From Candidatus Poribacteria bacterium (GTDB taxonomy: Bacteria; Poribacteria; WGA-4E; WGA-3G), in the NCBI GenBank assembly GCA_965197475.1, contig CBDANF010000002.1, positions 352,001 to 416,000 on the forward strand: a stretch of 64,000 nt of DNA, given 5' to 3'. This document shows positions 1-64,000 of this stretch, in pieces (position 1 is the first letter of the stretch; the number at the start of each line of letters is the position of its first letter). The notes under the pieces were generated by a model. It saw nothing but the letters and a program-made list of their open reading frames with translations. It had not been told where the DNA came from and made no database searches. The position numbers were made by a program, and so were the translations under genes.

Positions 1-1770
1 AAGTTGTTCAAGTTCATCCTGCAAGAGCTGTGTTTCATAAATACCAGCGTAAATACCGTTCTTTTCCAGCAGTTGCTCATGTGTGCCAGATTCAACGATG
101 CTGCCATCATTCAAAACGATAATGTGATCCGCTGCTTTGACTGTTGAAATCCTATGTGAAATAAGGATAGTCGTCCGATCTTGCATGATTTCTGCAAGTC
201 GGCTCAGAATTGTATCTTCTGTCAGTGTATCCACATTTGCAAATGCGTCATCAAGTATAAGAATTTTGGGTTTAATCATAATCGCGCGTGCAAGGGCACT
301 CCGCTGGCGTTGTCCACCCGAAATTGTGATCTCACGTTCGCCAAGGAAAGTTTGCAATCCGTCTGGAAACTCCTCAATTTGCGACAGCAGATCGGCACTG
401 TGCGCTGCCTCCCTTATCTCATCGTCATTCGGGGTGTCCACGCCGTAAGCGATGTTATTCCGTAAATAATCTGAAAATAGAAATGGCTCCTGTTCTACAA
501 ATCCGATATTGGAGCGAAGGACGCTCAACGGTATATCCCGAATGTCTACGCCGTCAATAAAAATGGTGCCGCGCGCGGCTTAGCGGATGCGCGGAATAAG
601 ATTAACAAGGCTGGATTTTCCTGATCCTGTTCCACCTACAATTGCAAGCGTGCTGCCTTGTTTAATTTTAAGATTGATATTTTTTAGTACGGGCTGCCTG
701 TCAGGATAGGAAAAATTTAGGTTCCTAAATTCAATTGCACCTTCAATGCCTTTAATGTTCCATTTAACGTTTTCGCTATCGTAGATTTCTGGTTCTTCAC
801 TGAGGATTGCGTTTATCCGATCCATTGATGCGGCTCCCCGTTCAAACGTATTTACAATGAAACCGAGCATAATCATTGGGCGAACAAGCATCATGAGGTA
901 GGCGTTGAAAGCCACAAAATCGCCCAGCGTTATTTTTTCTTGAATTACATGGAGTCCACCCATCCAGAGAAGTACCACGCCACCGATTCCCCGCAGAAAT
1001 CGGAATAGCGGAAAGAAGAAACTCATCAACCGGATCTGTCCGTGGTTACGATTGACAAATTCTTGATTCAGTTCCTTGAAGTGTTCGGCCTCATTCGCCT
1101 CAAGGGTATATGCTTTGACAACACGCACACCAGATAAATTCTCTTGCACTTTCGTGTTCATTGTTGAAAAAGCCTCTTGGATGCGTTCGTAGCGCACATG
1201 CAAGCGTTTTCCAAGGAAGCGAATTATAATTGCAAGTATAGGGTAGGGTAACAAAGCGACGAGCGTCAGCGTAGCATCAATACGCAACATGATCGCGAGT
1301 GCTAATCCAAAAAACACCGTGGCATCGGCAGTATACATGATGGCACTGCTAAGAACCATCCTGATAGCGTTTAGATTGCTGGTTGCGCGTGTCATCAAAT
1401 CGCCAGTGCGGACATTATCGTAATAGGAGGCTGATAGTTTTTGGAGATGAAGAAAAAAGTCCGCGCGGAGATGAAATTCCATCTGCCGAGCAACACCTTG
1501 AATAGTGTGGCGTTGAGCGAAACGCAGGATTCCACCAACAAGCGCAACGCCAAAAATGAGAGCTGCAAAAAAGAGAATCCGCCCTTGAGACACCGTCAGG
1601 TTCGGGTCTCTATCCGCTTGTTGTAACTCATCAAAAAAAGTTTTCAGTATCTGCGGGCTAATCAGAAGAAGTCCATTTGTTAAAACAACGAGGATGAAGC
1701 TAAACAAGATAGCGTATTGATAACGTTTAACGTATTTACCGAGACCAAGTAGACTGCGAATAGTCAGCAT
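1..1770 (-). pseudogene. ABC exporter (MsbA/MdlA-like fused TMD+NBD) with an in-frame TAA at 580-582; 3' end runs off the window
   Basis: TMD and Walker A (GGTGSGKS) lie in ORF 580..1770. The same frame continues past TAA as AARGTIFIDG...QEPFLF...ISGGQRQR...ILILDDA...SHRIST, supplying the Q-loop, signature, Walker B and H-loop. Confidence 0.85.
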
Positions 1771-2050
1771 CCTTTCCGCGCCGGCGAATCTGGACCGCGT
1801 GTGTTGCTTAAAATTTGGTATTTCATTTTGACGTGAATTTGTGTAGGGTGTTTAATCGAGTTTTACGACAAGAATGGATGAGGCGGTTTGCATCCACACC
1901 ATTTTGTGTAGTGAAAGGCATAAAAGTGCATCCAATAATGTGTATAAGTGAATCATCATTTTTATATTTTGGTGAAAACCTGCCCGCTTCTAATCGTGGG
2001 AAGGAACGCCAACATAATCCTAAATATACCAATTACCAAGAGGACAAATT

Positions 2051-4044
2051 ATGCAAAATAGTAAAAAATGGACGCCTGCTTTAGAGCAGACTGAAAACAG
2101 TGATATAACTACCTGGGAACTTCCTGAGGGTGCTATTGCGCGATTAGGACAAGGAATAGTAAGGCGTGACCCGGCATATTCTCCCTGTGGGAAGCACCTT
2201 GTATTCGGAAGCGATATCGGGGTATGGTGGTATGATATATCTACTATGTCCCCTATTGCTTTGTGGGACACAGAGCGCGGATATATCTCTGCCGTCTCCT
2301 TTTCTCCAAACGCCAAATGGCTTGCTACTGGTGATGGAGATGGTCTCGTCAAAGTATGGGATGTACAGCGGGCTGTTTGCATCTCCCAAATGGAACGAGA
2401 TGAAGCGGAGAGACCTTATCATAGGGTTTCCCGCCTCATCTTTTCACCGGATAGCGAGTTTCTTGCTGTTTCCAGTCAGCGTGACTACATCCTATACGTC
2501 TGGAACACTGAAACAGGAGAACAGATTGCCAAATTTCACGAAAATACCAATTACAGATGGTTTCCTTTTCTACTACGCCCTATTGTCTTTTCTCCGGATG
2601 GCAGTTTGATCGCTTGCACAATGCCTGATGATAGCTTATTCGCACATGCAGATCGCGGTGGTACAATCCGTCCTCCCGAACATTCTTCCAACTATATCGC
2701 TGTATGGAATATAAAAATAGGTGAACAACTAACTTGTCTTACAGAACATCCTGATTTTGTTTATAGTGTTGTCTTTTCACCCTGTGGAAAGTTTCTTGCA
2801 TCCGGAGGACAGAATGGCGCAGTCCGGGTTTGGTCAGTCGTGAATTGGGAGTTGATCCACACTTTCCAGAATTACGGAACAGAACGGAAAAGGGTTTTCT
2901 ATTCTCCAGAGGGTATGCTATACGCTTTAGAAGTATTTGATGATGCCTTCATCGTGTGGGATGTAGCGCGCGGTGAAAAGTGCAACTTCTACCTTGAAGA
3001 GCACAGTTTTCTCCATGATGCCCACGTTCCCAAGGGCACCCCATTCGTTTTAGCTACCTACAATCCCAATGAATTTAGAAAATGGACGGTGGGTAATTCA
3101 GAACCGTGTTCGTTTCCTCATTTACACTCGGGCGTTTCATTTTCACTTGTTTTTGCGCCAGATGGGAAAACACTCGCAGGCGGGGGGTTGAGCAAAAAGG
3201 TGTCGTTGTGGGACATTTCCCAACCATCTTCACCGCCATCTTGTTTCAATCTACCTGGAAAAGTATACACACTCTCTGTGTCCCCGCAGGGGGAAATCTA
3301 CGCAACAGGGCGCGACGGTATAACAGCAAAGATGTGGGACATTGGAAACACGGATGCGCCAGTTGCCACTTTCACACTCCCAGAAGAAAAAAACCTCTTT
3401 CCGAACAAGAATGGCAGGTGTCAACAGCAGCGTTCGCACAGAAAAACAACCTGTTGGCATGTGGGGATAGTGATGGCACGCTATATGTGTGGAATGTGCA
3501 GCAACAGCACATACAACACGCGTTCAAAGCACATGATGGATGGATTCATTCAATAGCTTTTAGCCCAAATGGAAAACTACTTATAAGCATTAGGACAACT
3601 GGACCTGTTGCCCGATTATGGGATATAGAAAGTGGTGAACCGATTGACACGTTCCCAGAAAAAACTTATGCTTTTGCTTTCTCACCTTGTAGTGCCTTAA
3701 TTGCTATCGGTAAGGGAAAGGAGGTTCTTTTGTGGGATATTGAGCATGGTGAAACTGTCATGACTATCCCTCACCCGAGGGATAGTTGGAGTCCATTTGC
3801 GTTAGCTTTTTCACCGTGTAGTCGTTTTTTGGCTTCTGGTGCGTGGTGGATACGTGGATTTGGTATGAAAAAGTGTCCCGTGCTGTTATGGGATGTTTCG
3901 AGTGGTAAAAATATCGCCGCCTTCCGAGGACACAGCAGTGATGTTCAATGTCTCGCTTTTTCTCCGGATAGCGAGATTTTAGCGAGTGGCGGTTATGATG
4001 GCGCCATCATGCTTTGGGATATCAAACCTTATATAGACTCCTAA
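2051..4044 (+). pseudogene. WD40-repeat beta-propeller protein 1, frameshifted at the A7 run 3387-3393
   Basis: ORFs 2051..3556 and 3106..4044 join as PEEKKPLSEQEW if one A is added; the joined protein is colinear with paralogue 4124..6145. Confidence 0.85.
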
Positions 4045-4123
4045 ACACCAACAAGTATAACACTATACTAAGCCATAAACAATCTCTAATCAAAATTATA
4101 AATCTTACAGGGAAACTGAATTC

Positions 4124-6145
4124 ATGCAAAATTGTGAAAAATGGACTCCTGCTTTAAGGCAAACTGAAAACAGTGATATAACGACTTGGGAACTTCCTGA
4201 TGGTGCGGTTGCGAGATTAGGACAAGGACAAATAATGGACGATATAACACCGCAACCAATTGCGCCCTCACCAGATGGGAGATATATCGCTGTAGGCAAT
4301 AGAATGGGAGTTTGGTGGTATGATGTTTCCACCATGATACCTGTCACCTTGTGGGACACAGGGAGGGGATGGATTACTGCTATCTCATTTTCACCCAATG
4401 GCAAATGGCTTGCTACAGGTGACGGGGAAGGGGTCGTAAAAGTATGGGATGTGCAACGCGGTATGTGTATTTCACAGATGAAACGAGATGAGACGAAGAA
4501 AACAGAGCAAAATGTGTCCGGAGTAAATCTTGTATCACATTTAGTCTTTTCTCCAGATAGTCGTCATCTTACATCCTCAGTCCTTCGTGACTATATCGTG
4601 TATGTTTGGCAGACAGAAACAGGTGATAGGGTCGCAAAATATCATATTGAAACCAATTTCAGATGGTACCGTGGCAAACCTCGTCCTATTGCCTTCTCCG
4701 CCGACGGCACCCTACTGGCATGCACGATGCCCGACTACAATTTGCTGGCTTGTGCAGACTCTTTAGATAGAATAATTCGAATTCCTGAACACTCCTTTAA
4801 CTATATTGCGGTATGGAATATGAAGACCGGTGAACAGATCGCTTGTCTAACAGAACCTACGGATTTTGCTGTGAGTCTCTGCTTTTCGCCGTGTGGGAAG
4901 CTTCTTGCATCCAGTGAACAGAAAGGTGCGGTTAGGATTTGGACACTTGACAATTGGAAACTGAAACGGGAATTCCACAATTATGGAACAGATCCAAAGA
5001 AAGTCTTCTATTCGTCAGAGGGTGTACTATATGCTGCTGAAGTCTCTGATGATACCTTCGCCGTGTGGGATGTAGAAAGTGGTGAAAAGTCCGACACGTA
5101 CCTTGAAGCACACCATGCCCTTCAAGGCAACCATTTACCAAAGGATTGCCCATTATTCTCCGTAACCGATAAGGAGTTTAAGGTGTGGAAAGTCGGCGAC
5201 TCCACACCGAATACGTTTAGTTATTTAAATATAGGTATTCCTAATTCGCTCGCCTTTTCTCAGGATGGAAAAACCCTTGCAGCCTCATGTTCGGGAAATA
5301 CATTGATGTTCTGGGACACTGCCAAGCTTTCTCAACCTCCAAAACGTTTTAACAAGGCGCGGGGAAACTTCACTTTTTCTATGTCACCGCTCGGTAAATT
5401 GTATGCGACTGCACCTGAGCAGGGCACTACGAAAGGACGGATTATAAGTGTATGGGAAATTGGAAAGGACAAGATACCAATTGCCTCTTTCACGTTCCCT
5501 GAGCAAGAAAATCCAGTAGCACTGTATAGTTCAGTATTCGCACCGACATGTAACTTGATCGCATGTGGAGATAATGAAGGTACACTCTATGTGTGGGATG
5601 TAGCGCGAGAGAAGATGTTACATCAACTCAAAGCACATTCCTCTTGGATACATTTTATTGCATTTAGTCCGAATGAAAAACAACTTGTGAGTATCAGGCG
5701 TGCAGGTCCCGTATCTCGAATGTGGGATGTTGAAAGCGGTGAAGCAATTGAAGCATTTCCAAACAAAGTCACGCACATTGCATTTTCACCATGTAGTTCC
5801 ATTGTCGCTTGTTGTGGCGAAAGAGAAATTCTATTATGGGATATTGAGCATCGTGAAATGATCAAGACCATTCCGCAGCCGAAGGATAGTTGGGAGCAAC
5901 TGTATGCGTTAGCATTTTCACCGTGTGGACGATATCTTGCGTCCGGCACGTGGTGGAATGTGTGGATGGATAATATGCTAATTAGATTGTGGGATGTTGA
6001 AAGCAGTGAAAATATCGTCACTTTTCGGGGGCACAGTAGCGATATACAAGAACTTACCTTCTCACCAGACGGAACGATTTTAGCAAGTGGAAGTTATGAT
6101 AAAACTATTCTACTCTGGGATATGAAACCTTATATCGGAAGTTAG
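4124..6145 (+). CDS. WD40-repeat beta-propeller protein 2 (intact)
   Basis: Multiple FSPDG...LASGS.D.TI.LWD repeats; N-terminal WELPDGAVARLG motif. Confidence 0.93.
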   Translation: MQNCEKWTPALRQTENSDITTWELPDGAVARLGQGQIMDDITPQPIAPSPDGRYIAVGNRMGVWWYDVSTMIPVTLWDTGRGWITAISFSPNGKWLATGDGEGVVKVWDVQRGMCISQMKRDETKKTEQNVSGVNLVSHLVFSPDSRHLTSSVLRDYIVYVWQTETGDRVAKYHIETNFRWYRGKPRPIAFSADGTLLACTMPDYNLLACADSLDRIIRIPEHSFNYIAVWNMKTGEQIACLTEPTDFAVSLCFSPCGKLLASSEQKGAVRIWTLDNWKLKREFHNYGTDPKKVFYSSEGVLYAAEVSDDTFAVWDVESGEKSDTYLEAHHALQGNHLPKDCPLFSVTDKEFKVWKVGDSTPNTFSYLNIGIPNSLAFSQDGKTLAASCSGNTLMFWDTAKLSQPPKRFNKARGNFTFSMSPLGKLYATAPEQGTTKGRIISVWEIGKDKIPIASFTFPEQENPVALYSSVFAPTCNLIACGDNEGTLYVWDVAREKMLHQLKAHSSWIHFIAFSPNEKQLVSIRRAGPVSRMWDVESGEAIEAFPNKVTHIAFSPCSSIVACCGEREILLWDIEHREMIKTIPQPKDSWEQLYALAFSPCGRYLASGTWWNVWMDNMLIRLWDVESSENIVTFRGHSSDIQELTFSPDGTILASGSYDKTILLWDMKPYIGS

Positions 6146-6218
6146 CACCTCAGCGTGTGCAGGTGCAATTTCCAGCTACAATCTTATCAATACATACAAA
6201 CCTAATCAAGGAGTAAAT

Positions 6219-8356
6219 ATGAAACAAAATAGAAGACCGGCACTATTCAACGTTGTGCCGGGTGACACGGAAGGAACTACATGGGCATTACCAGAAGGTG
6301 CAATCGCTCGACTCGGGAAAGGTAGAAGTCATAAAATAGCACTCTCCCCAAATAGGAAGTATTTCGCTGTTGGAACACTTGTGGGACTATGGTGGTATGA
6401 AATGTCGTCACAAGCACCTATCGCTTTGTGGGAAACAGAACGAGGGATGATTTCCACTCTGGATTTTTCACATAATGGTGAGCGGATTGCTATTGCCAAT
6501 GATGACGGTATAATCAAAGTGTTGGATGCTCAGAGTGGTGAGTGCCTCACGCAGATGAAACGGATGCAAGAACATAATGTTTATTGGCACATTGCATTTT
6601 CCTCGGATAGTAAGTGGATTGCCACAGCAAATCAGAACGGAGTCGTTGAGGTTTTGGATGTCCATGAAAGTGATTGCATCGCACAGATGGATCGTAGTGA
6701 ACGTGAAATCATTTCCAGTAATATTATCCGCTTGGCATTCTCTCCAAATGGAAAGTACGTGGCTGCTACTGCACATAATCCCGGATCAGAAGGAACACTA
6801 ACTTCCATCTGGTGTTCAGAGACAGGTGAGTTAATGTTTAACTTCAATGGTGATAGTTTTGTATTCTCTCAAGATGGTCATCTACTGGCTGCAGCCATCC
6901 CTGTCGAATCCAACGATGATAACAGTGCAGAACATGGCGTAGTGTGGAATATTGTTACGGGTGAACGTATTACAAACACATCAAGTCATGACGACTGGAT
7001 AGAGATTATCACCTTTTCGCCCTGTAGCAAATTCCTCGTATATACTGATAGTGATACAATTCTATATGTAAGGGACATCGTAGAGAATGTAAATAACAAG
7101 GTCGCTCATGTAAAAGGTGTGTGCGGTTATTTTCATGAAGGCAATGGCCACACGGGTTAAATTTTCATTTGCACTCATTCTTTACATGAGCCAACAAGGT
7201 TTGTACTGATTTTTCAATGCATAGGACACTGCCATTTTACACACAGGAAGGGGAGTTATTTGCAATTGTGAACGGTGAAGATACTATGGAAGTATGGAAT
7301 GTTGAACGCGAAGAAAAACTGCCTATTCCTGAAATACATCCTAAAAGCATTGATGCTATGTGGTTAAAAGAGTTTCCACAGTTGGCACTTACCGACATAT
7401 CGTTGAACAAAATGTCAAAGTTAGGTAACAACATACACCTAATCCCAACGCTCCGTAAATTTGATCATGTGCCACAACCTGTTCGATTTTTGCCGGATGG
7501 AAAGACTGTTGCAAGCACAAGTAATCGTATGGGAATTGTGTTATGGGATGTTGAAAGTAGAAAGGTCCGGGATACGTTACTTGGGAACATAGTAATTTCT
7601 TCTTTTCTTGTTTTACCTTGTGGGAATATTATTGGGGATTGTACCTTTGACAATAACGTAAATGTGTGGAGTTCTGATGAATTGGACAAACCCATTGCTG
7701 AATTCTCAGAAACCGAACAAACTGAATTGGGTCGTGGTAGAGCATTTGCACCTACAGGGGACAAATTTGCTATTGGAAGTAGAGAAGGAACAATCTATCT
7801 ATACGATTTTAGGAATAAGGAAAAGTTAAAGCCACTTATAGGACACAGAGATTTCATTTGGTCAGTTGCTTTCTCACCAGACGGTAAAAGGATAGCAAGC
7901 GGTTCTGTTGATAGAGTTCCACGTTTGTGGGACGTTGAAACAAGCGAAGAGATTGCCGCACTGCCTTTAGACAAACCAAGGATACTTATGGGGATTGCCT
8001 TTTCGCCATGTGGGAAAGTGATAGCTGGTGGGATGTATGGTGAACTACGAATCTGGTGTGCCGAAACCCTGACAACGCTTTTTGCAATACCGCAGCCAGA
8101 AACACAGAAACCGTATGCACTTGCATTTTCACCGTGTGGGTACTACCTCGCATCTGGTACTTGGTGGCAGAAGGGAATGGAGAAAATGGCAATTAGGTTA
8201 TGGGATGTTGCAAGTGGTGAGAATTTCGCCACTCTTTGGGGGCACCCGACAGATATTCAATCGCTCGCATTTTCACCGGATGGTATGCTGCTGGCGAGTG
8301 GTAGTTTTGATGGCACCATCATGCTTTGGGATATGAAACCTTATATCGGAAGTTAG
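6219..8356 (+). pseudogene. WD40-repeat protein 3, interrupted by a 91-bp MITE
   Basis: Removing 7102-7199 fuses the two ORFs in frame: ...VENVNNK-VCTDFS-MHRTLPFY... Confidence 0.9.
7102..7192. mobile_element. MITE family A, copy 1
   Basis: Inverted repeats gctcatgtaaa/tttacatgagc; 7-bp target duplication AACAAGG at 7095-7101 and 7193-7199; inverted homologue at 20423. Confidence 0.9.
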
Positions 8357-8426
8357 TACCTCAGTGTAGGTGCAAAGTCCAATTTACACACAATTTAAGG
8401 TTGACATAGCAGATGGAAATATACAG

Positions 8427-8462
8427 AATGAGTGGATGATAAATATTCATCCACCACTCATT
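8427..8462. terminator. Hairpin between convergent genes, possible bidirectional terminator
   Basis: aatgagtgg...ccactcatt stem. Confidence 0.45.
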
Positions 8463-8480
8463 ATAAATTATGTGTAGGTT

Positions 8481-9278
8481 CTAAGACTGAGATTTTTCCA
8501 ATGTTTTGATACCGGGCCAATCTCGCCACATATCTTCATTCGGCGGCTCTTCTTGTGTTTCCGACAATTCAGTTTTTCTGAAATCGTAGAGGACCGCCTG
8601 TCGAAGCTGCCGCGAATAGTTATGCCCAGCAGCATGTCCGATGCGATGATGCCAAAAAACTATATCACATGCGTTCCCATGGCATTCAACACCGGATTCT
8701 CTGCTCAAACGTTCACGATCAACATCATATTGTGGAGTCGGTTCGTTCTTATATTGCGATTTGTAGTCGTAATATAAGATTTTATGGCTTCCGGGCCAGA
8801 CGGTAAACGCACCACCTTCGGGCGGAACATCATCAATATACCCAACAACCCCGAGGTGAAACGGATGCGCATCAACGTGACACCCGATTGATTTTTTCGG
8901 AACATCCCCGTAAGGAAGTGTGCAATAAATACCGCGCACACGTTCGGGACGCACCAAATTGCCTTCACCTAAAAACTGTTCTGCCATTCGCCACACGTTC
9001 GGATCGGTGGCAAGCAACCTGACCATCCACTCTTCACCGCCGGGTTCACGGAAGTTCCAGCGAAAGCCTTTTCGCCTATTTTTATTATCCTCATTCTCTT
9101 CTTCAGGTTTGAAGGGGCCAACCCATGTTTCGGGGTCTTCGCGTCGTCTTCCCTCCGGAGCACCTTCCCATAACTTCACACGCGCCCGTTCCATGAGTTC
9201 CGGGTTTAGAACGTTCCGTTTAACCAAATAACCTTCGTTTTTGAAAAATTCAATATCTTCTGGCATCAGTTCAACCAT
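8481..9278 (-). CDS. Phytanoyl-CoA dioxygenase (PhyH) family Fe(II)/2-oxoglutarate oxygenase
   Basis: FFKNEGYLV start, HVD motif, VWPGSH, distal His (WHHRIGH); AGGAG RBS before ATG 9278. Confidence 0.88.
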   Translation of the reverse strand: MVELMPEDIEFFKNEGYLVKRNVLNPELMERARVKLWEGAPEGRRREDPETWVGPFKPEEENEDNKNRRKGFRWNFREPGGEEWMVRLLATDPNVWRMAEQFLGEGNLVRPERVRGIYCTLPYGDVPKKSIGCHVDAHPFHLGVVGYIDDVPPEGGAFTVWPGSHKILYYDYKSQYKNEPTPQYDVDRERLSRESGVECHGNACDIVFWHHRIGHAAGHNYSRQLRQAVLYDFRKTELSETQEEPPNEDMWRDWPGIKTLEKSQS

Positions 9279-9419
9279 AGTCAGCTCCTTTCTTATAGCA
9301 AATTTTAACGATTTCTTAAGCAAAAAGCAACATAAATTTGAAAATGTGCGAAATCGTTAGGTTTTCTGCATGCAGTTATCAGGATAATACAAGAATTAAA
9401 TGGCTCTGAATATTTATGC

Positions 9420-9542
9420 CAGAGCCATTCAATTCTCAAGTAGTTGCTACTTTCTGATAACGGTCTTTCCGCTGTAGGAGCGATCTCCGAATCACGACTT
9501 TTCGGATAAACTGGACAAAAAGTCTAAAACTAAATAACCTTG
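9420..9542. mobile_element. MITE family B, copy 1 (degenerate right end)
   Basis: Begins cagagccattcaattctcaagtagttgctact, matching 14718 onward; contains a GTAG hairpin. Confidence 0.75.
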
Positions 9543-9558
9543 TGGGAAGAGGAAGATG

Positions 9559-10026
9559 TTAGAAAAACTGCAGCCTACCGCCATGCAGGACTATGTCTTT
9601 TCCTGCTTCATGCAGTGTAACACGTTTCGATTGAATCTCTTTTACACGCGCATCGTCAAGGGTATCCCCAACTTTGACGATATGCATGCGATTTGAACGC
9701 CGCTCCAATATAAACGCCTTTGAATCTGCTGAGTTCTGGGAAACTGTTGTGCCGATAAGGGTATAGTCCGGCTGTTTTCTGGGCGGTTGCCAACCGAGTG
9801 GATGGAAGATATTGTTGTCAATGATAGTCTGGTAGAATGAATCGGGTGTGCTATCGGTGTTCCTTGTGGTAGCATCGCGCTGCATCGACTTTGATGTTCT
9901 TGATGTCGCTCGCGTTTGTTCCACAGCTAAATTGGCAGGGGCAGCTGGACGCAGATAAAGACTGCCCGCAGTCAATAAAATAAGCAATCCAACAAAGAGA
10001 AGTCCGAATATGCGAAGGTTCATCAA
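9559..10026 (-). CDS. Membrane-anchored protein with a T2SS GspC(HR)/PilP-like domain
   Basis: N-terminal TM helix; C-terminal YTLIGT...AFILE...VKVGDTL...RVKEIQSKRVTL pattern. Confidence 0.65.
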   Translation of the reverse strand: MMNLRIFGLLFVGLLILLTAGSLYLRPAAPANLAVEQTRATSRTSKSMQRDATTRNTDSTPDSFYQTIIDNNIFHPLGWQPPRKQPDYTLIGTTVSQNSADSKAFILERRSNRMHIVKVGDTLDDARVKEIQSKRVTLHEAGKDIVLHGGRLQFF

Positions 10027-10103
10027 AGTGTGCCCGGGTGAATAGAAGAAAGGCAGGCACCACTACAAGGTGTCTGCCTTTTGGGTTGAGAGTTTCAGCA
10101 TCG

Positions 10104-12239
10104 CTATTGCGCCCAATGATAGACATGTGTGCCCGAATCACTGGTGCAGGGTCCGCTGTTGCATCGTGTGAAGGTTTGCCCGCAGCCAGCACGTCTACAA
10201 GTGAAAGTTGTTGTGTGATCGTAGGACGCGCCAGTAATGCATGTCCAGTAATGCCCTCCACAATTACCACAATCTATGCGATGATCAAAACGTGTACTTA
10301 GCTGAACATCACACTCCTGCCGAGCACACGAAACTGTGGTAGGCGGATACTCGTGTGTATGTGTCTGACACGCATAGAAGTTAGTCACCGTACAACTATC
10401 GCCATTCGCATTCGTTTCGGAACAACTCGCTTGCAGCGAATGGGAACTGGATTGACAAACATAGATCGTATGTCCACACCCCCAAGTTTCTGATCTATGG
10501 TCGTAGTCCGAGGATGAACCTAGCCAATAGGTATGTCCACAAGGGCCGATGGCAGGAGCACTGGTGTCTGTAGTACCAGTGTCGTCACTTGCCTCTGTGT
10601 CACTGCTATCACTACTCGGCGCAGCTGGACAGATACACCACCGATGCCCACACAATCCATTAGTACTGGAATCCGTAGCGGATCCACACGTGCCGGTGTC
10701 TGTGCAATAGTCATTGGCAGCATTGTAATCGCATCCATGCTCAAGACTGATGCCGGTGTTCGTGCTGATGATGGTGTTACCACTGCTACCGTTTCCATTG
10801 CTACCAGCAACCGCAGGAGCAGGATCAACACCAGGTGGTGTAACTTGAGATGGATCTACTGGTTGCGCAGCTCCGTTTTCTGTATGTGCATCGTAATACG
10901 GATCGTGCGGATTTCCAAAAACAGTGCTGGTTGATGTACGATCTCGATATCTATCCATGTAACAGTAGGTGTCTGATCCATCTGGACAGGTAGTCGTTGG
11001 ACAGTGGTTCAATCTAACACAGTGCGCAACCTCGTGTGCTATCACGTTTTTGATAGCATTATCAATATCACCTTGAGGGCTACCATTATGATGGTCACTA
11101 ATATTGTTGGTATAGATAGTCACAATGGAATCGTGAGAAGGTATTGAGGGAGAAGGGGTTGCGCGCCCAAATACGGGCTTATCCTCCGCCACACCCTGGT
11201 CATTTACTACTTCGGTCGTTTCTCGGTGAGCATCTGCTCTGACAAAAATCGCGTAAACTCTTTTGTGTCCAGGTATTCCTTCGTTGTTGTAATTCACCCA
11301 TTTTGTGGTATCCTCATCAATTGACTCGTTAGGGTTGTTTATATAGGATTGTTCGACGAGGTTGACTTCCAATGGCATTTCATCAGCGTATCCCGCTTTA
11401 TGCTCACTAATATTCCCGCTCCATGTCACGAAAATATCCTTTTTCCTGGGACTGGTGTATTGCCATCTGCTACGCGAGTATTTATAAAGCTTAAAACCTC
11501 TATATTCCGCAAAGATAGAGAGTCCATCGCCATCATTAGTATTAGCGTCTCCGGGACCGGTTTCTACATCTAACTCGACATCTTCTTTTTCAGCAGCGGT
11601 TAAATTGACATCTGGCTTGTCTTCCCATATATCCGCGATTTTGTTTTTGTTATCGTCGCGTGGGATACGCACGGTGTTACTGTCTTTAGACTTGTAGTCT
11701 CCAGCACCGCCGTAGTCATACAAAGTTGCCGTAATTTTGCCAAACGCACCATAATCTTTACAAGACACTTTGACAGATATTGAAGAATCGTTTCGCCCGA
11801 GTGTACGGCTAAGAGTACCATCGTATTGCTTATAACCATTAATGACACTTTTATTCTTATACCATTCACTATTATGTGAGTCAGTTCGTTCTAAAACAAG
11901 GTCATCGTTTTCAAGATGGCTTGGCAATGTAGAGTATTCTGAATCGCTGTCATTCCCACAGATACCTTTCCATTCAGTGACCTCCGAGAGGAACACTTTG
12001 ACATACGGCAGCTTTTTCGAATTTGGATCTGTTGGAAAATCTACATTTTGGAGAGTTATTGTCACGTTAGCATAGGTTTTTTCTTTTTCTTCGTCTGTGG
12101 AACAGTCGGAAATTGCACGTGGGTGCCAGTTGATATCAAGAGGTTGGATTGTGATTGTAGAAGCTTCTATAGGAGTGCCGATGCTAAAGATGCACAACAG
12201 ACAGAAGCCGCTTGCTAAAAGTAGTCTAAAAAATTTCAT
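10104..12239 (-). CDS. Secreted putative zinc metallopeptidase (metzincin-like) with a Cys/His-rich C-terminus
   Basis: Signal peptide; HEVAHCVRLNH (HExxHxxxxxH) followed by CYM (possible Met-turn); DGDGLS..AEYRGF; C-terminal C/H repeats. Confidence 0.7.
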   Translation of the reverse strand: MKFFRLLLASGFCLLCIFSIGTPIEASTITIQPLDINWHPRAISDCSTDEEKEKTYANVTITLQNVDFPTDPNSKKLPYVKVFLSEVTEWKGICGNDSDSEYSTLPSHLENDDLVLERTDSHNSEWYKNKSVINGYKQYDGTLSRTLGRNDSSISVKVSCKDYGAFGKITATLYDYGGAGDYKSKDSNTVRIPRDDNKNKIADIWEDKPDVNLTAAEKEDVELDVETGPGDANTNDGDGLSIFAEYRGFKLYKYSRSRWQYTSPRKKDIFVTWSGNISEHKAGYADEMPLEVNLVEQSYINNPNESIDEDTTKWVNYNNEGIPGHKRVYAIFVRADAHRETTEVVNDQGVAEDKPVFGRATPSPSIPSHDSIVTIYTNNISDHHNGSPQGDIDNAIKNVIAHEVAHCVRLNHCPTTTCPDGSDTYCYMDRYRDRTSTSTVFGNPHDPYYDAHTENGAAQPVDPSQVTPPGVDPAPAVAGSNGNGSSGNTIISTNTGISLEHGCDYNAANDYCTDTGTCGSATDSSTNGLCGHRWCICPAAPSSDSSDTEASDDTGTTDTSAPAIGPCGHTYWLGSSSDYDHRSETWGCGHTIYVCQSSSHSLQASCSETNANGDSCTVTNFYACQTHTHEYPPTTVSCARQECDVQLSTRFDHRIDCGNCGGHYWTCITGASYDHTTTFTCRRAGCGQTFTRCNSGPCTSDSGTHVYHWAQ

Positions 12240-12259
12240 TGAATATTCACCTTTTATCT

Positions 12260-13789
12260 TCAGTTTTGTTTTTTGTTCTGGTGCGGCGTGCGTTTCTCTG
12301 CAAGAAGCTGCTGCACCTGCTTTGCAAGATCAGGATCGGCTTTTTGGAGATGCTTGATCCCTTCTGCCGGTCCATAACGTTCCATGGTTTCAAAAGCACG
12401 GACAATCCGATCAGGTTCAAACTGTGCTTGCCCGCCTTTGAGGTGTGCTTCCATCTCTTTCATCAGGAAGTTATTGGTATCCATGGGAGAGTCAGCGTTC
12501 ATGATGGTTTCTGCCCATTGCAGAAAATCATCAAGTTCCTTTTGTGAAAGTTCTGGATGTTTCAGAAAGTCATCATGTGCCTGTTGTGCTGCTTCCGCTG
12601 CAGCGCGTCTTCTCTCAGCATTTTCATCACGCGTGTCGGAAGTAGTGAGGCGTTGGACTTCGCGGGCCGGGTCATCAGGAAGGACTTCATGTGCGTGTGT
12701 GTGTTCCTGTGGCACATGAGGTGCCTCCGTATTTTCCAGTGTGTACGCGTATGTCGGCGCGGGAGTGGATGCTTGCGGAATCGGTTTAAAAACAGGATCA
12801 CCAGCTTCAATCCGCTCAATATGGTATCTCATAAACACTGCCAACGGATCATTTTTATGATGCAGCGGACCTGCAAGTGCCCTTTTGTAGTATGTCCAGG
12901 CGGTTTTCACATCCCCTAACTTTTCATAAGCTTGCCCTAACCACGCATCCGCGGGATGACCGGAACCTGGCCCCGCAATACTGGCCGCAACACTGTTATG
13001 TTTTTTTAAATATGGGATGGCTTCCGCTGGCTTGTCATTATTCACCAAAATAACCCCTAATCCAGATAAGGCACCTTGAAAATCTGGATCAATCTTCAGG
13101 AGCACTTGATACGCAGCCACTTTTTCGGCAAGGAATTCCTCGCTCGATGGTATTATCTCTCGCGCGATATAATAGCGCGCTTCAAATTCAATAGGGGTGT
13201 CGGGGTTTTCAGCGATGACACGTTCCGCATACTCGCGAACTTCGGGTCTACCACTGTCTAATGCTTTCAGGTATCGGTAAGCGCGCACAGTATCCAGACG
13301 TTTTAGCAGGGCACGACTATAGAGACTAACTGACTCAAGGTACTCGGCTGCCTGTTCAGGTGCCATGTCACCGCACAAGATTTCCAGCTGCTTTTCATAA
13401 TACTCCTCTGAATATAGAGTCTCTTCCCGCGGGCCAGCAAACCTGCATTCCCAATGACGTTTTCCTATCACCTTGTCTCTATACTGTTGGCGTAACTGGG
13501 TCAGTTGTTTTGAGACTTCTTCTGTGATACGTTTTCGCCTGGTAGGACTTTGGTGTCCATGTGTGTGTGAGTGAACATGCGTTGCGTGTCCGCTTGTCTT
13601 CCCACGCTTGTTTTGCGAGGTGTGGGGGGTTTGCTCATGTGTTTTCCGTTCCATGTGTTGTCTCCTTTCCGTGTCGGTTTCGGTAGAGTGTGTCCTGTCC
13701 CATCGTCCCCACATCAGTATACCACTGATAAAAAGTAGTCCGCCGATGAGGGTAAAGATAACGGGACGACTTATCAAAATTTCTTTCAT
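12260..13789 (-). CDS. Membrane-anchored TPR protein with His-rich linkers
   Basis: N-terminal TM; ALSGLGVIL...AEAIPYLKK and LGQAYEKLGD..TAWTYYKRAL TPR motifs; GGAGG RBS. Confidence 0.75.
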   Translation of the reverse strand: MKEILISRPVIFTLIGGLLFISGILMWGRWDRTHSTETDTERRQHMERKTHEQTPHTSQNKRGKTSGHATHVHSHTHGHQSPTRRKRITEEVSKQLTQLRQQYRDKVIGKRHWECRFAGPREETLYSEEYYEKQLEILCGDMAPEQAAEYLESVSLYSRALLKRLDTVRAYRYLKALDSGRPEVREYAERVIAENPDTPIEFEARYYIAREIIPSSEEFLAEKVAAYQVLLKIDPDFQGALSGLGVILVNNDKPAEAIPYLKKHNSVAASIAGPGSGHPADAWLGQAYEKLGDVKTAWTYYKRALAGPLHHKNDPLAVFMRYHIERIEAGDPVFKPIPQASTPAPTYAYTLENTEAPHVPQEHTHAHEVLPDDPAREVQRLTTSDTRDENAERRRAAAEAAQQAHDDFLKHPELSQKELDDFLQWAETIMNADSPMDTNNFLMKEMEAHLKGGQAQFEPDRIVRAFETMERYGPAEGIKHLQKADPDLAKQVQQLLAEKRTPHQNKKQN

Positions 13790-13892
13790 TAGGAGTCCTC
13801 CTTAACGATTGCTACAGTTTCTATAGTAGAATCCACAGCAACCGAGTTGCAAACTATGTCTGTAAAATCGGTCAAACGCTAAAGATGCCAAC

Positions 13893-14213
13893 TCAACGTG
13901 TCAATGCGTCCCTACCTTGCGTTTCTGTGTCCAGCGAGCAGCGCGGTATGGTTGATTTTGGACAAGGCGTTTCCTGTTTTTCCAATATGATACTGTCAGA
14001 TCCGGGTTGTTCTGTGCAGTCAGGTTTATCCATCTGTGTTGCGCGTGTCATTTTAATAGCACCGGACAGAATAACCCCGCTAATCAAAATGAGAACGACT
14101 GCAGTGATGAGTCTCCGCCTGTTTTTCCGGTATGCAGCCATGGCTGCCACGTCAACTTTTGTAGTTAATAACTTCGTTTTCACAATTGTATATCCTCCAT
14201 TAAAATATGTCAA
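13893..14213 (-). CDS. Small single-TM hypothetical protein
   Basis: Hydrophobic LITAVVLILISGVILSG; co-oriented with the downstream cassette; start may be the GTG after GGAGG. Confidence 0.5.
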   Translation of the reverse strand: MTYFNGGYTIVKTKLLTTKVDVAAMAAYRKNRRRLITAVVLILISGVILSGAIKMTRATQMDKPDCTEQPGSDSIILEKQETPCPKSTIPRCSLDTETQGRDALTR

Positions 14214-14343
14214 GCCAAATTAACGTACAGCAAATGCAGCAACAAAAGCCCGCGACGAGACACTCCGTATGAAACAGAGCGCGTGCGTGCGCGAAAAATC
14301 GCAGCTGCTAACATCTGCGATAAGATCTTGTGAAGTAATAAAA

Positions 14344-14490
14344 TTAACGAACGTGAAGTGGAGGGGGGGGTATTAACTTATAGTTAAAATTCGCCAACCG
14401 ACGCATGCCGCGTAGGCAAATCCTGCTCAGGTGGCGGATGTCCAGCGCGGTCACTTTCTGGATTGTGGTATTCATATCTCGGTTTTTCAT
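14344..14490 (-). CDS. 48-aa leader-like ORF containing a C8 tract (PPPP)
   Basis: AAGGGG RBS, then MKNRDMNTTIQKVTALDIRHLSRICLRGMRRLANFNYKLIPPPPLHVR*; below the ORF-track size cutoff. Confidence 0.35.
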   Translation of the reverse strand: MKNRDMNTTIQKVTALDIRHLSRICLRGMRRLANFNYKLIPPPPLHVR

Positions 14491-14717
14491 TGTTAAATCC
14501 CCTTATGCAAAATATGGTTAATGGCAGTGTAACTTTCTCTCCCTATAAATCTCTTTACACAGCATAATTTCCATATTTGTGGCATTTAACGAGGAGATTA
14601 AATATTAGGTTGCAGAAATTGTAATTTTTTTCTAAATATCTGCAAAATTTCATGTGTTTTTACCATTTTCCCTGAATTTACTCGTAGATACGGATTTACC
14701 AATTTTCTTTTTATAGA

Positions 14718-14837
14718 CAGAGCCATTCAATTCTCAAGTAGTTGCTACTTCTGCTAACGGTCTTTCCTCTGCAGGAGCGATCTTCGAATCGCGATTTTAC
14801 GGAAAAACGTGTAAAAATCGACAATTGAATGGCTCTG
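14718..14837. mobile_element. MITE family B, copy 2 (120 bp, intact ends)
   Basis: Perfect 15-bp inverted repeats cagagccattcaatt / aattgaatggctctg. Confidence 0.85.
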
Positions 14838-14854
14838 AATTTATGCCTGCAAAA

Positions 14855-14883
14855 TTGCAAAACACAAATACATGTGGTATAAT
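14855..14883 (+). promoter_or_regulatory. Sigma70-type promoter with extended -10
   Basis: TTGCAA-17 bp-TATAAT with TG immediately upstream of the -10. Confidence 0.6.
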
Positions 14884-14889
14884 AATGTT

Positions 14890-15258
14890 ATGAAAGATTA
14901 TATACTGCTATTTTTTAACGTTCTGTTGACTGTAACCGGACAAATTTTGCTTAAAAAAGGAGTCAGTACGGTCGGGCGGATTGGTAACTTTCGGGAACTA
15001 TTCCCGAAACTAACGCAAGTTATTCTGAATCCGTATGTTGTTGGGGGAATTTCGATCTACGGCTTCACAACTTTCGTTTGGTTAGTCATCCTCTCGCGTG
15101 TTAAGCTCAGTATTGCGTACCCAATGTTGAGCTTAGGATATGTCCTGACGATCCCGTTTTCATGGTGGATTTTCAAAGAATCTATCCCTAAAGTTCGTAT
15201 CATCGGTGCTATCATAATCTGTATCGGTGTTTATCTTGTCGCACAAGGAGAAGCTTAA
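14890..15258 (+). CDS. EamA/SMR-like 4-TM transporter (ArnE/F-like)
   Basis: GQILLKKG...LSRVKLSIAYP...FKESI...IIGAIIICIGV. Confidence 0.85.
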   Translation: MKDYILLFFNVLLTVTGQILLKKGVSTVGRIGNFRELFPKLTQVILNPYVVGGISIYGFTTFVWLVILSRVKLSIAYPMLSLGYVLTIPFSWWIFKESIPKVRIIGAIIICIGVYLVAQGEA

Positions 15259-15261
15259 TTT

Positions 15262-15738
15262 ATGCGAGAATCTGTTTCCAATCTCCGCTCAGATTCTGAT
15301 ATTTCAGCACACAGACAGCTCCCGTCCACTCCTCCTAGATCTTACACTGCGATGGTATTGTCGGCAATTCTGCCTGGACTTGGGCAGATTTACCTAAACC
15401 AATTCGTAAAAGGTTTTATAGTTTTTATCGTATTTACTTCGGCAATTGGTATCTTCTATATCAACTCATATCCGGTGAGGGGATGGAGTGATTTATTACG
15501 TTTTAAACCCACCACACAAGCTGGAACTTCTACTGATGACAACGTATCTTCTGAAACAGATACCGACAGTTCCATTGCACTCTGGACACTTGATGATGGG
15601 AAAACGTTGATGTTTCGCCCCACTTGGATACTAAAAATTACTTCCTCTATCCAAGCACTAATATGTTGGATCTATGCAGTTTATGGTGGATGGTGCGGCA
15701 GACGTGAATTCAGCGAACATCAATTCGAAATAGATTAA
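15262..15738 (+). CDS. Hypothetical membrane protein
   Basis: LSAILPGLGQIY motif with TM segments. Confidence 0.7.
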   Translation: MRESVSNLRSDSDISAHRQLPSTPPRSYTAMVLSAILPGLGQIYLNQFVKGFIVFIVFTSAIGIFYINSYPVRGWSDLLRFKPTTQAGTSTDDNVSSETDTDSSIALWTLDDGKTLMFRPTWILKITSSIQALICWIYAVYGGWCGRREFSEHQFEID

Positions 15739-15839
15739 AACGCAATCCTCTTAGTTTATCCGGATATCTTTGAGGACATAACTTGCAAATCTCGGATATT
15801 AAACTGAAAGCGGGTCTACAAAAGATAGATTGGCTCAAT

Positions 15840-17198
15840 ATGTTTAAAGTAAATCAAAAAACAAATCTGAATTCTACCTTTTTTATTAAGTGTACTATGT
15901 TCTTGGCACTGCTAATGCTGGGATGCCAAAATAATTCCCTAAAAAAGATCGAAGGACTTTTGTATGCTGGGATGCCACAAGAAGCTGCTGAAAAACTGGA
16001 GGTTTTTATTGAAACGGAACCCAACAATCCCCAAGCACGGATGTTGCTCGGAAAAGCATATAACGAATTGGGACGTTCTAATGATGCGGTTGTGCAGTTT
16101 CAAAAAGCATCTCTACTCTATGCCGCGCAACCGGAAAAACGCATGGATGCACGGCTTGAATTAGCGCGCACCTATCTCATATTCGGTGATAGAAATTCTG
16201 CTTTTCATATACTCAACATCGTTCAAAAAGGCACTTCAGACTCCAAAGTCTTGCAAAAGATTATTGAACTTTCAGGAGATAGTTATACAACAAAACAACT
16301 TACAAATGGTGCCTCAGACAATTATTCGCCTGCCTTTTCACCAGATGGAACACAAATCGCTTTCACATCTTTTCGCGTTGATAATAGCGAAATCTATTTG
16401 ATGGATTTGAATGGAAGGATACAACGCAGAGTAACTTACACTACAGACTTCAACGACAACTCGCCTGCATACCTAAAGACTCCCAATTATATTTTTTATA
16501 GCAGTGAGCCAAAATCGTCACGAGAAGTTCAAGTTGTCATTCAGAGTAGCGGTTCAACCCCGATTTATGCGGGGTTCAATCTTACACATATCCACAGCAA
16601 AATAACCCATATCGTTCTTCCCATCAGTTTTGGTGCACGTGTGCCGCGTTCCTCCCCATTCAACAACCAAATAGTTTACGAATCAAATACTGATGGAAAC
16701 TTAGAACTATATCTCCTTGATTTAAAAGAACTTGACCTTGCACATATCACGCCTCAGGACATTAACCCTAAACGTATTACTAACAATGAAATTGATGATG
16801 GAAGCCCCGCATTCTTTCCAGATGGAAAACGCATTGTGTTTGTCTCCTCAAGGGATGACGTGCATCAACTCTATACCATAGACATTGATGGGAAAAATGA
16901 AAAACATATCAATCCAAACCGCTACGACTGCTACAATCCGACTGTCTCACCCGATGGAAAAACAATTGCGTATATGTCCGCGAGGGATGCAGATTGGGAA
17001 ATATATCTCGTTGACGTTGATGGGAAAAATGAGCGACAGATTACAAATGGCATAGGAAGATCTATTCAACCTGCCTTCTCGCCTGGTGGACGCTACATCA
17101 CATTTGTTTCCGATAGAAGTGATACCTTCCATATCTATCTGATGGACCTTGAAAACCCTGTTACCCGTGAGGATTTAATAAAACGTTTGCAGCAGTAG
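15840..17198 (+). CDS. TPR + PD40 (TolB-like) propeller lipoprotein
   Basis: Lipobox-like MLGC; TPR segment; repeated PAFSPDG..IAF.S.R.....IYLMD. Confidence 0.85.
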   Translation: MFKVNQKTNLNSTFFIKCTMFLALLMLGCQNNSLKKIEGLLYAGMPQEAAEKLEVFIETEPNNPQARMLLGKAYNELGRSNDAVVQFQKASLLYAAQPEKRMDARLELARTYLIFGDRNSAFHILNIVQKGTSDSKVLQKIIELSGDSYTTKQLTNGASDNYSPAFSPDGTQIAFTSFRVDNSEIYLMDLNGRIQRRVTYTTDFNDNSPAYLKTPNYIFYSSEPKSSREVQVVIQSSGSTPIYAGFNLTHIHSKITHIVLPISFGARVPRSSPFNNQIVYESNTDGNLELYLLDLKELDLAHITPQDINPKRITNNEIDDGSPAFFPDGKRIVFVSSRDDVHQLYTIDIDGKNEKHINPNRYDCYNPTVSPDGKTIAYMSARDADWEIYLVDVDGKNERQITNGIGRSIQPAFSPGGRYITFVSDRSDTFHIYLMDLENPVTREDLIKRLQQ

Positions 17199-17249
17199 AT
17201 ATAATGCCTAATTCGATATTTCAATAGAAGATACCGTTGGAGATAAAAC

Positions 17250-18209
17250 ATGTTTCGGGTAATCAAACCAGAAGGATTCGGTAATATCCAACTTGAAGAG
17301 GTGCCGATTCCAGAGGTAAACGCAAACCAGATTCGCGTAAAGACAGATACAACCTTAATCAGCCGCGGTTCTGAACTATTTAGGCGATATATCCTTGAAG
17401 AAGCGGTTTCTCCTGCCATCATGGGGTATTCTCTTACTGGTACTGTGGATGCTGTTGGCAATCAGGTTACAGATTATCATGTTGGTGAACGAGTAATGGT
17501 CGTAGCACCGCACGCCGAATACGTCGCCGCTGAACCTAACCCAACTGATGGTCGCACCGTCTCACTTCCGAAAGATGTCAGTTTTGAAGTGGGTACTTTT
17601 CTTCCGCTTGCGACAAGTTCTGTCGCTTGGGTGGACTCATCTGGTGTAAAAGCTGGGGATACCGTAGTTATTTTGGGGCAGGGTTTGGTTGGCAGTTTGA
17701 TGATGCAGGTTTTGCGAGGGTATTCACCCGAACGGATTATCACTATAGACGCGTTGCCGTTTCGCTGTGAACTTTCTGTTCAACTTGGTGCAGAAGTGTC
17801 AATAAACGCTGAAAAAGAGGACCCCGTCCAAGCTGTTCGCCGCCTTACCGATGGAAAAGGTGCTGACTTGGTAATAGATTGTGTCGGTGGGCATGCGGGT
17901 GTTAAATCGTTCGAACAAGCCCAAGATATGGTGCGGCAATTCGGTATTATTCAACTCATTGCGCTCTATCAACAAAAACCACTTCCTTTGCATTCCTCAA
18001 AAATGATGAATAAACGGCTCGTGGCGGGTATCCTAACAGACGAACCTCGTGCTAAAATTGCTACACGTGCTGTGCAAAAGATACAGAACGGTGATATCCG
18101 TGCATCTGAAATGGTTACGCACCGTTTTCACTATACAGAAGCAAAAGCAGCATTTGATCTACTGTGGAATTCACCAGCGGATACACTCGGTGTCCTTATT
18201 AAGTGGTAA
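17250..18209 (+). CDS. MDR / zinc-binding alcohol dehydrogenase-like oxidoreductase
   Basis: ISRGSE, GYSLTG, GQGLVG Rossmann motif, GADLVIDCVG. Confidence 0.88.
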   Translation: MFRVIKPEGFGNIQLEEVPIPEVNANQIRVKTDTTLISRGSELFRRYILEEAVSPAIMGYSLTGTVDAVGNQVTDYHVGERVMVVAPHAEYVAAEPNPTDGRTVSLPKDVSFEVGTFLPLATSSVAWVDSSGVKAGDTVVILGQGLVGSLMMQVLRGYSPERIITIDALPFRCELSVQLGAEVSINAEKEDPVQAVRRLTDGKGADLVIDCVGGHAGVKSFEQAQDMVRQFGIIQLIALYQQKPLPLHSSKMMNKRLVAGILTDEPRAKIATRAVQKIQNGDIRASEMVTHRFHYTEAKAAFDLLWNSPADTLGVLIKW

Positions 18210-18228
18210 AGGACGAATCTTCTAAAGT

Positions 18229-18801
18229 ATGACATCAGAAACACAATCAGAAATCACCTTTCACACAAAATTGCGCGGATTCGACCTAACTTTTTCCACG
18301 ACGTGGGGACTTTTTTCACCAAAAGCGATAGATGCTGGAACACAAATGTTGATTGAGTGGTTGGAAATTGAGCAAGACGACACATGCCTTGACCTCGGAT
18401 GCGGGTACGGTGTCATCGGGATAACTATGGCAAAATGCACACAAACTGCAAACGTCTACATGGTGGACAAAGATTTTGTCGCGGTAGACTATGCTCGTAA
18501 AAACGTGGAACAGAATCATCTCAGCAATTGTCATGTTCTCTTAAGCAACGGTTTTAGCCATCTTCCAGACATTCAATTTGATGTTATTGCTTCTAATTTA
18601 CCCGCAAATGCCGGTAAGGAACTTTTACAGATTTTTTTGACTGGCGCAAGACAACATCTCAAACATAATGGTAGACTCTATGTTGTTACAATTTCTGGGC
18701 TTAAAGAGTTTATCAAACGCAATTTCCTGAAAGCTTTTGGAAACTATCGGAAGGTTAAACAAAAGAACACGCATACGGTTGCTATGGCAACTGTATCTTA
18801 A
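18229..18801 (+). CDS. Class I SAM methyltransferase (RsmC/MTS-like)
   Basis: GLFSPKAIDAGT, LDLGCGYGVIG. Confidence 0.88.
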   Translation: MTSETQSEITFHTKLRGFDLTFSTTWGLFSPKAIDAGTQMLIEWLEIEQDDTCLDLGCGYGVIGITMAKCTQTANVYMVDKDFVAVDYARKNVEQNHLSNCHVLLSNGFSHLPDIQFDVIASNLPANAGKELLQIFLTGARQHLKHNGRLYVVTISGLKEFIKRNFLKAFGNYRKVKQKNTHTVAMATVS

Positions 18802-18898
18802 ATTTTTCATCTGAAAATATATGGACATTTGTTATAAGCGCGCGCTCAATTTACTCACACAACTATAGTATAAACTTACTAAAAAGAGGAAATAACTC

Positions 18899-20392
18899 AT
18901 GAAACTATCAAAATTTTTCTGGCTATCTGTTCTATTGTTTATTATTTCATACCCTATTTGCGAAGCTGTAGAGATTGAGGAAGGGGAATTCGAGAAAATG
19001 CTAAAACATCCACAAGAACATTGGTATGACTTGGCAATGATGGGAATGAAAATTGGACACATGCACATATATCTCGAAAAAGCCGAGTATCAAGGGGAGG
19101 AAATGCTTCGGAGTAGAACAGATATGGTGATGCAACTTAAGGGGTTTGGTAAAAAAATGAAAATTGAGATAAACCGAATTGAGTACTCGGATTCCAATTT
19201 TATACCTCGTTATTTTGTGTCAACTTCTAATGAATCAGGACTGAAGCAAGTTGAGGGAAAAATTAAAGATGGTGTTGCATACATCACGACAACACTAAAT
19301 GGTGAAACAACCGAATCAGAAGTTGCTGTCCCTGATGATACGATCTCCGATACCGTAGCAGTAACCTATCTGTTATCTAAAGACCGAATGAAAATTGGAG
19401 AAAAACTTGACTATCGCACGTTCAGTTTTGACTTTTTTCAACCCATCAAAACAGAACTCAGCGTTGTAGAGGAAGCGAGTTTAACATATCAATCTGAAGA
19501 AAAACCTGTCTATATCCTTGAACAAAAGCTATACATTATGGGCGGTATTAACGCACGTTTGTGGGTTACCCGTGACGGCACAACCTACAAATCTGCGACA
19601 GATATGATGGGGCTATCTATGGTAGCAACTAAAACAGATAGAGAAACAGCCCTTGGTGCAGCAGAAGAAGTTGATATTATGTTGGGAACTCGCATTATCC
19701 CTACAGGCAAAAAACCTAAACGGGGCGCATCACAGTTTGTAGCAAATGTACAACTCTCAAAAGGCAGCCTCAATGAAGCTATCATGACGAACAGCCGCCA
19801 GAACCTTGAGTTGAATTCAGAGCGATCTGGAACACTTTCTATTAAGATGCCAAAAGTTGATGAGAAAAATTGTGCAGAACTACCGATCCAGGATACAGAA
19901 CTTCAGACCTTTCTTTCGCCAACTGTATATGTTGAGGCAAACCATCCGGACATACGCGCAAAAGCAGTGGAAATCTTGGATGGCGAAAACAATTCTTGGC
20001 AAGCAGCAAAAAAATTATGCAGATGGGTGTACAAATCCATCACCGAAAAAAATTTAAGCGGCGGCTTTAGTTCATCACTGACAACCCTTGAATCGCTTTC
20101 CGGTGATTGCACAGAACACACCGTCCTGCTGCTAGCAATGGCGCGTTCGGTCGGAATTCCCGCACGAATCTGTGCAGGATTAATTTATTCTGGAAATGCG
20201 TTTTATTACCATTTTTGGCCAGAAGTATATGTTGGAACATGGGTGCAAATGGATCCTACATTAGGGCAGATCATCGCCGACGCTAATCACATTCAACTTC
20301 AAGGAAACACCCTTGAATCTGCAACGATGACTGAATTCACAGAAGGGGTTTTCCGTACTCTCAATCAACTTGAAATTGCTATTGTTGAATGA
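18899..20392 (+). CDS. Exported transglutaminase-like domain protein
   Basis: Signal peptide; GDCTEH, GIPAR, HFWPEVY, MDPT catalytic triad motifs. Confidence 0.88.
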   Translation: MKLSKFFWLSVLLFIISYPICEAVEIEEGEFEKMLKHPQEHWYDLAMMGMKIGHMHIYLEKAEYQGEEMLRSRTDMVMQLKGFGKKMKIEINRIEYSDSNFIPRYFVSTSNESGLKQVEGKIKDGVAYITTTLNGETTESEVAVPDDTISDTVAVTYLLSKDRMKIGEKLDYRTFSFDFFQPIKTELSVVEEASLTYQSEEKPVYILEQKLYIMGGINARLWVTRDGTTYKSATDMMGLSMVATKTDRETALGAAEEVDIMLGTRIIPTGKKPKRGASQFVANVQLSKGSLNEAIMTNSRQNLELNSERSGTLSIKMPKVDEKNCAELPIQDTELQTFLSPTVYVEANHPDIRAKAVEILDGENNSWQAAKKLCRWVYKSITEKNLSGGFSSSLTTLESLSGDCTEHTVLLLAMARSVGIPARICAGLIYSGNAFYYHFWPEVYVGTWVQMDPTLGQIIADANHIQLQGNTLESATMTEFTEGVFRTLNQLEIAIVE

Positions 20393-20422
20393 GGAATTCA
20401 AGGTTTTAAAAGAAAATAACTT

Positions 20423-20516
20423 GGCTCATGTAAAGAATGAGTGCTAATGAAAAAGTTAAACCCGCGTGGCCACTGCGTTTATTGAAAACAACAGCACACA
20501 CTTTATACATGAGCGA
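20423..20516. mobile_element. MITE family A, copy 2 (inverted, intergenic)
   Basis: ggctcatgtaaa...tatacatgagcga; 7-bp duplication ATAACTT at 20416-20422 and 20517-20523. Confidence 0.88.
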
Positions 20517-20558
20517 ATAACTTTTATAGGTGATTCCTATAACAGGAGCAGATGACGA

Positions 20559-22637
20559 TTGGCTTTTCTCAACCCACTTTTCCTCTTTGGCTTATTCGCT
20601 GCTGCGATTCCACTGGTTATCCATCTTTGGAGCCGCCGTCAAGCGGTGGCTGTAGATTTTAGTAGCTTGATGTTCCTTGTTGCAGCACATCGTCAAATTG
20701 TTCGTCGGATCCAACTCAAACAACTTCTGATTCTGTTATTAAGGATGTTAATCGTCGCGCTTATTGCGCTCGCTTTGGCGCGCCCCTTCCTCACACTCGG
20801 TCTTCCACTTGCAGCTGTGCGGACCAAAACTGACGTGGTAATCGTTTTAGACAATTCCTATAGCATGGCATATCAAGACGTTGATGGGGTGTGGTTTGAC
20901 AAAGCGAAAACCTTGGCAACTGATGTGCTCCGCTCACTTCGGCATGGTGATTCCGCCGCCCTCATTTTAATGTCGGATATTCCCAAACCTGCCTTTCGGC
21001 AACTTACACCTGACATTGACATTGTGAGAAAAACAATTCGAGATACAGAGGTGTCTTATCGAGGTACAAACGTGCAACCGAGCATTGAACTTGCACACGA
21101 AATTCTTTCTGAGTCAACCCAACAAAATAAAGAATTGTATCTAATTTCAGATTTTGCCGAGAACGGATGGGACAACTGGGGAGTGATTCCGAATCGATCT
21201 GGGGCACGGATTGTTTTACTTCCTGTAAACAAAAGAAACCCACATAATACAAACATTGAAGAAATATTACCATCTCATCAACTAATTGGTGTTGATTTAC
21301 CGTTCCACTTAAATGTTACTGTAAAAAATCATTCCGATGCCGCTCTTGCGCAAACCACGCTTACGTTTTTTGTGGGGGACCAGAAAAAACAAACGCAAAC
21401 CTTTTCTGCTGATGCTGATGAATCGATTATGACGACTCTAACGCATACTTTTGCAGCACCTGGTGCACATACTGGCTATTTTGAGTTGACTTCTGATCGC
21501 TTGAATATGGATAATCGCCGGTACTTTGCACTTGAAGCACTCGGAGAAATTAGGGTGCTTTGCGTTGGTGAGCACACAGAATACCTCAGACTGGTACTGA
21601 ATCCATTGGTAAACAAGCAAACTGCGGGTGTGCCACTTCAGGCATCTATGATACAGCCGACATCTTGTACTCCCACGGAATTTGAGACATTTCCACTTCA
21701 AGAATATGACGTTATCGTCCTTGCAGATTTAGCTTCGATTTCTACGACTGCCCAAACGCAGTTAAGTGAGTTTATCCGACAAGGCAAAAGTATAATCGCT
21801 TTTGCCGCTGACTCAAACAATCTTTCATGGGCACCAGCCCAATTCGGTCAACCCATAATATGGCAGATTCCACAGCAGGTCAGTGAATATGAGGAGACGC
21901 ATCCTATTTTTGACATCTTTCCGGAGAACGTTTTTTCTGGTCAATACGGACCGCGATTTTACCAAGGCATGACAGTCACTCCAACGCCAGATGCAACCGT
22001 TATTGCACGTTTCGGGGATGAGACACCTTTTCTGATAGAACGACGCGAAGGGAAAAGTCATCTTCTATTCTTTAACTCAGGTCTTCACCAACAAACGGGA
22101 AACAACGAATTACTTGTAAATCCTTATTTTTTGCCACTCTTGCAAAATACAGTGCTGTATGCAATTCACTCTGCCACTCAGAAAAACATCAATATTGGCG
22201 AATCCTATACTGCAAGCTATCCCCGAAGTTCTGGGGCACCAGCTTGGGTCAAACGACTTGAATCGCCAGATGAAGATACCATGACAGCTGTGCCGATTAA
22301 TGAAGACGGTGCTATCCGTTTTGAGGCTACAGAACGCCCCGGTATTTATCAAGTAGAAGTAAAAGCACAAGATAGACTATTTAGAGATTTTTTTGCAGTT
22401 AACACCCCAACATCTGAAGCGAATTTAGCACCGATTTCACTACAGCAGGCATCTGATAGAGTTAATGCACAAGCCGGATCCACAAATGAGACCGGAGAAT
22501 TAGATACCGAAGCATTAGACATCAAAAGACACGGCAGGGAAATCTGGGGCGAATTGCTTATTTTAGCTGTATGTCTTTTGCTTCTTGAAGGTTTTCTTTC
22601 TAACCGTGAAAGCACATTAACTGCAGGTGAAGCATAA
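20559..22637 (+). CDS. BatA-like N-terminal + vWA domain membrane protein
   Basis: FLNPLFL...IPLVIHL, LARP, DNSYSM (MIDAS), LISDF; TTG start. Confidence 0.88.
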   Translation: MAFLNPLFLFGLFAAAIPLVIHLWSRRQAVAVDFSSLMFLVAAHRQIVRRIQLKQLLILLLRMLIVALIALALARPFLTLGLPLAAVRTKTDVVIVLDNSYSMAYQDVDGVWFDKAKTLATDVLRSLRHGDSAALILMSDIPKPAFRQLTPDIDIVRKTIRDTEVSYRGTNVQPSIELAHEILSESTQQNKELYLISDFAENGWDNWGVIPNRSGARIVLLPVNKRNPHNTNIEEILPSHQLIGVDLPFHLNVTVKNHSDAALAQTTLTFFVGDQKKQTQTFSADADESIMTTLTHTFAAPGAHTGYFELTSDRLNMDNRRYFALEALGEIRVLCVGEHTEYLRLVLNPLVNKQTAGVPLQASMIQPTSCTPTEFETFPLQEYDVIVLADLASISTTAQTQLSEFIRQGKSIIAFAADSNNLSWAPAQFGQPIIWQIPQQVSEYEETHPIFDIFPENVFSGQYGPRFYQGMTVTPTPDATVIARFGDETPFLIERREGKSHLLFFNSGLHQQTGNNELLVNPYFLPLLQNTVLYAIHSATQKNINIGESYTASYPRSSGAPAWVKRLESPDEDTMTAVPINEDGAIRFEATERPGIYQVEVKAQDRLFRDFFAVNTPTSEANLAPISLQQASDRVNAQAGSTNETGELDTEALDIKRHGREIWGELLILAVCLLLLEGFLSNRESTLTAGEA

Positions 22638-24604
22638 TGGAAGATATTAACGGAACGTCCCATTTTCGCTGTACTCTTCTCCTTTATGTGCGTCATCTTA
22701 TAATCTGTGTATACCGTAGTTTTTTGTATTTTGTAGTGTTGTTCTCCCTCAACTCACAATCTGTGTTTGCAGACCAAGCGAACATTGTCCGTAGTGTTTT
22801 TACAAAAGGAAATCAATCATTTTCCCAAAAACAGATTCTCAGCCTGATACAAACAGAAGAAGGACAACCTTATGATGCTGACGTGTTGAAAAAAGATGCT
22901 GAAAAGATTTCTCGTTTTTTTCGCAACAATGGTATCACTTATGCAAGAGTGACTGAAAAACCGATAAAACTTGACGATGGGATTTATATCGGAATTGAAA
23001 TTGATGAAGGGAAAATCGGAAAAATTACGTTATCTGGTAATACGAAAACCAAAGATAATGTGATCTTACGTGAACTACTGTTTCAAGAAGGTGATATCTA
23101 CACAGAAGCAGATAAAACAGAAAGCGAACGGATATTAAGACAGAAGACTTATATCGGCGCAGCAAAGATTGAGCCGCAGTGGAATGCGGAATTGGAAAGG
23201 GTAGCAATCCAGGTCAGTATTACAGAGTTTTTCGCATTTCCAGGGGCAATTGACCCAGGACTGACCAACCAAAGTAGATATCGTCTCGTCCAATTGACGC
23301 AGCCAAATCTATTTGGATCAGGTCAAAGCGGACAAATAAGATATGAACGGATTAGTGAAGTGGGAGAAAAAACTCGCGGTTTTCTGACATTGAAATATCA
23401 GATGCCTCGGTTGGTTGATTCCCACTGGAACTTTGATGGTGAATATATCCAAAAGCGCGAAGGTGATTCATGGAGTGTGTTATTAGAACGACCACAGTAT
23501 ACTTTAAAAAGCCGTTGGAGTGCAGGTTTCAGTATCTCTGAATTGATTAATCAGGTACGTTGGTATGAAAACGGCATAAAAACCGATACGTTTGAACAAA
23601 CGTTCCATAGGACATCCGGAAATATACGTCAGTACTTTGGAGATCGCCATCAACAAAACTATATCGGGGTCTGGTCAGACTTCGTACGTTCAAAATACTT
23701 ACCAATTGAATCGATCGTCGTATCAGATGCGGCACCTTTAAATCGTAACATAAAACGGGTAGGTATTACCGTTGGCAGGAAAAAGGTTGATTTTCATCAA
23801 ACCCGTTTTCTCAGAGGGATGGGTGCAGATGAGGATTTTTTCACCGGTTCTCAATACAGTGCTTCACTCGGATATTCCTCACCTTTATTCGGAGCGGACC
23901 GTGCTGAATCTTACGCAATGCTCGTCTATAATTCCGGATGGGCTCGTCATAATCGTTTTTTCGGTACGTCGTTAATCGCATTCGCCACAACCTTCACAGA
24001 TGAGATTGAACGGTCTGTTCTTCAAGCACGAAGCTCGTGGTTTTGCCGCGATGTATTCAAAACGGGCGACATCTACAGGGTCGATACAGGATTTCGTAAG
24101 AATGGTTTATTCGATTTTCAACAAACATTTGTTGCACAATTTAAAACGGAGCTGCAGTTTGGGTGGCGCGGTGAAAGTCAAGTCACTCTTGGATTTGACA
24201 ACGGTTTGCGCGGTTATAGATACCGTCAGTTTAACGGTGAAAATATGACGTTGCTAACTTTAGAAAGCCGCACACTATGTGGTGGCACGTTTTTTGGAAA
24301 AATTAACGATGGTCTTACAAATGTAGTGACTTTCGTACTTAAGCCTTTTGTTAAAAACCGCACTGTTGACCCGGGGCTTGTTTTAAGTGCAATTGCTTTT
24401 GCGGATATAGGGTACATCTGGGACAACTATAACACATTCGCGATTAATAAACCTAAAAGGAGTTTAGGGTTTGGCTTACGCGGCAGTCTTTCTCGAGTAA
24501 GCAATACAGGTATTGGTCGCATTGAGCTAGCCTTTCCGCTTGATCCCCCTTTCCCATACTCATCAAAACCACAGATTTTTTTCGGTATTGAGCGAGCCTT
24601 CTAA
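22637..24604 (+). CDS. Omp85/BamA-TamA family outer-membrane protein with POTRA domains
   Basis: GNTKTKDNVILREL POTRA, LRGY motif, C-terminal Phe. Confidence 0.8.
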   Translation: MEDINGTSHFRCTLLLYVRHLIICVYRSFLYFVVLFSLNSQSVFADQANIVRSVFTKGNQSFSQKQILSLIQTEEGQPYDADVLKKDAEKISRFFRNNGITYARVTEKPIKLDDGIYIGIEIDEGKIGKITLSGNTKTKDNVILRELLFQEGDIYTEADKTESERILRQKTYIGAAKIEPQWNAELERVAIQVSITEFFAFPGAIDPGLTNQSRYRLVQLTQPNLFGSGQSGQIRYERISEVGEKTRGFLTLKYQMPRLVDSHWNFDGEYIQKREGDSWSVLLERPQYTLKSRWSAGFSISELINQVRWYENGIKTDTFEQTFHRTSGNIRQYFGDRHQQNYIGVWSDFVRSKYLPIESIVVSDAAPLNRNIKRVGITVGRKKVDFHQTRFLRGMGADEDFFTGSQYSASLGYSSPLFGADRAESYAMLVYNSGWARHNRFFGTSLIAFATTFTDEIERSVLQARSSWFCRDVFKTGDIYRVDTGFRKNGLFDFQQTFVAQFKTELQFGWRGESQVTLGFDNGLRGYRYRQFNGENMTLLTLESRTLCGGTFFGKINDGLTNVVTFVLKPFVKNRTVDPGLVLSAIAFADIGYIWDNYNTFAINKPKRSLGFGLRGSLSRVSNTGIGRIELAFPLDPPFPYSSKPQIFFGIERAF

Positions 24605-24624
24605 TCATAAACAAATATATAAAT

Positions 24625-26532
24625 ATGGATAAACCGCCGCGCTTATCAACGGAAAATATCACATGGCGAGCCATAACTATAGGACTGCTGTCGCTTCCAC
24701 TTAATATCTACCTTGTTGTTCAAACAGAGACGGTCTGGACAACGCAATACCCCACCACGATGGCGATCTTTTTCAACGCCGTTTTTACGCTTTTTGTGGT
24801 TGCAATCTGCAACCTTTTTCTTACACGATACCTCCCAAAATGGCAACTCACACAAGCAGAAATGCTGACGATATATCTCATGGTAACGCTTGCATGTGTT
24901 GTCTGCGGGCATGATCTATTGCAGGCAACGATGTGCGTCCTTGGGCACGCCAGTTGGTTCGCTACACCAGAGAATGAATGGCAATCCCTTTTCTTCCGAT
25001 ACATACCTGACTGGATTGCTGTGACGGATCGCCGCGCCCTAACAGGTTATTACGAAGGCACATCTAACCTGTTTGAAATGGAACATATTCGTGCATGGAT
25101 TACCCCTGCTTTGTTTTGGTTGATCTTCTTTTCTGCGCTCACTTTTTCAATGATTATGCTCAGTGCAATTCTACGCAAACAGTGGATTGAACATGAAAAG
25201 TTGAGTTACCCGATTATATTACTCCCTTATGAAATGACGAAAGGACGTGCTTTCTACCGTAATCGACTCCTCTGGATCGGTTTCGGCATTGGATTAGGAC
25301 TTGACCTGCTGAACGGGGTAAATTATCTTTTTCCTTTTGTTCCAAGCATCCCTATCCGTCATGATATTGGTCGGATGTTCACAGAAAAACCCTTTAACGC
25401 TATCGGTTCAACCCCGATCTACCTGAACCCTTACGCCATAGGAATTGGTTTTTTAATGCCGCTTGATTTATCGTTATCCTGCTGGGTATTCTATCTGTTC
25501 TGGAAGGTGCAACTCATTTTTGGATCTATGTCAGGATTGAATCAGACACCCGGTTACCCACACATTGATAAGCAGTCGCTGGGTGCATACTTCGGACTAT
25601 GCTTCTTTGCCCTCTGGATAACACATAAGCATTTATGGAACGTATTGCGTAACATTCTGGGTTTGAAAACCGCTCTTGACACGAAAAATGAGCCGATAGG
25701 CTATCGCAGCGCGTTTTTCGGATTTCTGATTAGTATTGCTGTTGTATTTGGTTTTTGCCTGAAGGCGGGCATGTCGTGGTGGGGAATCCTTGGATTCTTC
25801 AGCATCCATTTCATATTGGTTTTAGCATTCACGCGGATGCGAGCTGAACTTGGAACACCGACACAGGATTTCTATCGTGCGGGTCCCAGTTTTTTCCTCA
25901 CTTCACTCTTTGGATCAAGAAAGATTGGGGCACAGACGTTAACAGGGTTCGCTTTCCTATACGGTTTCACCCGCAACTACCGTTCACAACCGATGCCGAA
26001 TCAACTGGAAGGTTTCAAACTCGCCGACAAAGGTGCAATCAACAGCCGGCAACTGCTTTGGGTAATGTGGGGATCATCGGTTATTGGGCTACTCATCGGT
26101 TTTGTTGCTTTCCTACATGCCGGTTATCTACACGGAAGTTTGGGAACATGGCGGGGACAAGAGGCATTTAATGATCTGCAACGCTGGTTGACATTTCCAA
26201 GTGATACTGAATGGAGACAACTCGGTTTCTTTGGCTTCGGAATTGTTCTCACACTCAGCACACTTTTCATGCGGTTACGTTTTATTTGGTGGCAACTGCA
26301 CCCGCTTGCCTACCCACTTGCTGGCAATTGGAACTTCGGCAGGCTTTGGTTTCCCGTTTTTCTGGCGTGGGGAATTAAATCCCTACTTGTGCGACACGGC
26401 GGAATTGGCGCGTATCGTAAGGCTCTCCCGCTATTTTTTGGCGCAATGCTGGGCGAGTTTGTGATGGGCAGTCTATGGGCTATTTTGGGTTTATCTTTAG
26501 GACAACGGATGTACTCGTTCAAGCATTGGTAA
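24625..26532 (+). CDS. Polytopic membrane protein (DUF6785/DUF6784, OPT-like)
   Basis: RKQWIEHEKLSYP, RMRAELG, WWQLHPLAY, YRKALPLFFG. Confidence 0.7.
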   Translation: MDKPPRLSTENITWRAITIGLLSLPLNIYLVVQTETVWTTQYPTTMAIFFNAVFTLFVVAICNLFLTRYLPKWQLTQAEMLTIYLMVTLACVVCGHDLLQATMCVLGHASWFATPENEWQSLFFRYIPDWIAVTDRRALTGYYEGTSNLFEMEHIRAWITPALFWLIFFSALTFSMIMLSAILRKQWIEHEKLSYPIILLPYEMTKGRAFYRNRLLWIGFGIGLGLDLLNGVNYLFPFVPSIPIRHDIGRMFTEKPFNAIGSTPIYLNPYAIGIGFLMPLDLSLSCWVFYLFWKVQLIFGSMSGLNQTPGYPHIDKQSLGAYFGLCFFALWITHKHLWNVLRNILGLKTALDTKNEPIGYRSAFFGFLISIAVVFGFCLKAGMSWWGILGFFSIHFILVLAFTRMRAELGTPTQDFYRAGPSFFLTSLFGSRKIGAQTLTGFAFLYGFTRNYRSQPMPNQLEGFKLADKGAINSRQLLWVMWGSSVIGLLIGFVAFLHAGYLHGSLGTWRGQEAFNDLQRWLTFPSDTEWRQLGFFGFGIVLTLSTLFMRLRFIWWQLHPLAYPLAGNWNFGRLWFPVFLAWGIKSLLVRHGGIGAYRKALPLFFGAMLGEFVMGSLWAILGLSLGQRMYSFKHW

Positions 26533-26606
26533 AATGTCAATATCTCTTGAGAACCCTACTTGAATAGCGCGTAAATTGTCCTAACTTTTGTAAATCATAA
26601 AGATAT

Positions 26607-26790
26607 CTATTTATAGGCTTCTGCTTGCATGTGAAGGAGATTCACGTATGTTCCAGTTTTCGCAATGAGTTCCTGAAGAATTCCCTGTTCTATAATTTTA
26701 CCTTCTTTCTTTATACAATAGATAGCGTTTGCAAGCAATTGGATTCGCTCATAATCCTAAAACCGTACGTTTCTCCTCAAATATCCGTAC
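26607..26790 (-). pseudogene. Decayed C-terminal fragment of an ABC ATPase
   Basis: Minus strand reads KEGKIIEQGILQELIAKTGTYVNLLHMQAEAYK*; upstream frame broken; left boundary is the stop, right boundary approximate. Confidence 0.55.
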
Positions 26791-26908
26791 GGAAGAATTT
26801 CAAGAACGCGACAGATGTAATACCATTTCTTGTATATATTTATCCTTTTAAAAGTTTTCAATTTCTGCTATACTTTTTCCAATTATACAAATCATAGGAT
26901 TGATACCA

Positions 26909-27570
26909 ATGCACATAAAGCCTCCAGAGATTACAGAAAGTGTTTCAGAGTTGAAAAGGCTGTTGAGAAAGACATCAGTAGGTTATCAAAAGCAAAGATT
27001 GACAGCCCTTTACCTATTTCGTAGTGGTCAAGCAATAACTCGCAAGCAAGTCGCTGAGAGGTTAGGTGTCAGCCGAAAAACGATTGGACACTGGATAGTG
27101 ACTTATGAGACTGAAGGACTTGATGCGCTTTTGGATCGTGATTATTCCCCGGGCATCCCCCTCGGTTATCCAAAGAACAACAAGAGCTGCTGCGAGCGGA
27201 ACTTCAAAAACCAGAAGGTTTTTCCAGTTATCAACAGATAACAGATTATATTGAAGAAACCTTCGGTGTCCAAATGCACTATAAAACAGTTCATGCGTTA
27301 GTTCGGTATAAATGGAATGCGAAACTCAAAGTGCCTCGCAAAAGTCATAAAAAAAAACGATGTAGCGTGTGATGCGTTCGTTGCTAACTTCGCTACCAAA
27401 GTTGAGGAGGTGATTTCGGAGAAGGCATCTTCTTTTCAAAGCGTCCGACTTTTTTGCCAAGACGAGTCAAGGTGTGGTCTTTTGCCTGTGTCGTCTCGGC
27501 GTCCCACCTTACGCGGTGTTAAACCGATTGCCAATGTTGATCACACTTACCAGAGCCTTTATCTATTTTC
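26909..27570 (+). mobile_element. Truncated IS630-family transposase remnant
   Basis: HTH, then winged helix ending LKVPRKSHKK, A9 slippery run 27349-27357, then FCQDESRCGL (first D of DDE); extra frameshift near 27151; cut off after YQSLYLF. Confidence 0.85.
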
Positions 27571-28641
27571 AAGATGTTGGAATATTTCCTCTATTTGGGT
27601 TTTGAGTGCCACATCACCATTTTGTTCTGCAAGTTGTAATGCGATTTGGAAATCCATTTTTGCTTCCGAATAAAGATTTAGGAAAAACTTGGCAGTTCCT
27701 CTATTGAAATATGGAAGTGCAAAATCAGATTTTATTGCTATTGCTTGGTCAAAATCACAAATAGCTTCAGCGTGAAGATTTAACTTTGCTTTTGATATTC
27801 CTCGACCAAGGTAGGCTACTTCATAATCAGATTTTATTGCTATTGCTTGGTCAAAATCACAAATAGCCGAAGAATATTGACCTTGTTTGTCCTTTGTATC
27901 TCCACGATTATAGTAGGCATGGTAATCGTCAGGATTAAAATTTATGACTTTGTTGAAATCAGAAATGGCGGCAGAATATTCTCCAAGGTCAGCATGAGCA
28001 GTCCCTCGGTTTAAATATGCATCAACGTAGTCATGTTTTATTTCTATTGCCTTATCAAAATCAACAATGGCAGCAGTATAACGTCCTTGTTGGCATTTCA
28101 TAAGTCCTTGGTTATGGTGGCTTAAGGCATCATCTGGGATATTCTGAGATGCGAAATCCAGACACATTTCCTCAATCTTGGCTTTAAGTGTATCGTCACC
28201 AGTCTGTTCTGCCGTCCTCAATGCCTCTTGGAAGTCATGATTAGATGAAGACAACTGTCCTAAATTCCTCTTAGCAATACCTCTATTTGCGTATGCCTCA
28301 GCAAGATCTGGTTCAAGATTGATTGCTTCATTATAATCAGCAATAGCGGCAGTATGTTGTCCCAGCTTATCTTTTGCTAGTCCGCGATTACTATAGACCA
28401 TTGCGTGATCTGGTTTTAATCGGATTACCTCGTCATAGTCAGCAATTGCAGCATTATATTGTTCCATGTGTTGATAAATAAGTCCACGAAGAACATAAGC
28501 ATTTACTAAAGTTGGATCCAACTTAATTGCTTTGGTATAGGCTGCAATAGCACCATCAAAATCGCCTTGTTTATGTTTCATATATCCAAAATCGAGGTGG
28601 GTTTCGGAAGAGGTAGATGCTTTCCTGTTTTGATGTGTCAT
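27559..28641 (-). CDS. TPR protein with two duplicated TPR blocks
   Basis: Repeated AY.NRG.AK..LGQY..AI.DFD.AI motifs. Confidence 0.92.
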   Translation of the reverse strand: MTHQNRKASTSSETHLDFGYMKHKQGDFDGAIAAYTKAIKLDPTLVNAYVLRGLIYQHMEQYNAAIADYDEVIRLKPDHAMVYSNRGLAKDKLGQHTAAIADYNEAINLEPDLAEAYANRGIAKRNLGQLSSSNHDFQEALRTAEQTGDDTLKAKIEEMCLDFASQNIPDDALSHHNQGLMKCQQGRYTAAIVDFDKAIEIKHDYVDAYLNRGTAHADLGEYSAAISDFNKVINFNPDDYHAYYNRGDTKDKQGQYSSAICDFDQAIAIKSDYEVAYLGRGISKAKLNLHAEAICDFDQAIAIKSDFALPYFNRGTAKFFLNLYSEAKMDFQIALQLAEQNGDVALKTQIEEIFQHLENR

Positions 28642-28717
28642 AAAAACTCCTATTTTTACATACTTCTCAATAATTGCACAAAATTAATTTGTATAAAAGA
28701 AATGGTATAACTCTATA

Positions 28718-31393
28718 CTAAGCAGACAAGAAATTCCGAATCACGTAGTCCAGAATCCCACCGTGCTTGTAGTATTCAACTTCTACGGGGGAATCAATTC
28801 GGATTAACAATTCGGTTGTGTCTGTCTCACCGTTTACGCGAACAATCTGCATTGTTGCTGTCTGTCCATGTTGCAAATCATCAGCAAATCCTGTGATGCT
28901 GATAATCTCGCTACCGTCAAGATTGAGGGTTTGTGCATTTTCCCTATCCTTAAACTGCAATGGCAAGATTCCCATACCGATGAGATTGCTGCGGTGGATC
29001 CGTTCATAACTCTCTACGACGACAGCCTTAACACCAAGAAGTTTGGGACCCTTTGCAGCCCAATCCCGTGAACTTCCCATACCGTAATCCTGTCCGGCAA
29101 AGATAACGGTAGGCACTCCATTTTCACAGTAGTGGAGTGCCGCTTCATAGATAGTCGTCTGCGTTTCTTCTGGATACTGAAGTGTATATCCACCTTCAAC
29201 ATCAGGTGTCATCAAGTTTCGGACACGGCGATTGGCGAACGTGCCACGACTCATCACCCGGTCATTCCCGCGTCTTGCACCGTAGGTATTGAAATCTCGC
29301 GTCTCAACCCCGCGTTTCTGGAGATAACTCCCTGTTGGACTTGCCGCTGCTATTGCACCTGCCGGAGAGATATGGTCTGTAGTGACAGAATCACCGAAGA
29401 TACCAAGGATTCGCGCATCAGTAATATCTGAAATCGGCGCGGGTTCGCGTGAAAATCCTTCAAAGAAGGGTGGATGCTGGATATAGGTGCTGCTTTCATT
29501 CCACGGATAAAGCACACCTGTTGCACCAGCAAGTTCTTCCCATTCCGGTGCCTGATTGCCGATAGATTCGTACATCTCCTTAAACGTCTTTCGGTCTACA
29601 GCTGCGCCAACCATATCAGCGATTTCTTGACGTGTCGGCCAAATGTCCCGTAGATAAACAGCTTCGTCAGCATCATTATGACCGATGGGTTCTGTAGCAA
29701 GGTCAATATCGATCCGTCCTGCGAGTCCGAATGCTACGACAAGTGGCGGCGACATGAGGAAATTGGCTTTTATCTCTGGATGTACACGCGCTTCAAAATT
29801 CCTGTTTCCACTTAAGACGCTGGCGGTCACCAAATTTTCCGCATCAATTGCCTCTTGAACAACTTCATTGAGCGGTCCGCTATTACCGATGCAGGTGGTG
29901 CAGCCATACCCTACTACGTTATATCCCAACTTTTCCAAATAGGACAATAAACCTGTGTTCTGCAGATACTCCGTTACGACTCTCGAACCCGGTGCTAAAC
30001 TTGTTTTGACATAATCGGGAACACGTAAGCCTTTTTCAACCGCTTTTTGGGCAAGCAGCCCCGCACCAATCATAACAGATGGGTTGCTCGTATTTGTGCA
30101 ACTGGTAATCGCAGAGATTACAACAGTCCCATGAGTGATATCGCTATCACTTGCCACTTCCGTTACACCAAATCCATCTTCCGCTATAGGGAGGGTAAGG
30201 AGTTTATTAAAGGTCTCTTTGACATCTGACAAGGCAATTCGATCTTGTGGTCGTTTTGGACCGGCGATACTCGGTTCAATATCGTTGAGGTCAATTTCTA
30301 GTATATCGGAGTATTCAACTTCCCCAAGGCGCGGAATGCCGAATAATCCTTGTGCTTTTAGATACGTTTCCACAAAGTCAACATGTGCTTCGTCGCGTCC
30401 GGTAAGACGGAGGTAATTTATTGTCTCATCATCGGGCGGGAAAAATCCGATCGTTGCACCATATTCAGGACACATGTTAGACAGTGTCGCTCGGTCAGGT
30501 AGCGAAAGTGCCTCTACACCTTCGCCGAAGAATTCAACGAATTTACCGACAACCGCAGCTGCCCTAAGTCGTTGCGTAACGGTTAATACCAAATCTGTTG
30601 CAGTCACACCTTCTTGGAGTTTGCCTTTCATGTGAACACCGAGTACTTCAGGAGTCAAGATGTAAACTGGCTGTCCCAACATCGCCGCTTCTGCCTCAAT
30701 ACCGCCAACGCCCCAACCGACAATACCTAATCCATTAATCATGGTGGTATGCGAATCTGTGCCGACAAGAGTATCAGGATATGCAATCCCTTCTTCTGTC
30801 ATAACAACCTGTGCGAGATATTCCAGATTCACCTGATGCACAATGCCGATGGAAGGTGGGATTATATTGAATTTCTCAAACGCCTGCTGTCCCCATTTCA
30901 GAAATTCATAACGTTCTTTGTTGCGTTCGAACTCCCTGCGGGTGTTAAATTGAAAGGCGTTCTCTGTGCCGTAAGCATCAACTTGGATAGAGTGATCAAT
31001 AACCAAATCAACAGGGACGAGTGGTTCAATCATTTGGGCATCACCACCGAGTTCGGCAACAGCAGTCCGCATCGCAGCAATATCAACAACAAGCGGTACT
31101 CCTGTGAAATCTTGCGCTACCACGCGTGCGGGTTTGAACGGAATTTCCGCTGCTTTTGGGGAATTCGCATCCCAATTTGCCAAATTGATAACATCCTGTT
31201 CGATGATTTGATGTCCATCATAATTTCGTAATAGCGATTCAAGTAGAATGCGAATACTGACAGGTAAGGTTTCAATTGAACCCTTACCTGCTTCTGCTAA
31301 GGCAGGAAGTGAATAATAGGTATGTTCAAACCCTCCGCTTTCAAGGGTTCGGCGCGCATTAAATAAATTGTGAGAGGGGTGAGGCATCTGCAA
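28718..31393 (-). CDS. acnA: Aconitate hydratase A
   Basis: [51 protein letters not shown]. Confidence 0.97.
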
Positions 31394-31468
31394 ACTCCTT
31401 TGTATAGTAGATGTTTTTAAGTTATTCTACCACAATAGACGTTGGATTTCAATTATTTTAAAGAGTAG

Positions 31469-31643
31469 GGGTGTGTAAAGTTTTTGGCAAAAGCTGTCCA
31501 TCTTTATTGTAGGGGCAGGTCCCTGTGCCCCTCCGTTGCTTGGATACACTAGGCATAGCGGGGCACAGGGACCCCGCCCTACACTAAAAAACACGAAGGA
31601 TTCTTCATAAATTGAACCTATGTGACAAAATATTTACACATCC
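31469..31643. mobile_element. MITE family C, copy 1, enclosing a REPIN-like doublet
   Basis: Ends gggtgtgtaaa / tttacacatcc; internal gtaggggcaggtccctgtgccc...gggcacagggaccccgccctac. Confidence 0.65.
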
Positions 31644-31829
31644 AAGAGGATATACTTTTCCTATGAATCCGTTTATGAGAACCCCTACATACAACGGTTA
31701 GGTCGTGAGCGGTTCTCTACCAATACATTTAGACTTATTGTACTAGTGATATAAATTATCACGTTTCTTAATGGGATTAGCAAGGAAAATCATATTTTGC
31801 AGAGAAATTCAATTTCTATCCAGTACCCT

Positions 31830-31919
31830 AATCCGTGCAATCCGTGAAAATCCATGATTCAGACAAAACCTCTACAATCCTGAAAATCTGCAAATCCTGT
31901 GAATCCTGGTTCAGACAAA
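31830..31919. repeat. Imperfect short tandem repeats (AATCC units ending TCAGACAAA), two blocks
   Basis: aatccgtgc-aatccgtgaa-aatccatgattcagacaaa and aatcctgaa-aatctgca-aatcctgtg-aatcctggttcagacaaa. Confidence 0.6.
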
Positions 31920-31936
31920 TACCACACGAAAAAAAC

Positions 31937-31965
31937 TTGACAGAGACCAATAAATCTGCTATAAT
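31937..31965 (+). promoter_or_regulatory. Consensus sigma70 promoter of ffh
   Basis: TTGACA-17 bp-TATAAT, with TG extension. Confidence 0.85.
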
Positions 31966-32002
31966 TCTATAATTGATCCCTTTTGATAAAGGATACGTAG
32001 TC

Positions 32003-33391
32003 ATGTTTGAGAGCTTGAGCGAACGATTGCAAAGCACCTTCAAAAAGATAAAAGGTCAGGGAAAATTGACAGAGAACAACATCTCTGATTCTCTGCGTGA
32101 GGTGCGCCGCGCCTTTTTAGAAGCAGACGTGAACTACAGGGTGACGCGGGATTTCATTGAAAACATCAAAGAACGTGCGCTTGGTCAGGAGGTGATGGGC
32201 AGTCTCACACCCGAGCTCCAGATTGCAAAGATTATCAAGGAAGAATTGACTACGTTGATGGGGACAGAATCTGCAAAGATGCAAATTTCCCCCAGCGGCC
32301 CAACGGTTGTGATGTTAGCGGGGTTGCAGGGTGCAGGTAAAACGACTGTCGCAGCAAAATTAGCCCTAAAATTTCGCAAAGAAGGCCGCAATCCGATGTT
32401 AGTTGCGGCTGATGTTTATCGTCCCGCAGCAATAAAACAGCTGCAGGTGTTGGGGGAGCAGATTGACACCTCCGTGTTTTCACTCGGGACAGATGTCTCG
32501 CCTGTTAAAATTGCCAAAGACTCGGTGCAAGATGCCTTGAAACGCGGCTACGATTGTGTGATTATAGATACGGCAGGTCGTTTGCACATTGATGAAACCT
32601 TGATGAAAGAACTGCTGGCTATCAAGAACGCAGTTAATCCTTCTGAAATTCTACTTGTTGTTGATGCAATGACAGGTCAGGACGCTGTGAACGTTGCTGA
32701 AAACTTCAATAACGATTTGGATATTAGCGGTGTTATCTTGACGAAAATGGATGGGGACGCACGGGGCGGTGCTGCGCTTTCTATCCGTTCTGTCACAGAC
32801 AAACCTATCAAATTCATCGGTGTTGGAGAGAAGATTGAAGCGACCGCACTTGAGGAATTTCATCCTGAACGGATGGCATCGCGTATCATCGGGCAAGGCG
32901 ATTTCCAAACCTTGATGGAAAAGGCTGAGGCTGTTTTCAATGAAGACCAAGCAAAGGAATTAGAACGGAAACTGACAGAGAGAAAGGGATTAGATTTTAA
33001 CGATTTCCTCACGCAGCTTGAACAAATTAAAAATATGGGACCCCTTGACCAATTGCTGGACCTTGTTCCATTTAAAAACCAATTGTCTGTTAAAGACTTA
33101 AAACCGGATGAAGATAATCTCAAATATGCTAAAGCGATGATACAGTCGATGACACCTGCGGAACGGCAGAACCCGCTTCTACTTGATAGAGGCAGGAAAC
33201 TTCGTATATCCAAAGGAAGCGGCACTTCGGTAAATCAGGTTAATCAATTGGTTTCCCAGCTCCGAATGATGAATAACATGCTAAACCAGCAAGGATCAAC
33301 GGCTATGCCGCAGATGGGACGAAAAATGGATGTCCTCCCTCGCACACAACGAAAGGCAAGAAAACCTCGTAAACGTAAACGACGTAAATAA
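32003..33391 (+). CDS. ffh: Signal recognition particle protein
   Basis: MFESLSERL, GLQGAGKTT, DTAGR, TKMDG, M domain. Confidence 0.97.
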   Translation: MFESLSERLQSTFKKIKGQGKLTENNISDSLREVRRAFLEADVNYRVTRDFIENIKERALGQEVMGSLTPELQIAKIIKEELTTLMGTESAKMQISPSGPTVVMLAGLQGAGKTTVAAKLALKFRKEGRNPMLVAADVYRPAAIKQLQVLGEQIDTSVFSLGTDVSPVKIAKDSVQDALKRGYDCVIIDTAGRLHIDETLMKELLAIKNAVNPSEILLVVDAMTGQDAVNVAENFNNDLDISGVILTKMDGDARGGAALSIRSVTDKPIKFIGVGEKIEATALEEFHPERMASRIIGQGDFQTLMEKAEAVFNEDQAKELERKLTERKGLDFNDFLTQLEQIKNMGPLDQLLDLVPFKNQLSVKDLKPDEDNLKYAKAMIQSMTPAERQNPLLLDRGRKLRISKGSGTSVNQVNQLVSQLRMMNNMLNQQGSTAMPQMGRKMDVLPRTQRKARKPRKRKRRK

Positions 33392-33412
33392 CACAATGAT
33401 GGGCGGCTATCT

Positions 33413-33612
33413 GTAGGCGCGCTTTGTAAGCACGCTATCGGCAGTATTTTGTAGGTTGGGTAGAACGCAGTAAAACGATAGGTTTCAATTTAGCGGTCCT
33501 TCAGCCCTGGTCGGTTTCCTAACCGAACCGATGCCACAATCAGTTTGTAGGTTGGGTAGAGCGGAGCGAAATCCAACATTTTTAGGTTAGGTAGAACGCA
33601 ATAAACCCACCA
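33413..33612. repeat. Cluster of GTAG-type REP hairpins
   Basis: gtaggcgcgctttgtaagcacgc; three imperfect copies of gtaggttgggtaga... Confidence 0.65.
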
Positions 33613-33700
33613 AATGCCTTATGTGCATTCGGCGTAAATTTGAACAATACCACGATTTATGAGTGACCCAAACTAAACGATTTATACCAGGAGGTAATTT

Positions 33701-34093
33701 TTGGCAGTTAGAATTAGATTACAACGACTCGGCAGGAAAAAACGACCCTTTTATAGACTCGTTGCAGCCGATGCACGTGCCCAGCGAGACGGTGTATTTT
33801 TAGAACGTCTCGGTCATTATGATCCCATGGCAGAACCCGCAGATGTCATTATTGACGAAGAAAAAGCTTTGAAATGGTTAAGACGTGGTGCTCAACCTAC
33901 CGATACAGCGAAGAGATTGCTGTCACAAAAAGGCATCTGGAAGAAATTTACTTTCGAAAAACTTGGAAAACCGCTACCTGAAGACGAAGAAATTGAAACA
34001 GAAGAAACGCCCGAAAATGGCGAGACTCCCCCGTCTGAAGGTGAGCAGGAAGTTCTTCTCACTGATGAAGAAGAAACATCTGAAGAAGAATAG
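33701..34093 (+). CDS. rpsP: 30S ribosomal protein S16 with acidic tail
   Basis: [20 protein letters not shown]; GAQPTDT; GGAGG RBS, TTG start. Confidence 0.97.
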
Positions 34094-34153
34094 TCATTCA
34101 AGTCCTGCTGAATTTTTATATCTTTTATTCTCTATAACCACTGAAAGTTAGTT

Positions 34154-34405
34154 ATGTTCAAAGAACTTATTGAATACATTGTAAAAGCTCTGGTTGACTA
34201 TCCTGATGATGTGGTCGTCCGCGAAGTGACTGGCGAAAAGGTGGTTATTATTGAATTAAGTGTCACAGAAGCGGATTTAGGAAAAATTATCGGTAGATAC
34301 GGGCGAACTCTCAAAGCAATTAGAACCCTACTTTATACTGCAGGGTTGAGAGTCAACAAAAAAGTGATTCTTGAACTACTTGAGGAACCAAAAACCGAAG
34401 AATAG
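34154..34405 (+). CDS. khpA: KH-domain RNA-binding protein
   Basis: KELIEYIVKALVD, GKIIGRYGRT; conserved position after rpsP. Confidence 0.9.
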   Translation: MFKELIEYIVKALVDYPDDVVVREVTGEKVVIIELSVTEADLGKIIGRYGRTLKAIRTLLYTAGLRVNKKVILELLEEPKTEE

Positions 34406-34426
34406 CGATTACAGGCAAGTGTCAAG

Positions 34427-35164
34427 ATGAAAATGGATGTGCTCGCGCTGTTTCCAGAGATAATTGCACCTGCCTTGCAAACAGGCATTTTAAAACGTAT
34501 TCAGGACGCAGACCGACTCAGCATTAATGTGTATAATCTTCGCGATTGGGCAACAGATAGACATAAAACTGTTGATGACTACCCTTATGGTGGCGGTGCG
34601 GGGATGATTCTCAAGCCAGAGCCGCTCTTCGCAGCAGTTGCAGCATTGAATACAGAATCTGACGCGCAAATTGTCTACTTAACACCGCAAGGCACACCGT
34701 TGACGCAGCCCCTCGTTGAATCGTTGTCTTTGGAATCTCACCTCATTCTGATATGCGGGCGTTACAAAGGGATTGACGAGCGGGTTCGCGAAAAAATAGT
34801 TACGACTGAAGTTTCAATTGGTGATTACGTTCTGAGTGGTGGTGAAATCGCAGTGCTCGTGCTAATTGATGCTATCGGGCGCGTTTTGCCGGGTGCATTA
34901 GGAGATTTTGAATCGGCACATGAGGACTCTTTCAGTCAAGATTTGCTTGACCATCCGCACTACACCCGTCCGGCTGAGTATGAAGGGATGAAAGTGCCTG
35001 AAGTGCTGTTAAGTGGACATCATGAGAACATCAAAAAATGGCGGCATGCAGAAGCACTAAAACGTACAGCGCAACGTCGTCCAGATTTACTTCAAAATTT
35101 TGAACTCACCGATGAAGAATTTGCTCTTTTGCAAACATCAGAAAATAAATCGTCTTGCTGCTGA
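34427..35164 (+). CDS. trmD: tRNA (guanine37-N1)-methyltransferase
   Basis: VDDYPYGGGAGM, SIGDYVLSGGE, HYTRP, VPEVLLSGHH. Confidence 0.97.
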   Translation: MKMDVLALFPEIIAPALQTGILKRIQDADRLSINVYNLRDWATDRHKTVDDYPYGGGAGMILKPEPLFAAVAALNTESDAQIVYLTPQGTPLTQPLVESLSLESHLILICGRYKGIDERVREKIVTTEVSIGDYVLSGGEIAVLVLIDAIGRVLPGALGDFESAHEDSFSQDLLDHPHYTRPAEYEGMKVPEVLLSGHHENIKKWRHAEALKRTAQRRPDLLQNFELTDEEFALLQTSENKSSCC

Positions 35165-35179
35165 TTAGTCGTTTCGACT

Positions 35180-36769
35180 ATGAGGGAAAACTGTCAATGC
35201 CTTCGTACAAGAATTTCTGTAGAGAAAATTAGAATGAACATGCTATCAAACAAAATTATGCCCAATCTTAACGGGGAAGCAACGGTGTCCATCAAAGGTT
35301 TCATCGCACCGATTGAATACACACAATTCAATTTCCATGTAGAGTGGGAAGCATTGGCAAATCTACGCGTTGCTGAACCGGAGAAGCAGTATCCCGCATC
35401 AATTTTTCAAGCATTTCTGCCATCAGAATCCGTTTCGGTAGGAGAATGCTGGCAGATCGAAGAAGATGGTGTACTGGAATTACTGAGGCAACTTCATCGG
35501 AAACCAAGCTTGAATATAAATATCAATAACGGGGATTCTCTTGGTTTGTGGGCATGCCTGCGCGCCTACAACGATGAATTTGTTGACATTGTGTTTCGCA
35601 TTCATGCAGAATTTACCATAGAAGGAGGTAGGTTCACACCTTCCCAGTTTGCCGGGCATCTTGTCATTGACCGAATCAAAGAAAAGATCATATTCTTTGA
35701 TATGCACGTTCCTAAAGGCACGCTGAACTTTGATGTTTATTGGAATACAATGGGATCCGATCTTGGCTATTGTCCTCAAATGGAACTCTGCACAGGTACA
35801 CTGCCTAATGATGTCGAATTCACCATGTCAATTACACAGGAAGAAGCTGAACGGGCACTGATACTTTGTTTTTACAATTCAGTACAAATTAGCTGGATAT
35901 CGCTGGAGGAGGCTTTGGAAATGGCACCGGCACAACAAAAACCGATTCACGTGGTCTTATTAGACGGACCGCTTTTCGACGAATCCTGCTGAGCGAGTGG
36001 CAAAGGCCTGAGGGCAGTTGTCCTCTCTAAAGACCCAATTGTCGAATTCTTGAATGAACATTTCATCAACACATGGGTTTCCAACTCTGAGTTGGGACGT
36101 GTCCGTAGTTTACGGGAACCGATTGCCAAAAAACGCGAGCGAGAAGGCAAACCGTTTGACACAACACACCCTTTGGCACAAGCCATCATGAGGGGATGGA
36201 AGTCCGGATCCCAAAAAGGTTCGCCAGTAGATAGTTACGTTATATCGCCCGAATTTGAACTGATGGGTAAACAACAGTTTGGGGAACTCGAAATTGATAG
36301 TAAGTCTGGGAGACTCCCCGCAGAAGAATATTACCACATATTTCTCAAGGATGCCTTGGAAGGAAAACAGCCTGGATTGGGGAACATTGTTTTAACCCGT
36401 GAGCATCCGGTAGAGGAAGTATTGGACGTTTTTCGGACACCAACTATCGGTTATTTGGATTACACAGTTACCGTGATTGATGTTACGTCTTTTGAAAACG
36501 GTGGAACACTCACCATTGATATTAAAATCGGTAGGGATAGAGGTGACGGTGAGTTTTATCTATTTGACGAGGATGGCGAACTTTCCACTGATGAAGAAGA
36601 ACCGAAGGATGCGCTTGCTGGGACGTGGGGTGAACCCGATGATACATTACAGATCACACATCGTTTTGACCGAGGACAACTTTTTATGTTAGGTGCTTCC
36701 GGATATTGGGACGAAGGGGAAGTATGTGTCAACGCATTTCTGGCAAAAATTTCTGTAGAAGCAAATTAA
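35180..36769 (+). CDS. Selenoprotein N (SELENON)-like protein with Sec at UGA 35990-35992; true start may be ATG 35234, 35240 or 35258
   Basis: ORFs 35180..35992 and 36050..36769 share a frame separated by one TGA. Motifs FRIHAEF, FTPSQFAGH, DLGYCPQMEL and DESC-U-ASGKGLR...FLNEHFINTW match SELENON as recalled. Confidence 0.85.
36010..36025 (+). promoter_or_regulatory. Candidate bacterial SECIS apical hairpin
   Basis: GAGGGC-AGUU-GUCCUC; loop begins 24 nt after the UGA with G at loop position 2. Confidence 0.6.
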
Positions 36770-36811
36770 AATGAAACATTTCAGTAATTACGAAAGTAAG
36801 GAGGAAAGACA

Positions 36812-37156
36812 ATGAATTTGATAGAATCTGTAGAAAATCAATATATGAAAAGTGAAATTCCTGAGTTTAGTCCTGGAGACATTGTTAGAGTAAACTTCCG
36901 TATCCGAGAAGGTCAGAAGGAACGTATTCAGGCTTATGAAGGCACCGTGATTCGTCGTGCACATGGGGGAACGCGTGCTACTTTTACGGTCCGACGTGTC
37001 GCATTTGGCACAGGAAGTGAAAGGACATTCCCACTTCATTCACCCAATATTGAAAGTATTAAAGTGGTTAGATACGGTGCTGTTCGGCGTGCAAAGTTAT
37101 ACTACTTGAGGGACCGCGTAGGAAAATCTGCACGCGTCAAAGAACGTAGAAGATAA
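36812..37156 (+). CDS. rplS: 50S ribosomal protein L19
   Basis: [33 protein letters not shown]. Confidence 0.97.
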
Positions 37157-37160
37157 CAAA

Positions 37161-37754
37161 ATGGACTCTTTTGAGCGCGCTTGTAGACAGAACGGCTACA
37201 AACTAATTGCTGGCATTGACGAAGCAGGCAGAGGTGCTTTGGCAGGTCCAGTTATTGCTGCAGCTGTCATCCTGCCTATCAATTGCAAAATTGAAGGCTT
37301 AAAGGATTCAAAACAACTGACTGCAAGACAACGTTTGTTGTTGCTTGATGAAATCCATGGTGTGGCTATTTCAGTTGGTGTCGGTTCATCAGATAATCGT
37401 CTAATTGAGCGTGTCAATATCTTAGGAGCGACGCTGCTGGCTATGGCGGAAGCAGTAGAACAACTCACACCGAAACCTGGTTATCTACTTGTTGACGGTT
37501 CAAAGATGCCAAAAACGGAGATTCCGGGACAGGCAATTCCCAAAGGCGATACTCTAAGTTTGTCCATCGCTGCAGCCTCGGTTATCGCTAAAACGACGCG
37601 CGACAGACTGATGATTGAATTCGATCAGACGTATCCAAACTACGGATTTCCGCAACACAAAGGGTATCCAACGGCACAGCATCGTCAAGCAATAGCGCAG
37701 TTTGGCGCATCAGCAATTCACAGGAATACCTTCAAATTGCTTTCAGATTCATAG
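37161..37754 (+). CDS. rnhB: Ribonuclease HII
   Basis: GIDEAGRGALAGPV, DSKQL, SIAAASVIAK, HKGYPT. Confidence 0.96.
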   Translation: MDSFERACRQNGYKLIAGIDEAGRGALAGPVIAAAVILPINCKIEGLKDSKQLTARQRLLLLDEIHGVAISVGVGSSDNRLIERVNILGATLLAMAEAVEQLTPKPGYLLVDGSKMPKTEIPGQAIPKGDTLSLSIAAASVIAKTTRDRLMIEFDQTYPNYGFPQHKGYPTAQHRQAIAQFGASAIHRNTFKLLSDS

Positions 37755-37787
37755 AAGATTATTCAGCTTGTGATGGATTCAAGCTGG

Positions 37788-37810
37788 TAGGCGCGCTTTG
37801 TAAGCGCGCT
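37788..37810. repeat. GTAG-type REP hairpin
   Basis: gtaggcgcgctttgtaagcgcgc; same unit as at 33413 and inside MITE family D; coordinates approximate. Confidence 0.6.
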
Positions 37811-37873
37811 GATCGACGGTACATCTTTAATGGTCAATCTACTATAACTTTTAATGGATTCGAGGAAGTTCAA

Positions 37874-38257
37874 ATGCGCCATTCACTGCAAAACATTGCA
37901 AAACTTGGTGAAACATTCGCAGCTGAACATCTTAAAGCGCGAGGATATCAGATTCTTGCGCAAAATTACCGCTACCAACGCGGTGAAATTGACCTGATCG
38001 CCCAGCAAGAAAAAAGAATTGTATTTGTTGAAGTAAAAACGCGCCGCAGTTTAAAGTTTGGCTTACCGCAATGCGCGGTGACCGAGCAGAAGCAACGGCA
38101 AATCTCTAAAATCGCATTGGCATATCTACAAACACAAAATCTATTGGACGCGCCTTGTCGTTTTGATGTAATCGCAATCCATCTGTCACCACAGTTTGAA
38201 TTACTTCGGCTTGAGCAGATTGAGAGTGCATTCGACTTCCTTCCGGAAACTGATTAG
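37874..38257 (+). CDS. yraN: YraN/UPF0102 PD-(D/E)XK nuclease family protein
   Basis: GEIDLIA, FVEVKTR, RFDVIAI. Confidence 0.92.
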   Translation: MRHSLQNIAKLGETFAAEHLKARGYQILAQNYRYQRGEIDLIAQQEKRIVFVEVKTRRSLKFGLPQCAVTEQKQRQISKIALAYLQTQNLLDAPCRFDVIAIHLSPQFELLRLEQIESAFDFLPETD

Positions 38258-38294
38258 ACTTAGGAAAAGTTGCAGCCCACTAAGGAAATACTTC

Positions 38295-38978
38295 ATGCAA
38301 GCGATTATTCTCTGTGGTGGACTTTCAACCAGATTGGGTAAGACGACAGAAACACTTCCGAAGGTACTTCTCAAAATTGGCACCCAAACCGTTTTAGAGT
38401 GGCAGGTAACGCTGCTGTCTAACGCAGGAGTGAATGAGGTAATTCTCGCTTCAGGGCATTTGCATGACGTGCTATATACACACGTCGGTGAGAAATGTGC
38501 TGGCGCGAATATCCGATATGCAAAAGAGGATAAACCGCTCGGTACAGGTGGAGCAATTCAGAATGCGTTCCGTTTCGTTGACGATTTTCCTGTCTTTGTT
38601 TTACACGGCGACATCTTGCTGAAAAATATATCCTTAGAAGACATGCGTGCTTGTCTGCGTCCTGAAATGGACGGTTTACTACTTGGAATTTCGGTGCCTG
38701 ACCTGACATCTTACGGAGAAATTGTCGCTGATATGCAGGGGCGCATTACCGAGTTCCGTGAAAAGCAACAAGTAGCACGCCCCGGTTGCGCAAACGGTGC
38801 TGTGTTTCTATTCAACCACACCATTGTTAACGCTTTTCCACAAAAGGAAGTCTTTTCTATTGAACGAGATGTCTTTCCTTACCTATCTCAACTCTACGTC
38901 CACAAAGTAGAAACTGATTGGATAGATATTGGTGTGCCGGAACGGCTTGAATATGCCCGGCAGCACTTTGCATCATAA
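38295..38978 (+). CDS. Sugar-phosphate nucleotidyltransferase (HddC/GMPP-like)
   Basis: ILCGGLSTRL, PKVLL, EDKPLGTGGAI, WIDIG. Confidence 0.88.
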   Translation: MQAIILCGGLSTRLGKTTETLPKVLLKIGTQTVLEWQVTLLSNAGVNEVILASGHLHDVLYTHVGEKCAGANIRYAKEDKPLGTGGAIQNAFRFVDDFPVFVLHGDILLKNISLEDMRACLRPEMDGLLLGISVPDLTSYGEIVADMQGRITEFREKQQVARPGCANGAVFLFNHTIVNAFPQKEVFSIERDVFPYLSQLYVHKVETDWIDIGVPERLEYARQHFAS

Positions 38979-39054
38979 ACGTATTTTGTTGTTGTGAACA
39001 TAGTTTGAAATTCTTACTGGATGGTTCTGACCATCAAATACAAAATTTGACTTG

Positions 39055-39220
39055 TACCAAATTAACCCGATTCGTCCAGATTTTCATATCGCATCTTCGT
39101 TCTTAAGCTCCGTAGGAGCAATATGTTTATAGCAGCAGCGTATCCTCCAAGTCTTGAGCTCCGTAGGTGCGGTATATGAATAATCAAATTAACATGGGAT
39201 TATATCGATTAATTTCGCAT
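39055..39220. repeat. Degenerate MITE-D ends plus a GCTCCGTAGG-type REP pair
   Basis: taccaaattaac; agctccgtaggagcaatatgtttatag; gagctccgtaggtgcggtatatg. Confidence 0.55.
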
Positions 39221-39236
39221 TTTATTGGAGAAACTC

Positions 39237-40063
39237 ATGCCTGTTTTTAGTAAAGAAGACTTAGAATTTTGGGAAGAACACGGCTATGTCGTCGTCCCTG
39301 AAGCTGTGCCACTTGAAAACTGCCACGCTGCAGAACAAGCTGTGTGGGACTTCCTCGAAATGGACGGTGATAATCCAGATAGTTGGTATCCTCCCGATCC
39401 GCCACGACGCGGCATCATGGTAGAAATTTACCAACACCAAGCTTTATAGAATAACCGCCAATACCCACGCGTACATCAAGCTTTCTCAGAAATCTGGGGA
39501 AACGAGAAACTCTGGGTTAGTTTTGATCGCGCCAGTATGAACCCGCCGGAACGCGATGATTGGAAGTTTCCCGGTCCCTACCTGCATTGGGACATGTCGT
39601 TAGATAATATGCCAGTTACGTTAAAGGTGCAAGGTGTCCTATATCTGGCAGATACCCCCGGCAATCAGGGGGCATTTTCTTGTATCCCCGGTTTTCATCG
39701 GAAACTGGAGGCATGGTTAGAAAGCCTACCATCTGATTCTGACCCACGCCGCGTGGTACGCGAATATCAGGAAGAGGCAGTGCCTATAGCTGGAAACGCA
39801 GGAGACCTCGTTATCTGGCACAGCGCGTTGTCGCACGGCAGTAGCCCAAATTCTGCTGAACGTCCTCGGATGGCACAATATATCACGATGAATCCTGCGC
39901 CAAATGATGGCAAAGATACAAACGAACACCGTGTTACAGGGTGGCGAGAACGTCTAACAGGACTCGGAAAAAATCAGAAAGAGAAAGAACATAACCATGG
40001 TAAAACTGCTGAGTTGACACCTTTAGGCAAAAACTTCTCGGTCTTGATCCGTGGGTTGCATAA
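39237..40063 (+). pseudogene. PhyH-family dioxygenase with in-frame TAG (39447-39449) and a frameshift at A5 40029-40033
   Basis: Reads ...HQAL*NNRQYPRVHQAF...SMNPP...LHWD...PGFH...WHSALSHG; one extra A gives the C-terminus LGKKLLGLDPWVA*. Confidence 0.82.
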
Positions 40064-40301
40064 TCATTTCGGTATCTTATGGACGGGCTGTTGTGTCCAC
40101 CTATTTTTTGTTGTAATGGTTATCTCCGGCTAAAGATAATTGTCTCTGTCAATGTTTAGTTTTCATTGTATGTAGCCCCATCGGGCGAATGTTTATAGAA
40201 CGTGTTCTTTCCAGTTTTATAGCTCCAGCGAGGTGACAGGTGTATAGTTTTTAGTTCATATCCTCTTCTTATCACTACTGCAACAGTGAGGTAGAAATAA
40301 T

Positions 40302-41591
40302 ATGGAAGACCTATTAGCAGCACGCGCTCAGATGGCGATGTCCCTTGCATTTCACATCATCTTTGCTTCCATCGGTATAGCGATGCCGCTACTTATGGTG
40401 ATTGCCGAAGGGATGTGGTTGAAAACGAGGGACGAAACCTATCTCACACTGGCAAAACGATGGTCAAAAGGCACCGCCATCATGTTTGCTGTAGGGGCAG
40501 TTTCAGGGACTGTCTTATCCTTTGAACTCGGTTTATTATGGCCGAGTTTCATGGCTTACGCCGGTCCTATTATCGGGATGCCGTTTTCATTAGAAGGATT
40601 AGCGTTCTTTGTAGAAGCGATCTTTCTGGGCATATATTTATACGGATGGGAACGCGTTCCAAAGACTATCCACTGGTTCGCTGGTGTGATGGTACTACTT
40701 GGCGGCACCTTGTCCGGCATCTTTGTTGTTACTGCCAACGCTTGGATGAACACCCCCGTGGGTTTTTCGATCATTGATGGAAAAGCTATCAACATTGACC
40801 CTATCGCCGCGATGCTAAACCCCTCCTCATTCAGCCAAGCACTTCACATGACTTTAGCCGCCTTCCTCGCAGTGGGGTTTGCAGTTGCTGGTATACACGC
40901 CCATTTTCTAAGACGCGACCCAGATAACGCATTTCATAGAAAAGCATTTGCGATAGCACTAAGTGTAGGTGCTGTAATAGCCCTTCTTCAACCGATTTCA
41001 GGCGACATCAGCGCAAAACGCCTTGCCAAACATCAACCCATCAAACTCGCAGCAATGGAAGGGCAGTGGGAAACAGAACGCGGTGCCCCTTTACGGATAG
41101 GCGGTATTCCAGACGAAAAAGCGGAAGTAACCCGATTCGCCATAGAAATTCCGAAAGCACTGAGTTTCCTTGCACACTTCGACTTCAACGCCGAAATTAA
41201 AGGACTCAAAGAGGTTCCCCCCGAAAATCGTCCACCGGTTGCAGTTGTACATTTTGCTTTTCAGATTATGGTCGCGTGTGGAATGGTGATGATTGTGGCG
41301 GGTATCCTCGGCGGATGCTTGGCATGGAGACGAAAAGGTTTACCTGTCAATAGTTGGTACCTCAAGTTCATCACATTTTGTACACCACTTGGGTTTATTG
41401 CCATAGAAGCTGGATGGACGGTCACAGAAGTTGGACGGCAACCTTGGATTATCTATAACATCATGCGGACAGCAGAGGCAGTAACGCCTATGCCACACCT
41501 CATCGTGCCGTTCATCGGATTTACGCTACTTTATATCTTTCTCTCAATTATTGTTGTTATCTTGTTGCGTCGTCAAATCTTCCAAATTTGA
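40302..41591 (+). CDS. cydA: Cytochrome bd ubiquinol oxidase subunit I
   Basis: ARAQMAMSLAFHIIF, KLAAMEG, EVGRQPW. Confidence 0.96.
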   Translation: MEDLLAARAQMAMSLAFHIIFASIGIAMPLLMVIAEGMWLKTRDETYLTLAKRWSKGTAIMFAVGAVSGTVLSFELGLLWPSFMAYAGPIIGMPFSLEGLAFFVEAIFLGIYLYGWERVPKTIHWFAGVMVLLGGTLSGIFVVTANAWMNTPVGFSIIDGKAINIDPIAAMLNPSSFSQALHMTLAAFLAVGFAVAGIHAHFLRRDPDNAFHRKAFAIALSVGAVIALLQPISGDISAKRLAKHQPIKLAAMEGQWETERGAPLRIGGIPDEKAEVTRFAIEIPKALSFLAHFDFNAEIKGLKEVPPENRPPVAVVHFAFQIMVACGMVMIVAGILGGCLAWRRKGLPVNSWYLKFITFCTPLGFIAIEAGWTVTEVGRQPWIIYNIMRTAEAVTPMPHLIVPFIGFTLLYIFLSIIVVILLRRQIFQI

Positions 41592-41650
41592 TATATTGAT
41601 ACGCGGTTTTATCTTCTCTTTACATTACCTGAGCGTTAGCGGAGGGAACG

Positions 41651-42664
41651 ATGTTCGGTCATGAAATCTGGATTGCTGGCGTGATGTTGGTCTCGCTGAT
41701 TATCTATATGCTAACAGGCGGCGCAGATTTCGGCGGTGGCATCTGGGACCTGTTTGCGACAGGTCCACGCGCGAAAGATCAGCGCGAACTTATTAAAAAT
41801 GCGCTCGCGCCAATCTGGGAAGCAAACCACGTCTGGTTAATCGTCATTGTCGTGCTGCTGTTTGTGGCGTTTCCTGTAGCATTCGCGACAATCGGCATCG
41901 CTTTGCACATTCCACTCACCTTAATGCTAATCGGCATTGTGCTTCGCGGCACAGCATTTGTTTTTCGCACCTACGACGATCAATCGGATACAACACATCT
42001 CCGATGGAGTCGTCTGTTCGCTGTAGCGAGCGTGATCACACCGATTATGTTAGGTATCACCTTAGGGGCGGTCGCATCAGGCACAATTCAGGTAGATGTG
42101 GAAACCGGAAAGGTAGAAACAGACTTTTTCTCATCGTGGCTGGCACTATTTCCTTTTACAATCGGCTTTTTCACCTTAACCCTCTGTGCGTTGCTCGCTG
42201 CAGTTTATCTCACACTCGAAACTGACAATTCGGAATTGCAGGAGGATTTTCGAGTACGTGCACTTATCGCAGCAGTCGGTGTAGGTGTAATGGCTGGCAT
42301 GAGTTTTCTTTTGGCTGCGGAAGGAGCACCTTCAATACGAAAGGGATTAGGCAATAGCGTCTGGTCAATCCCGTTTCATATCTTGACAGGTGCCGTTGCG
42401 ATCTGGGCAATTTGGGCAATTTGGAAGCGGCACTTTCAACTTGCGCGCATCCTTGTTGTGGTACAGGTCGTGTTGATTATTTTCGGTTGGGGGTTAGCGC
42501 AGTTTCCTTATCTTGTCTCACCCAACCTCACCTTTTCAAACACCGCTGCACCGGATTCTGTACTTCGCCCCGTGCTGATTGTGGTTGTCATAGGTGGTAT
42601 TATGGTAGTGCCTGCATTCTGGTATCTTTACACTATGTTTAAAGGAAGATCCAAAGCAAGTTAA
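41651..42664 (+). CDS. cydB: Cytochrome bd ubiquinol oxidase subunit II
   Basis: GADFGGG, PIWEANHVWL, LRGTAFVFR. Confidence 0.95.
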   Translation: MFGHEIWIAGVMLVSLIIYMLTGGADFGGGIWDLFATGPRAKDQRELIKNALAPIWEANHVWLIVIVVLLFVAFPVAFATIGIALHIPLTLMLIGIVLRGTAFVFRTYDDQSDTTHLRWSRLFAVASVITPIMLGITLGAVASGTIQVDVETGKVETDFFSSWLALFPFTIGFFTLTLCALLAAVYLTLETDNSELQEDFRVRALIAAVGVGVMAGMSFLLAAEGAPSIRKGLGNSVWSIPFHILTGAVAIWAIWAIWKRHFQLARILVVVQVVLIIFGWGLAQFPYLVSPNLTFSNTAAPDSVLRPVLIVVVIGGIMVVPAFWYLYTMFKGRSKAS

Positions 42665-42665
42665 C

Positions 42666-43153
42666 TTACCAACTTTCTATCTGCAGAGATTTAACTTCAT
42701 CAAAATACGAGTCGCGCGTGACGAGGATTAATCCGTGCTGCATAGCAATTGCTGCAATCCAGATATCGTTGTCCAGGATAGGGCGACCTTTCCACCGCAA
42801 TTGGTCTTTGATGGTTCCATACCATTGCGCAGTTCCTAAATCACAAGCAAAAACAACACTTTGTTGCACTAATACCAAATTAATGGGATTAGTCTTATTT
42901 TTCTGGGCAGACTGCGCGCTTACAAAGCGCGCCTACCGAGTGGGATCAAGTTAATTTGGTATAATATGTCAATTTTACGCAGGTTTTCCGTAACTTTATT
43001 AGATTTCTCTGCCCCAAAGCAGAGCTCATTAATTATGGGTGGAGCCACAACAATGTCTTCAACATTACTCACTTTCTCTTGGACCATCGGATCACCAGCA
43101 AACAATGCAATGGCAATGTTGGTATCAAGCAGATATTTACCATTCAGATTCAT
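42666..43153 (-). pseudogene. vapC: VapC PIN-domain toxin interrupted by an 89-bp MITE
   Basis: YLLDTN...EL..GA in the 5' half; NDIWIAA...LVTRD in the 3' half; excision restores RKIDIL-VQQSVVF. Confidence 0.9.
42873..42961. mobile_element. MITE family D, copy inside vapC
   Basis: Inverted repeats taccaaattaa/ttaatttggta; TAA duplication at 42870-42872 and 42962-42964; internal REP gcgcgcttacaaagcgcgcctac. Confidence 0.9.
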
Positions 43154-43367
43154 CAACCTGCTCACACCCTTCTTCAATCGTTTGCTTCATTATTTCTAAA
43201 TCTTCCTTTGAAATTGTGCCTACAAATTGAAGCAAATTTTTGCCGGGGTATTGCTTTGGTGGTTCACCTGACAACTCTAATATGAAATCCAAAACTTGCC
43301 TCTGTTGCTCAAGTGGAAGGGTTTTGAGTCGTTTTTCAATTTCTTGGATAGTCGTCAAATTCTCCAT
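43137..43367 (-). CDS. Putative VapB-type antitoxin (DUF2281-like)
   Basis: LPLEQQRQVLDFI, acidic C-terminus; overlaps the vapC start. Confidence 0.8.
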   Translation of the reverse strand: MENLTTIQEIEKRLKTLPLEQQRQVLDFILELSGEPPKQYPGKNLLQFVGTISKEDLEIMKQTIEEGCEQVDESEW

Positions 43368-43464
43368 TGTGTCGTCTCCTTTTCAGTTCAATAGTGATAG
43401 AGGATTCTATAATACCAATAGAGGCAGTTTATCACAAGTTGGATCAAGAAATCAACGCTTTATT

Positions 43465-44916
43465 CTAACCCCAATCGAACTTTAAATAATCAGCAATTTC
43501 GAGTTTTTCCTTCGCCGCCCATCTTTCTAAAAGAAATTTATCTGCAGGCGTTGGTAGCCGGTTTCGCTTACCCCGAACTTGACGGATGAGGTTTTCGGGT
43601 CGTGAAATCTCAACTGTCAAAACCTTGTGTCTTCCGTTTTCATCATCAGACTCCACCGTCCAAATTGATTTTTTTCCAGAATAGCATGACCTCGCATAAC
43701 TGCTAACACAGTGTTTCATTGCTCTACCTTCTTCAATGAGTTCATCTGTACTAAGAAGTTCCCGAATATACCAGAATTTCAAGTTACGTTTCTTCTTACT
43801 CCCCTCTCGGAAACGAAATCCTCCAATATCTGATCGAGCCCACTGGAATTTCCCGCCTCTCGTTTCCCTACCGAGTTGTCGATGCCATCCGTTAACTTGG
43901 CGGAGCAATGTTTCAGGTGTTCTACCTCTCATGCTGAAGTTAGGTTGAGGTGGATCAATTTCCTCCACAACCCCTCTGGCAACAAACACCCGTTGATTTT
44001 CGAATCTCTGATTCCAGATGTAATCAATGATCGGATGCACATGACTAACGTCTAACATCGGATTCGCTATGAAGAAGCGGATCACATTCAGCCAAAAATC
44101 ATCATTTCTGAAATTGCTGATGAGCCTTGTACCACGGAGCGCGTCCACTAAACGTTTATCCCCGCCAAAGGCGTGTACTTGTCCCCAACGGAGTGCTTCC
44201 TCAACACTATACTGTTTAGGTGCGCTAAGGAAATGATGTGCCATCTTTTTTGTAAGCGATACAGGTATATCGGGAGCGGTTCGGATATTTTGACCAGTAC
44301 CGATATGTATATACCAATTTTGGTGCGTTTTGTTTTCAGATAACCAAACACGATCCATGAAGAGAGGGACATCATAAGCCACGAATAAGTGGCGAAGAAG
44401 TTCGGCAAACTGACGCTCGCGGTTATGTCTTTTGACATGCCACGCCTCAATAGGGCGAATCCAACTTTCATAATGGTTTGCAATTGCCTCAATGCCCTTA
44501 ATATAGGAGAGATCTTCTAACAGTTCAGAGTTTTCTTCAAGGTACAACAGAAGTTTCAGAAGGACATCCCGTGAATTGCTTCTGTTAAAAGCAAGCGCAA
44601 TCTCCTTAACGGTTCTATTTCTTAGTTTTTCGCTCTGCAGTTTCTCGTCATAAATTTGTGGGATAATTTCCTTCAAGTTGCGAGATTTTTTATCATTCGC
44701 CATTATTTCGCATGTTTTAATCGTGGTTGCAACATTTAACTCATTTCGGAGCTGCCGTGAATTTTTGTCTAATCCCCGACTGAAATTATGTTGACTACAC
44801 CAACCTTTGTAATCCTCAACAGTAGATAAACCCAATTGATGAATATGCGCCTGCATTGTGAGTGTACATTCCTCTATAGGTGTTTTTGTTTGCATCGCTT
44901 TTCTCTTTTTAGCCAT
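43465..44916 (-). CDS. PcfJ-like domain protein
   Basis: C-terminal ELIEEGRAMKHCVSSY...TVEI...QVRGKRN. Confidence 0.8.
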   Translation of the reverse strand: MAKKRKAMQTKTPIEECTLTMQAHIHQLGLSTVEDYKGWCSQHNFSRGLDKNSRQLRNELNVATTIKTCEIMANDKKSRNLKEIIPQIYDEKLQSEKLRNRTVKEIALAFNRSNSRDVLLKLLLYLEENSELLEDLSYIKGIEAIANHYESWIRPIEAWHVKRHNRERQFAELLRHLFVAYDVPLFMDRVWLSENKTHQNWYIHIGTGQNIRTAPDIPVSLTKKMAHHFLSAPKQYSVEEALRWGQVHAFGGDKRLVDALRGTRLISNFRNDDFWLNVIRFFIANPMLDVSHVHPIIDYIWNQRFENQRVFVARGVVEEIDPPQPNFSMRGRTPETLLRQVNGWHRQLGRETRGGKFQWARSDIGGFRFREGSKKKRNLKFWYIRELLSTDELIEEGRAMKHCVSSYARSCYSGKKSIWTVESDDENGRHKVLTVEISRPENLIRQVRGKRNRLPTPADKFLLERWAAKEKLEIADYLKFDWG

Positions 44917-45045
44917 CTGTTTCCTCCGACCATACTAATTTTGGATGCACATTTACCAGCTAAATATATGAAGGATGTGAGTTAACGTGAGTACGACTAA
45001 TAGTAAGCCATAATTATTGGAGGGGTTGATTCTTCGTGGGTTTTG

Positions 45046-45140
45046 TAGTGCAAACTGTCAGTTTGCACAGATACGGTAGCACAAACTAACTGTTTGTGCT
45101 ACAACACAAGACGGTAGTGCGGTTTGAGACCACGCCTATC
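45046..45140. repeat. Three GTAG-type REP hairpins in tandem
   Basis: gtagtgcaaactgtcagtttgcac; gtagcacaaactaactgtttgtgctac; gtagtgcggtttgagaccacgc. Confidence 0.7.
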
Positions 45141-45194
45141 AATGGATGTTCACATATTTTTAGAATTTTACTATAAAAAGAGCGGGATAATCAA

Positions 45195-46511
45195 TTATTT
45201 TTTAACAGCACCGAAAGTAACTCCCCGCAACAAGTGACTTCGCATCAAAAAAGTGAAAATTGCGACAGGCAGAAGGAAAATAAAAGTAGACGCAGCGATT
45301 TTGCCCCAGTCCATGCCTGCTGAACCTGTGGCACTTGTAATAGAACGTGGAGCAGTTACGGCTTTTCCGCCGGTTTCAGTTAGAACAAGTGCAAATGCAA
45401 ATTCGTTCCATGCTGTAATCAAACAGAAGACTGCTGTTGCTGCGATTCCTGTCACAGATTGTGGTAAAACAACTTTCAAGAAGGTTTGAAAACGGGTATA
45501 GCCATCAACGAGTGCGGCATCCTCGTATTCTCTTGGAATTTCGTCAATAAACCCTTTCATAAGCCACACAGCAAACGAGATATTAAAAGTGGTATACAAC
45601 AGAATCAGTCCGAAGTGCGTGTCTCGTAGTCCAATTGAGCGATACATCAGATAGATTGGAATTACTACGACGACCGGCGGAAGCATGCGGGTACTCAAAA
45701 TAAAAAAGAGGAGGTCGTCTTTGCCAGCGATATTGAACCGAGAAAAAGCATAAGCGGAAATAGTGCCTAAACCGACAGCAAGAACTGTGCTACCCCCACC
45801 GATGATAATACTATTGAGCAGCTGATAGAAATACTTTGATCCTCCGTTTGCCAAAGCAATGCAGACACCGATTGTTGCAAAAATCACAGGAATTATAAAT
45901 GCCAGTTTTTCCTTTTGGTTGGGGACTGCGTCTCCATTGGAATTAATAAATACTGAGTAGACATTTTTCTTCCAAGGGATTACCAAAAGATAAGCAGCAA
46001 CCGAACAGATAATTAACGAGAAAAAATGGAACCGTACGTCCGCTTGTAACCGAGGCTGCGGCTGCGTGCTGAAAAAACTATAAAGACACGTTAAAACAAA
46101 GAGGATGTTCCAGCCAATCCCGATATTACGAACAGACAGACCGCGTGGAAGATGCACCTTCACAAAAGAAAAAAATGTAAAGAGGATCAATCCTAATAGT
46201 GCTTCCCCTATAAAGAGATATGTCACTATTGATAAATTCCCTTCTGGCATCAACTTTTGGTAGTTTTCAAACGAAATACCAAAGAGAAACTTAGGAACTA
46301 GGGTATTGATATCTACTGGAGATTTCAGAGATGTCACTACGATCCAGAATATCGGAAGTATATATGTGGCAACAGCGAAGGCGATTAACATGAATAACAA
46401 TACGGTGAGGAAGACTCTAAACCACTTCCTCATAAAGGTGAGGAAGACTCTAAACCACTTCCTTATAATGTTCTGCGGTCCAAACCACTTTTTTATTGAA
46501 TAGGTTGCCAT
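45195..46511 (-). CDS. Carbohydrate ABC permease (MalG-like) with extra TM insert
   Basis: IPREYEDAALVDG (EAA loop), AWNEF, LRGVTFGAVK. Confidence 0.9.
   Translation of the reverse strand: MATYSIKKWFGPQNIIRKWFRVFLTFMRKWFRVFLTVLLFMLIAFAVATYILPIFWIVVTSLKSPVDINTLVPKFLFGISFENYQKLMPEGNLSIVTYLFIGEALLGLILFTFFSFVKVHLPRGLSVRNIGIGWNILFVLTCLYSFFSTQPQPRLQADVRFHFFSLIICSVAAYLLVIPWKKNVYSVFINSNGDAVPNQKEKLAFIIPVIFATIGVCIALANGGSKYFYQLLNSIIIGGGSTVLAVGLGTISAYAFSRFNIAGKDDLLFFILSTRMLPPVVVVIPIYLMYRSIGLRDTHFGLILLYTTFNISFAVWLMKGFIDEIPREYEDAALVDGYTRFQTFLKVVLPQSVTGIAATAVFCLITAWNEFAFALVLTETGGKAVTAPRSITSATGSAGMDWGKIAASTFIFLLPVAIFTFLMRSHLLRGVTFGAVKK
46404..46468. repeat. 33-bp in-frame tandem duplication (RKWFRVFLT x2)
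   Basis: ggtgaggaagactctaaaccacttcct repeated with a 33-bp period. Confidence 0.85.
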
Positions 46512-46517
46512 ATAGAT

Positions 46518-47441
46518 TTAAGTTTCTCCCTTCACGCGATTGAGATATTTAACATAAATGTTACTTAGTGCGACTATAATAATAAGCAGAATATATGCCA
46601 TTGCACACGCTTTGCCGGTGTTGTAATTCTCAAAAGCAAGTTTGTAGAGGTTCATTGAAACGGTTTCAGTAGCGGCCCCGGGTCCGCCACGGCGTGTAAG
46701 CACATAGACAATATCGAACATTTTGAAGGCATCCATAGTTCGGAACAAGAGAGCTATAAGGAGAAGTGGAGACACTATAGGTAGTGTAATCCAGCGAAAT
46801 TTGAACCATGCGGATGCTCTGTCAACATCCGCGGCTTCATAAAGATATTTGGGCACAGCACTCAATCCGGCTAACGCAATTAACATCATAAATGGTGACC
46901 ACATCCACGTATCAACAATGACGACAGCTAACATTGCTATCTTCGGATTGGTAGTCCATTCAATGTCAGGTGAATTGATAAAAGGTAATTTAAGGAGTGG
47001 ACTCAAAATAAAGTTAAGCAAACCTGAGTTATCTGAAGCGAGAATAAAACGCCAAAATAGACCGACTACCACGGGTGATAACATCATCGGGAGAAGAAGT
47101 AGGGTTGTCACCAAACCTTTTGCAGGAAATTTGCGGTTTAATAAGATTGCCAACCCAAATCCGATAAAGAATTGTGCGGTTACAGCTAAGATAACAAAAT
47201 ATGCAGTCGTACGAAAATAACCCCATATCTCAGGATCGGTGAAAAGTTGCGAATAGTTACGTAGACCGATATATTTTGGAGGTGCAGTTGGTATGGAAGC
47301 TTTGTAGCGGTGAAAACTCAGGTATAGCGACCATAAAAGCGGGAAGATGTTCATCAAGATGAGCAAAATCATCGTTGGCATGATAAATGCCATCTTCAGT
47401 TGGTAGTCGCTCATCCCACGCGAGAAACGGTTGATCTGCAT
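46518..47441 (-). CDS. Carbohydrate ABC permease (MalF-like)
   Basis: YEAADVDRAS, DAFKMFD, GGPG. Confidence 0.92.
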   Translation of the reverse strand: MQINRFSRGMSDYQLKMAFIMPTMILLILMNIFPLLWSLYLSFHRYKASIPTAPPKYIGLRNYSQLFTDPEIWGYFRTTAYFVILAVTAQFFIGFGLAILLNRKFPAKGLVTTLLLLPMMLSPVVVGLFWRFILASDNSGLLNFILSPLLKLPFINSPDIEWTTNPKIAMLAVVIVDTWMWSPFMMLIALAGLSAVPKYLYEAADVDRASAWFKFRWITLPIVSPLLLIALLFRTMDAFKMFDIVYVLTRRGGPGAATETVSMNLYKLAFENYNTGKACAMAYILLIIIVALSNIYVKYLNRVKGET

Positions 47442-47562
47442 ATTTTATAGTTCGTGCTTATAGCAATTAACGGGATTTATCCTATTTTCCGAACGGTAGG
47501 GGGTTTCCAACCGCACCGAAAAGACTAAAATTCAGAAGGTTGGGTTGAGCAACGCAAACCCA

Positions 47563-47863
47563 TAGGTGTCAATTTAAGGAATTGAATCCGTTTTTAGCGG
47601 TGGTGTAGCCTCGTAGAGGCGGAATGTTTATAGCAAACAGCGTCAACCCTTCTTGAGCTCCGTAGGAGCGGTATGTGTATGCAGATCGCGTCTCTATAAA
47701 CATATCGTTTCTACGGAACTTGGTCAACATTTATTCTATAAACATATCGTCCCTACCAAATCAACGCCAAATGCGCGTATGGCATTTGGCAGGACTAAAT
47801 ATGGGAAGCCTCAATCTGAACAGTGTTCAAAAAATTATAGAAATTTCCTTAAATTGACACCTA
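47563..47863. mobile_element. MITE family E (301 bp) inserted in a REP hairpin
   Basis: 19-bp inverted repeat taggtgtcaatttaaggaa; 22-bp direct repeat tgggttgagcaacgcaaaccca at 47541-47562 and 47864-47885. Confidence 0.85.
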
Positions 47864-47920
47864 TGGGTTGAGCAACGCAAACCCAACCTACATTGATCCC
47901 TATTTCGAACTCACACAAAC

Positions 47921-49294
47921 TTATTTTTCGTCTGCCTCTTCCATCATTGCCTTCTCAAAGATTTCCTCATGTTTTTGCGCTATTGTGTCAAGAGCTTCCT
48001 TAGAAGATATTTGTCCAGAGATAGCCGCACTCCAATTAGTCTGACATTCCGTTAGCAATTCGGCGTATTGTGGGACTGCCCAGAAATCTCGGAGGTAAGG
48101 AAAACTTGCAGCAAAAGCTTCATTATATGGAGTGGCTGTTTTGAAGGTATCCGATTCCAAAATTTCTTTCACCGGTGTGAACCCTCCCAATTTCGCCCAC
48201 TTTTCTTGTACAGGTTTCTTCATAAACCACTTCAGATATTGCTTAGCGGTATCTTGATTTTTGGAATAAGAAGAAATCGACATTCCCTGTCCACCTATAC
48301 TGATATAATGTCCTTTTGGTCCAGCCGGTGCAACAAAAAACCCGCTCTTGTCATAAAATTTCGGGTTTTCTTTAGGATCAACAATACCGGGGAAAAAGGC
48401 GAAATAGTTCATTGCCATAGCCACTTTTCCAGCTTTATAGGCATCTGAGGTCTCTTGCCAATAGTAGTTTGGTGCATCAGGAGGAGCAAATTTGAGCAAA
48501 TTAGTGTAAAATTCAAGTGCTTTCACAGCATCTTCGTTATTGATATATCCATCAACTTTGTAACTATCAGGATCGCCATAAGAACCTCCAAAACTCCACA
48601 TGACCTGTTGGAACCCCATTGTGATTCCATCGTATGAATTGCTATACCAAGTTGCGATGCCGTAGAGTCCTTCCTCTTTGCGAGTAAAAAATTCGGCTAT
48701 ATCGCGAAGTTCTTTATAGGTTTTCGGTGGTGCCAGCGCATAATCGTACTTCTCTTGGAATGCAGACATTTCCTTAGGATCTTCAAATAGATCTTTCCTA
48801 TATACATACCCTGCTGCATCCACTTCAGCGGGCAATGCCCAATACTTCTTACTCTTTTTCGGGTACTCTGCAAAGGCGGTCATAGCGGGGGGATAGATAG
48901 AATCAACGTCTATATTTTCATTAATCCAATCGGTCATATCAATGTAGTGTCCGCCGACGGAGTTCATACCAAGCCATTGACTATCACCTATTACAATGTC
49001 ATAGCGAGAACTACCTCCGACAAAAGCTAAGGTAATTTCATTCTGGAAACCTTCCCACGGAATTTGTACTACTTCGACGTTTATTCCTGTTTCACTTGTA
49101 AAATCCTTAGATAGTTCTTGTAAATATCCAGCTGGATTCCATTCTGCCCAAGCAATCGTTAACGTTTGTTTTGCGTCGTCTGCTTGAGAAATTTCAGCTT
49201 GATCTGGTGCGGGTTTTTCTGCGTCATCTTTTTGGTTGTTGCATCCGATTACAACAATCAATGCAAGGATAAATATAATACAAAAGCGTTTCAT
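47921..49294 (-). CDS. Sugar ABC substrate-binding lipoprotein
   Basis: Lipobox-like VIGC; YDIVIGDSQWLG, YVYRKDLF. Confidence 0.9.
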   Translation of the reverse strand: MKRFCIIFILALIVVIGCNNQKDDAEKPAPDQAEISQADDAKQTLTIAWAEWNPAGYLQELSKDFTSETGINVEVVQIPWEGFQNEITLAFVGGSSRYDIVIGDSQWLGMNSVGGHYIDMTDWINENIDVDSIYPPAMTAFAEYPKKSKKYWALPAEVDAAGYVYRKDLFEDPKEMSAFQEKYDYALAPPKTYKELRDIAEFFTRKEEGLYGIATWYSNSYDGITMGFQQVMWSFGGSYGDPDSYKVDGYINNEDAVKALEFYTNLLKFAPPDAPNYYWQETSDAYKAGKVAMAMNYFAFFPGIVDPKENPKFYDKSGFFVAPAGPKGHYISIGGQGMSISSYSKNQDTAKQYLKWFMKKPVQEKWAKLGGFTPVKEILESDTFKTATPYNEAFAASFPYLRDFWAVPQYAELLTECQTNWSAAISGQISSKEALDTIAQKHEEIFEKAMMEEADEK

Positions 49295-49434
49295 TCTATA
49301 ACTCCTTTTGATTCTGTAACTCTTTTTATTGGCCCTGGACACTCCCTTTGGAACGTTTAGGGCAGTCCAGCGGTTCCCATTTTATTAATGATTATAGCAA
49401 ACCGAAAACATTTTAGCAAGGAATTATATACGGT

Positions 49435-49585
49435 GGGTGTGTAAATATTTGTCAATGTCTGAATCTCGGACTTTTGGTAACTTGCTGCCCAATCAACACC
49501 GAATACTCGTTGATTGGGAAATCGGGGTTGAAAACCCCTCCCACAAGAGAATGAGAGTGCTTAATGCCAACAACTTTACACACCC
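49435..49585. mobile_element. MITE family C, copy 2
   Basis: gggtgtgtaaa...tttacacaccc; internal hairpin ggggttgaaaacccctcccac. Confidence 0.7.
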
Positions 49586-49683
49586 GTATTGATTATTTGG
49601 TTGCCAGAACTATTCAGTTTTATTAATTCAGTATCGGTTTAAATCGGGCTTACAAAATCCTCACTCAAGAACCGGATTAAAAA

Positions 49684-51096
49684 TCAATCTTGCTCACGTT
49701 CTATTATATTGCTGTCTATATTGCTACATTTCAGATTAATATCGCCCCCAATGCAGCGGAGTGTTAGAAGGGGACCGCTATCGTCGATATGCCCTCGCAA
49801 TTGTCGCATTTGAAGCGTTCCCTGAACAACGGCGGTAACCGGAAACTCGGTTGTGATCTTGCCATTGCTACTTTTCGCATCAATTTTTACGCCAACTTCT
49901 GGGATAAGCCAAACTGAGATATTGCCGCCAGACGTATCTAAAACCGAGTCTGCCGGAAGTTGTCCCAAAATTTTGGCATTGATAGAACCTTCAGAGGCTT
50001 TTGCAGTGACAGCACCATCGTTTTCAAGTTCTATACTTCCATTATTGGTTCTAACTTCCGCATCACCTTTGCAGCTGCTAAGTTTAATATCACCCCAAGC
50101 GGTTTGTCCAGAGATTGCACCAAGTACATTGGTGTATAGAAGATGCCCTTTAGATGTCATCGTGTCAACTGCACCGGTGTTCTCGTTAATCTCAATGTTG
50201 CCTTGCGAAGTGCGAAGATAAACGTCTCCTTTACACCGAATCAGTTTGACATTCCCTTTGGATGTATGACCAATTACTGTGCCAGCGATGTTTTCAAACT
50301 GCAATTCGCCACTAATCGTATTGGCGTTAACTTTTCCATCTACATCAGCAACAGAAATATCGCCATTTTCGATTTTCATATTAACGTCGTAATGTTTCGG
50401 AACTGTGATTTCAAAATGTACGTCAAAACGGTTGGCAATTTTTTCCCAATATCTTTTGCTACCTTTGAATTTCGCGTCAATGTGAAGATTTTGATCTTGA
50501 TGGTCAAGACTCACATCAAAATCCTTGAGTATATCAACAGCTTGTTTGTCAGCTTTTAGTTGAGCAGATCGGCGGACGATCACATTGATAACATTGGTCT
50601 CTAATGTCTGTATATCAATGTGCCCGAGTTCTGATGTCAGAGTTAACTGGCCGCCTTCACTAACGTTGAATGACTCGTTAATATCGTTTAATGTACTCTC
50701 TGTAAGGAATTGCGGCATAGATTTACGAATCAGATCGCCTATTTCTCCATCCTTGAATTCTTCATTGATATCGTCAATAATTTTTTTGCCGAAAATATTA
50801 GTCACCATCCCTTTTAAATCGGACGATGTTCCTAATCCCTCACTGAGGTAAGCTGCAAGATGATTGCATGCAATACTTATTTCACTAAAGGCAGCATCCT
50901 CTTGTAATGAGTCGAAGAGCCCCTCAGGCACTGCTTCAATTTCACTCAGTCGTTCCAGGACCTTATTGAATTGAGAGACGCATCGGTTTTCTCCATTCTT
51001 ATATGTTTCTGTCAATATTGAATCTTCGGCCATTTCTGCTGTCTGCTCTAATATCTGAAAGAGTCCTCGAATTTCTTGTTGTCTTTCCTGTTCCAT
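49684..51096 (-). CDS. DUF4097 (adhesin-like beta-strand repeat) protein with helical N-terminus
   Basis: Repeated T..G.I beta motifs; FEITVPK; no signal peptide. Confidence 0.8.
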   Translation of the reverse strand: MEQERQQEIRGLFQILEQTAEMAEDSILTETYKNGENRCVSQFNKVLERLSEIEAVPEGLFDSLQEDAAFSEISIACNHLAAYLSEGLGTSSDLKGMVTNIFGKKIIDDINEEFKDGEIGDLIRKSMPQFLTESTLNDINESFNVSEGGQLTLTSELGHIDIQTLETNVINVIVRRSAQLKADKQAVDILKDFDVSLDHQDQNLHIDAKFKGSKRYWEKIANRFDVHFEITVPKHYDVNMKIENGDISVADVDGKVNANTISGELQFENIAGTVIGHTSKGNVKLIRCKGDVYLRTSQGNIEINENTGAVDTMTSKGHLLYTNVLGAISGQTAWGDIKLSSCKGDAEVRTNNGSIELENDGAVTAKASEGSINAKILGQLPADSVLDTSGGNISVWLIPEVGVKIDAKSSNGKITTEFPVTAVVQGTLQMRQLRGHIDDSGPLLTLRCIGGDINLKCSNIDSNIIEREQD

Positions 51097-51181
51097 GTGG
51101 GATACCTCATATTAAAAATCAAATTTGTCTTATTCCCAGTTCATGTTTTTCAGATTAGGTATACAAATGAAAACCATAGAC

Positions 51182-51766
51182 CTATAAAATTTCACCATAT
51201 CCACGTTTTTCTAAAAGTGATTTTAGCAATTCCTTTGCTTTGTGAAGTCGCCATTTCACCGTCGTTAAGGGGAGCGATAGAAATTCTGCAATACGTTTCT
51301 GCGGCATATCTGCCCAATAATAGAGTTTGACAACCTCCTGAAATTCAGAAGGTAATGAACTAATTGACTCTCTGATAGCTTCATGCGTAGATTCCTGTAC
51401 CAAAATTTGCGCTGGATCAGAAAAAGCAGGGTCAGCTTCCACTTGCAATTCAGCATCAACATCTTCATGAAGTTGAAATTTACTCGCTCGTTTCATAAAT
51501 CGCAGGGCACGATTGCGCGTAATTGAATAAAGCCACGCACCGAATCTATTCAAATTGTCAAGTTGGGGCAGTGCCTCAAAAGCGAGTAGAAAAGCGTCTT
51601 GGACAATATCTTCTGCCTCCGTAGGGTTTCGGACGATGTGTTGTGCCACGGTTAGCATTGCTCGCTGATACCGAAGGACCAATTCATCAAACGCTTTGAG
51701 ATTGCCTGCCAGCACCGCAATTATTAGTTCCGCATCGTCAGCGTCTTTCAATTCTTCTACGCTCAT
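51182..51766 (-). CDS. ECF RNA polymerase sigma factor
   Basis: AEDIVQDAFL, FGAWLYSITRN, TTVKWRLHKAK. Confidence 0.93.
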   Translation of the reverse strand: MSVEELKDADDAELIIAVLAGNLKAFDELVLRYQRAMLTVAQHIVRNPTEAEDIVQDAFLLAFEALPQLDNLNRFGAWLYSITRNRALRFMKRASKFQLHEDVDAELQVEADPAFSDPAQILVQESTHEAIRESISSLPSEFQEVVKLYYWADMPQKRIAEFLSLPLTTVKWRLHKAKELLKSLLEKRGYGEIL

Positions 51767-51896
51767 GAAACAATTTCTCCTTTTCCTATATATTAGAGAC
51801 ATTTTTGTGCGAAAAGGATAGTATTTTGAATATGTGCTACAAGCTGCGCTGTTCGATCGGATGAGAAAAATGAAGGGTTCATAGGAAACCCTGTAA

Positions 51897-51988
51897 TACC
51901 AAATTAACTTGATTCGATATCTTCAGATAAAGTCAGCAGGGCAAGGAGGACCCAGAGACCTTGCACTACAAATCACGTTAATTGGGTA
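51897..51988. mobile_element. MITE family D copy with different internal sequence
   Basis: taccaaattaacttgatt...gttaattgggta; flanks TAA/TTA; followed by REP ataaacatatcgctcctacggagc. Confidence 0.65.
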
Positions 51989-52063
51989 TTAGACGTTATA
52001 AACATATCGCTCCTACGGAGCTAAAGAGATCGTTTTACGATACGAGGTACTGCTTTCTCGGCA

Positions 52064-52537
52064 TTAAGTAGGTCTATAAAATGTTACGAGGCAGCCACCA
52101 ACTGCTGCAAGCAAAATGCCAAGAACAAATGGCCAACGGATAGCACCCCAACCACCTTCAGGCGGATGCGAAAGCGTTGCAACAAAAGCGTTCACAATTG
52201 GTGCCCCCGCAAAAACAATAGACATGACGACAGCAGGTCTACCTTCCGCACTGAAAGCGAGTAAAACGCCAAACGCACCGATTGCACCCACAACCCCTGC
52301 AAGGAAAGACCAAGTTACTCCATTTCCAGTAAACGACCATTCAGCACCGTTTGCGATGAGCATTAATATTGAGCCGATAACGGCTACCAAAAGATAGGCG
52401 AGACCGACAAAGAGAAATGCTTTGTAACGCTCATGCACAGCATCTGCCATAGACACTTGACCTTTATGAAGTAAAACTCCGTAGAGTCCCCAGCATGTTA
52501 CAGTCATGATAACAAATATAATCCACGTTTTGACCAT
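52064..52537 (-). CDS. Small DMT-like membrane protein
   Basis: CWGLYGVLLH, several TM helices, VMSIVFAGAPIVN. Confidence 0.75.
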   Translation of the reverse strand: MVKTWIIFVIMTVTCWGLYGVLLHKGQVSMADAVHERYKAFLFVGLAYLLVAVIGSILMLIANGAEWSFTGNGVTWSFLAGVVGAIGAFGVLLAFSAEGRPAVVMSIVFAGAPIVNAFVATLSHPPEGGWGAIRWPFVLGILLAAVGGCLVTFYRPT

Positions 52538-52664
52538 AATTTCTCCTCCGTTTTGAAATGCGTGATGTTGTTTCAGATATTCTTTGAAGATTCAGATTGA
52601 ATCGTACGACCTATTGTACATCAGCGCGCTTACAAAGTGAACCAAGTTAATTGGTTATAAGACC

Positions 52665-53954
52665 TTAAAGATATTTTTCGAATACTTTCATTAGTTGCTG
52701 CGCAATGATTTCGTCGTTGAATTTTTGATGGACATTAGTCTTTCCTACTGTACCTAATTGTTTTCGTTTTGAAGGATCTCTGTATAGTTGCAGTATTCCT
52801 TCAGCAATAGCTTCTGCCGATTCCGGTTCCACCAAAATACCACCTCCGGTTGCCTTAACCATTTCTGGAAATGATCCATGCTGCGGTTGAACGACCGGCA
52901 CCCCATTCGCAAGTGCTTCTAAGATAGATAACCCCTTTGATTCACGATAAACTGTGGGAACAGAGAAGACATGCAGACGGTTCAGAAAATCTATCTTTTG
53001 TGAACGCGTTACTTCGCCGTGGTGTACAAAGCTATCCTGTAAACCCCAAGCATGAATTTGATTAACCAACTCCTCAAAATACGGTTCATCTTTTTTTCCA
53101 AGATACCCTGCGACATGAAGTTCTACGTTATTTGTCCCTAACTCTTTTGTCAGTGTGTAGAATGCGCTAACCAAAATATGCAATCCTTTTTCGGGACAGA
53201 TGCGCGCCAAATAACCGATGATCAAAGGAGGATGACCTGGTTTTTCAATCAAATTTCCGTGCCCATCCAAGTTCAAACCGAGTGGTACAACATCAATCTT
53301 ATCAACGGAAACTTTTAGATATTCCGCTGCCATAAATTGTGCATAGTAGTTGCAGGGTGCGACAAACCCATCTGCGTCCGCAGCGCGTTCTGCCAGTAGG
53401 GTTAAAGCTTCAGTTTTGTAGGGATCGATCAAATCTCGTAGAAAGATGTCTTCACCTTGGAGTGCACAGACCACTGGCACCCCCACTGCGTTCTTAATTT
53501 CTCTTGCCATGCCGACAAGCATGGAATTAGTCAAATAGACGATATCTGGCTTGTTGTCTACCTGGAGCCATTTGACTAATTTCTCCAACTCTTTCTTTTG
53601 GTACCCATACTCACCACTAAGCATAGACACTGTTAACATACCTAAATCTCGCGCGTCAGTTGAAGCACTAAAGCGCGATAAACTGTTTAACAGTGCTGGA
53701 TTATCCAATATCCTATCTAATGCCCACGGGGTATGCCGAAAGAGCGATAGTTTTTGTTGGAGAAATACGTTAATGCCTCCATAAAAAACACGATTCAAGC
53801 TCACATTTTCTTCATCGGTTCGGGTCGGAGTATATGTTGGAATCAATGCGACGTTATGCCCTTGTTTCTTTAGCATCGTCGCGACAGTATTGTCGTGGAT
53901 GCAGGTGCCACAATACATTCCTGCAGCCCCCGCAGTGATATAAGCGACTTTCAT
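52665..53954 (-). CDS. Glycosyltransferase family 4
   Basis: ARICPEKG, ESKGLSILEALANGVPVV; N-terminal CGTC. Confidence 0.9.
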   Translation of the reverse strand: MKVAYITAGAAGMYCGTCIHDNTVATMLKKQGHNVALIPTYTPTRTDEENVSLNRVFYGGINVFLQQKLSLFRHTPWALDRILDNPALLNSLSRFSASTDARDLGMLTVSMLSGEYGYQKKELEKLVKWLQVDNKPDIVYLTNSMLVGMAREIKNAVGVPVVCALQGEDIFLRDLIDPYKTEALTLLAERAADADGFVAPCNYYAQFMAAEYLKVSVDKIDVVPLGLNLDGHGNLIEKPGHPPLIIGYLARICPEKGLHILVSAFYTLTKELGTNNVELHVAGYLGKKDEPYFEELVNQIHAWGLQDSFVHHGEVTRSQKIDFLNRLHVFSVPTVYRESKGLSILEALANGVPVVQPQHGSFPEMVKATGGGILVEPESAEAIAEGILQLYRDPSKRKQLGTVGKTNVHQKFNDEIIAQQLMKVFEKYL

Positions 53955-54010
53955 ATTTTAACTTTTCGCCAAGATTAATAAATATAAACTTGCAAATCTC
54001 CCCTAAGTTA

Positions 54011-55471
54011 TTAATTGGTGAAAAACTTTTCAATAATATCTGAAGATGGCGGTTTTGTGAACAGTGAAACGATTATCAAAGTCACAGAAGAAACAACAAT
54101 CAGAACAGCAACAGGCATAATTCCGGTTCCGCCAACGGTATACCCTGGTGTCTGCCAGTTCTGTAAAAAGAAATATAACCATAGGACAATAGTGCTGATG
54201 ATTGCGGCGAAAACACCAAGCTTTGTGCTACGTTTCCAGAACAGTGCAGCTACCACTATCGGAAAGAGTCCTGAAAAACCTGTGAAAGACCAAATTGCAA
54301 GCTTAAAAATACTGGATGTTGCAATCAGGGATATGATATAAGTTATGCTGAGAATGCCAATCACAAATAATCGTCCTATCCATACTTGTTGTTTTTCAGA
54401 CATCTGTTCTTGTCCTCGTTTTTTTAGGTAAGGTTGAACAATATCGTGCGTGAACATGCTGCCAAGAGAGAGCGATTGTGAATCAAGTGACGACATGATT
54501 GCAGCGAACACACCTGCCCCCAAAAATCCAGCTAACACACCTGGCGCGTGTGTATGAATCATCTGAATTAGCACTGTATTAGCTCCAGGACCCTTTAGAT
54601 CGGGAAAATTCACGTTACCTAATATTCCAAGCAGAACACTTGGAATCCACACAATTGCAATACAGAGAGGATAGAAAATTATCGGATAGCGGAACGTGCC
54701 AACATCTTTCGCAGTTAGGCAGTGTGAGAAGATATGCGGAAACATACCAACAGAGAGCGGAATGCAGGTGTATGTCAACAGCTCTAACGGCTTAATATGA
54801 TTACCCTGCATCAACAAACCTGTGTCAACTTTTGAAAGAGCATTGGAAAATCCACCCATCCGGTTCAAGATCACAAAAAAGGTGACACCACCAAGTGTCA
54901 TGAAAACGAGCGTTTGAAACGTGTTAACCCATGCGGTTCCGCGCATCCCGCTATAGGTCACATAGCATAAAACAACAGCACAAACCAGCAGTCCACCTAA
55001 CCACCGTGGAATTGTGTTCCCTGTTATTGTCGCCAACGTTCCACCGCCTCCCATTACGCCAATGAGTAGATACGGTATAAGTAGCAGCACAAGGACAATG
55101 AAAAGAAGTAGCCCCAAGCCATTCGATTCCCATCGGTCTCGGAAATATTGGCCCTGTGTCATATATCCGAATCTTTTTCCGAGTTGCCATAGCCGGGTGC
55201 CGATAAACAGAAGAACGCAAGGTACGACGATTGCGGAGGAAGATGCCATCAGTGCGAAAACACCGATGCCTCTGTGGTATGCTTCTCCGGAGGCACCAAG
55301 GATAGAAAACGCTGTCATGTTTGTGCCGAAAAGCGACATCAATAGCACAAACCAATTAATGGTACGGCTTGCCACAAAATAGTCTTCCCCAGTATTTCGG
55401 AAGAACTTATGACTCAAGATACCTATGCTTAGCACCAAAGCCATATAGATGAAAATGACTGTCAGGATCAT
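54011..55471 (-). CDS. Sodium:solute symporter
   Basis: EDYFVASR, SGMRGTAW, AAIMSSLDSQ; ATGA overlap with upstream small gene. Confidence 0.92.
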   Translation of the reverse strand: MILTVIFIYMALVLSIGILSHKFFRNTGEDYFVASRTINWFVLLMSLFGTNMTAFSILGASGEAYHRGIGVFALMASSSAIVVPCVLLFIGTRLWQLGKRFGYMTQGQYFRDRWESNGLGLLLFIVLVLLLIPYLLIGVMGGGGTLATITGNTIPRWLGGLLVCAVVLCYVTYSGMRGTAWVNTFQTLVFMTLGGVTFFVILNRMGGFSNALSKVDTGLLMQGNHIKPLELLTYTCIPLSVGMFPHIFSHCLTAKDVGTFRYPIIFYPLCIAIVWIPSVLLGILGNVNFPDLKGPGANTVLIQMIHTHAPGVLAGFLGAGVFAAIMSSLDSQSLSLGSMFTHDIVQPYLKKRGQEQMSEKQQVWIGRLFVIGILSITYIISLIATSSIFKLAIWSFTGFSGLFPIVVAALFWKRSTKLGVFAAIISTIVLWLYFFLQNWQTPGYTVGGTGIMPVAVLIVVSSVTLIIVSLFTKPPSSDIIEKFFTN

Positions 55472-55662
55472 TTCTCTCTCCATACAAATTTGACTAAGGA
55501 GAACATAAGCAGAGATGCAGCAAGGCAAAATGCTATGTGATAGAGTAATCCTGCGGGCAAACCTAATACAAGTTGCGGTGTTTCCCAGAACCAGAAATCG
55601 TTGTGAAGAATGAACAGTACCACCAGCAAACTATATAGAACCCACCTAAGCGTAGTTTTCAT
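55468..55662 (-). CDS. DUF3311-like small membrane partner of the symporter
   Basis: LHNDFWFW..P.LVLGLPAGLLYH. Confidence 0.8.
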   Translation of the reverse strand: MKTTLRWVLYSLLVVLFILHNDFWFWETPQLVLGLPAGLLYHIAFCLAASLLMFSLVKFVWREK

Positions 55663-57616
55663 GACTTATCCCTCTCTTTCGCCAATTATAGTAGAAAAGC
55701 GCGATACTTGCAAGCAGCATTATTCCATGTATCCAGATAAAGTTAACGTCAGTGGGTGTAAAAAAGAGTACCACTACCGCAATGAACATTGCACACCGTT
55801 CCCACAAATAGAGTCTCTTGAAGGCGTATCCTGCAATGCTTGCTGCAAAGATAACGGTACCAGCTAAAGTCAATGAGAGGTTAACGAGAACAACCCATAT
55901 TTTCGGGTTACCCCCCTCTGCGCTGAGCCAGAGAAGTTCCGGCCGTAGCACAAAGGCGTAAGGCAACAGAAAGCCAACGAGTGCAAACCGAAACGCAGCG
56001 ATCGCAGTTTGCATTATGCCTGCATTTGCAATTGCGGCAGCAGTATAAGCTGCAAGTGCCACAGGCGGTGTGACCATTGACATCATTCCAAAATAGAAGA
56101 TAAAAAAGTGCGCTGCAAGCGGCACTACTCCTAAATCAAGAAGGACAGGTCCGACCAAAATTGCCATCAACAAATAGCAGATGGAGGACGGAAGCCCCAT
56201 CCCCAATATAATCGTGGAAATCATGAGCATGAAAAGAGCTAAGATTAAATTAGTTTCGGCAAGAGGTAACAGGACCCGCGGTAATTTTGAACCGACACCT
56301 ATTAGGTCTACGACTCCCAAGACGATTCCGACACAAGCTGCCGCAGCTATCAGCGACACCCCGCTATGTGCGGCGTTTTCCATCGCTTTTAAAATTCCAG
56401 AAATTCCAACGCGTGTTTGCGAGTGAAATAAACTTACAACCAACACAACTAACAAACTCCAGCTCACTGCGCGAAATGGGGTAGAACCCGTCAATAGAAA
56501 CACTATCAATGTAAGAAATGCTGCAAAGAAAACTACGCCCTGCATCTTCGGAAGCTTTTCTACAGGCGGGTTTTCCTGAGCATCATTTTCTTCAGTTGTT
56601 CCAACTGCTTCGGGATCATGTGAGATTGTGTTGCTGATTCGCTTCGCATAAAAATGAACGATGCAAAGAAGTGCTGTATAGTAGAGAATGGCAGGCAGTA
56701 ATGCTGCTCTGATGATTTCCAGATAGGTGACAGATGGCTCAACGATTTCTAACATCATGTAAGCCGCCGCACCCATAATCGGTGGGACTAATGCTCCGCC
56801 TGAACTTGCTGCGGCTTCAATCCCTCCCGCGATTGCTGGTTTAAAACCTACACTCCGCATCAACGGAATCGTGAACGTTCCAGTTGTCGCAGTGTTCGCA
56901 ACTGCTGATCCTGACAGAGAACCCATCAGGCCGCTTCCAATCACTGCTACCTTCGCTGGACTTCCTGTACTTGTTCCGAAAATTCGTCTTGCCAAATTCA
57001 AAATGTAACCGGTAGCCCCTGTCCGCTCCAGAAAAGTTCCAAACAGGACAAAGAGAAATACATAGGTAAACATCACTCGGAGTGCGACACCAAATACTCC
57101 TGCTTGTAAAAAGGTTTGACTGATAATGCGTTTGATGGAATAGCCGCGATGTTGAAAAAACCATTCGGGCATTAACTGACCGAAACTTGCATAGAGAAGG
57201 AATACGGCAGCGAGAAGTGCAAGGGTTATACCAATAGCACGGCGTGTTGCCTCAAGAATTAAAACAAGCCCCAACCCGCCGATGAAGTAGTCCAAGATGT
57301 GTTCTGCTGAAGCACGTTCACCGAGAAATACGCCGTTCAACCAAAAGGTTTTAAAAATCGGTTCGGTTTGAATTACAACGTAGCCGAAACAGATAATTAC
57401 ACTGCCTACAAGCACAAAATCGAGAATCTGAAAGAATGTGTTATCTGCAAAGTGGGGATGAAGCGGATACTTCAGAAATACGACTATTAACCCCAACATC
57501 GCGAAGAGTGCTAATGCAGATTGGGGTTTTAACCACGGATAGTTGACTTCGGCTAAGATAAACAGGCTCAGCACTACCGCAACCGGAAGAATAAGGGTCT
57601 GTTGTATCTGTTTCAA
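55646..57616 (-). CDS. TRAP transporter fused permease (4TM/12TM)
   Basis: SGSAVAN, ASSGGALVPPIMGAAA, GMGLP, TPPVALAAY. Confidence 0.92.
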   Translation of the reverse strand: MKQIQQTLILPVAVVLSLFILAEVNYPWLKPQSALALFAMLGLIVVFLKYPLHPHFADNTFFQILDFVLVGSVIICFGYVVIQTEPIFKTFWLNGVFLGERASAEHILDYFIGGLGLVLILEATRRAIGITLALLAAVFLLYASFGQLMPEWFFQHRGYSIKRIISQTFLQAGVFGVALRVMFTYVFLFVLFGTFLERTGATGYILNLARRIFGTSTGSPAKVAVIGSGLMGSLSGSAVANTATTGTFTIPLMRSVGFKPAIAGGIEAAASSGGALVPPIMGAAAYMMLEIVEPSVTYLEIIRAALLPAILYYTALLCIVHFYAKRISNTISHDPEAVGTTEENDAQENPPVEKLPKMQGVVFFAAFLTLIVFLLTGSTPFRAVSWSLLVVLVVSLFHSQTRVGISGILKAMENAAHSGVSLIAAAACVGIVLGVVDLIGVGSKLPRVLLPLAETNLILALFMLMISTIILGMGLPSSICYLLMAILVGPVLLDLGVVPLAAHFFIFYFGMMSMVTPPVALAAYTAAAIANAGIMQTAIAAFRFALVGFLLPYAFVLRPELLWLSAEGGNPKIWVVLVNLSLTLAGTVIFAASIAGYAFKRLYLWERCAMFIAVVVLFFTPTDVNFIWIHGIMLLASIALFYYNWRKRGISHENYA

Positions 57617-57724
57617 AAGATTAAGCGAACCTGTCCTTTCGTTAAGCTGCGGTTAGGTTAAACCAAAACGCGCGTAGGGATGCCCTCTTGCGTCATCACG
57701 TTTTATTTCCTACACTTGTGTTTA

Positions 57725-57813
57725 TCCCGAATTACCCATAATTATTTTATTCTTCTGGGTATTAGGCACGCTTAGAAAGCGCGCCTACCGAGTGAAATCA
57801 AGTTAATTTGGTA
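57725..57813. mobile_element. MITE family D copy (degenerate left end)
   Basis: Aligns with 42873-42961 and ends gcgcgcctaccgagtgaaatcaagttaatttggta. Confidence 0.7.
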
Positions 57814-57868
57814 ATAATTTACGCAATGAGTAGTTTTGGACTTGATAAATTTGAGAAAAATTTTTCAC

Positions 57869-57897
57869 TTGACAAAATCCTGCCAGTATAGTATCCT
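57869..57897 (+). promoter_or_regulatory. Inward-facing sigma70 promoter in the IS left end
   Basis: TTGACA-17 bp-TATCCT. Confidence 0.6.
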
Positions 57898-57905
57898 ATT
57901 AACAT

Positions 57906-57984
57906 CACGAATTTTGGTAGAGAATGTTAGCCGCGTCGCAAGGCGCGGTCTCTACCTCAACCGCCTAACATCGGAAAATTCGTG
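57906..57984 (+). ncRNA. Candidate structured RNA with pseudoknot and GCAA tetraloop
   Basis: Four helices of 10, 8, 7 and 7 bp tile the segment; it begins just after the promoter. Confidence 0.65.
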
Positions 57985-58097
57985 TGTGTGAATTCGTGAA
58001 TCAATGCAACACATTTCATATATTTTATGGACTCACACAATGGAGTCTTTGCATCTAAAACCCCATTGTGCTGTGTCCTATGCCAAAGGAGTTTAGG

Positions 58098-58560
58098 ATG
58101 CACAAAAAAGTTGGACCTGGTGGCGTTATTCTTAATCCTGTAAGCACACCACCGTGGGAATCACCAATAGATGAGGTTATAATACCTCCAGCATTGTCAC
58201 GTCCAGATGAATTTAAAACCAACTGGAAACAATTGTCGTTTTCATTCAAAGGTAGAATAAACCGAAAAGACTTTTGGATATATTTCTTAGGTACTGGTTT
58301 ATTATACATAACTTTTTGGGGCATTTTTGATATATACAGTAGGTGAAATTGCGTATTACGCTTTTATGATACCAATTAGTATCGTGAAATTCTTCTGGTG
58401 TGATAACGCTGTTATCGTGAAACGATGCCATGATTTTGGTAGATCTGCTTGGTATCTTATCCTATTTTACATACCTCCGATTGGTATAGTCATTTGGTTT
58501 ATGCTTGCTTTCAGTAAAGGTGATCCCGAACCAAACAAGTATGGCAACCCACCTAAATAA
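58098..58560 (+). pseudogene. DUF805 (YhaH-like) membrane protein, frameshifted at T5 58324-58328
   Basis: FSFKGRINRKDFW in frame 1; VKRCHDFGRSAW...KGDPEPNKYG in frame 2; AAGGAG RBS. Confidence 0.82.
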
Positions 58561-58569
58561 CCCAACAAC

Positions 58570-58588
58570 GAGGGGACTCTGTCCCCTC
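58570..58588 (+). terminator. Hairpin after the DUF805 gene
   Basis: gaggggac-tct-gtcccctc; no clear U tract. Confidence 0.4.
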
Positions 58589-58609
58589 TAACCACAAAGG
58601 AGAAATCCG

Positions 58610-58861
58610 ATGAATAATTTAGTCCAAGAACAACAAGGACAACTTCAACGAAAAGAAGATATTCAGAAAGGAGTAGCAGAACTTTTAATTACTCCACTTC
58701 TGGATGACCTTGAAAAAGCATATAACGATTTTAAAAGTAAAGATTTAAAATCTATCCATCAACTAACACAGGCTTTGAGTATATTTGTGAAAAAGACAAA
58801 TGAAATTAATTCACAAGTTAGTTATGTGAATAGTGTTCTTAATTATCTTTCACAGAATTAA
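58610..58861 (+). CDS. 83-aa helical hypothetical passenger protein
   Basis: AAGGAG RBS, ATG, amphipathic helical composition. Confidence 0.6.
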   Translation: MNNLVQEQQGQLQRKEDIQKGVAELLITPLLDDLEKAYNDFKSKDLKSIHQLTQALSIFVKKTNEINSQVSYVNSVLNYLSQN

Positions 58862-59024
58862 CCTTTTGACACATTTCATCAATAAGATGAAGACCTTTGT
58901 TAAGTCTTTTTGTGTCACCGATATTCGTTCTTTTTACTAAATCAGTCATAGGACCGCGTAGGAATTGGATATGTTGTTCTTTACTGCGTGGTCCTTCTTT
59001 TCTTACTTCAATTTGTTCACTCAT
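58839..59024 (-). CDS. 61-aa hypothetical protein coupled to the transposase
   Basis: ATGA overlap with the transposase stop. Confidence 0.45.
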   Translation of the reverse strand: MSEQIEVRKEGPRSKEQHIQFLRGPMTDLVKRTNIGDTKRLNKGLHLIDEMCQKVNSVKDN

Positions 59025-59901
59025 CTCATACTTTCATTGACAAACTTATCAAAGATGCTGTCAACGCTCCTATAGTTATACTTATAGCACGCTTCCGCCA
59101 CATATAGCGGTGTGTATCCTGTCTGATAGTGGTGATGACTTCCATACCAAGCGCGTTTGAGAAGCGACCAGAAGCCCTCAATCGTGTTCGTATGGACATC
59201 ACCCTCAGCAAACTGCACCTTGTGGTTGATAACAGCGTGCTTCATTTCTTTCCCAATAGCGTTGTAAGCCTGATATTCATCGGTTATTAGTTCCGATTTT
59301 TTAGGTTTACAGCACTCCGAATAAACTCAAGGATAGTGCGTCCTGTGAGGTTGTGTGCCACTTGTGCGACAACCCTACCTCCACGCTGCACTGCTCCTAT
59401 TATAGCAGTTTTTTCAGTGCCTCTGCCACGTTTATGTGGTTCATCATCTTCACGTTTGTTCTTTTTACGAGGTTTACCGCCAATATAGGTCTCATCTGCT
59501 TCAATGATACCTTGTAGTAAAGCCCCGCCTTTCTTCGCCATTTCAGCACGGATACGAGTCATTATAAACCATGCTGTCTTTTGATTCAAGTCTAAATCGC
59601 GCGCAAGTTGATGACTTGACAAACTTTTCTTCGCATTCGTTATCAACGAAATAGCTAAAAACCACTTCTGTAACACTACCTTTGTCCCGTGAAACACCGA
59701 CCTGCACGTCACCTTGAAACTCACTTGGCACTCGTGGCAGTTCCAACGACCGATACGACCGATCTTTGTCTCCTCACGCCTGCCCACATGACCGCTTTCA
59801 CAATGCGGACACACAGGTTTACCTCGCCAACGAATCTTCTCTAAATGCGAAATACAACTCTCTTGATCCGGGAAACGTTCCATCACCTTCAACAAATCCA
59901 T
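59021..59901 (-). pseudogene. IS1595 (ISXO2-like) transposase, frameshifted at 59297-59302
   Basis: Zn ribbon CPHC...CHEC, EADETYIGGK; one added A gives ELITDEY...HAVINH...HTNTIEGFWSLLKR. Confidence 0.9.
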
Positions 59902-59924
59902 CAGATAACTCCTTGAAATAGGAG

Positions 59925-60028
59925 TTGCTTTTTCTGACGGACTTCTGATACAATATCAGATAAGATTAAACCTTCAGAAAGCAACTCTGCTTTTTGGGTT
60001 AATTGGGAGGCTACAACCTCCCTTTTTT
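59925..60028 (+). ncRNA. Predicted antisense sRNA to the transposase leader (promoter plus terminator)
   Basis: TTGCTT-18 bp-TACAAT with TG extension (59925-59954); terminator gggagg-ctacaa-cctccc + T6 (60005-60028). Confidence 0.55.
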
Positions 60029-60037
60029 CTTATCTAT

Positions 60038-60066
60038 ATTATACCATATAAACCCAGTGGACACAA
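60038..60066 (-). promoter_or_regulatory. Transposase promoter
   Basis: Minus strand TTGTGT-17 bp-TATAAT with TG extension. Confidence 0.6.
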
Positions 60067-60695
60067 GGCTTTATAGCGATTTTTAAAATTTTTTATCAAG
60101 TCCAAAACTACTCATTGCGAAAAGTATAGTGAAAAGACAAACGACTGTCAAGAATAATCAGAAGCACCGCTATGCCAAAATGGGTGTCAAGTTTTTGGAA
60201 AAGTCTGTCTACCCTCATTGTAGGAAATTGCCAGAATTATCTCAGGGCTATTTAGTTTTCGATTTTTCTTGTAGTATTTATCACAAATGTTATTTTTTAT
60301 ACGATATGCAGATGTAGCACGACACGTAGCAGGTTTATAAGGTTTTGGCGAAAATTCGCACACCTCTTTATATGGCAAGATCAACGCTTCATTACCCGTC
60401 CTACAGTAGAAGAACACAACGCACACTTCTTAAATTGAGACCTAAATGACATAATTTCACACATAAGTCATTTGGCCATTTAAGACAAATCTGTTCAGTT
60501 TTCGGAAAATACCTTGATAGATGTGCTGGTTTATCCCATGTATGGCGTGAAAAGTTGGGCTATACATAGGTTGACACAGCACTGTAAGTAACCAATTTCA
60601 CAAAACAAACGTTAATAGTAGTAGATAAGCAGGATTCCAGCGTTTTTGAACATGGAAAGCTGGAAGTTAACGGTTTTAGAAAATTCAAGCGGACC

Positions 60696-60724
60696 TTGAC
60701 AATGCTTGAAATATGTAGTATCAT
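60696..60724 (+). promoter_or_regulatory. Candidate promoter upstream of HU gene
   Basis: TTGACA-17 bp-TATCAT. Confidence 0.5.
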
Positions 60725-60915
60725 TATAATCAGAACTATATTACGTTAAGTTTTTATTGACACATTTATATGTGTTTAGTTTAACTGAATGTTGAATAGT
60801 TCTATCAAATTATTTGTCAGTCCGATGTGAAAACTCTCATTTTGTGATTCCAAATCCAGCATGTGAGTTTTGCGTGGCTGAATCAACATTAATTATTTAA
60901 AAGGAAGTTTGAATC

Positions 60916-61200
60916 ATGGCGAAGAAATTAATGAAGGACGACATCATCAATAGCGTCGTAAAAGAAACAGGCCTCACCAAAAAAGATGCGGGTGCTGCCG
61001 TTGAAGCATTTACGAAAACTGTTGAAAGTGCTTTGAAGAAAGGCAATTCAATTGGACTCATCGGCTTTGGAACGTTTGAAGTCAGAACCCGTGCCGCCCG
61101 GGAAGGTCGGAATCCGCAAACCGGCGCACCGCTCAAGATTCCTAAGAAAAAGGTTCCCGCATTCAAAGCTGGTAAAAAACTTAAAGACGCTGTCTCCTAA
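60916..61200 (+). CDS. hup: DNA-binding protein HU
   Basis: [32 protein letters not shown]. Confidence 0.96.
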
Positions 61201-61507
61201 GCGCAATCACTCGACTAACATTAGAAAAAGTCGTGAGATACGCCTCGTTTCTGAGGATGTATTTTTATGACTTTTTCTTTTTTTATAGAACAAAATTTGC
61301 CTTCCAACAATTCTCCAATTTCTGCTCATCCGTGATAAGACTTGTCCTATATTTACAGTCTTCAAATTCTCCAGAAAATTAATTGGAAAATCCTTTAACA
61401 CTATGTTATTATAGAGGATATGTGACTCTATTTTTCTGTAACTGACTACTCAGTAATATCTTAGAGCCAAGGCAGGTTGATGGTTAAGAGTCAATTTCGG
61501 GAGAACT

Positions 61508-62560
61508 GTGATGTTAATAAGAACTAGGGCACCTGTCCGTATTGATTTTGCTGGTGGTTGGAGCGATGTCGCTCTTTTCACGGAAGAATCCAAAGGGCTT
61601 GTTGTCAACGGAGCAATAAATCGTTACGCCTACGCAACGCTTGTTTGTGAAAGCCAAACGCAATTCCCCGACTCCGTTGAACTTCAACGTGTCTTGGACA
61701 AAAAGATCCGTATCTATTCTGCCGATTTTGATACATTTGTGGAGGCTGAAGATATAAGGCAACTTGAATATGATGGTAATATTGACCTTATTAAAGCAGC
61801 TGTCCGTCAGATGTCGATCCAAATCGGAGGCTTTGATCTAATTACGCAGTCAAACGCGCCGCCAGGAAGTGGTCTTGGCACTTCCGCAGCAATGGGTGTG
61901 ACGTTAATTGGTGTGCTGGGTGCGCTTAAAGATGTAACGTATCTTCCATATCAGTACGCTGAACTTGCCAGCAGTATTGAACGCTATGAACTCGGTATCC
62001 TTGGTGGAAAGCAGGACCATTACGCGAGTGCTGTTGGTGGTATTAGTTTTATGGAATTTCAGGGAGAAGAGGTAAAGACATCGTCTTTGAAACTGCCTCC
62101 ACACATCCGCTATGAACTGGAAAAAAACCTTGTGCTTTGCTATACCGGACAATCGCGTCTATCAGGCAATATCCATCAGAATGTCACACAGGCGTATAAA
62201 AGTGGCGAACCGGGTGTTAGGAAAGCTTTAGAGAACCTAAAAGCAATCGCAGAAGCCACTAAAACTGCCCTAATTCGTGGGCGTTTAACAGATTTCGGTG
62301 AACTCTTAACTGAAAATTGGCAAAATCAGAAAAAACTACATTCATCTGTAACAAATGAACAGATTGATAAGCTTTTTAACATAGCAAAAGATCACGGGGC
62401 AATTGGCGGAAAAGCGTGTGGCGCAGGCGGCGGCGGCTGTCTTCTCTTCTACTGCCAACCGACACAAGAGCACAGCGTTCGACAAAAACTTGAAGAAGCA
62501 GGCACTCGAATTATTGACTTCAACTTTGATTTTGAAGGCCTTCAAATTTGGAAAGCCTAA
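61508..62560 (+). CDS. GHMP kinase (HddA-like heptose-7-phosphate kinase)
   Basis: APVRIDFAGGWSD, PPGSGLGTS, GGKQDHY, GAGGGG. Confidence 0.88.
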   Translation: MMLIRTRAPVRIDFAGGWSDVALFTEESKGLVVNGAINRYAYATLVCESQTQFPDSVELQRVLDKKIRIYSADFDTFVEAEDIRQLEYDGNIDLIKAAVRQMSIQIGGFDLITQSNAPPGSGLGTSAAMGVTLIGVLGALKDVTYLPYQYAELASSIERYELGILGGKQDHYASAVGGISFMEFQGEEVKTSSLKLPPHIRYELEKNLVLCYTGQSRLSGNIHQNVTQAYKSGEPGVRKALENLKAIAEATKTALIRGRLTDFGELLTENWQNQKKLHSSVTNEQIDKLFNIAKDHGAIGGKACGAGGGGCLLFYCQPTQEHSVRQKLEEAGTRIIDFNFDFEGLQIWKA

Positions 62561-62690
62561 TAGTTAAACAGAATTTCCAGAATCCATTCCTGCCTGCTAA
62601 ATGATTTGGCACACTCCGTGTGCTGTTTTCTATTACAATCAATTTCATAAACGTAAGAAAAATCCTCAATATACTACGGAAGGAAAATTC

Positions 62691-63704
62691 ATGGAAACTA
62701 CCCATATCGAAACCGATTTGGAAGCCGCAGAGTTCTTAAAAACCGCACGTGAAAACATTTTGGCTGAACTGAAAAAGCGAATCGTCGGTCAAAGCGATGT
62801 TATTGACCAACTTCTCATTGCCCTATTTTCACAGGGACACTGCCTACTCGTAGGCGTGCCGGGGTTAGCGAAAACGTTACTGATCAGTACCTTTGCTCAA
62901 ATTCTTAAACTCCCATACAAACGCATTCAATTTACACCGGACCTGATGCCTTCGGATATTATCGGGACGGATATTATTGAAGAAGAAGTGAATACTGGGA
63001 AACGCGCATTTCGTTTTATCAAGGGACCCGTTTTCGCTAACATTGTCCTTGCTGATGAAATTAACCGAACGCCTCCGAAAACACAGGCAGCTCTCTTACA
63101 AGCGATGCAGGAGTACAAAGTAACGGCGGGCGGTAATACTTATGCATTGGAACTACCCTTTTTTGTGTTAGCCACACAGAACCCAATTGAGCAGGAAGGC
63201 ACCTACCCGCTCCCTGAAGCACAACTTGACCGCTTCATGTTCAATATCTACATTGATTATCCGGATAAAGCTGAAGAGAAAGAAATTGTGATGACGACTA
63301 CCTCTGCTTATGAACCTAACATAGAACCGGTTATCACAGGTGAAGAGGTTTTGAGGTTACAACAGATTGTCCGAAAGGTGCCGATTGCCGAGGCGATGGT
63401 AGATTACGCCGTTGAATTGAGCATTAATACACGCCCGACACAGCCTGATGCTCCTGATTTTATTAAAGATTGGGTCAATTGGGGTGCGGGACCGCGCGCA
63501 TCACAATATCTTGTTTTAGGGGCAAAGGCGCGTGCGATTATGCATGGCCGTTATCATGTCAGTTATGAGGACATCAAGGCAGTAGCAAAACCTGTCCTGC
63601 GCCACAGAATCTTGACGAACTTTAATGCTGAAGCGGATGGAATTTCAAGTCTTGATATTATCTCGCAGTTATTGGAAAAAGTGGAACCACCGGAGGTAAA
63701 TTGA
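62691..63704 (+). CDS. MoxR family AAA+ ATPase
   Basis: GVPGLAKT, RIQFTPDLMPSD, DEINR, ATQNPIEQEGTYPLPEAQLDRF. Confidence 0.95.
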   Translation: METTHIETDLEAAEFLKTARENILAELKKRIVGQSDVIDQLLIALFSQGHCLLVGVPGLAKTLLISTFAQILKLPYKRIQFTPDLMPSDIIGTDIIEEEVNTGKRAFRFIKGPVFANIVLADEINRTPPKTQAALLQAMQEYKVTAGGNTYALELPFFVLATQNPIEQEGTYPLPEAQLDRFMFNIYIDYPDKAEEKEIVMTTTSAYEPNIEPVITGEEVLRLQQIVRKVPIAEAMVDYAVELSINTRPTQPDAPDFIKDWVNWGAGPRASQYLVLGAKARAIMHGRYHVSYEDIKAVAKPVLRHRILTNFNAEADGISSLDIISQLLEKVEPPEVN

Positions 63705-63769
63705 GTTCTTACTTCATATTGTTGTGGTTTTAGAAAAAAGGTTCAAATTAGGAGGTTTAATACACTACG

Positions 63770-64000
63770 ATGAATGCCAAAGATACTTCCAACCCGCAGG
63801 ACCAAGACCTTTTTAGAATGGACAAGAACACACTTTCTGTCACAACGCTTTTTGAAAAATCGGACAACAAGGAATATTGGCTTTCCAAAACACCACAGGA
63901 CCGTTTGGAGGCAGTCGAATTGATGCGGCAGATCAACTATGGCTACAATCCAGTTAACGCCCGACTTCAAAGAGTTCTTGAAATTGCTGAATTCACATCA
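63770..64000 (+). CDS. Small protein, possible antitoxin-like partner (runs off the window)
   Basis: Open to the edge: ...EYWLSKTPQDRLEAVELMRQINYGY...RLQRVLEI; GGAGG upstream. Confidence 0.6.
   Translation, partial: MNAKDTSNPQDQDLFRMDKNTLSVTTLFEKSDNKEYWLSKTPQDRLEAVELMRQINYGYNPVNARLQRVLEIAEFTS
63939..64000 (+). CDS. Start of a probable nucleotidyltransferase-family protein (partial)
   Basis: MATIQLTPDFKEFLKLLNSH resembles the N-terminus of a DUF6036-like NTase; only 20 codons visible. Confidence 0.45.
   Translation, partial: MATIQLTPDFKEFLKLLNSH

What the first reader, a model, noticed from the sequence alone, without database searches (positions are those of the whole stretch)
57906..57984. 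Perfectly tiled pseudoknotted RNA at the start of an IS-borne transcript
Seen: P1 cacgaatttt (57906-15) / aaaattcgtg (57975-84); P2 ggtagaga (57916-23) / tctctacc (57949-56); P3 ccgcgtc-GCAA-ggcgcgg (57931-48); and atgttag (57924-30) / ctaacat (57965-71), which crosses P2 and so forms a pseudoknot. Every base from 57906 to 57956 is paired or in the GNRA loop. It starts about 9 nt after a TTGACA-17-TATCCT promoter and precedes a DUF805 gene. Inference: a functional RNA such as a cis-regulator, ribozyme, RNA antitoxin or protein-binding leader. Rfam has motifs named after DUF805, but I cannot confirm a match.
Basis: partly seen in the sequence, partly recalled or inferred. Interest (0 to 1): 0.75.

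Follow-up and report, generated by a model that had tools for sequence, protein, structure and literature searches.

The report
Pseudoknotted leader RNA of mobile elements
The reported fold is real: it is one copy of a previously undescribed ~80-nucleotide knotted RNA found at the start of transcripts from several unrelated kinds of jumping genes in sponge-associated Poribacteria, where it probably governs their expression.

Summary
The element lies in a 2298-bp IS1595-family insertion sequence (window 57822-60119). It starts 8 nt after the TTGACA-17-TATCCT promoter.

The genome holds 28 instances in 7 sequence variants. They share almost no sequence but have the same plan: P1, P2, a 7-nt bulge, P3, and a P4 hairpin whose loop pairs with the bulge.

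In 33 sequences from 31 genomes, 33 of 35 pairs show compensatory changes. All 7 pseudoknot pairs covary, although the pseudoknot was not in the search model.

A covariance model finds the fold in 98 of 151 Poribacteria genomes (two families only). It found none in 5 genomes of other phyla that carry related IS. No Rfam 15 family matches.

The fold is not tied to DUF805. Of 50 distinct copies, 21 lie in IS1595 modules, 13 before TnpB genes, 6 before GIY-YIG genes and 10 elsewhere. Some copies have no ORF downstream, and some stand in tandem arrays.

A copy of the P1 3' strand follows 5-9 nt downstream in 29 of 50. In 12 of 13 TnpB contexts it covers the start codon.

Best reading: a cis-acting 5'-terminal leader with a bistable closing helix. 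The function is untested.

The parts
57822..57849 (+). Left terminal inverted repeat of the IS1595-family element (28 bp, perfect match to 60092-60119)
57869..57897 (+). Sigma-70-type promoter TTGACA-17-TATCCT pointing into the IS. The inferred start is about A57904, 2 nt before P1.
   Evidence: 10 of 12 matches. A like promoter ends 4-12 nt before the fold in 43 of 50 distinct copies. The start site itself is inferred, not mapped.
57906..57984 (+). The RNA fold. P1 57906-15/57975-84; P2 57916-23/57949-56; 7-nt bulge 57924-30 paired with loop 57965-71 (pseudoknot); P3 57931-37/57942-48; P4 57961-63/57972-74.
   Evidence: 97.8% of cells paired, 33 of 35 pairs with double changes; same plan in 7 sequence variants
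57991..58002 (+). Second copy (X'') of the P1 3' strand, AATTCGTG, followed by AATC and lying 6 nt after P1. It can replace 57977-84 as partner of the 5' strand.
   Evidence: >=7 of 8 identities in 29 of 50 copies, against 0 of 50 and 5 of 50 in controls; the two states are near iso-energetic
58098..58560 (+). DUF805 passenger gene, read in two frames in the window (break at the T-run near 58309-58313)
   Evidence: Contigs of 2 of 4 RNA runs lack one base at 58313.
58562..58603 (+). Hairpin (8-bp stem GAGGGGAC/GTCCCCTC) plus Shine-Dalgarno sequence, conserved in all passenger-bearing IS variants, before the last passenger ORF
58610..58861 (+). Second passenger ORF (83 aa, no family assigned)
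59021..59901 (-). IS1595/ISXO2-like transposase, convergent with the RNA-led transcript. It is split 204+74 aa by a 1-nt gap in an A-run relative to the intact 293-aa relative.
60092..60119 (-). Right terminal inverted repeat

Best explanation
This is one member of a new family of ~80-nt RNAs that form the extreme 5' end of transcripts launched from promoters inside mobile elements of two Poribacteria families. The elements include IS1595-type IS with or without passenger genes, TnpB elements and GIY-YIG genes.

SHOWN: the fold exists as a selected single-stranded structure (P1-P2-bulge-P3-P4 with a 7-bp bulge/loop pseudoknot). It sits a few nt after a sigma-70-type promoter. It moves between unrelated element types. 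Its unpaired nucleotides are not conserved. A second copy of the P1 3' strand (X'') follows 5-9 nt downstream and covaries with P1.

INFERRED mechanism: the module acts in cis. It buries the 5' end in P1, which would shield the transcript from 5'-end-dependent decay. The 5' strand can close either on the proximal strand X' or on the distal copy X''. In TnpB elements the spacer between them is the Shine-Dalgarno sequence and X'' holds the ATG. Pairing with X' would therefore leave the start site open, and pairing with X'' would hide it. The pseudoknot-locked core would set that balance, possibly with a host factor that reads its shape and the semi-conserved P2 helix. It would thus act as an expression governor for selfish genes.

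I put about 0.95 on the existence of the RNA family and about 0.45 on this mechanism.
For: Covariation: on 33 sequences, 97.8% of cells are paired, 33 of 35 pairs show double changes and 0 of 500 shuffles reach this. Slid controls give 33-42% paired. The pseudoknot was not in the model, yet 7 of 7 of its pairs covary and 98.7% of its cells are paired.

Seven sequence variants with the same plan (28 copies) are in this genome.

A promoter lies 4-12 nt upstream in 43 of 50 distinct copies.

The X'' repeat is present at >=7 of 8 identities in 29 of 50, against 0 of 50 and 5 of 50 in controls, at offsets of 5-9 nt.

The start codon lies inside X'' in 12 of 13 TnpB contexts. The same layout is seen in the 9 further TnpB contexts, by eye.

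The computed energies of the two closings differ by -6.4 to +6.6 kcal/mol over the 33 leaders.

No unpaired position is conserved between variants.

Contigs from RNA libraries of 4 runs (one study) cover 57882-58519, joining the fold and DUF805. This shows presence only, not proven transcription.
Against: No transcript start, processing site or half-life was measured. The RNA runs are contigs and may contain DNA.

In GIY-YIG contexts X'' lies about 10 nt before the Shine-Dalgarno sequence and does not cover the start codon.

In IS1595 contexts no conserved ORF starts at X''.

Some IS carry the promoter and fold with no passenger ORF, pointing into the 3' end of the transposase gene.

Tandem arrays of 2-3 units occur with no ORF and no X''. 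These cases fit a free RNA better.

A simple hairpin would be enough for 5' protection, so the elaborate conserved shape implies a partner that I could not identify.

The energy model ignores the pseudoknot.
Confidence: 0.45

Rival explanations
1. A free, trans-acting non-coding RNA. The ~80-nt unit itself is the product. It might be a decoy or sponge for a host or defence protein, or a self-assembling RNA whose bulge and loop pair between molecules, as in phage phi29 pRNA. On this reading the genes downstream are incidental.
For: Tandem arrays of 2-3 units at an 84-nt period follow one promoter, with no ORF. Minimal IS carry the promoter and fold with no passenger ORF. The P2 helix keeps a semi-conserved sequence (GGYAGR-like) while P1, P3 and the pseudoknot drift, as expected for a protein contact. 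Covariation cannot tell pairing within a molecule from pairing between molecules.
Against: No terminator-like site follows the fold in the window (0 found in 57700-58700). In 19 of 50 distinct contexts an ORF (TnpB or GIY-YIG) starts within about 35 nt. X'' covaries with P1, which argues for a link to what lies downstream. No partner protein was identified.
Confidence: 0.25
2. A processive antitermination or anti-Rho element that acts on the polymerase which made it, like HK022 put RNA (recalled). It would let mobile-element transcripts read through terminators or escape Rho silencing.
For: It is promoter-proximal, lies in mobile elements and has a shape-only requirement. An internal conserved hairpin in the passenger operon (58562-58603) could be a barrier to read through.
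Against: There is no similarity to any Rfam family. This reading does not explain X''. No terminators are predicted downstream in the window. Nothing here tests the idea directly.
Confidence: 0.1
3. A ligand-sensing riboswitch, or a self-cleaving ribozyme that trims the 5' end.
For: It has a compact pseudoknotted three-way junction in a 5' leader and an alternative pairing partner for P1, as in expression platforms.
Against: No junction, loop or bulge nucleotide is conserved across the variants. The P3 loops are GCAA, TCCTT, ACCTT, GCTT and TCCT. The J2/4 linker runs from 1 to 4 nt of varying sequence. So there is no candidate pocket or catalytic core. No riboswitch or ribozyme model matches. 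The downstream genes are unrelated selfish genes.
Confidence: 0.05
4. A DNA-level feature: a transposase-binding site or single-stranded-DNA structure at the element end, or a chance palindrome carried by a repeat.
For: It lies about 85 nt from an IS end and is copied with the IS. IS200/IS605 elements use DNA hairpins (recalled).
Against: Pseudoknot covariation has no meaning in duplex DNA. The fold occurs in DDE-type IS, TnpB elements and GIY-YIG genes alike, always at a fixed distance after a promoter. IS1595 relatives with only the transposase gene (1139 bp) lack it in the same genome. The plus strand folds better than the minus strand, and the G-U pairs are strand-specific.
Confidence: 0.03

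Closest known systems
IS10 RNA-IN/RNA-OUT and fold-back inhibition; IS200 5' UTR stem-loop (recalled from the literature, not read here)
   Same: These are IS-borne RNA structures at the transcript start that hide or expose a translation start and keep selfish-gene expression low.
   Different: Those are simple hairpins or antisense pairs aimed at the transposase start. This one is a pseudoknotted three-way junction shared by unrelated element types. It is often on the strand opposite to the transposase and has no complementarity to the transposase start region.
hok mRNA of hok/sok: the 5' tac element with two alternative partners, ucb and fbi (recalled)
   Same: A 5'-terminal strand can pair with either of two like-sequence partners, and the choice decides translation.
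   Different: There is no antisense RNA and no toxin gene. The two partners lie 5-9 nt apart rather than at the two ends of the mRNA. A pseudoknotted core lies between the strands.
Phage phi29 pRNA (recalled)
   Same: The 5' and 3' ends are paired, there is a three-way junction, and a bulge and a hairpin loop are mutually complementary and covary. It is encoded at the start of a transcript in a mobile genome, and sequence identity between relatives is low.
   Different: There is no packaging motor nearby. The complementary stretches are 7 nt, not 4. No Rfam family, which would include any pRNA model Rfam holds, matched. Whether the pairing here is within or between molecules is unknown.
Rfam DUF805 and DUF805b motifs (names recalled; Weinberg 2017, PMC5737381: main text searched by terms, supplements closed)
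   Same: They lie upstream of DUF805 genes.
   Different: No Rfam family matches the element at any threshold tried. The DUF805 link is incidental here. The 2017 main text mentions neither DUF805 nor Poribacteria. Its supplements, which list the motifs, could not be seen.
HK022 put RNA and 5' stabiliser stem-loops such as the ompA leader (recalled)
   Same: These are cis-acting, promoter-proximal structured RNAs whose shape matters rather than their sequence.
   Different: Those lack a pseudoknot and a duplicated closing strand. No function was tested here.

Membership tests
Rfam DUF805 / DUF805b motifs, or any of the 4227 Rfam 15 families (ribozymes, riboswitches, c4-like and other antisense RNAs included, as far as Rfam holds them) | Match to the family covariance model at or near its gathering score | tested here: not met
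   There were 0 matches in the whole window at the gathering score. In 57700-58200 at E<=10 there were only two chance hits, both outside the element. In 20 further loci that hold the fold, no match fell on it at E<=0.1.
Riboswitch aptamer | Conserved unpaired nucleotides that form a ligand pocket, and a coherent set of regulated genes | tested here: not met
   Junctions, loops and the bulge differ between variants. The downstream genes are unrelated selfish genes, or there is none.
Self-cleaving ribozyme | Conserved catalytic core; site-specific cleavage | tested here: inconclusive
   No conserved core was found and no ribozyme model matched. Cleavage itself cannot be tested with these tools.
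IS antisense regulator of the RNA-OUT type | Complementarity to the transposase translation start region of the same element | tested here: not met
   The longest complementary words are 6-8 nt and are no better for an element's own transposase leader than for another variant's.
Intrinsic terminator / attenuator | G+C-rich stem followed by a U-run | tested here: not met
   There were 0 terminator-like sites in 57700-58700. P1 is followed by UGUGUG.
tRNA / tmRNA-like element | Cloverleaf recognised by ARAGORN | tested here: not met
   There were 0 genes in 57700-58200.
phi29-type pRNA | Three-way junction with covarying complementary bulge and hairpin loops, and linkage to a phage packaging motor | tested here: inconclusive
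   The architecture feature is met. The context feature is not: the neighbours are transposase, TnpB and GIY-YIG genes. No Rfam match. Pairing between molecules is not testable here.
Proposed new family (Poribacteria mobile-element 5' leader) | P1-P2-(7-nt bulge)-P3-P4 with a bulge/P4-loop pseudoknot | tested here: met
   Window copy. Family: (33 of 35 pairs covary). A structure-only descriptor finds 28 copies in the genome.
Proposed new family (Poribacteria mobile-element 5' leader) | The fold begins a few nt after a sigma-70-type promoter | tested here: met
   Window. By rule, 43 of 50 distinct copies have a promoter whose -10 element ends 4-12 nt before the fold. Transcript starts were not mapped.
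Proposed new family (Poribacteria mobile-element 5' leader) | Downstream repeat of the P1 3' strand | tested here: met
   Window 57991-57998. It is present at >=7 of 8 identities in 29 of 50, so it is frequent but not universal. It is absent from the tandem arrays.

The most novel reading that the evidence does not exclude
The fold is a portable, sequence-programmable bistable riboregulator that unrelated selfish elements (IS1595, TnpB, GIY-YIG) exchange horizontally. Its 5' strand toggles between a decoy (X') and the real downstream site (X''). Its pseudoknot-locked core is the receptor for a Poribacteria-specific factor that couples selfish-gene expression to host state. Alternatively, the bulge and loop pair between molecules, so that the units self-assemble like pRNA. 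Either would be a new class of mobile-element RNA.
Probability: 0.25. Interest if true: 0.8.

Novelty: new variant of a known kind. Interest (0 to 1): 0.7.

Why it matters
If confirmed, this is a new, strongly covarying structured RNA class. One search reports 385 model matches in 98 of 151 Poribacteria genomes.

It belongs to no Rfam family and is shared by three mechanistically unrelated kinds of selfish genes, including the TnpB nucleases used for genome editing.

It would show that mobile elements of an uncultivated phylum trade a common promoter-plus-leader cassette.

It would also give a compact natural design that can be tested in E. coli reporters: a pseudoknotted three-way junction with a duplicated closing strand, used to control translation or RNA stability.

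It also corrects the reading that the RNA is a DUF805 regulator.

Tried and rejected
Rfam. There was no match on the element at the gathering score, at E<=10, or in 20 further loci at E<=0.1.

ARAGORN found nothing.

Antisense to the transposase start: no specific complementarity.

A downstream copy of the 5' strand, as opposed to the 3' strand, is not enriched over the control.

Terminator after the fold: none predicted.

MAFFT alignment of the five in-genome variants did not put the helices in register. Infernal alignment of the two most divergent variants to R1 was also poor. I therefore wrote a structure-only descriptor.

Models R1 and R2 miss the divergent variants VB and V0' under default filters. 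The distribution figures are therefore lower bounds for the architecture.

My first control for the descriptor (the reversed genome) was flawed. Reversing and then taking the reverse complement gives the complement, which keeps Watson-Crick folds. As a result, 11 of its 30 hits were images of real copies. I removed them by position. Of the remaining 19 background hits, none reaches score 32 with a perfect 7-bp pseudoknot.

Five genomes of other phyla that hold related IS1595 elements gave 0 of 5 with R2. The tool notes that an empty answer shows little.

RNA runs are Logan contigs only. They cannot show a start, an end or a level. Contigs of two runs begin at 57932, inside the P3 hairpin, which I take for an assembly break at an inverted repeat and not an RNA end. 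Stretches without cover (for example 59602-59783) are not used as evidence.

Literature searches found nothing on such an RNA (listings and abstracts only). In PMC5737381 I searched the main text by terms. Its supplements are closed and may list Poribacteria or DUF805 motifs. I recall a motif named Poribacteria-1 from that work but could not check it. If Rfam holds it, it did not match.

Complex prediction, structure prediction and the protein searches were not used, because no protein partner is claimed.

Full report
**1. Observation**

- P1 is 57906-15/57975-84.
- P2 is 57916-23/57949-56.
- P3 is 57931-37/57942-48, with one G-U pair and a GCAA loop.
- The 7-bp pairing is 57924-30/57965-71.

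I add a 3-bp helix, P4 (57961-63/57972-74). It makes 57965-71 the loop of a small hairpin. The fold is therefore a three-way junction (P1, P2-P3, P4) locked by a bulge-to-loop pseudoknot.

The nested part alone folds at -37.9 kcal/mol (z = -4.38; 0 of 200 shuffles as good). The opposite strand is weaker (z = -3.36).

The promoter is TTGACA 57869-74, a 17-nt spacer and TATCCT 57892-97, the best of five promoter-like sites found in that scan. P1 starts 8 nt after it. The transcript would then start at about A57904, almost inside the helix. This start is inferred and was not mapped.

**2. Setting**

The window is G000:C2:352001-416000. The element lies inside a 2298-bp insertion sequence, window 57822-60119, with perfect 28-bp terminal inverted repeats. 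From left to right the IS holds:
- the promoter and fold;
- a DUF805 gene;
- a conserved hairpin plus Shine-Dalgarno sequence (58562-58603);
- an 83-aa ORF;
- an IS1595/ISXO2-type transposase on the opposite strand.

Four copies of this IS are (nearly) identical in the genome.

The closest relatives of the transposase (up to 90% identity) lie in records titled Candidatus Poribacteria MAGs. The RNA libraries that hold the stretch are labelled sponge metagenome.

**3. The same architecture with other sequences**

Related IS in the same genome keep the left inverted repeat and the -35 box. After that they diverge completely, yet they rebuild the same fold.

| Variant | Copies | Bulge / loop |
|---|---|---|
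| V0 (window type) | 4 | ATGTTAG / CTAACAT |
| VA | 4 | ATGTTAC / GTAACAT |
| V0' | 1 | CTGTTAG / CTAACAG |
| VB | 10 | TTTCTAT / ATAGAAA |
| VC | 6 | ATCTCAT / ATGAGAT |

V0 and VA are 86% identical over the element. Where they differ inside helices, the changes compensate: T-A to C-G in P1, G-C to C-G in the pseudoknot, and CCG/CGG to CCA/TGG in P4.

I wrote a structure-only descriptor with no sequence terms. It finds 28 strong copies in 7 sequence variants in the 5.7-Mb genome. Two of the variants are new (VG x2, VH x1) and lie outside IS1595 elements. The other 23 hits are low-scoring and mostly have a pseudoknot mismatch. After I removed images of true copies from a flawed control, no background hit reached score 32 with a perfect pseudoknot (see Tried and rejected).

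Transposase-only relatives (1139 bp) in the same genome lack the fold. It is therefore not needed for transposition of that subfamily.

**4. Covariation**

Model R1 was built from three in-genome variants. It retrieved 33 sequences from 31 genomes (alignment A6). On A6:
- 97.8% of cells form standard pairs, against 33-42% when partners are slid by 1-3 columns;
- 33 of 35 pairs show changes on both sides;
- 0 of 500 shuffles reach any measure.

The alignment was fitted to the nested helices and so leans towards them. The pseudoknot was not part of the model, yet all 7 of its pairs covary and 98.7% of its cells are paired.

Kin are not independent and the shuffle count is not a probability. Even so, fully different helix sequences on the same plan (section 3) are hard to explain without selection on a single-stranded fold.

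Unpaired positions are not conserved. The P3 loops include GCAA, TCCTT, ACCTT, GCTT and TCCT, and the junction linkers vary in length and sequence. Only P2 keeps a loose GGYAGR-like sequence.

**5. Distribution**

- R1 matched 64 of 101 related genomes at E<=0.01.
- R2, built from A6, matched 98 of 151 genomes sampled from the phylum at E<=0.001, with 385 matches in all.
- Family f1 had 81 of 99 genomes with a match, and f3 had 16 of 26.
- There were no matches in f2 (0 of 10), f4 (0 of 4) or f5-f9 (0 of 11).
- None was found in 5 genomes of other phyla that carry related IS1595 elements. This is weak evidence.
- A pattern scan followed by R2 found 13 true copies among 93 candidate loci from public metagenome and viral-contig collections. 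Six of them are in contigs classed as viral.

Because the models miss divergent variants, these are lower bounds.

**6. Contexts**

Contexts of the 50 distinct copies:

| Context | Copies |
|---|---|
| IS1595-type (inverted repeat upstream and/or transposase nearby) | 21 |
| Directly before a TnpB gene | 13 |
| Before a GIY-YIG gene | 6 |
| Other or unknown | 10 |

The TnpB genes carry Pfam OrfB_IS605 plus Cas12f1-like TNB, and the GIY-YIG domain was also confirmed by Pfam.

Twenty further copies, chosen from high-copy families, gave 9 TnpB, 6 IS1595-type and 5 other. Three of the 5 others look by eye like broken TnpB starts.

Passenger genes behind the fold differ between IS variants: DUF805, a 43-aa basic protein, membrane proteins and unassigned ORFs.

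Some IS have no passenger ORF. There the promoter, the fold and a second hairpin motif point into the 3' end of the transposase gene.

In at least four genomes, two or three units stand in tandem at an 84-nt period behind one promoter, with no ORF.

The DUF805 link of the window copy is therefore incidental.

**7. The duplicated closing strand**

A copy (X'') of the P1 3' strand (X') follows 5-9 nt after P1. In the window it is 57991-98, AATTCGTG.
- It is present at >=7 of 8 identities in 29 of 50 distinct copies.
- A window further downstream gives 0 of 50.
- The word of another family member gives 5 of 50.

X'' changes whenever P1 changes, so it is tied to P1.

In 12 of 13 TnpB contexts the spacer is a Shine-Dalgarno sequence and the ATG lies inside X''. 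In GIY-YIG contexts X'' lies before the Shine-Dalgarno sequence. In IS1595 contexts no conserved ORF starts at X''.

Constrained folding of the 33 leaders puts the two closings (X:X' against X:X'') within -6.4 to +6.6 kcal/mol of each other. The pseudoknot is not modelled in that calculation.

**8. Expression evidence**

Contigs assembled from four metatranscriptomic runs of one study cover 57882-58519 and further parts of the IS. This shows presence in RNA libraries. DNA carry-over cannot be excluded, and contigs show neither ends nor levels.

**9. Interpretation**

Shown:
- a selected single-stranded fold;
- a promoter-proximal position;
- horizontal sharing among unrelated selfish elements;
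- shape-only conservation, plus a semi-conserved P2;
- a covarying duplicate of the closing strand.

Inferred:
- it acts in cis as a 5'-terminal module;
- it buries the 5' end;
- by toggling its 5' strand between X' and X'', it sets access to the sequence just downstream, which is the start codon in TnpB elements.

I give this about 0.45.

The ORF-less copies and the tandem arrays keep a free, trans-acting or self-assembling RNA alive as a rival (0.25). A put-like antitermination role is possible (0.1). A riboswitch or ribozyme (0.05) and DNA-level readings (0.03) are poorly supported.

**10. Comparison with what is known**

No Rfam 15 family matches.

Functional analogues, all recalled from memory and not tested, are IS10 and IS200 leader structures, the hok mRNA 5' element with its two alternative partners, phi29 pRNA (the closest in architecture) and HK022 put RNA.

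Literature searches for such an RNA in Poribacteria, IS1595 or TnpB leaders found nothing. The motif catalogue of Weinberg 2017 could be checked only in its main text.

I class the finding as a new RNA family within the known general kind of structured leaders of mobile elements.

**11. Verdict**

Interest is 0.7.

Noticed in passing
window 57716-57818: A ~100-bp repeat abuts the left end of the IS. It has 68 BLAST matches across the three contigs of the genome, so it looks like a REP/MITE-like dispersed element. The IS sits right beside one copy.
   Followed up: partly
window 58562-58603; also L009, L010, L011, L013: An 8-bp hairpin (GAGGGGAC/GTCCCCTC) followed by AAAGGAGA is conserved (32-41 of 42 nt) in all passenger-bearing IS1595 variants, just before the last passenger ORF. 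Its role is unknown; it could be a processing site, a barrier or a protein-binding site.
   Followed up: partly
L009:255-315; also L011, L030, L031, L032, L037, L041, L052, L053, L058:3440-3500: A second recurrent leader motif lies downstream of the fold. Its sequence-conserved core is GTGCATAACGCAC, then 6-10 nt, then ACGCTATGCAC, inside a longer hairpin. It often precedes a 43-45-aa basic protein. It has no Rfam match.
   Followed up: no
window 58309-58313 and about 59287-59290: Both genes of this IS type are broken by single-base differences in homopolymers: a T-run in DUF805 and an A-run in the transposase. Contigs of 2 of 4 RNA runs lack one base at 58313, which would fuse the DUF805 frames. 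The breaks may be assembly errors of a long-read MAG, or real.
   Followed up: partly
L138:758-1003; L139:786-1031; L247; L248: Tandem arrays of 2-3 copies of the fold at an 84-nt period stand behind one promoter next to an IS-like inverted repeat. No ORF follows. Units are separated by UUUUCAAGAAC-like linkers.
   Followed up: partly
L009:971-1243, L010:521-892, L011:1032-1355, L013:769-1041: The last passenger ORF of several IS variants (90-123 aa, no Pfam hit) seems by eye to belong to one small-protein family of unknown function. Similar ORFs appear near folds outside IS1595 elements (L031, L043, the VG locus).
   Followed up: no
G000:C3:4003175-4004139 (L012): A 965-bp element has the same kind of terminal inverted repeats but no transposase and no fold, so it is MITE-like.
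   Followed up: no
L034, L039, L045, L046, L050, L054: about 60-110 nt upstream of the fold: TnpB-type elements carry a conserved long hairpin plus T-run just before the promoter. It is either an insulating terminator or the left-end hairpin of an IS200/IS605-type element.
   Followed up: no
window 59902-60020 (minus strand): The transposase 5' leader is nearly identical between IS variants whose folds differ completely. It contains its own hairpins, for example GGAGGTTGTAGCCTCC.
   Followed up: no

Follow-up and report, generated by a model that had tools for sequence, protein, structure and literature searches.

Why does an insertion sequence of Candidatus Poribacteria carry, directly behind a promoter, ~80 nt of interlocking complementary segments, and what could they do for the genes that follow? 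The element lies in a 64,000-nucleotide stretch of DNA (GCA_965197475.1 CBDANF010000002.1:352001-416000), which was analysed as a whole and is hereafter called the window. An original prediction drawn from the window proposed a functional RNA, such as a cis-regulator, a ribozyme, an RNA antitoxin or a protein-binding leader. We followed it up by folding, covariance-model searches, pair counts in homologues and annotation of the downstream genes.

The leader RNA and its carrier element

The original prediction comprised three helices (P1, P2 and P3) and a helix crossing P2. All four pairings are borne out by the sequence, and a further short helix, P4, is added here. The features of the leader are as follows.

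57869–57897, + strand: sigma-70-like promoter, TTGACA-17 nt-TATCCT (promoter scan, 10/12 matches)
57906–57984, + strand: leader RNA motif (sequence, fold, covariance models R1 and R2, pair counts in 36 homologues)
57906–57915/57975–57984, + strand: P1, cacgaatttt/aaaattcgtg, 10 bp (sequence)
57916–57923/57949–57956, + strand: P2, ggtagaga/tctctacc, 8 bp (sequence)
57924–57930/57965–57971, + strand: pseudoknot, atgttag/ctaacat, crossing helix of 7 bp (sequence)
57931–57937/57942–57948, + strand: P3, ccgcgtc/ggcgcgg, 7 bp including one U-G (sequence)
57938–57941, + strand: P3 loop, GCAA (sequence)
57957–57960, + strand: junction, uc-aa (sequence)
57961–57963/57972–57974, + strand: P4, 3 bp, added to the helices of the original prediction

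With P4 formed, the 3′ strand of the pseudoknot becomes a hairpin loop. P1, P2-P3 and P4 then meet in a three-way junction that is closed by P1; P2 and P3 stack as a long arm, and the loop of the P4 hairpin kisses the P2/P3 internal loop over 7 bp to give the pseudoknot. The + strand of 57906–57984 folds at −37.9 kcal/mol against a shuffle mean of −20.5 kcal/mol (z = −5.33; 0/200 shuffles as stable), and the − strand is weaker (−31.6 kcal/mol, z = −3.9). U-G pairs are confined to the + strand, where alignment pair 34–42 is U-G in 14/36 copies; this fixes the strand and favours RNA rather than double-stranded DNA. An HDV-like topology, compared by hand, was rejected, as HDV-type P1.1 and P4 are missing and P3 forms a long, perfect, tetraloop-capped helix.

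The TTGACA-17-TATCCT promoter proposed upstream of P1 was recovered by the promoter scan. Its −10 hexamer, TATCCT, ends at 57897, P1 begins 8 nt past it, and the transcription start is predicted near 57903–57905. A comparable promoter was seen by eye at the same distance upstream in the homologous copies inspected. In the window, the promoter lies within an IS1595-family element, a short way in from its left end; the features of this element are listed below.

57822–60119, no strand assigned: IS1595-family insertion sequence, 2298 bp, group A (whole-genome blastn, alignment of 8 copies)
57822–57845, + strand: left inverted repeat, cgcaatgagtagttttggacttga, perfect 24-nt inverse complement of 60096–60119, conserved in groups A–D
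58089–58560, + strand: cargo gene 1, DUF805 membrane protein, frame-split into 58089–58346 and 58327–58560 (Pfam PF05656)
58570–58588, + strand: hairpin gaggggac-tct-gtcccctc between the cargo genes, followed by the Shine-Dalgarno sequence aaggag at 58597–58602
58610–58861, + strand: cargo gene 2, 83 aa (ORF list)
59021–59901, − strand: IS1595 transposase, frameshifted in group A (59287–59901 and 59021–59245; ORF list, 1-nt gap versus group B)
60005–60031, + strand: terminator-like hairpin with a T run, just inside the right end (terminator scan; identical in groups A and B)
60096–60119, − strand: right inverted repeat, perfect 24-bp match to the left repeat

The genome (5.7 Mb, 3 contigs) holds four identical group A copies and four copies of a sister group B, which is 92% identical to group A in the transposase region and 89% in the RNA stretch (121-nt query). 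The group B transposase is intact, and its 293-aa ORF matches DDE_Tnp_IS1595 (PF12762, 2.5e-37) and Zn_ribbon_IS1595 (PF12760, 9.5e-10) in Pfam. This DDE transposase with an N-terminal zinc ribbon, together with the terminal inverted repeats, places the element in the IS1595 family. No target duplication was seen at the copy in the window, which is flanked by ataattta on the left and aaaagtat on the right. The transposase regions of two further groups, C and D, are 83% and 75% identical, respectively.

Two unrelated ORFs occupy the group A cargo positions in group B, and groups C and D share the inverted repeat, the promoter and a block of the 58562–58603 type, with cargo that is again different. 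That block, which contains the intergenic hairpin and ribosome-binding site, is 91–95% identical across groups A–D while the genes flanking it differ. The DUF805 gene expected downstream of the RNA is indeed there: it begins ~104 nt 3′ of the RNA, and both halves of the split ORF match in Pfam (E = 5.6e-4 for 58089–58346 and 4e-15 for 58327–58560). No Pfam family was found for cargo gene 2. The hairpin at 60005–60031 possibly ends the leader-cargo transcript, which would by then run antisense to the transposase gene.

Sequences of the locus are present in four sponge metatranscriptome libraries of one study, which contain 46–83% of the stretch's sampled words. The library contigs span ~57882 or 57932 to 59086, covering the 3′ half of the leader together with the cargo genes and some of the transposase region; being assemblies from libraries that may contain DNA, they report presence and neither start, end nor strand. 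The contig end common to X1 and X2, at 57932, was not counted as an RNA end, and uncovered parts, such as 59602–59783, carry no meaning. Contig X3 starts at 57882, upstream of the predicted transcription start. Contigs from two of the four libraries lack one base at 58313 and the other two agree with the window; by arithmetic, this loss joins the two DUF805 frames.

Conservation and distribution of the fold

Covariance model R1 was built from 3 copies and R2 from 36. For the pair counts, 36 distinct copies were aligned to R1 and the full structure was scored, giving 1234 cells. Standard pairs occupied 97.9% of the cells, compared with 76.3% in column shuffles and 36–44% with slid partners, and the helices were kept with compensatory changes, 29/35 pairs varying on both sides. 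The covariation score was 0.612, against 0.187 in shuffles (0/500 reach the score) and 0.06–0.10 with slid partners, values obtained from related sequences and after the model had been fitted to P1–P3, though not to the pseudoknot or P4. Compensatory changes above both controls are what a conserved structured RNA should show. The crossing helix was paired in 97.2% of its cells, with 5/7 pairs changing on both sides, and all three P4 pairs covary (CCG/CGG, CCA/TGG, CAG/CTG). Because the pseudoknot and P4 are absent from the alignment model, their support is independent of the fit.

The groups within the window's genome tell the same story. Compensatory changes separate groups A and B in P1 and in the pseudoknot (atgttaG/Ctaacat versus atgttaC/Gtaacat), and groups C and D build the same architecture from unrelated sequence. 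In group C, P2 reads GGGCAGGA/TCCTGCCC, P3 reads CGCAACAC/GTGTTGTG and the pseudoknot TTTCTAT/ATAGAAA; the group D pseudoknot is ATCTCAT/ATGAGAT. Covariation in all helices and a constant position after the promoter strongly support the proposal that an IS-borne transcript begins with a functional RNA, and the leader is almost certainly a genuine conserved structured RNA.

Sequence conservation is uneven over this fold. P2 is almost invariant in the 36 copies (GGUAGAGA/UCUCUACC; 31–36/36 per column), unlike P1, P3 and the pseudoknot, the sequences of which vary freely. About five unpaired bases are conserved: A60 and A61 in the P2-P4 junction, A65 at the P4 loop, and G36/C37 in the P3 loop (alignment columns). 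A near-invariant P2 among variable helices suggests sequence-specific recognition of that helix, and the motif abuts a Shine-Dalgarno sequence and a start; it could thus be an operator at which a host factor or an element-encoded protein (in the tnpB copies described below, possibly TnpB itself) represses or activates the adjacent initiation. We consider this rather unlikely, as the P2 sequence of group C is another one (GGGCAGGA/UCCUGCCC) on an unchanged fold, and no protein is common to the downstream genes, so that the binder would have to be a host factor.

The original prediction had also raised a link to the Rfam motifs named after DUF805, and this link was not sustained. The 64-kb window gave no match to Rfam 15 at gathering score; at E ≤ 10, the region 57700–58200 returned only snoR15 (E = 8.2) and mir-5444 (E = 5.2), neither overlapping the RNA; and ten homologous loci gave no match at E ≤ 1. 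At the sensitivity of the models, membership in the DUF805 and DUF805b motifs, known ribozymes (pistol, twister, hammerhead, HDV-like), HEARO, the IS605-orfB motifs and riboswitches is therefore excluded. The only likeness to the DUF805 and DUF805b motifs is the DUF805 gene downstream in this one copy. No literature on this motif was found; Poribacteria did not appear in a term search of the accessible portions of PMC5737381, a paper on 224 motifs whose supplements may list Poribacteria motifs, and of a 2026 preprint.

The same searches bear on a self-cleaving ribozyme or processing signal, which would trim the leader and define the mRNA 5′ end of selfish genes. Small size, a pseudoknot, few conserved bases, many copies per genome and a link to mobile elements are a signature shared by several self-cleaving classes. 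The pistol ribozyme, too, is small and linked to mobile DNA, and in it a hairpin loop base-pairs with the 5′ half of the internal loop that separates two stacked helices, so that the leader, with its loop–internal-loop pseudoknot beside a two-helix arm, resembles a permuted pistol. The order in the leader is permuted, with the hairpin 3′ of the arm, and no base is unpaired between P3 and P2, on the 3′ side of the internal loop, which is where pistol cleaves. Known ribozyme models find no match even at E ≤ 10, and the dedicated promoter directly upstream makes 5′ trimming seem unnecessary. We regard self-cleavage as improbable.

R1 found 15 copies in the window's genome and matches in 87/112 genomes of its family, and R2 found matches in 102/151 genomes of the order. 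By family, R2 matched 84/103 genomes of f1 and 17/29 of f3 (in a single genus), 0/11 of f2 and 0/7 of f4; none were found in the 11 genomes of five further families contributed by a phylum-wide draw that consisted mostly of near relatives. Both models miss the ten group C leaders of the window's genome, and the genome counts are therefore lower bounds. A core-pattern scan over bacteria and archaea, with one genome per species, returned 64 stretches, 59 of them titled Candidatus or uncultured Poribacteria and three titled 'uncultured bacterium' with the full motif present. The remaining two, from Saprospiraceae and Nitrososphaeraceae, were dismissed as chance matches without P3 and pseudoknot. 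Several named core-bearing contigs match loci of the window's genus or family (for example, L084 equals L072). Three predicted viral contigs carry the motif, each before a GIY-YIG gene. These ~80-nt leader RNAs are an undescribed family in sponge-associated Candidatus Poribacteria.

Downstream genes and a second partner for P1

To see which genes the leader serves, we collected 63 distinct copies with their flanks. The nearest downstream ORFs of 60 aa or more comprised 60 distinct sequences, of which 27 hand-picked representatives were scanned with Pfam. Ten of the 27 were TnpB (OrfB_IS605 and/or Cas12f1-like TNB), three GIY-YIG and two N6/N4 DNA methylases; there was one each of MvaI/BcnI restriction endonuclease, an AbiJ N-terminal domain with TIR, DUF805, and a zinc dehydrogenase 303 nt away, and eight had no family. 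By our own reading of the N-termini, rather than by a tool count, about half of the 60 first ORFs are TnpB-like. One genome has three copies of a 1405-bp tnpB-only element, 92.7–97.7% identical, with promoter and motif ~70–100 nt inside its left end. The leader RNA is mainly a tnpB 5′ UTR that also serves other selfish and defence genes, including the IS1595 cargo operon of the window. The tie to DUF805 accordingly dissolves, relatives of the RNA standing mostly before tnpB and also before GIY-YIG, restriction-modification and Abi/TIR genes.

This gene context weighs against a metabolite or ion riboswitch, in which a ligand at the junction would stabilise P1 and free the start codon. Size and topology are aptamer-like, with a junction locked by a long-range loop contact and a P1 that competes with an alternative helix (see below). 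What lies downstream is a set of transposon, nuclease, restriction-modification and Abi genes rather than a metabolic or transport regulon, and metabolism or transport genes of one ligand were not found among the 27 scanned first ORFs. In addition, no Rfam riboswitch matches, and the mere five or so conserved unpaired bases are thin for a small-molecule pocket. A riboswitch is thus very improbable.

Proximity to mobile-element termini (~85 nt in from the left end of the IS1595 element and ~100 nt in from that of the tnpB element) might also suggest a single-stranded DNA structure used in transposition or recombination. The U-G pairs are strand-specific, the motif keeps a fixed place after the promoter and on the same strand as the downstream ORFs, and it occurs in elements of unrelated transposition chemistry as well as before non-mobile defence genes. 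A small RNA or antitoxin acting in trans fares no better: a type III toxin-antitoxin locus would have the pseudoknot unit tandemly repeated immediately before an endoribonuclease toxin gene, but each leader has one unit (one model hit) and the downstream genes are varied, and the 8-mer of the P1 5′ strand has no other target in the IS. We find either proposal barely credible. Among the options of the original prediction, an RNA antitoxin is unlikely because the unit is not tandemly repeated and is not paired with any one toxin gene throughout, and a cis-regulator fits best because a second partner of the P1 5′ strand covers a start codon.

This second partner is best described with the P1 5′ strand named X, the P1 3′ strand X′1, and a near copy of X′1 further downstream X′2; the near copy is seen in all variants, and the X′1-X′2 spacer measures 2–16 nt. 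The corresponding features in the window are as follows.

57990–57998, + strand: X′2, gaattcgtg, alternative partner of 57906–57914, ending in GTG at 57996–57998
57996–58058, + strand: candidate upstream ORF with a GTG start inside X′2, 20 codons, MNQCNTFHIFYGLTQWSLCI (translation of the sequence)

Within the leader, AATTCGTG occurs at 57977–57984 and again at 57991–57998, with its complement at 57906–57913; the sole other occurrence in the window is at 62272, and no other target of the X 8-mer was found within the IS. In 30/36 copies, 6 nt or more of X′1 recur exactly within the next 32 nt, compared with 4/140 control windows, and a perfect X:X′2 helix of at least 7 bp is possible in 57/63 distinct copies compared with 16/126 control windows. 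At L071/L088, X is CAGCGTAGTT, X′1 AACTATGCTG and X′2 AACTACGT, and X′2 is complementary to X at the positions where X′1 and X′2 differ. Since X′2 can be fully Watson-Crick where X′1 pairs through G-U (L050, L071/L088), complementarity to X is the constraint rather than repeat identity. At the sequence level, then, X has two alternative, co-varying partners, X′1 and X′2. As X′1 and X′2 are close direct repeats, part of their likeness could come from duplication or conversion and not from selection for pairing.

X′2 holds an ATG or GTG inside or at its edge in 49/63 copies and none in 14/63. In the tnpB copies, this codon opens the TnpB ORF of 370–400 aa (MRTYKYKI..., MRTRKLK..., MRNTTHK...) and the X′1-X′2 spacer is Shine-Dalgarno-like (GGAG). 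Short ORFs (MNQ..., MNH...) open at X′2 in related IS1595-type leaders. In the GIY-YIG copies, X′2 lies 20–30 nt before the ATG and contains no ATG or GTG. The third segment that co-varies with one P1 strand thus overlaps the initiation region, which is where our working model of a switch would place it. A conserved (G)AAYC after X′2 was considered as a partner of the P4 3′ strand and discarded, as no covariation was seen by eye; in the tnpB copies these bases are codons 2–3 (Arg-Thr). In the window, a leader hairpin, predicted once from one sequence, pairs the Shine-Dalgarno sequence and ATG of DUF805 and has the upstream-ORF stop in its 5′ arm.

A possible switch of translation initiation

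We propose, with a probability of about 0.5, that the leader may be a cis-acting translational switch. X:X′1 pairing would close the folded domain and leave the start site free, so that translation is on; X:X′2 pairing would sequester the start codon and turn translation off. The pseudoknotted domain would set or sense the balance of these two mutually exclusive states, and candidate triggers are a protein, a small molecule or the kinetics of co-transcriptional folding. For the copy in the window, control would fall on the start of the 20-codon upstream ORF, the translation of which may melt the hairpin masking the ribosome-binding site of DUF805. Because the domain is compatible with either state and conserves few unpaired bases, we rank a protein or kinetic trigger above a metabolite. 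Start-codon masking cannot be the whole story, as X′2 lacks a start codon in the GIY-YIG copies and none was seen in 14/63 copies overall.

Further observations count against switching. The pseudoknotted domain can form in both pairing states, and the thermodynamic model prefers the 'on' state in most copies. With nested-only ensembles of 59 copies, in which the pseudoknot is ignored, P1 was favoured over X:X′2 by a median of 2.5 kcal/mol (range −5.0 to 11.2); the states were within 2 kcal/mol in 26/59 copies, and the alternative was favoured in 9/59. A predicted dominance of P1 is what would be expected if the leader were a passive 5′ module, which protects the mRNA from 5′-end-dependent decay and insulates the ribosome-binding site, with no switching and with X′2 as a by-product of duplication. 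The motif does always lie within a few nt of the predicted start and after a strong promoter, which is often preceded by a terminator-like hairpin and T run, and the genes served are unrelated. Protection would need no more than a plain hairpin, and a passive role leaves unexplained both the conserved pseudoknot with its near-invariant P2 and the three-way co-variation of X, X′1 and X′2 (57/63 versus 16/126). We therefore think a passive module unlikely. A bolder version of the switch can be offered only tentatively: a sensor domain, responding to a signal or protein of the host or to a ribonucleoprotein encoded by the element, might direct a freely programmable 5′ 'anti-start' strand either to an internal decoy or to the real start codon, or the leader might represent a new class of self-cleaving ribozyme.

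If the leader is a switch, its function most resembles, by analogy, that of leaders controlling initiation through alternative pairing (riboswitch platforms, IS10, hok, MS2). To our knowledge, a three-way junction locked by a loop contact and combined with a decoy copy of the start region is a new architecture. Translational riboswitches, for example those with purine-type aptamers, likewise have a P1-closed three-way junction with a long-range Watson-Crick loop lock, and a P1 strand with an alternative partner in the initiation region. Unlike in those riboswitches, the switching strand here would be the 5′ strand of P1, and it would be competed for by a start-codon-bearing copy of the P1 3′ strand; the mobile and defence gene context, the few conserved junction bases and the lack of an Rfam match differ as well.

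Fold-back control of initiation is known in selfish elements, as in IS10 fold-back inhibition and the tac and fbi of hok mRNA, and in the MS2 maturation-gene leader a 5′ sequence pairs with the ribosome-binding site. As in these systems, a sequence at or close to the mRNA 5′ end can pair with the region where translation of a potentially harmful gene begins, and the choice between pairings would decide whether ribosomes start. Unlike the leader RNA, IS10, hok and MS2 are not known to have a conserved three-way junction with a pseudoknot or an internal decoy of the start region, and they are single-element solutions, whereas the leader is a portable module found across gene types. The omega RNA of TnpB and IscB (HEARO) is similarly a structured pseudoknot RNA in a tnpB transposon, with a variable segment beside a conserved scaffold. 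The leader differs from it in lying in the 5′ UTR and not at the 3′ end of tnpB, in having a variable segment that pairs in cis, in also preceding genes other than those of RNA-guided nucleases, and in matching no HEARO model.

The leader would add a well-supported RNA class with a covarying pseudoknot, present in hundreds of copies in an uncultivated phylum of sponge symbionts and without an entry in Rfam 15. As most copies form the 5′ UTR of tnpB, RNA-guided transposon nucleases would seem to be subject to a layer of control that is as yet unstudied. The presence of the leader before nuclease, restriction-modification and Abi/TIR genes as well suggests a traffic of ready-made expression modules among selfish and defence genes, and the modular logic of the leader, with variable 5′ strand, decoy and start site, could become a programmable expression part. 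If the sensor-switch reading holds, the TnpB transposons, homing-type nucleases, restriction-modification systems and Abi genes of the whole phylum would share one portable translational switch.

Shared block and cargo genes of the IS1595 elements

The insertion sequence in the window belongs to group A, and the same genome carries related IS1595 elements with other cargo (groups B, C and D). Two features recur in the cargo regions of IS1595 elements:

Window 58562-58603: hairpin gaggggac-tct-gtcccctc with a Shine-Dalgarno block; homologous blocks occur in loci L009, L010 and L012
L012:839-1111, L009:971-1243, L010 ~522-893, and in L049 and L045: final cargo gene in a number of IS1595 variants

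The hairpin block retains 91-95% identity across groups A-D, and the genes flanking it on either side differ from group to group. The block looks like a junction for the exchange of cargo modules. The proteins encoded by the last cargo gene are related to one another, comprise ~90-110 aa and display the pattern …F..L.DALK…FELP…; querying Pfam identified no family for them. The first cargo gene usually encodes a small membrane protein, and the pair makes up a two-gene module.

In the window, the DUF805 coding region is divided between ORFs at 58089-58346 and 58327-58560. The base at 58313 is absent from the contigs of two of the four sponge RNA libraries (X1 and X4), and those of X2 and X3 are the same as the window at this position. 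By arithmetic, the one-base loss would place both ORFs in a single frame. The difference could be a polymorphism or result from slippage within the t5g4 run.

Additional leader elements

Another conserved element lies 3' of the pseudoknotted leader motif:

L009:230-320, also in L015, L025, L028 and L045: second leader element

Its sequence, …CTTGAACAGTGCATAACGCACTGG…TATGCAC…TCAAGCAAAGTGAGGT, precedes an ORF encoding a very basic peptide of 42-47 aa (MAKKATGTRVRDAKDGRF…). The element looks structured, and a search of Rfam returned no match for it.

Group E, a more distant IS1595 relative in the same genome (71% identity), carries a longer leader of another kind (L011:116-247). Its downstream repeat copies the 5' strand (GACCAAAC), not the 3' strand, and is placed just upstream of the ribosome-binding site. 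This arrangement may represent an analogous switch of opposite polarity.

Element ends and mobility

In the tnpB-only elements of genome G020 (L150-L152), the left end carries a GC-rich hairpin and then a T run, abutting the −35 hexamer. This hairpin could be both the subterminal hairpin of the transposon and a terminator against read-in transcription. On its upstream side, the IS in the window adjoins a ~95-nt element (window 57722-57816) that has dozens of copies, 72-94% identical, spread over the two large contigs and may be a MITE- or REP-like repeat. At the opposite end lies a further hairpin:

Window 60005-60031, + (cargo strand): terminator-like hairpin and T run just inside the right inverted repeat

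Groups A and B both retain this hairpin. The transcript of leader and cargo may cross the whole transposase gene antisense and stop at the hairpin. All four identical group A copies have a frameshift in the transposase (window 59245-59287, minus strand), where the contigs from short-read RNA libraries match the window, and the group B transposase is intact. Group A may be mobilised in trans.
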